Shown here: in pieces, positions 1 to 11,704 of the stretch
Layout: each line of letters opens with the position of its first letter
Numbering within the stretch: position 1 is the first letter of the stretch
NCBI GenBank assembly: GCA_029856525.1
Contig: JAHQXC010000040.1
Span: forward strand, 1 to 11,704
Source of the DNA: Candidatus Odinarchaeia archaeon
GTDB lineage: Archaea; Asgardarchaeota; Odinarchaeia; Odinarchaeales; Odinarchaeaceae
Length of the DNA stretch: 11,704 nt
Direction: 5' to 3'
Translations under genes and position numbers: made by a program
The notes under the pieces: generated by a model
Told to the model about the DNA's origin: nothing
Seen by the model: the letters and a program-made list of their open reading frames with translations, nothing else
Database searches by the model: none

Positions 1-804
1 GCTTTTAGTATCTTCAAGCTGACGGGTTAATTCTTCAATTCTCTCCCTGTCAGAGTTTAATTGACCCCCTCTTATTTTCTCATACTCCTGGTTCAGTTTA
101 TCTTGAAGCTCCTTTATTTTTTGTTTTAATAACATGTTTTCAGATTTAAGAGAGTTGAGCTCGCTTGTGCTAAATACGATCTCACCGCGTTCACTTTCAC
201 TTAGACTCTCTTGCAGCCGCTTCTGTAAACTGTCACGCTCCTCAGCTAACTTCGACGCCTCTCCTTGAATCTCGAAGATTCTTTTCTCAGATAGGTCTAA
301 CTGCCTTGTAAGATCGGCGACTTTAGTTTCAGCTTCGGAGAGGCGGTTTTTAATATTCTTTAGTAATGGGAGTATACTCTTCTCGAAGCGTTGCGATTCA
401 GCTAAGCGATTTTTTAAAAAGTAGATTTCTTCAATCACTAAATTATAGTCTTCGAGTTTTCTAAATAATTGTATGAATTCGTTTGAAACACTGATTATCT
501 GATTAATTCTATCAGAGCTTATATTATAGATTTCCTCGCTTCTTATATTTTGATCCTCTATGATATTAGAGTAATCTAGTAACAGTGCTTCCAGTCTTTC
601 AAGAGAGTTAAGTAATTTATCACCGTCTCTGACACTACTCTTCTCAATATGAGCTTTTAGCATTTTACAAAGCGCTATTAATTGCTTTATACATCCGCTT
701 AAAAAATTTCGATACTCCTCTAAATCTATCATAAATAGTTTAGATGTAAGTATGGAAAGCAGCGCCTTCAAACGGCCTATCAGAGATTCCGTAGATTGAT
801 CCAT
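1..804 (-). CDS. Hypothetical alpha-helical/coiled-coil protein, 3'-truncated by the window edge (at least 268 aa)
   Basis: Manual translation from the ATG at 804-802 (MDQSTESLIGRLKALLSIL...) gave no stop down to base 1. The later half is E/K/L/Q-rich heptad-like (LSEAETKVADLTRQLDLSEKRIFEIQGEASKLAEERDSLQKRLQE). Probably absent from the ORF track because its stop lies outside the window. No family recognised. Confidence 0.85.
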   Translation of the reverse strand, partial: MDQSTESLIGRLKALLSILTSKLFMIDLEEYRNFLSGCIKQLIALCKMLKAHIEKSSVRDGDKLLNSLERLEALLLDYSNIIEDQNIRSEEIYNISSDRINQIISVSNEFIQLFRKLEDYNLVIEEIYFLKNRLAESQRFEKSILPLLKNIKNRLSEAETKVADLTRQLDLSEKRIFEIQGEASKLAEERDSLQKRLQESLSESERGEIVFSTSELNSLKSENMLLKQKIKELQDKLNQEYEKIRGGQLNSDRERIEELTRQLEDTKS

Positions 805-890
805 TTAAATCACAACTATTTTTTCTTAACAGTTGATTAGACGAGTCGAAAATTTTAACTTTATTGTTATAATGGTTGGCGGTCTCAAAG

Positions 891-898
891 TTATAAAA
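891..898 (+). promoter_or_regulatory. Putative TATA box for atpB
   Basis: TTATAAAA preceded by CAAAG (BRE-like) in the AT-rich divergent intergenic region, about 55-60 nt upstream of the ATG at 952. Confidence 0.4.
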
Positions 899-951
899 AT
901 TAAAAAAGATTAAATAATGAATAATATAGTTAATTTTAGGAAGTGAGAGCG

Positions 952-2352
952 ATGGCTACTACCAGGTTAATAAGCAGAGAGTATCAGACTGTAAGTCAAG
1001 TAGCTGGACCGTTACTTGTCGTCGAAAAAGTGAAGGATGTAGCCTACTCTGAGCTGGTTAAAATAGTTACCCCGGACGGTGAAATAAGGAAGGGTACTGT
1101 TTTAGAAGCTACAAAAGATAAGGTTATCATCCAGGTATTCGAGGGCACTAGTGGATTAAATATAAAGAATACTAGCGTAGTCTTCACCGGAGAGACTTTA
1201 AAGCTCCCTGTCTCATCTGATATCTTAGGGCGTATTTTCAGCGGTAGCGGTGAACCCTTAGACGGGGGGCCGCAGATAATAGCAGAGGATTATTGGGATA
1301 TAAACGGCGCGCCTATTAACCCGTATGCTAGAGAGTATCCTAGAGAGTTTATTCAAACAGGCATATCTGTCATCGATGGTATGAACAGTTTAAGCAGAGG
1401 GCAAAAACTTCCTATATTCAGCGGTAACGGTTTACCTCATAATCGTATAGCCGCGCAGATAGCGCGTCAAGCTAAAGTTTTAGGTAAAGAAGAGGAGTTC
1501 GCTATCGTATTCTGTGCTATGGGTATAACCGCTGATGAAGCCGCTTATTTTAAAAATAATTTTGAGAAAAGCGGCGCTCTTGAAAGGTTAACCATGTTTA
1601 TTAATCTAGCAGACGACCCTGCTATCGAGAGAATTATCACACCTAGAATGGCGTTAACAGCCGCCGAGTATTTAGCATATGAGAAAGGGTTGAATCTTCT
1701 CGTTATTCTAACAGACATGACGAATTACGCTGAAGCTTTAAGAGAGATCTCAGCGGCTAGAGAGGAGGTTCCTGGTAGAAGAGGATACCCAGGTTACATG
1801 TACACTGATTTAGCTTCAATATATGAGAGAGCTGGTAGAATCAAAGGGAGGAAGGGGTCGATTACACAAATGCCGATATTATCAATGCCTCAAGATGATA
1901 TCACCCACCCGATTCCAGACCTCACCGGTTATATTACAGAAGGCCAGTTAATAGTTGATAGAAGCCTTCACAGGAAAGGAATATATCCGCCTATAGATCC
2001 TAGACCAAGTCTTTCAAGGTTGATGAAAGAGGGTATCGGTAAAAATATGACGAGAGAAGATCATCGAGAGGTCAGCGACCAATTATATTACGCTTACTCC
2101 ACAGGCTGTGATCTAAGAGATCTAGTAGCTGTTGTAGGCGAAGAAGCGTTAACTGATAGAGACAGATTATATTTAAAATTCGCTGATGAATTTGAAAAAC
2201 GGTTTATAGGTCAAGGCGAATACGAGGAGAGGAGTATTGAACAGACACTGGACTTAGCCTGGGATCTTTTAAGCGTGTTCCCTGATTCAGAGCTGAAGCG
2301 GATAGACCCGGAGACTATTAGAAAGTTCAGCCCGAAATATAAGGGAAGATAG
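952..2352 (+). CDS. atpB: A/V-type ATP synthase subunit B
   Basis: Subunit B motifs: [88 protein letters not shown]. The ATG at 952 is preferred over the track's GTG at 943 because AGGAAGTGAG just upstream looks like an SD. Confidence 0.97.
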
Positions 2353-2361
2353 AAAGCATAA

Positions 2362-2390
2362 TCAGCGAACGCTGAGCACAGCAGTTTTTT
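2362..2390 (+). terminator. Hairpin plus T6 after atpB
   Basis: TCAGCG-AA-CGCTGA inverted repeat (2362-2375) followed by TTTTTT (2385-2390), starting 10 nt after the atpB stop. Confidence 0.55.
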
Positions 2391-2417
2391 ATTAAATAAT
2401 TTATTAAAATTAGTTTT

Positions 2418-4001
2418 ATGGAAAATCTTCGAGTCGAAGTAAACAATATATTGCAGACTATCTCTAAAAAATTTTATTTAAAACCAAACCTTGAGATAAG
2501 AGAGGTATTACTCTCAGAAGAAGAGTTGAATAATCAAGTTTATTTCGACGGTTCTAGACTTTACATAGCGCGTTCAGCTATAAACCAGCCTTTATTTAAA
2601 GAGTTTTTAATAAAAGAGGCGGCTAAAGCATTCCTACCTTTAATTTTATTTAACGTAGAGCGGGCGCAGGATTTCTGCTATTATATAACTTATAAGTTGA
2701 CTAAAAATAAAGGGGCGTGGTTAAAAATATGGGAGGCTAATTCACCTCCGATTTATACTAGAAATTTAACTTATACACCTCAATACGATCTCGCTCAAAT
2801 AGATAATATCACGGATGGTAAAGCTGTTAAAACGTTTCTCTCATTTTTTAATGAAGCTCAAAAATATAGGGATAAACTGAGTTTAGAAGAGTATTTACAA
2901 TTATATAATCTCGTTCAAAAAGAAATCTCTCCTAGAGTGTCAGAATTAGATTATAAGGTACTAACAGAGGTATATACTCAGGGTGCGCTAGACTATAATA
3001 TAATTTCTAAGAACACCGGGTTAACTGTTAAAAAAGTTAAGAGAACAGTATCTAGACTTAAAAAACATTTATGGCTTAATTTTTTAGCTTTCCCAAATTG
3101 GAGTAAAATAGGATTAGAATATATAATAGTTCTAGTTAACCCTGTTAACAATCAGATATTAAATCTTGTAGACGCGTTGATTAAACCATATGTAAGGATT
3201 ATCCACCAGCTTGGAGGAGGGGAGGCGACGAAAATATTATTTATCTGCACCCCTCCTTTTGGAACAATTTACGTGATTGAAAAATATCTTCGCATACTTG
3301 AATATGAAGGTTTGATTAAAGATTACATTATAATGAGACCTGGAAAGTTTATTCATTCAACGAACCTCGCTCTTTTAAATAATAAATCTTGGAAGTGGAG
3401 TTTAGAAGACGTTGATAAATCTCACCCGGCTTCTAGAATATATGAAATGGAGTTTTCCTATCATTCTCAAGCTCAGCGATTACTAGATAGAGAGGATATT
3501 ATAGTTTTATTTGAACTAGATCAAGCTGGTGGTCTTGAAGCTAATCTTACTAAGATTTCTAAAAAAACAGGGTTATCTAGAGCTAGAATTATTAAATCTA
3601 TTAAAAAGCTAGCAGCAGGAAACTATTATATAAGTTACCCTGTAATCTATCCTCCTTTACTTAAACTTTCTGAGACGCTGTTTACTATTGTTAAAACGAG
3701 CCGAGATGAGTGTAGAAGGGATCTTAAACAATTATTCTTGAAATTTCCGGACAACTATGTCTTCGAGTTAGATGATGGATTAGTGGCGGTTAGCCACGTC
3801 GCCTGGGAGTTGACTAATATTTTCAATATGGTTAGAAGACTTGTTTTGAATCTTGAAGGTGTTGAAGATTTGAAGCTGTTTTTCGAGTACGCTCACTATG
3901 GTAGTATGCCTCCCCCCTCCGAGTTTTTTAATGAAAAAGGCTGGGTTAACCCTGCTAAATTTTGGAGTAGACTTCCCGATGCTCAACCTCTCATAGGCTG
4001 A
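2418..4001 (+). CDS. Tandem Lrp/AsnC-like winged-helix regulator with an extra N-terminal domain (527 aa)
   Basis: Two Lrp-like HTH segments: SELDYKVLTEVYTQGALDYNIISKNTGLTVKKVKRTVSRL followed by PNWSKIGL (like the Lrp linker), and DREDIIVLFELDQAGGLEANLTKISKKTGLSRARIIKSIKKL. Each is followed by a beta/alpha RAM-like region. The first ~170 aa are unassigned. Confidence 0.7.
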   Translation: MENLRVEVNNILQTISKKFYLKPNLEIREVLLSEEELNNQVYFDGSRLYIARSAINQPLFKEFLIKEAAKAFLPLILFNVERAQDFCYYITYKLTKNKGAWLKIWEANSPPIYTRNLTYTPQYDLAQIDNITDGKAVKTFLSFFNEAQKYRDKLSLEEYLQLYNLVQKEISPRVSELDYKVLTEVYTQGALDYNIISKNTGLTVKKVKRTVSRLKKHLWLNFLAFPNWSKIGLEYIIVLVNPVNNQILNLVDALIKPYVRIIHQLGGGEATKILFICTPPFGTIYVIEKYLRILEYEGLIKDYIIMRPGKFIHSTNLALLNNKSWKWSLEDVDKSHPASRIYEMEFSYHSQAQRLLDREDIIVLFELDQAGGLEANLTKISKKTGLSRARIIKSIKKLAAGNYYISYPVIYPPLLKLSETLFTIVKTSRDECRRDLKQLFLKFPDNYVFELDDGLVAVSHVAWELTNIFNMVRRLVLNLEGVEDLKLFFEYAHYGSMPPPSEFFNEKGWVNPAKFWSRLPDAQPLIG

Positions 4002-4244
4002 ATTAGAGAATCCTTGAATTGACTTCTATAAGTTTAGTCGTTTAAAGCTTTCACCTATCATAAAAAACATTAGACTCGGTTCTTCTAAGAGATGTGGTTG
4101 TCAATCTCTTGAGAATAGTTTAAGAAATCTCCGAGTATTTAGAATCTATTTAATTTTATAGTTAATAAATTTAATTATAATCATATTTGTTAATTTAATA
4201 GCTGAATTTTTATAGTTTTATTAACACAAGATTACGGTGATATC

Positions 4245-4340
4245 ATGTACTCTGAGATCGAGCTGTTTAAACAAACTGAATTCGACCGCAAAGCATTGAT
4301 AAAAACAGGGTTCACATGGCCTGTAAGAGGGCCTGTGTAA
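4245..4340 (+). CDS. Small ORF, 31 aa (MYSEIELFKQTEFDRKALIKTGFTWPVRGPV)
   Basis: Archaeal SD GGTGA at 4236-4240, 4 nt before the ATG. TATA-like TTTTATAG near 4208-4215 and a T8 tract at 4349-4356 just after the TAA. This looks like a self-contained transcription unit in a 530-bp intergenic gap. Confidence 0.6.
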   Translation: MYSEIELFKQTEFDRKALIKTGFTWPVRGPV

Positions 4341-4346
4341 CCCTAC

Positions 4347-4365
4347 TATTTTTTTTAAAAAAATA
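4347..4365. terminator. Bidirectional T-tract terminator
   Basis: Near-perfect palindrome TATTTTTTTTAAAAAAATA gives T8 on + and T7 on -, lying between the convergent small ORF and the GTPase operon. Confidence 0.55.
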
Positions 4366-4534
4366 ATTTTCGTGTAGCAGCAGCTTCCGGTAAGACGGCT
4401 GCCTGCGGCTGTAAGCTTATAGGATTCAGCTAACAGAATGCTTAGAGTAAACTACCAGTCGAATTTATAATCGACTCCACGCGGCTATCTTAAATGAAAC
4501 TTTATCGCCTTCAAAAACCTGGATCCTTTATACG

Positions 4535-5098
4535 CTAAAAATTTTGGTGAAAGATCTTCTGTAAAAGCGTTTTAAAGCTTTCAACAATGTTAAAACCTGT
4601 AACAGCTACGCTTCTAATATAAACCGTGTTTTGATCGCTTTTCAAAATGGAGCGTAGCTCACTCTCAGAAACAACATCTTCTAAATCATACTTGTTTAAA
4701 GCGACTACAACAGGGATTTCCTTCTCAAATCGTTCACCGAAAAAAGATTCTAATTCACGCCAACTTCGAAGATTCTCGTCGATATATTTTCTCTGAGAGT
4801 CAGCTACAAATATTATTCCATCCACGTCTGAGAGCACTGTTAACCGTGTTTCAGCATAATAGTCTTGACCGGTTGCAGACCAGACTTCAACGTTGATAAC
4901 CCAGTCTCTCTGGTTAATAGAGATAGGGGCGTAGTCGAAAAATAATGTTCGACCTGTAGATGTCTCTAATGATCGGATAGATTGATTCGGAGCGATTTTC
5001 TCGAATAACTTTTTTAGCGAAGTTGTTTTACCGCTCATCGCCGGACCGTAGTAGACTATCTTAACAGCTATACGCTTATTCTTCCAATCAACCAGCAT
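4535..5098 (-). CDS. mglA: MglA-family small GTPase
   Basis: KIVYYGPAMSGKTT (G1), TGRTLFFDY (MglA switch I with intrinsic Arg), WSATGQ (G3-equivalent; TVPGQ in Myxococcus MglA), DGIIFVADS, NKYD (G4), SVAVTG (G5). Close match to the MglA signature. Confidence 0.9.
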   Translation of the reverse strand: MLVDWKNKRIAVKIVYYGPAMSGKTTSLKKLFEKIAPNQSIRSLETSTGRTLFFDYAPISINQRDWVINVEVWSATGQDYYAETRLTVLSDVDGIIFVADSQRKYIDENLRSWRELESFFGERFEKEIPVVVALNKYDLEDVVSESELRSILKSDQNTVYIRSVAVTGFNIVESFKTLLQKIFHQNF

Positions 5099-5101
5099 CT
5101 T

Positions 5102-6007
5102 CTACCCCCATAACCCTTCTATAATATCGCCTAGAGCGGAGAGCGCCCCCCTTCTCACATATTTATGGAAGTCTAACCCCCACTCCGCATATATAAAATC
5201 AAGTATTCGCGAAGCGGAAGCCCCATTATATTTAATCGAGTTTAATAGTGTTTTCTCTGAGATAAACCAGTCAATGTTAAATTCGTTTATAAGATCAATT
5301 CGAGTCAACAGGTAAAGAGCACGCCTACAGGCGTTAACGAAAAAGAATACCTGAGAGTTAAATAAGCTTTCTTTAAGCCCCTCCTCTTCAGATTCGAAAT
5401 TTAGAAGAGTTGAAGAGAAGATAGAGCTGATATTTGATCCGTAAATTTTATTTTTGAGAACTCGTTTAATCCGTTCTATAGAAGATTTTGATTCCGCTTC
5501 CACACTTTCTATTAAGTTTTTTTCAAACGATACGTCGAGTTGACTGTGCTGACGGTTGGAGGTTAATTCGACACTGCTATCAGAGTTTTTGAAAAATTTA
5601 ACAGTTAATATCACATGGTTATAGGCTTCAACATAGTTTAACAATTGTTGAAAATTCTTCTCATCCCCGCTTGTTGAGATCACCCATCCGCGGAAATCGT
5701 CGAAGCCTTCAAAGATATGTTTAACAGTATTAGAGAGAGCTCTGAAAACGGATCTAGGGCAGTCTATATCCATGCGCTCTAATTCAATAATACCATGATA
5801 TTCTTTAAGAGTCGCGAAATCGACTAGAAATACTCTCTCATACCTGTTAGGTATAAGCCTCATCATTAAGCTATTAAGATCATCGGCGGCCTTCTCGTCA
5901 TCGCTGTAAATAATTATCGGAATCCTATCTAACAGGCTTCTTAAAATTAAGGGAGCGGTGTCTCTTTTAACATATCCTCCAAGAGTTAAACTGAAGCGGC
6001 TCATCAT
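5102..6007 (-). CDS. Hypothetical protein with a DENN-core-like N-terminal motif (301 aa)
   Basis: Uninterrupted ORF coupled to both neighbours (ATGA overlap upstream, 3-nt gap downstream). SD GGTGAG sits next to the start, so the second ATG at 6004 may be used. LILRSLLDRIPIIIYSDDEKAADDLNSLMMRLIP resembles the cDENN pattern by eye only. The ORF is confident; the domain call is not. Confidence 0.6.
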   Translation of the reverse strand: MMSRFSLTLGGYVKRDTAPLILRSLLDRIPIIIYSDDEKAADDLNSLMMRLIPNRYERVFLVDFATLKEYHGIIELERMDIDCPRSVFRALSNTVKHIFEGFDDFRGWVISTSGDEKNFQQLLNYVEAYNHVILTVKFFKNSDSSVELTSNRQHSQLDVSFEKNLIESVEAESKSSIERIKRVLKNKIYGSNISSIFSSTLLNFESEEEGLKESLFNSQVFFFVNACRRALYLLTRIDLINEFNIDWFISEKTLLNSIKYNGASASRILDFIYAEWGLDFHKYVRRGALSALGDIIEGLWG

Positions 6008-6948
6008 CTCACCGTTAAAGTTTCAAAGATTTCACCGAATTCTAAGCTGGGGATAACGGGTTTAACGCTCTCCAATTTTTCAAGCAACTCGTTAAATGAT
6101 TTCACGTAGGATGAAAATAGAAGGCGGAGTAAACCTATCCTAGCATTGCTCTGTTTCTCAACTTCAGCGTATAATATCGCGTTTTTTAAACCTTGAATAA
6201 AAATAAATTCATTACTGTACTCGCCTATAATACTCTCCACAAAAGACCTTTTCAATATCCAGAATACTCTTCTAGCAGTATCGTAAAGAGAAAACGCCAT
6301 CGCGCACAGCGACTTGTCGAAGCGGCTATCAGATCTATCATATGAGGAAATCACGTAACCGTTATTTAAACTAATAAATGAGCGTGTGATTTCAGGTATA
6401 GATTTAACTATTGCTAAAAGCGAGTTATTAATTTCATCGGCAAACGATTCATCTAAAATAAAATTATATTTAGGAAGTGTTAAAGTCTGCTCGCCTTGAT
6501 ATTTGAGACTGAAATTTCTTAAAATATCCTCTACTTCCTCAGGTGTGAAGTTGATTAAAGGAGGTTTTAGAGCTTGAAAATTTGTTATCAACAGATTTTT
6601 GATCGCGTTTAAACTATTTTTAGCTTCAACATAAATCGCTCCTATATTAGTTTTCTTTTGAGCTGTAAGCGTTATAAAATATTCCTCTAACATAGGGAGA
6701 GGTGATAAAAAAATTTTAGCGGAGGTCCCCTCAATTAAAATATTGTTCAGTTTATTCGAAGAAAGCTGGTTTACAGTGGAATAAATAGCTGAAGCCGCTG
6801 AGCTGACACTGAACACTTCTCTTTTACTAAGCCAAACACCCGCGCTTGTAATAGGATACCCGTCTTTTTGAGTTAAAACAACGTTTTCAACACCTGGAAT
6901 ATTTTTAATATTTTGCAGGTGAAGTTTTAATAAATCATCGTTATACAT
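6004..6948 (-). CDS. Tandem roadblock/LC7 (MglB/LAMTOR2-like) domain protein
   Basis: N-terminal roadblock: LQNIKNIPGVENVVLTQKDGYPI...SSAASAI...LNNILIEGTSAKIFLSPL...NIGAIYVEAKNSLNAI. C-terminal roadblock: IVKSIPEITRSFISLNNGYVISS...LCAMAFSL...VESIIGEYSNEFIFIQGL...RIGLLRLL. Adjacent to an MglA-type GTPase. Confidence 0.85.
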   Translation of the reverse strand: MYNDDLLKLHLQNIKNIPGVENVVLTQKDGYPITSAGVWLSKREVFSVSSAASAIYSTVNQLSSNKLNNILIEGTSAKIFLSPLPMLEEYFITLTAQKKTNIGAIYVEAKNSLNAIKNLLITNFQALKPPLINFTPEEVEDILRNFSLKYQGEQTLTLPKYNFILDESFADEINNSLLAIVKSIPEITRSFISLNNGYVISSYDRSDSRFDKSLCAMAFSLYDTARRVFWILKRSFVESIIGEYSNEFIFIQGLKNAILYAEVEKQSNARIGLLRLLFSSYVKSFNELLEKLESVKPVIPSLEFGEIFETLTVR

Positions 6949-7066
6949 ATTATTAACACCGTGACGCGGTTAAAGGATACTACTTAAAAGTTCACAGAAG
7001 TGTGTTAAAGTAAATATTTAAATTCAGCTTACTATTATTGAAGCGCTTAACAGCTAGGTGAAATCC

Positions 7067-8275
7067 TTGGAGTATCCTTTCGGAAAAGTGTTGGAGGATT
7101 ACCCGCTTATCTCAGATAAAAAAGTGATATACTTAGATTCAGCTACTAAAACACTTCCACCTTTAAAAATAATGGAAGAAATCAAACAATACTATGTTGA
7201 AATAGGTGTCTCCCCCAGGAGAGGCGCGCATCATCTCTCAGTATACGCTGAAAGAGAGTTAGAGGAAGCTAGATCGAAGATAGCGGGATTAATCAACGCT
7301 AGAAGCGAGAATATTATTTTCACTCCTAGTGTACCATTCAGCGCGGCTACTTTAATTTCAGGATACCCTTGGAAGCCCGGTGATAAAATATTAATCAGCG
7401 AGGCTGAGCATAACTCGATCCTCGCCCCAGCGCTGCAAGCTAAGAATAGATTCAGATTAAACCATATAATACTCAGATTAGATAACAGCTTAAAATTGGA
7501 TTTAGAGGATCTTAAGAATAAAATAAACAGGGATTGTAAAATTCTTCTAGCAACACTTACACCAATGATATTAGGCGTAAATAATTCTCTAAACGAGATT
7601 TCGAAAATAGCTCATGAGTATAATTGTTATGTGATTTCTGATGCGACTCGCGCTGTAATCCACCAGGAAGTTGATTTTAACAAACTAGGCTGCGATGCAT
7701 TGATTTTCTCAGGTTGTATAGGCTTACCTGGCTTAGAAGGGACTAGCGTGATATGCGCTAAAAAAGAGTTATTAGAGATGATAGAGCCGTTAACACCCGG
7801 CAGCGGTTCTATAAGGGAGGCGTCATATAATGAGTATAAAAATAATCCCCTCCCGGATAAATTAGAGGCTGGATTAATCAACATGAGCTCCATTATCAGC
7901 TTGAAAGAAGCTGTAAAATATATTGAAAATATCGGTCTTGAAAAAATCCGCGTATACAATTTAAAACTTGCAAATATGATATATGAAGAGTTAAAAAATA
8001 TGAAAGGGATTAGATTATACGGGCCGAGGGAGGGGAGGCTAGAGGCGCCTATCGTAAGCTTTAATATCGAAGGATTTAACAGTCACGACATATCAATATT
8101 TTTAGATGAAACCAATAAGATAATAACACGCTCCGGCATGCAATGCAGCTATCTCCTCTCATATAAAATTAATGAGAAAGGTGTAGTTCAAGTATCACCT
8201 CATTACTATAATACACCTGAGCATGCGAGTAGTCTAATAAATACACTAAATTTAATAATAAGCGAATTATCTTAA
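7067..8275 (+). CDS. Class V aminotransferase / SufS-like cysteine desulfurase homolog, probably catalytically degenerate
   Basis: YLDSAT, EAEHNS, ISDA, EAG, RSGMQC and HYYNT place it in the SufS/CsdA family, but the SGHK motif reads SGCI. TTG at 7067 is preferred over the track's GTG at 7058 because AGGTGA (7056-7061) is a well-spaced SD. Confidence 0.85.
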   Translation: MEYPFGKVLEDYPLISDKKVIYLDSATKTLPPLKIMEEIKQYYVEIGVSPRRGAHHLSVYAERELEEARSKIAGLINARSENIIFTPSVPFSAATLISGYPWKPGDKILISEAEHNSILAPALQAKNRFRLNHIILRLDNSLKLDLEDLKNKINRDCKILLATLTPMILGVNNSLNEISKIAHEYNCYVISDATRAVIHQEVDFNKLGCDALIFSGCIGLPGLEGTSVICAKKELLEMIEPLTPGSGSIREASYNEYKNNPLPDKLEAGLINMSSIISLKEAVKYIENIGLEKIRVYNLKLANMIYEELKNMKGIRLYGPREGRLEAPIVSFNIEGFNSHDISIFLDETNKIITRSGMQCSYLLSYKINEKGVVQVSPHYYNTPEHASSLINTLNLIISELS

Positions 8276-8291
8276 ATCTGAAGAGAGTTAA

Positions 8292-8391
8292 GCGGGGGTA
8301 GCCAAGCGGACTACGGCGCAAGCCTTGAGCTGTTTAAAGACAGCTTGTGATCCATTGGATCGCGCGGGTTCGAATCCCGCCCCCCGCGCCA
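8292..8391 (+). tRNA. tRNA-Ser(TGA) with a 12-nt intron at 37/38 (8330-8341) and encoded CCA
   Basis: Acceptor GCGGGGG/CCCCCGC; D-stem GCC/GGC; anticodon stem CAAGC/GCTTG with loop CT-TGA-G|A after removing CTGTTTAAAGAC; long variable arm GATCC-ATT-GGATC; T-arm GCGGG-TTCGAAT-CCCGC; discriminator G plus CCA. Confidence 0.9.
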
Positions 8392-8476
8392 TAGAATGAA
8401 GTATGCATATGCAATAGTGAGCGTTAAGTGAAAGAATCGTTAATAATTAATAAAAAAGCTATTTTAAACATTTTTA

Positions 8477-9166
8477 ATGAAGATAAATAAAGAGGGTCTT
8501 AAAATAAAGCCGGTTATCAGTGAAAAAAATATTTTAAAATTAAAACAACTTCTTATAAAACTTTCAAAAAATATTCGACTCCAAGATGAAATCCCTACAC
8601 CGTTAAAAAACATTATGGGAGTTGATGTCGCATATAAAGAGGAGAGAGCGTTAACGGTAGGTGTATTATTCAGCTGGCCTGAATTAAAGCATCAGAACAC
8701 TTTTTACAGAGTTGATAACGTTCACTTCCCTTATATTCCAACGCTCCTATCCTTCAGGGAGGGGACGCTTATCATTAGATTTCTAAAAAATCTTCCTTTA
8801 AAACCTGATCTATTAATGGTTAACGCTCACGGTATAGCTCACCCGTTTCAATGCGGCTGCGCATCATATATAGGGTTATTAACAGATACACCGAGCATCG
8901 GCGTAGCTAAAAAGATAATATGCGGTGAACTAACAAAATGTGAAGAGGGAAAAAATATTGCATATTTAAGATTTAATAATAAAATTATAGGCGCTGTTTT
9001 AAATCCTGGTAAAAGATCAAAAGAAATAGTAGTATCCGCTGGCCACCGGGTCTCCCTAGAAACCGCGATAGAAATAACTTTAAACACTCTTAGAGGTTAC
9101 CGGCTTCCAATAATATTAGAGGACGCTCATAGAAAGGCAACCGAGCTATCAGCTGAAAAGCTCTAA
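8477..9166 (+). CDS. nfi: Endonuclease V (deoxyinosine 3'-endonuclease) homolog
   Basis: MGVDVAY, FPYIPTLLSFRE (PYIP wedge plus catalytic Glu), HGIAHP, SIGVAK, VSAGHRVSL, C-terminal DAH. The second catalytic Asp reads Asn (VNAHG). Confidence 0.92.
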   Translation: MKINKEGLKIKPVISEKNILKLKQLLIKLSKNIRLQDEIPTPLKNIMGVDVAYKEERALTVGVLFSWPELKHQNTFYRVDNVHFPYIPTLLSFREGTLIIRFLKNLPLKPDLLMVNAHGIAHPFQCGCASYIGLLTDTPSIGVAKKIICGELTKCEEGKNIAYLRFNNKIIGAVLNPGKRSKEIVVSAGHRVSLETAIEITLNTLRGYRLPIILEDAHRKATELSAEKL

Positions 9167-9249
9167 ATGACATCCTATTCTATTGAAATAGGTTAAACTC
9201 CACCTAGCATTTAACTACAAAAATTTTTAGCTGGGAAGATAATTATTAA

Positions 9250-9257
9250 TTTTAAAA
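9250..9257 (+). promoter_or_regulatory. Putative TATA box for the C/D sRNA
   Basis: TTTTAAAA about 26-33 nt upstream of the sRNA 5' stem at 9283. Confidence 0.35.
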
Positions 9258-9282
9258 TACTAATCCTCTTATTATTTAAACT

Positions 9283-9366
9283 CGGGCGTTCACTATCGGT
9301 GAGGAATCTGACCCCTATGAGCTGGGCGATGATTACGATCTTGAGTTCTGAGGTAATGAACGCCCG
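9283..9366 (+). ncRNA. Box C/D methylation-guide sRNA
   Basis: Perfect 10-bp terminal stem CGGGCGTTCA/TGAACGCCCG, a 1x1 mismatch, then a 4-bp stem TATC/GGTA. Box C GTGAGGA (9299-9305), D' ATGA (9317-9320), C' GCGATGA (9326-9332), D CTGA (9348-9351). K-turn geometry is canonical: 3-nt bulge GGU followed by tandem G-A pairs. Confidence 0.8.
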
Positions 9367-9465
9367 TCGCATTCTATAATATTTAACTTAAAATTTTTAC
9401 TTACAGTTAAGTCTCTCCCTTTTTATTAACTAATAATTTTATTCTTAATCCATGAGGGGTCTTAT

Positions 9466-10662
9466 TTGGAAGTTGACATGCTCGAAGGCAGATTTCAAAG
9501 AGCCAGCTTGTTTAAAGATGAAAGCAAGCTTTCAGTTTTCTACGTGCCGGAGAGCTTACCCCACCGGGAGAATGAATTACGCCAGCTTTTAAACACATTT
9601 AAGCCTATTATAGATTCCCCTGGAATAATCAATCGAATTGTTTTAATCACCGGTCCTGTTGGAACTGGGAAAACCGCGGTAGCTAAAAAAGCAGGGATGC
9701 TATTATGCGATGCTGCTAAACGGAGAGGAGTGAACTTAAACTACGTGCATATAAACTGTAGAAGAGAGAAAACCAATTTTCTAATATTATTACAATTAGC
9801 CCGTTCTATTATTCCAAGTATACCTAACAGAGGTTATTCCCCAGCCGAGTTATTAAATATAATAGTAGAATCGATAAAAGATAAAGACGCCTCAATAATT
9901 CTAGTATTAGATGAAATAGACTATGTAATAAACACATCCGGTGAAGAGTTAATATATGATTTAACGCGCGTTAACGATGAAAAATTAAACGGTAAACAGC
10001 CGTTATCGATAATACTCATCTCTAAAAATGATAATTTTCAAGCAATGCTAGATGAAAGCATTCTTAGCCTGATACCGCCTTTAAATATTAAATTCCACCC
10101 TTATACAGCTCTCCAGCTTGAGAGTATACTTGAAGCGCGAGTTAAAGAAGCGTTCTACCCATCCACTATAAGCCCCGGGGTTATAAGTCTTATCGCAGAT
10201 ATAGCTTCAGAGTGGGGGGATGCCAGGTACGCTCTTGAACTTCTTTGGAGAGCTGGAAAATATGCTGAAGAAGAGGGGGTTTTCAAGATTTTCCCAGAGC
10301 ATGTTAGGAAGGCTAGAGCGGACACCTGCCCGGAGATTAGTAAAGAGTTTATATTAAGTCTTGATAGAAACGATAAGCTAATACTTTTAGCTATAACTAG
10401 AAGCTTGACTAGAAGCGGCGCGGCTTACGCTCCGATCGGGTTAATCGAAAGAGTATACCGCCTCATATGCGAGGAATACTCTGAGAGGCCTAGATCACAT
10501 ACACAAATATGGGAGAGAGTGAGAGTTCTAAGCAGAATAGGCTTGATAACTACAAGGATCACCGGTAAAGGAGCGCGCGGTAAAAGTACAATTATAGGAT
10601 TGGAGGAGATACCGGCGGAAGTTTTAGAAAAAGAATTAACAGGATGGTTGAAAAATGAATAG
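9466..10662 (+). CDS. cdc6: Orc1/Cdc6 family replication initiator
   Basis: YVPESLPHRE, Walker A GPVGTGKT, YVHINC, Walker B LVLDEID, FHPYTALQL, sensor II GDARYAL, C-terminal winged helix. TTG start has GAGGGG upstream; ATG at 9478 is an alternative. Confidence 0.96.
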   Translation: MEVDMLEGRFQRASLFKDESKLSVFYVPESLPHRENELRQLLNTFKPIIDSPGIINRIVLITGPVGTGKTAVAKKAGMLLCDAAKRRGVNLNYVHINCRREKTNFLILLQLARSIIPSIPNRGYSPAELLNIIVESIKDKDASIILVLDEIDYVINTSGEELIYDLTRVNDEKLNGKQPLSIILISKNDNFQAMLDESILSLIPPLNIKFHPYTALQLESILEARVKEAFYPSTISPGVISLIADIASEWGDARYALELLWRAGKYAEEEGVFKIFPEHVRKARADTCPEISKEFILSLDRNDKLILLAITRSLTRSGAAYAPIGLIERVYRLICEEYSERPRSHTQIWERVRVLSRIGLITTRITGKGARGKSTIIGLEEIPAEVLEKELTGWLKNE

Positions 10663-10975
10663 GACGACCGCTAGAAGTGAATGTGAAAGCGAAAAATATT
10701 TCCAGTCAACAATCCAGATAGAGGATTTATTCGCTTCTAAAGGACGGGTTAAAATACTAAAAATTTTAGTAGAAGAAGGGGAGCTTAACATCTCTGAAAT
10801 AGGTAGAAGAGCCCGCCTCAATTACGGTACAACAGTTCAACACCTTGAATTCTTATGTAAAACAGGGATAATACAGGAAAAAAACTTTGGGAGGATAAGA
10901 ATATACCGGTTGAAAGAAGAAGATATCAGAGCTAGAGCTCTTAGAAGTTTTTTCTCTCTCTGGTATAATCAATAA
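10655..10975 (+). CDS. Small ArsR-like winged-helix DNA-binding protein
   Basis: DLFASKGRVKILKILVEEGELNISEIGRRARLNYGTTVQHLEFLCKTGIIQEKNFGRIRIYRL is a typical wHTH. It overlaps the cdc6 stop by 8 nt (ATGAATAG). Confidence 0.85.
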   Translation: MNRTTARSECESEKYFQSTIQIEDLFASKGRVKILKILVEEGELNISEIGRRARLNYGTTVQHLEFLCKTGIIQEKNFGRIRIYRLKEEDIRARALRSFFSLWYNQ

Positions 10976-11018
10976 GCGGTGTTTAAATTAATTTTCGATC
11001 ACAAGTATAAGGGTAGAG

Positions 11019-11704
11019 TTGAAAAAAAGCAGGCGTTTACTCTTCCTATTAATTCTTATTCTAACCACACTCAACTTTACACCGTTAAAAATAGTGAAAT
11101 CTACACCTTACCAAATATATAATTACGGTGTCGGTGTCAGTCCTCTACCAGCCGAGGTAGGGATGAATATCTCTATTATAGGAGGATACACGCTTAAATA
11201 TACTCCGCAGATAGAGGAGGGTTACGCTATATTCAGGCTTAGAAACACTACGCAAATAATATTCGAAAAAGTTTACACTGAGCCCGCAGATTATATTGAA
11301 AGAATAGTAAACTTCACGCTCTCCCCGGAAAGCTGGGCTCCAGGCCGTTCAGGAGCATTAGGCATCGCCCAATTAGATCTAGTTATTAAAACAGGCGGCG
11401 AAATCTTCACAGATAACTCGACTGTTTACTTTTACGTTCAAAGAGCTTCACCCTCATGCGAGCTTAAAAATTTAAAGATCGTAGAAGGGGGATACATTAA
11501 AGCAACACTTGAATTATATAACAGCTATAACTCTGACTACAAGGTAAGCGGTATATTAGTTAACACTCAGATCACTGTTAACTCTCAGATAATTGCGGAG
11601 AATATTTCGCTAACCGATTTAAACGGATTATTCAATATATATTTCAAGCATGTGGAAGGTGTAGAAAAATATAATATTAGAGTTATCACAGGTGAAAGCG
11701 AGCA
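11019..11704 (+). CDS. Secreted/surface beta-rich protein, 3'-truncated by the window edge (at least 228 aa)
   Basis: Manual translation from TTG 11019 (MKKSRRLLFLLILILTTLNFTPLKIVKS...) is open to the end of the window. It has a basic n-region and hydrophobic h-region signal peptide, beta-strand-like composition and six N-x-S/T sequons. Not in the ORF track. Confidence 0.8.
   Translation, partial: MKKSRRLLFLLILILTTLNFTPLKIVKSTPYQIYNYGVGVSPLPAEVGMNISIIGGYTLKYTPQIEEGYAIFRLRNTTQIIFEKVYTEPADYIERIVNFTLSPESWAPGRSGALGIAQLDLVIKTGGEIFTDNSTVYFYVQRASPSCELKNLKIVEGGYIKATLELYNSYNSDYKVSGILVNTQITVNSQIIAENISLTDLNGLFNIYFKHVEGVEKYNIRVITGESE

Follow-up and report, generated by a model that had tools for sequence, protein, structure and literature searches.

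A predicted stand-alone DENN-like protein encoded between a tandem-Roadblock protein and an MglA-type GTPase in an Odinarchaeial operon

Eukaryotic cells use DENN modules, such as those of folliculin and C9orf72-SMCR8, to control Rab, Arf and Rag GTPases in membrane traffic and nutrient signalling, and these modules were long held to be eukaryote-specific. Does an archaeal operon that encodes a small GTPase and a Roadblock protein also encode such a module, and, if it does, what might a DENN protein do there without a longin domain in its own chain? The locus lies in a stretch of 11,704 nucleotides from an Odinarchaeial genome (the window), in which the original prediction, made from sequence alone, had read a short motif of an uncharacterised 301-residue protein as a minimal DENN core whose longin-like partner might be supplied in trans by the adjacent Roadblock protein.

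Reading frame and predicted fold of the 301-residue protein

The protein and the parts discussed below are as follows.

5102..6007, minus strand: 301-residue stand-alone DENN-like protein, predicted cDENN plus dDENN, without a longin domain
5843..5953, minus strand: reported motif, residues 19-55 (translation; AlphaFold2 secondary structure; most conserved block of the family)
5558..5965, minus strand: predicted cDENN-like alpha/beta domain, about residues 15-150, six strands alternating with helices (DSSP of the model)
5108..5530, minus strand: predicted dDENN-like all-helical domain, about residues 160-300, closing with a conserved GDxxxxLWG tail (model helices)

The letters quoted for the motif, PLILRSLLDRIPIIIYSDDEKAADDLNSLMMRLIPNR, are the exact minus-strand translation of positions 5953..5843 and correspond to residues 19-55 of the open reading frame 6007..5102. 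An AlphaFold2 model computed with a 45-sequence alignment of the family (A1) reached a pLDDT of 92.8 and a pTM of 0.89. In it, residues 15-150 form an alpha/beta domain and residues 160-300 an all-helical one, with helices at 160-188, 195-201, 205-242, 251-257, 265-276 and 288-300. Within the alpha/beta domain, the motif covers the end of the first helix (15-26), strand 1 (31-35), the next helix (38-49) and the L51-I52-P53-N54-R55 loop that runs into strand 2 (56-60), a course that agrees with the pattern of helix, hydrophobic strand ending in S, helix and L-x-P by which the motif had been recognised. The accompanying claim that no longin (u-DENN) segment comes before the motif is likewise borne out: the reading frame begins only 18 residues upstream of it, the frame further upstream is closed, and all of the roughly 300-residue homologues align from their own N-termini. 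The protein therefore lacks the tripartite layout with an N-terminal longin in the same chain; a search for longer fused forms of the family (546-2000 residues) gave none, which adds a little weight to this picture.

The core of DENN domains has been described as having a minimal P-loop topology (PMC3521125). Consistent with this description, the model fits a three-layered alpha/beta sandwich of beta-alpha units in a minimal P-loop-like topology, followed directly by an all-alpha region (160-300) that would correspond to the d-DENN. Nucleotide- and Mg-binding residues are absent, with [AG]xxxxGK[ST] found in 0/45 aligned members, and the N-terminal loop of the family is not conserved in A1.

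Foldseek searches against the PDB returned nothing at E <= 0.001 and interleaved P-loop ATPases with DENND1B and FLCN; the assignment of the fold consequently rests on VIA-align, a Foldseek-independent search of 48,161 chains, which gave the following scores.

Folliculin C-terminal domain (3v42_B): 11.7 (rmsd 3.9, 191/199 residues)
FLCN in 6nzd: 11.7
DENND10: 11.4
GspE ATPase: 10.6
SMCR8: 10.2
C9orf72: 10.1
DENND1A: 10.0

DENND1B is also among the best structural matches. Matches to DENN proteins span both halves of the model, with alignments that reach model residues 274-286 and cover 96% of the FLCN chain. P-loop ATPases match the alpha/beta half, and most of their matches stop at about residue 150-163; in whole-protein comparison with ATPases, the matches of GspE, FlaI and the pilus-machine model extend to 222-265. 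Because the DENN core itself has P-loop topology (PMC3521125), matches to ATPases are expected even for a true DENN domain. On the evidence of the model, the 301-residue protein very probably has a DENN fold. The check that had been proposed, structure prediction followed by structure searches, thus returned a cDENN-type alpha/beta sandwich with a helical dDENN-type region, matched by folliculin, DENND10 and SMCR8, and supports a stand-alone DENN core; the adverse outcome, an unrelated P-loop or Rossmann fold, did not occur, and Walker A is absent in 45/45 members.

Sequence signals, conservation and distribution of the family

Searches with the 301-residue protein against Pfam and NCBIfam found nothing meaningful (the sole Pfam match was Glyco_trans_4_2, at 0.071), and neither the protein by itself nor the 45-sequence profile retrieved anything from PDB sequences except spurious ferritin- or kinesin-like matches, with E values of at least 0.02. 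The Folliculin_C and DENN Pfam models had no match in the source genome at E <= 10, and the DENN model (PF02141) had none in 201 Asgard genomes at E <= 0.001, such that neither the protein nor its relatives match a curated DENN-type model significantly. Below significance, Folliculin_C is the only Pfam family matched more than twice among the 45 relatives (three members, best 4.8e-4; the matches range from 4.8e-4 to 0.09 and lie under 21 bits against a cut-off of 27 bits), and the DENN model makes a sub-threshold match to one of the 45 at 0.093. In relatives with visible coordinates, positions 6-55 of the Folliculin_C profile align to residues 5-54, and positions 90-132 of the DENN profile to residues 9-51, that is, to the reported motif; this register agrees with the structural alignment, which sets FLCN residue 343/344 against model residue 1. 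Neighbours in the ESM-Atlas, where scores below 0.9 count as leads only, are nearly all of DENN type and include no ATPase, whether the query is the full chain or just residues 1-155 (C9orf72-like, Folliculin_C/SMCR8_C, SPA, Avl9, DENND11 and Folliculin families, plus one Njmu-R1 cluster). Evidence of this kind for a DENN relationship is weak yet coherent. Taken together with the predicted structure, it makes homology of the 301-residue protein to DENN modules highly likely, and we infer common descent with these modules rather than analogy of fold.

An exhaustive phmmer search recovered 72 cluster representatives of the family, of which those of full length are mostly about 270-325 residues long and the remainder look like fragments. 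The closest homologues share 77-78% identity with the Odinarchaeial protein; among them, the closest that is named (77%) comes from Ca. Odinarchaeum yellowstonii LCB_4, where it is annotated as hypothetical. The most conserved 15-residue window of A1 is residues 19-33. P30 and R55 are invariant among its 45 members and R28 is conserved in 98%; E77, R85, W108, E162, E207 and F223 are, like R28, conserved in at least 90%. At position 35, G stands in place of S in 71% of members, and only 60% retain P53. As the motif is the best-conserved block of the family, it is a real, selected feature, more than a chance resemblance. In the AlphaFold2 model, R28/P30, R55, R85 and W108 stand at the N-terminal ends of strands 1-4. 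This places them along a single sheet edge, on the side opposite to the nucleotide-binding face of P-loop NTPases, and they may form a binding patch.

Searching with the A1 profile placed the family in 110/201 sampled Asgard genomes, mostly as one full-length copy each; a few of the profile's matches are weak, N-terminal-only matches to paralogues. By lineage, the distribution is all-or-none, with, for example, 42/43 in family f6, 37/41 in f9, 15/19 in f12 and 0/21 in f4.

Two features of individual family members deserve mention. The GDxxxxLWG tail (residues 293-301; window 5102-5128, minus strand; D294 in 78% of members, W300 in 76%) is modelled at lower confidence and may serve in docking to a partner. 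One homologue of 400 residues (P0025) was considered as a fused form and set aside, since its extra length is an internal insertion of about 100 residues between the alpha/beta and helical domains.

The Roadblock and GTPase partners

The genes on either side of the DENN-like gene encode the following proteins.

6004..6948, minus strand: 314-residue protein with two tandem Roadblock/LC7 domains (Pfam Robl_LC7, 6.6e-8; AF2 model)
4535..5098, minus strand: 187-residue MglA-family small GTPase (phmmer against the PDB)

The Roadblock domains of the 314-residue protein occupy residues 1-122 (6583-6948) and 167-293 (6070-6450). The Robl_LC7 match falls in the N-terminal domain, and the AF2 model (pLDDT 81) displays two complete alpha-beta-beta-alpha-beta-beta-beta-alpha units. 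Foldseek matches to this protein comprise an Asgard Roadblock, MglB, LAMTOR2/3 and Mon1-Ccz1 (longin repeats), and its profile matches MglB at 0.003; judging from the model, it would be a covalent MglB-like pseudo-dimer.

For the 187-residue GTPase, phmmer against the PDB gave full-length matches to MglA of M. xanthus (1.6e-29) and T. thermophilus (8e-28), as compared with 1.2e-10 for Thor-Rab and 1.8e-7 for Rab7. Residues 3-180 align to MglA 4-185 and carry GRTLFFD, WSATGQ and NKYD. The Arg of GRTLFFD aligns with the switch I Arg of MglA, whose intrinsic arginine finger is the catalytic Arg53 according to the literature, and in WSATGQ a Ser replaces the Asp of Ras-type proteins, a position at which MglA has Thr. 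Full-length similarity, the switch I Arg, Ser/Thr before GQ and NKxD, the marks of the MglA family, are thus all present; among 36 operon GTPases of other loci, GRTLFFD is found in 29/36 and [ST]ATGQ in 34/36. By sequence, the operon GTPase is clearly MglA-type, not Rab-like.

Elsewhere in the source genome there is a second MglA-like GTPase (G000:C96:6575-7099, plus strand; 35% identity, E 2.3e-26). Further small GTPases, more distantly related, number about eight in this genome, which also has nine matches to Roadblock domains, including a cluster of four on contig C51. A second tandem-Roadblock paralogue occurs in family f12 (G011:C2:22723-23595, G022:C139:8502-9386, G078:C182:4127-5011 and others; E ~1e-86 to the tandem-Roadblock profile A3). 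Four f12 genomes without a DENN-like match have this paralogue as their sole A3 match; in several genomes that also hold an operon copy, it is found on a different contig.

The three genes follow one another on the minus strand as 6948..6004 (314 residues), 6007..5102 (301 residues) and 5098..4535 (187 residues). The stop codon of the Roadblock gene overlaps the ATG of the DENN-like gene (ATGA at 6004-6007), and the GTPase gene begins 3 nt past the stop codon of the latter. Adjacent, co-oriented genes of this kind recur: of 38 loci, drawn from nine Asgard families, 36 keep the order Roadblock, DENN-like, GTPase, and stop codons often overlap the start codons that follow. In the two exceptions the copy is relocated (G137) or divergent (G182). 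The tandem-Roadblock and DENN-like profiles match in the same families (f1, f5, f6, f8, f9, f12, f15, f23 and f26), and neither matched in the other 18 families sampled, save for weak N-terminal-only A1 matches in two f21 genomes. The three genes are co-transcribed and probably translationally coupled, and the genomic evidence that they form a functional unit is strong. Gene order and co-distribution therefore lend indirect support to the idea of a Roadblock partner acting in trans, as do the two tandem domains of the partner itself, and suggest that the DENN-like and Roadblock proteins would associate physically.

Around the trio lie commonplace archaeal genes, for an A/V-type ATPase subunit, a class V aminotransferase, endonuclease V, Orc1/Cdc6 and an ArsR-type HTH protein. 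A 527-residue protein (2418-4001, plus strand) has weak winged-helix/HTH matches to HTH_24 (residues 176-216) and HTH_36 (369-399), and no other family match. At the window start (1-804, minus strand) lie the N-terminal 268 residues of a protein whose gene runs past the window, with only weak, coiled-coil-type Pfam matches.

Liu et al. (bioRxiv 10.1101/2020.10.19.343400; Nature 2021) predicted an Asgard operon in which a small GTPase and a DENN-domain protein are encoded together with a protein of the Roadblock superfamily. They describe it as 'conserved in most Asgard archaea', propose it as a folliculin-like GEF module, and report that some Heimdallarchaea carry FLCN-like longin-DENN proteins (bioRxiv 10.1101/2020.10.19.343400). 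Because the present trio fits this description, from which the identity of the gene families is judged, we take it to be of a kind already known. The accounts differ over two of the proteins: the GTPase, Rab-like in the preprint, is MglA-type here, and the Roadblock protein, LAMTOR1-like in the preprint, is here a tandem of two Roadblock domains. To the earlier prediction, our analysis adds independent structure-prediction support, in the form of a high-confidence fold with quantified matches, as well as the MglA identity of the GTPase that is the presumed client, the finding that the partner is a tandem of Roadblock domains, and the co-distribution of the DENN-like and tandem-Roadblock families by lineage. 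A literature search found no biochemical work on the Roadblock/GTPase/DENN module.

A possible split DENN module and competing readings

Comparison with characterised systems shows where the Asgard trio departs from each. The C-terminal DENN domain of folliculin (PDB 3V42; FLCN in 6NZD, 8DHB and 6ULG) has only ~10% sequence identity to the 301-residue protein; moreover, FLCN carries an N-terminal longin with a catalytic Arg and pairs with FNIP, whereas the Asgard protein has no longin and its partner gene encodes a Roadblock protein. The Rab35 GEFs DENND1A and DENND1B (PDB 6EKK, 3TW8) are tripartite single chains (longin, DENN, dDENN) that act on Rab; here, by contrast, two separate genes would encode the module, the proposed client is MglA-type, and PF02141 makes no significant match. 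C9orf72-SMCR8 and DENND10 (PDB 6LT0, 7O2W, 7MGE, 8P0V) are eukaryotic longin-DENN proteins of GAP or Commander complexes, for which no sequence-level significance was found in comparison with the 301-residue protein. From the MglA-MglB switch of Myxococcus and Thermus come the closest likenesses for the other two subunits: the GTPase aligns with MglA over its full length and keeps GRTLFFD and [ST]ATGQ, and the Roadblock domains resemble MglB, although MglB is a homodimer of single-domain chains and the two Roadblock domains are here fused in one. We know of no bacterial MglAB operon that contains a DENN-like gene.

The reading that we favour, and consider probable, is that the 301-residue protein is a member of the DENN superfamily in a GTPase/Roadblock operon, forming part of a split module in which a GEF role is the most probable one. 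The Roadblock protein would supply a GTPase-docking platform in trans, taking the part that the longin plays in eukaryotic DENN modules, and the DENN-like subunit would bind beside it and contact the GTPase; in the DENND1B-Rab35 complex, all three DENN subdomains contact the GTPase (PMC3521125). Between them, the two proteins would determine the nucleotide state in which the MglA-like switch is held. MglB dimers are described in the literature as GAPs that work via MglA's own Arg and Gln. Since both the switch I Arg of MglA type and the Gln are retained in the operon GTPase, the Roadblock pseudo-dimer could act as a GAP in the manner of MglB, and the DENN-like subunit would then most probably serve in nucleotide exchange, as a GEF of DENND1-like kind. 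The DENN-like protein is thus likely to be a regulatory subunit of the switch and probably its exchange factor, with complex formation and GEF activity both read from context and homology.

A DENN homologue need not be a GEF, and we consider it unlikely, if well short of negligible, that the protein is instead a scaffold or co-GAP that braces or dimerises the Roadblock platform, or that tunes an MglB-like GAP in the manner of RomY. Several points speak for such a role: the closest structural match of the protein is the C-terminal domain of folliculin and not DENND1, Folliculin_C is the only Pfam model to match the family repeatedly, FLCN, SMCR8 and C9orf72 are members of GAP complexes (PMC12290439) with the DENN domains of FLCN-FNIP2 and C9orf72-SMCR8 playing this bracing or dimerising part in longin-domain assemblies of that type, and the partner is MglB-like, MglB being a GAP. 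Operon linkage and co-distribution, for their part, indicate a functional link without its direction, and would also suit a downstream effector or localisation factor that binds the GTP form of the MglA-like GTPase and takes no part in its nucleotide cycle. RomRX, long called an MglA GEF and re-interpreted as an effector (PMC13408092, abstract), serves as a warning in this regard. Such an effector is nonetheless improbable, given that the characterised DENN modules cited here are GEFs or parts of GAP complexes (PMC12290439, PMC3521125) and that translational coupling as tight as this, to the genes of both partners, suggests a regulatory complex of fixed stoichiometry.

Little probability likewise attaches to the reading in which the protein is unrelated to DENN and is a degenerate, nucleotide-free P-loop domain of PilT/VirB11/RecA-like kind with a helical appendage, sharing topology only. 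The resemblance to secretion ATPases (PilT/VirB11/GspE/FlaI) is at the level of fold only: most ATPase matches end near 150, whereas DENN matches span both domains, and matches to ATPases are in any case what a true DENN domain should produce (PMC3521125). Walker A (GxxxxGK[ST]) occurs in 0/45 members; the recurring weak sequence matches and nearly all language-model neighbours are DENN-type, with no ATPase among them; the sequence and structure registers agree; and the genomic context is a GTPase and a Roadblock protein, with no secretion system.

Returning to the favoured split module, it is possible, though we advance this tentatively, that the operon keeps a pre-fusion state of the eukaryotic DENN module, with DENN plus d-DENN and a Roadblock/longin-type platform as separate chains that assemble on an MglA-type GTPase. 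If this were so, DENN regulators would first have evolved to serve the prokaryotic MglA-MglB switch, whether in nucleotide exchange or in co-regulation, and fusion of DENN to longin, with redirection to Rab, Arf and Rag GTPases, would have come only later. The Asgard trio could show how the eukaryotic longin-DENN fusion came about, and, as a compact, thermophile-derived three-gene system, would be an unusually tractable model for DENN action on a GTPase.

Other candidate DENN-type proteins were seen among Asgard genomes. A separate family of 307-339 residues (L023:1171-2094, plus; L026:1093-2016, minus; L024:1000-1980, plus; L025:229-1248, minus; L027:1249-2259, minus; L028:943-1953, plus) would have a folliculin-like longin-DENN layout: its 307-residue members (L023, L026) have a longin-like N-terminus (Fuz_longin_1, 0.003-0.013) and then a Folliculin_C-like motif (3e-4 to 2e-3), and those of 326-339 residues have only the latter motif, after a longer N-terminal region. 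This family occurs in lineages f2 and f4, both without the stand-alone DENN-like family, and its genes do not adjoin Roadblock or GTPase genes; in an hhalign comparison, the two families reach only 60% probability, over the 49-column motif. In a complete genome congeneric with the source (L045:2747-3631, plus; G001:C1), residues 98-156 of a 294-residue paralogue match the A1 motif (hhalign 64%, E 6.6e-5) after a weak longin-like N-terminus. No clear counterpart was found in the source genome, where hhalign against the candidate L049 gave nothing. A PAC2-family gene follows this paralogue, as it does the f2 protein in L023. Two further proteins, of 397 and 365 residues (L046:2670-3863, minus; L047:2641-3738, minus), are matched by the A1 profile at the motif only and have weak Pfam matches to DENN (0.026) or C9orf72-like (0.0099) models, making them candidate DENN-type paralogues.

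Follow-up and report, generated by a model that had tools for sequence, protein, structure and literature searches.

A SufS-like protein family of Asgard archaea that lacks the Schiff-base lysine and keeps the persulfide-loop cysteine

Introduction

Cysteine desulfurases are the point at which sulfur enters Fe-S clusters, thiolated tRNA and cofactors. The described enzymes closest to the protein considered here are the type II desulfurases of the SufS/CsdA kind, with solved structures from Bacillus subtilis (5xt5), E. coli (1jf9) and Thermococcus onnurineus (5b7s). In B. subtilis, H342 of SufS swaps in as a zinc ligand of SufU during persulfide transfer from C361, and D343 forms a salt bridge with SufU R125 during the same step (PMC13066941). 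A related protein of Archaeoglobus fulgidus has given up the desulfurase chemistry: the A. fulgidus IscS has aspartate in place of the lysine, has no desulfurase activity, and gives a cysteine ligand to the [2Fe-2S] cluster on IscU (PMC7585200).

Here we analyze a lysine-less SufS-like gene from a Candidatus Odinarchaeia archaeon (assembly GCA_029856525.1). It lies on a contig of 11,704 nucleotides (JAHQXC010000040.1), which we analyzed as a whole and refer to as the window; its product is the window protein.

Results

A full-length SufS-like protein with a dismantled active site

The gene occupies a stop-free ORF at 7058..8275 (+), which encodes 405 amino acids from a GTG at 7058 or 402 from a TTG at 7067 that is preceded by GGTGA, the two starts being equally plausible. 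Pfam PF00266 (Aminotran_5) matches the whole protein (E 2.6e-82). The score against TIGR01979 (sufS) is 267.3 bits, below the trusted cutoff of 475.1, and that against the second-best NCBIfam match, TIGR01977 (am_tr_V_EF2568), is 232 bits, below the cutoff of 377; the type I families TIGR02006 and TIGR03402 (IscS/NifS) give only 70–77 bits, which leaves the protein outside type I. An AlphaFold2 model based on a 100-sequence alignment had a mean pLDDT of 97 and a pTM of 0.94. When this model was searched with Foldseek, the best 50 matches were all of the SufS/CsdB/Nfs2 type (TM 0.89–0.94, rmsd about 1.8–2.1 Å), with SufS of B. subtilis, E. coli, S. aureus and Synechocystis and plant Nfs2 as the best PDB matches (TM 0.93 to the SufS structures); an ESM Atlas look-up returned generic Aminotran_5 clusters only. 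The window protein is a homologue of type II (SufS-like) desulfurases and has the class-V aminotransferase (fold-type I) fold.

We compared its active site with solved SufS-type enzymes by HMMER alignment (5b7s, 8d8s and 1t3i) and with relatives in an alignment of 184 sequences, of which 158 have the lysine; a later comparison set 60 lysine-less against 156 lysine-bearing sequences. Residues of E. coli SufS are given in E. coli numbering, and their equivalence to window residues rests on the alignments. FSGCIG, DATR, EAGLIN, RSGMQC and QVS align to FSGHK(G), DAAQ, EAGTPN, RSGHHC and RAS of the solved enzymes, and each of these motifs, including the full QVSPHYYN, is present in the translation, the coordinates of the first-pass annotation being exact. 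The active-site features are as follows.

7328..7339 (+), SVPF: site of the PLP-phosphate loop (N/G-T/A-T); the Thr95 equivalent, threonine in 97% of intact relatives, is proline
7406..7417 (+), EHNS: the first histidine is kept (His118, equivalent of the acid/base His123); the second is asparagine, as in some intact enzymes
7565..7567 (+), Met: replaces the equivalent of Asn175, a contact of PLP O3′ and substrate
7640..7651 (+), DATR: the Asp200 equivalent (Asp195) is kept and is invariant in the lysine-less clade; the Gln203 equivalent is Arg198
7706..7723 (+), FSGCIG: site of FSGHK; His225 has become Cys220, and the Schiff-base Lys226 has become isoleucine (7718-7720)
7865..7882 (+), EAGLIN: site of EAGTPN; the equivalent of the phosphate-binding Thr278 is leucine
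8084..8089 (+), His343-Asp344: counterparts, in the alignment, of the His-Asp pair found in SufU-type SufS (B. subtilis H342/D343)
8129..8146 (+), RSGMQC: persulfide loop; Arg358, Gly360 and Cys363 (8144-8146) are invariant in the lysine-less clade; the loop histidine is glutamine
8189..8212 (+), QVSPHYYN: the equivalent of the substrate-carboxylate Arg379 is glutamine; His382 is a clade-specific, near-invariant gain

Intact enzymes hardly vary at these sites: among the 158 lysine-bearing relatives the Schiff-base column reads K in 158/158, D200 and R379 are likewise 100% conserved, and Q203, N175, H225 and T95 are conserved at 96–98%. In the window protein, T95, N175, Q203, H225, T278 and R379 read P, M, R, C, L and Q, leaving the equivalents of Asp200 and Ser223 as the only PLP contacts kept, and further replacements affect positions that are at least 80% conserved in intact enzymes (38, 52, 97, 121, 125, 169 and 230 in window numbering). 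The alignments thus place the pattern of replacement in the PLP and substrate site far beyond chance. The first-pass annotation had named four coordinated losses; all four are real, and its list was incomplete, with the phosphate-loop threonine, Asn175 and the loop histidine also gone. Mostly hydrophobic side chains have taken the place of the lost residues, making the former pocket hydrophobic, and a clade-specific insertion of one glycine follows the former lysine position in FSGCIG.

The residues that remain (window numbering) are Asp195 (E. coli Asp200), Ser218, Arg358, Gly360, Cys363 (E. coli Cys364), Ser380 and the fold core, together with Arg55-Gly56 of the cross-subunit HRG motif. His343 and Asp344 have the same spacing to the cysteine as in S. 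aureus SufS, a SufU-type enzyme, bar a one-residue insertion. What has gone is the apparatus of the first half-reaction (PLP binding, the Schiff base and the substrate carboxylate), and what has been kept is that of the second. A search of the 60 lysine-less sequences for an alternative conserved lysine column found none; all eight Odin-clade proteins have Lys31 (7148-7150), in the N-terminal active-site loop, but it is not conserved beyond them. Judged on these residues, the window protein is very probably free of PLP and unable to release sulfur from cysteine.

The gene is conserved under purifying selection in the Odin lineage

The genome that contains the window measures 1.32 Mb and is 93% complete. 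Orthologues in three congeneric Odinarchaeota genomes (70–86% identity) carry the same replacements, and synteny around the gene is complete across all four genomes. Nei-Gojobori dN/dS values against the three congeners were 0.055, 0.103 and 0.123, within the range of the eight flanking genes (0.017–0.18). The changes reflect neither error nor decay, because the congener orthologues share them and the gene has a dN/dS like that of its neighbors: it encodes a folded SufS-like homologue under purifying selection. The first-pass view that four losses in an intact, full-length ORF would not be a sequencing error is borne out, with the same changes found in the independent assemblies of the three congeners and in relatives from metagenomes as distant as 48% identity, and the orthologue comparison that it had proposed shows the losses and the cysteine to be common to all eight Odin-clade members (48–100% identity).

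The closest relatives are named Candidatus Odinarchaeota or Odinarchaeia. Searched against 1.84 billion representative proteins, this Odin clade stood isolated, with one representative at 50% identity and the next at 34%. With the Odin alignment as the query, genome contigs yielded matches in only two congeners and metagenome contigs yielded only proteins of 25–29% identity; an alignment of 25 sequences from the wider lysine-less clade offered no conserved stretch that could serve as such a query.

An ancient lysine-less clade spans the Asgard archaea

The closest matches outside the Odin clade also lack the lysine and have the same signature, in which the aspartate is kept, Gln203 is usually arginine, Arg379 has become glutamine, Asn175 has become hydrophobic, Thr95 is lost, and Arg359 and Cys364 are kept. 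In a maximum-likelihood tree of 87 proteins, 26 of the 28 lysine-less sequences, the window protein among them, formed one clade (SH-aLRT 99), which was recovered at 97 after removal of 29 active-site and signature columns (LG+G4). The nearest lysine-bearing group includes the intact paralogue from the same genome, a placement with weak support (69–86). Those clade members that carry names belong to Odinarchaeia, Promethearchaeota (Prometheo/Loki), Ranarchaeia, Kariarchaeaceae and Heimdallarchaeaceae. When we searched 400 genomes of the phylum with an HMM of the clade, every one of the 26 best loci, drawn from seven GTDB families, was lysine-less; we give the spread as at least seven Asgard families, because the HMM score does not separate lysine-less from intact genes and the sequences themselves were used to classify them. 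The scope is wider than the first-pass annotation had envisaged, and the gene is no local oddity: the phylogeny indicates that loss of the lysine is ancient, single and clade-defining, and that it has since been retained under selection across Asgard archaea.

Across the 60 lysine-less sequences, D195, D344, R358, G360, C363 and S380 (window numbering) are 100% conserved, which extends to the whole set the earlier observation that the window protein had kept its persulfide-loop cysteine. H382 is present in 97% of them vs 9% of intact relatives, H343 in 92% and Q378 in 80%; H365, another clade-specific gain, is present in 85% and is tyrosine in the window genus, and Cys220 is found in only 30% of the clade. 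The clade signature comprises D195, a hydrophobic residue at the lysine site followed by the glycine insertion, R358-x-G360-x-x-C363, H343-D344, Q378, S380 and H382, all of which the window protein has. Databases name the lysine-less proteins 'aminotransferase class V-fold PLP-dependent enzyme' or 'cysteine desulfurase'. These names are probably wrong and inflate the desulfurase repertoire inferred in metabolic reconstructions of Asgard archaea. The searchable literature, mostly without subscription journals, yielded no publication on a lysine-less SufS-type family, a desulfurase pseudoenzyme, or SufS of Odin or other Asgard archaea, and the family is apparently undescribed.

Two further patterns came to light among the lysine-less sequences. 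The proteins P0076 and P0107 sit within a clade of intact SufS-like proteins and mark a separate, second loss of the Schiff-base lysine; their signature differs, Arg379 having become serine and Gln203 leucine or alanine. In Asgard family f4, genus g29 (loci L045, L047, L048, L051, L054, L056, L057, L060 and L061), two different lysine-less paralogues form tandem pairs, one of the SSGCIGA...R-x-S type, with Gln203 and Arg379 retained, and the other of the SSGNIGA/SSSTSGA...Q-x-S type. This arrangement suggests hetero-oligomers of two dead subunits.

Partners in the genome and gene neighborhood

The genome has three desulfurase-like genes: the window gene, an intact SufS-like gene and an IscS/NifS-like gene. 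The intact gene (C13:8660-9910) answers the first-pass proposal to look for an active paralogue; it reads FSGHKG, DGSQ, RAGYHC and R-I-S, and its product is ~30% identical to the window protein. The IscS/NifS-like gene (C65:24827-25918; L003:1447-2676 (+)), whose product is ~24% identical to the window protein, also lacks the lysine (MSANSIYGP), and its best solved relative is A. fulgidus IscS2 (4eb5; 420 bits), which reads ISSNDIYGP. It is preceded by a DsrE2-like gene and followed by the only U-type (IscU/NifU-type) scaffold gene of the genome (C65:26014-26379; L003:2673-3068). No U-type gene was found within the window. The genome has a SufB-like gene, and a search of it for SufE, at 93% completeness, found none. 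An intact SGHK SufS-like gene is present in 9/9 lysine-less-bearing genomes checked (G000-G003, G007, G008, G010, G020 and G029), a co-occurrence that carries no weight either way, intact copies being all but universal.

The gene content of the window is of the Asgard archaeal type, with a V/A-ATPase B subunit, Arf/Ras-like GTPase and Roadblock proteins, Endonuclease V, Orc1/Cdc6 and an ArsR regulator. No gene context linking the lysine-less protein to Fe-S or thiolation genes was conserved across the families compared. We rejected the neighborhood as a functional clue, the synteny being complete within the genus but not across families.

Several neighbors are nevertheless of note in their own right.

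4535-6948 (-): operon of Roadblock, DENN-like and MglA-type small GTPase genes, divergent from the SufS-like gene
8292-8391 (+): tRNA-Ser(UGA), between the SufS-like gene and Endonuclease V
8477-9166 (+): Endonuclease V, the next protein gene downstream of the lysine-less gene and on the same strand in the Odin genus

The tRNA-Ser(UGA) gene is interrupted after position 37/38 by a 12-nt intron, has a long variable arm and encodes its CCA; Rfam (46.5 bits) and aragorn -i found it, and a default ARAGORN run missed it. Endonuclease V also lies directly downstream, after a 3-nt gap, in Asgard family f25 (L039:2698-3408, L040:793-1494 and L044:13-732), although the SufS-like proteins of that family and of the Odin genus are only ~34% identical to each other, and was not seen downstream in five other families. 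Because the tRNA intervenes in the window, we treat this adjacency as weak or ancestral synteny. In family f4, an ARPC4-like ORF (Arp2/3 20 kDa subunit, PF05856, E 2.9e-9; L033:204-689 (-), with homologues in 12 loci) lies divergently upstream of the lysine-less genes, beside an unknown ORF of 156 amino acids, as synteny within that family only.

Discussion

The explanation that best accounts for the findings as a whole combines a dismantled PLP site with a role as a partner in sulfur relay or cluster assembly, and we put its probability at roughly 45%. By analogy with the described systems, the function itself might be that of a PLP-independent persulfide carrier, or a donor of a cluster ligand, for a U-type scaffold or another acceptor, which we consider plausible but somewhat short of an even chance. 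Such a protein would still dimerize like SufS and would use only the apparatus of the second half-reaction, namely the cysteine of the R-x-G-x-x-C loop and the His343/Asp344 pair. Arg198, in place of Gln203, would pair with the buried Asp195 (Asp200) and probably neutralize its charge, because the site no longer holds a pyridinium. Cys363 would bear a persulfide or serve as a cysteine ligand; either the intact SufS-like paralogue of the genome or environmental sulfide or polysulfide would supply the sulfur, and the sulfur or the nascent cluster would be handed to a U-type scaffold or another acceptor docked through His343/Asp344. Several observations speak against a relay. His343 and Asp344 are also conserved in intact relatives, and their retention could therefore be structural inheritance, and the only U-type gene of the genome already adjoins the lysine-less IscS. 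Nor do the neighborhoods compared across families tie the protein to Fe-S or thiolation genes, and the window genus has tyrosine where the clade typically has His365.

The window protein could instead form a heterodimer with the intact paralogue, as the non-catalytic subunit, which the first-pass annotation had also envisaged. Because the active sites of SufS span the dimer interface, the single live site could be regulated, stabilized or redirected by a dead partner, and the retained Arg55-Gly56 of the cross-subunit motif would suit such an arrangement. A candidate partner exists in the same genome and falls, at the weak support given above, in the lysine-bearing group nearest to the clade. 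We nevertheless regard the heterodimer as unlikely: the two genes are unlinked (here they sit on separate contigs, and in a closed congener 15 kb separates them), their products are only ~30% identical, and the presence of an intact gene in every genome checked is uninformative when intact SufS is almost universal. The f4 tandem pairs lend some weight to hetero-oligomers in general, but each joins two lysine-less proteins and not a live one with a dead one. An artefact of assembly or sequencing, or a gene that was inactivated recently and is being lost, has a negligible probability; nothing beyond the unusual motif itself favors it, and it is excluded by the matching substitutions in independent congener assemblies and in metagenomic relatives to 48% identity, by a dN/dS of 0.06–0.12 over an ORF free of stops, and by the depth and monophyly of the clade.

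We judge a rebuilt pocket to be about as improbable as the heterodimer. In this reading the protein would still be an enzyme, or would bind a ligand or metal, with the new Cys220, Cys363, the gained His382, His118 and Arg198/Asp195 as a site for a metal, an Fe-S cluster or some other anionic or pyridine-like ligand; alternatively, PLP would be held non-covalently or through the Odin-specific Lys31. The changes are non-random, the clade shows the exchanges Q203 to R and R379 to Q repeatedly, Asp200 is invariant, and His382 (97%) and His365 (85%) are clade-specific gains, the former probably lying on the active-site strand, going by its alignment to SufS. Against this, just 30% of clade members have Cys220, and the very genus of the window has tyrosine in place of His365. 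The position of Lys31 in the N-terminal active-site loop and its invariance in the eight Odin-clade proteins would favor a PLP-holding role, but that lysine is not conserved outside the Odin clade, and all of the contacts for the phosphate and ring of PLP have gone from a pocket that is now hydrophobic.

Extending the relay or partner reading from the window protein to the whole family, we tentatively suggest, as something possible rather than probable, that the lysine-less proteins are an Asgard-specific, PLP-independent component of sulfur trafficking, a dedicated persulfide carrier or cluster-ligand subunit in which the rebuilt pocket of Arg198/Asp195, His382 and Cys363 forms a new sulfur or metal site. 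If true, delivery of sulfur would have been separated from desulfuration of cysteine, revealing an undescribed module of archaeal Fe-S or thio-cofactor biogenesis in the lineage closest to eukaryotes. The half-reactions of SufS are cleanly split in this family, which therefore lends itself naturally to the study of protected persulfide transfer and partner docking.

Comparison with the described systems shows what has been kept and what has been lost. Like the type II enzymes of B. subtilis, E. coli and T. onnurineus, the window protein has the SufS fold, length and collinear alignment (TM 0.93, 28–32% identity), the cysteine of the R-x-G-x-x-C loop, Asp200, Arg359 and the His-Asp pair that is used for docking of SufU. 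Unlike them, it lacks the Schiff-base lysine and the residues that contact the PLP phosphate and O3′, neighbor the stacking position and bind the substrate carboxylate; it has the one-residue insertion after the former lysine and the gained His382, and it scores 267 vs 475 bits against the sufS family. TIGR01977 (am_tr_V_EF2568), a SufS-related cysteine desulfurase family of unknown role, is a further relative, compared with the window protein by score alone.

With the PLP-free IscS of A. fulgidus (PDB 4eb5/4eb7/4hvk) and IscS1 of Methanosarcina acetivorans the window protein shares an archaeal origin, loss of the catalytic lysine and retention of the loop cysteine. Those proteins are of type I (IscS/NifS-like) and are encoded beside iscU, whereas the window protein is of type II, stands alone and stems from a separate loss event. 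It may be viewed, by analogy, as the type II counterpart of the A. fulgidus protein. That protein had shown that anaerobic archaea can keep a desulfurase protein while discarding its chemistry, and a parallel event is now seen in the SufS lineage, where the loss is ancient and family-wide, extending through Odin-, Loki/Prometheo-, Heimdall-, Kari- and Ran-type Asgard archaea.

Follow-up and report, generated by a model that had tools for sequence, protein, structure and literature searches.

The window examined here, a stretch of 11,704 nucleotides, is contig C62 of a 1.32-Mb metagenome-assembled genome (38.5% G+C, 93% complete) from an Odin-type Asgard archaeon. The Asgard phylum is the one closest to eukaryotes. 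Between the genes for endonuclease V and Orc1/Cdc6 lies an element with the layout of a box C/D sRNA, as follows.

8477–9166: endonuclease V gene, the upstream neighbour of the element
9250–9259, plus strand: TATA-like A/T-rich box TTTTAAAATA, about 24–33 nt 5′ of the start of the stem, read from the sequence
9283–9366, plus strand: box C/D element, 84 nt
9283–9297, plus strand: 5′ strand of the terminal stem, pairing with 9352–9366
9299–9305, plus strand: box C, GTGAGGA, a variant of RUGAUGA whose TGA core is invariant in 13 aligned homologues
9306–9316, plus strand: D′ guide ATCTGACCCCT, 11 nt, complementary at 11 of 11 positions to an intron of the organism’s own pre-tRNA-Met(CAU)
9317–9320, plus strand: D′ box, ATGA, followed by an 8-nt loop
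9329–9335, plus strand: C′ box, ATGATTA, 12 nt upstream of box D, placed by the alignment of 13 homologues
9336–9347, plus strand: D guide CGATCTTGAGTT, of the canonical 12 nt, antisense to tRNA-Leu(CAA) from the anticodon loop into the 3′ stem
9348–9351, plus strand: box D, CTGA, with G9343 as the fifth base upstream
9352–9366, plus strand: 3′ strand of the terminal stem, pairing with 9283–9297
9466–10662: orc1/cdc6 gene, the downstream neighbour of the element

The A/T-rich box at 9250–9259 is possibly the sRNA’s own promoter. On its downstream side, the sRNA directly precedes orc1/cdc6 and an overlapping gene for an ArsR-type winged-HTH protein (9466–10975 for the pair), and the same order is kept in the congener G001.

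The terminal stem consists of ten perfect, G+C-rich base pairs (9283–9292 with 9357–9366), a C·A mismatch (9293/9356), and four further pairs, one of them G·U (9294–9297 with 9352–9355). This agrees with the original prediction of a stem of about 14 bp. The minimum-free-energy fold retains the ten-pair stem and is more stable than the folds of shuffled sequences (z = −2.97). The GA dinucleotides for the sheared pairs are present in both box C and box D. Box C (GUGAGGA) and the D′ box (AUGA), as they stand in the window’s genus, are off consensus. The original prediction also had its coordinates right, and G9343 is indeed the fifth base upstream of box D. In contrast, it set the C′ box as GCGATGA and gave the D guide 15 nt (9333–9347); the alignment of 13 homologues moves the C′ box to the ATGATTA at 9329–9335, and it follows that the D guide has the canonical 12 nt. 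Thus, the sRNA and its Leu(CAA) guide stand, the C′ box was misplaced, and the D′ half, which concerns us most below, was left undescribed.

The element is shared, at 85–88% identity, by the other three members of the genus (G001–G003). Weaker hits elsewhere in the phylum proved to be homologues with canonical boxes, and a sequence-only model built from 13 homologues has a match in 127 of the 151 sampled genomes of the phylum, a single one per genome with few exceptions. Box C reads ATGAGGA in the three congeners and ATGATGA in other families. The D′ box of relatives is CTGA, CCGA, CGGA, or CAGA, the terminal GA being constant, and their C′ box is ATGATGA or ATGACGA. The core of the D guide, TCTTGAGT, is invariant in the 13 aligned homologues and in the further ones that were read. 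The closing stems of other families, present in most, differ in sequence and in length (4–9 bp) and are longest in the window’s genus; within the genus, G001 has A:T in place of G9288:C9361, a compensatory change. The original prediction had staked its case on boxes and stem being kept in relatives, and both are conserved, the stem with compensatory changes.

The element therefore has what is expected of an archaeal C/D sRNA: box C, box D, and a closing stem, with the canonical ATGATGA in relatives, and internal C′ and D′ boxes with guides of about 12 nt, the spacers being 11 nt (D′) and 12 nt (D). Such an sRNA is also expected to form at least nine contiguous pairs between a guide and a stable RNA, with a Watson–Crick pair at N+5. 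The D guide pairs in this way with the tRNA-Leu(CAA) of the congeners, and the D′ guide does so with the host’s own pre-tRNA-Met intron at 11 of 11 positions. The host genome also encodes the core proteins fibrillarin (319 bits) and Nop5 (222 bits), in adjacent genes on contig C94. In Rfam, there is no curated family for the element, and the sole match, to sR55, has E = 2.8 and scores 12.4 bits where the threshold is 35. By every sequence criterion tested, the element at 9283–9366 is a genuine box C/D sRNA, as the original prediction had it, and the boxes, the stem, and the homologues across the phylum all support this assignment. That it is instead a terminator hairpin between endonuclease V and orc1/cdc6, or part of an antisense reading frame, is extremely improbable: a 10-bp GC-rich stem in an AT-rich spacer and a 53-codon antisense ORF listed at 9211–9372 would suit such readings, but conservation tracks the boxes and guides rather than codons, the stem varies in sequence while the boxes stay, and homologues extend across the phylum.

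A half-copy of the sRNA was seen in one genome. At G040:C1:1739845–1739900, about 200 nt from the G040 sRNA and on the opposite strand, there is a C box, the same D′ guide ATCTGACCCC, a CTGA, and a C′ box GTGATGA, with no D box behind the second spacer. A duplicate in decay is the probable explanation.

For the D guide, the original prediction was that the host’s tRNA-Leu(CAA) would have an anticodon arm reading about (G/A)A-CUCAAGA-UCGU, with its C34 opposite G9343. The arm in the three congeners reads AAGGA-CUCAAGA-UCCUU. With this arm, the D guide forms a G30·U pair and ten Watson–Crick pairs (A31 to C40), and C34 lies opposite G9343, the N+5 position. Anticodon arms of tRNA-Leu(CAA) were read in 12 genomes of six families, and in the nine genomes that belong to the five other families there are 9–11 Watson–Crick pairs and up to two G·U pairs with the genome’s own sRNA. 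In G037, a twelfth pair joins a guide G to C41 of the tRNA. A second sRNA copy in G011 has a G opposite U39, where a G·U pair still forms. In the complete genome G002, the pattern RRCTCAAGATC matches only tRNA-Leu(CAA) and the antisense strand of the sRNA gene. The predicted pairing is thus borne out by sequence and comparison in the congeners and beyond. As a first step, we propose that the D guide would pair with positions 30–40 of tRNA-Leu(CAA), placing C34 at N+5, so that the wobble cytidine would be 2′-O-methylated (Cm34), as the N+5 rule predicts. It counts against this step that in P. furiosus the Cm34 of tRNA-Leu(CAA), also predicted, was not detected in the tRNAs analysed (PMC7668247).

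The Leu pairing is read from congeners since the assembly does not contain the host’s own tRNA-Leu(CAA): neither ARAGORN, nor the Rfam tRNA model, nor pattern and T-arm scans of the assembly found it. The flank of the tRNA-Leu(CAA) gene of G002 matches the very end of the host contig C69, which ends at 2927, about 120 nt short of the position of the gene in G002. The gene is therefore missing because its locus falls in an assembly gap beyond the end of C69. The orthologous locus is spanned by one 18.9-kb contig of the source metagenome. The leucine tRNAs found in the host genome are those with anticodons CAG, GAG, UAA, and UAG. Overall, about 33 of an expected 46 or so tRNA genes are recognisable, many of them with several introns, and the multi-intron tRNA loci of this genome may be frequent contig break points.

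Other tRNA genes of the host carry introns as well. The window itself contains a tRNA-Ser(UGA) gene at 8292–8388 on the plus strand (46.5 bits with the Rfam model), with a 12-nt intron after position 37; it was missed by ARAGORN with default settings and found when introns were allowed. The tRNA-Trp gene (C71:2730–2898) has a 75-nt intron. On contig C61, at about 1400–1445 of the plus strand, the sequence AATGAGA ATCTGGAGTT CTGA looks like the C′-guide-D segment of a second C/D sRNA, with C34 of tRNA-Trp(CCA) as its target.

Other targets were considered for the two guides and set aside. Apart from its own antisense strand, the D guide has no good complement anywhere in the host assembly, the rRNA operon (contig C11) included. 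Among the host’s 16S and 23S sites, the best match is 9 of 11 for the D′ guide and 11 of 12, with G·U pairing, for the D guide, with no long contiguous stretch, and an rRNA target was rejected. An arrangement with both guides on one tRNA-Leu(CAA), the D′ guide directing Gm26, was likewise rejected, since the D-stem and position-26 region reads GGGGAAGGA, not GGGGTCAGA.

The target of the D′ guide is found within a tRNA precursor. The complementary segment lies at C13:15406–15416, in an elongator-type tRNA-Met(CAU) gene, within the intron that begins right behind the anticodon. In the host assembly, the 9-mer GGGGTCAGA occurs at two sites only, one antisense to the sRNA and the other at C13:15407 in this intron; the intron motif is also designated GGGGUCAGA. 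The tRNA-Met gene (C13, about 15310–15490, plus strand) has a G1:C72 pair and an anticodon arm CCGGA-CUCAUAA-UCCGG, and it was missed by both ARAGORN and the Rfam tRNA model. By our reading, four introns interrupt it: one at about position 30/31, one behind the anticodon, and one each in the variable region and the T loop.

Comparison among genomes gives the intron motif its weight. In the orthologous Met introns of G001–G003, the motif is kept and the neighbouring intron bases differ. Families f13, f19, and f7 have the motif too, in introns whose remainder is unalignable. Moreover, guide and motif change together, giving the guide/intron pairs TCTGACCCC/GGGGTCAGA, ATGACCCC/GGGGTCAT, TCTAGCCC/GGGCTAGA, and TCTAACCC/GGGTTAGA. 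The guide ATGACCCC accompanies the intron motif GGGGTCAT in 17 of 31 genomes of family f6, and TCTAGCCCTT accompanies AAGGGCTAGA in 13 of 21 genomes of family f4. Within f4, the genome G144 has the guide TCTAACCC together with the intron motif GGGTTAGA, a change from G:C to A:T for which G132 provides the G·U intermediate. Between families, a guide C-to-A change goes with a G-to-T change in the target, and guide GA to AG goes with target TC to CT.

A contiguous D′ guide–intron duplex of 8–14 bp forms in all 30 of the genomes tabulated, which represent six families. Of 19 genomes whose sRNA contains TCTGACCCC, 14 have the intron motif, and the other 132 genomes together yield three tRNA-like hits; reversed-pattern controls give about 0.05 hits per genome. 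The sampled genomes are related, so these counts are not independent, and it is the compensatory double changes that carry the evidence. In distant genomes, the exact 10-mer GGGGTCAGAG was not found in any tRNA; the last base of the motif is unpaired there, and a search with the 9-mer did find the motif in tRNAs. In family f2, AGGGTCAG does not follow CTCATAA in three genomes that are 78–91% complete, and in family f7, four of five genomes are without the exact motif in tRNA-Met.

The pairing of the D′ guide with the pre-tRNA-Met intron is, we conclude, established at the level that comparative analysis can reach. As the second step of the proposed mechanism, then, the D′ guide base-pairs with elongator-type pre-tRNA-Met(CAU) at the short motif of the intron located after the anticodon. 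It might be objected that the D′ guide is an orphan and that its match to the intron is a coincidence, or a relic of shared ancestry that has no function. About 80% of the tRNA-targeting sRNAs of Pyrobaculum have one guide without a predicted target (PMC6009581), and a 9-mer turns up by chance a few times per genome. Against this, guide and motif covary at several positions with Watson–Crick pairing kept, in 30 genomes of six families whose introns are otherwise unalignable, and the reversed patterns give only about 0.05 hits per genome. Given the covariation, the objection is close to refuted, and we hold it to be very improbable.

It remains to ask what the D′ guide–intron pairing is for. 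The best explanation overall, and one we consider likely, is a trans-acting dual-guide box C/D sRNA in which the D guide would be directed to tRNA-Leu(CAA) and the D′ guide to the Met intron. The sRNA would assemble with L7Ae, Nop5, and fibrillarin. In the third step, the intron motif would act as the docking site, and the D guide, near-cognate to the tRNA-Met anticodon arm, would methylate C34 of pre-tRNA-Met before splicing. This docking-assisted Cm34 of pre-tRNA-Met is the reading that we favour for the third step, tentatively and with a confidence somewhat short of even.

Several observations bear on the docking step. The gap between the anticodon arm and the intron motif is 6–13 nt, and more in f6, where there is a local hairpin. 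The order of the sites is collinear with the D guide, the C′/D′ motif, and the D′ guide, and it follows that one pre-tRNA-Met could bind both guides. With tRNA-Met, the D guide makes 8 of 10 pairs with ACUCAUAAUC, again with C34 at N+5. Positions 30–31 and 39–40 of tRNA-Met stay GA and UC, whereas other stem positions vary. A dedicated, sR49-like guide for C34 of tRNA-Met was found neither in the host genome nor in six near-complete genomes; the pattern hits for such a guide in the host genome have no box context, and the single hit in the six genomes reads like coding sequence and has no box context either.

The D′ target GGGGTCAGA also appears in another tRNA. It is in the D-loop intron of tRNA-Leu(UAA) in all five f7 genomes and in two f19 genomes (G040:C1:1510107–1510141 and G031:C356:272–306), 14–16 nt 5′ of the anticodon arm, this tRNA being, besides tRNA-Met, the one that is near-cognate to the D guide. 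In three f6 genomes, the sequence GGGGTCA is seen in the 5′ leader of tRNA-Leu(UAA). Taken together, the collinearity, the motif’s closeness to the anticodon arm, the near-cognate D pairing, the lack of a separate Met guide in the genomes searched, and the tRNA-Leu(UAA) motif suggest docking over methylation of the intron.

The alternative is that the duplex is real and has nothing to do with C34: the D′ guide would methylate a G of the intron, or act as a chaperone or timer of bulge–helix–bulge splicing, and the D guide would serve tRNA-Leu(CAA) only. The N+5 base of the D′ duplex is an intron G, always in a Watson–Crick C:G pair, and the GA of the D′ box is kept in all relatives. This same intron G, for which there is no obvious use, counts against the explanation that we prefer overall. 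In family f13, the motif directly adjoins AUGAG, one strand of the predicted splicing helix (the other being CUCAU), so that guide binding would compete with that fold, and chaperone roles of C/D sRNAs have been discussed for rRNA (PMC6009581). However, the N+5 base is shifted by two positions in f4 relative to f1; the two bases are non-homologous because the spacer lengths differ, which sits uneasily with selection for a single methylated nucleotide. This alternative also leaves unexplained why the motif is restricted to tRNAs with anticodon loops like the D target, namely Met(CAU) and Leu(UAA), and why it is so near the anticodon arm. On balance we think it rather unlikely.

Docking has difficulties of its own. 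Between the D guide and tRNA-Met there are two mismatches side by side in the centre of the duplex, at U36 and A37, perhaps too many for catalysis. Pairing of the D guide with tRNA-Leu(UAA) would put a G·U pair at N+5, a position at which a Watson–Crick pair is reported to be essential (PMC6009581).

Guiding of Cm34 in tRNA-Leu(CAA) has already been predicted in Pyrococcus and is routine by itself. What is new here, on the comparative evidence, is a second guide devoted to a motif inside an intron and co-evolving with that motif across six families. Neither the C/D reviews examined nor a 2026 preprint about tRNA introns in Asgard archaea mentions an intron-directed second guide; Joardar 2011 and Clouet-d’Orval 2001 lie outside this comparison. 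Large surveys have dealt with mature RNAs only; they report that most tRNA-directed sRNAs have one orphan guide and that no conserved C/D targets other than rRNA and tRNA are known in Archaea (PMC6009581). The same preprint treats the persistence of Asgard tRNA introns as an open question and leaves guide RNAs unmentioned (10.64898/2026.10.13.758758). The pairing described here gives a candidate function to at least one of the many Asgard tRNA introns, and it suggests that orphan guides elsewhere are worth scanning against precursors. It is tempting to go further and propose that an Asgard tRNA intron persists as a docking site, the D′ guide clamping the intron so that the D guide can also methylate, before splicing, the wobble position of pre-tRNAs near-cognate to it: that of Met and, in some families, that of Leu(UAA). 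This is an idea that we would sooner doubt than rely on, although it deserves to be stated: if true, the C/D RNP would have an intron-encoded extension of its specificity, and there would be a selective reason for retaining the intron.

Among known systems, the closest counterpart of the D guide is the Pyrococcus C/D sRNA predicted for Cm34 of tRNA-Leu(CAA) (Clouet-d’Orval et al. 2001 and the Lowe lab snoRNAdb, cited in PMC7994747 and PMC7668247). The papers examined make no mention of an intron-directed second guide for it. Both are trans-acting C/D sRNAs with a guide that is complementary to the anticodon loop and puts C34 at N+5. They differ in that the present host is an Asgard archaeon rather than a member of the Thermococcales, and the comparison is one of published descriptions.

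The need for an intron recalls the sR49 or sR-tMet family of Euryarchaeota, reportedly described by Joardar et al. 2011. Like the members of that family, the Asgard sRNA would be a trans-acting C/D sRNA that needs the elongator pre-tRNA-Met intron and acts before splicing. For elongator tRNA-Met of Haloferax and Pyrococcus, the sRNA that guides Cm34 takes part of its pairing from the intron and so works before splicing (PMC2584109, Additional file 5). A single D guide in that family, (G/A)CCCUAUGAG.., forms an uninterrupted duplex with the exon sequence CACUCAUA and three intron bases, and the D′ guides are unconserved. In the Asgard sRNA, by contrast, the cognate of the D guide is tRNA-Leu(CAA), and it is the D′ guide that addresses an intron-internal motif, 6–26 nt further on. 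The Asgard element thus falls outside the family, whose D guide (G/A)CC(C/G)UAUGAG.. pairs with CACUCAUA and the intron ggg; the guide here is CGAUCUUGAGUU.

The C/D guide encoded in the intron of pre-tRNA-Trp (Cm34 and Um39) is similar in having both guides on one intron-containing anticodon arm. In pre-tRNA-Trp, however, the intron is itself the guide, whereas the Asgard sRNA is encoded by a gene of its own and finds its target in the intron. Lastly, the position-34 guides sR26, sR27, sR45, and sR46 of Pyrobaculum were scanned against mature tRNA and rRNA, which left their second guides orphan (PMC6009581); for the second guide of the Asgard sRNA, the target is a conserved motif of a pre-tRNA intron that covaries with it.
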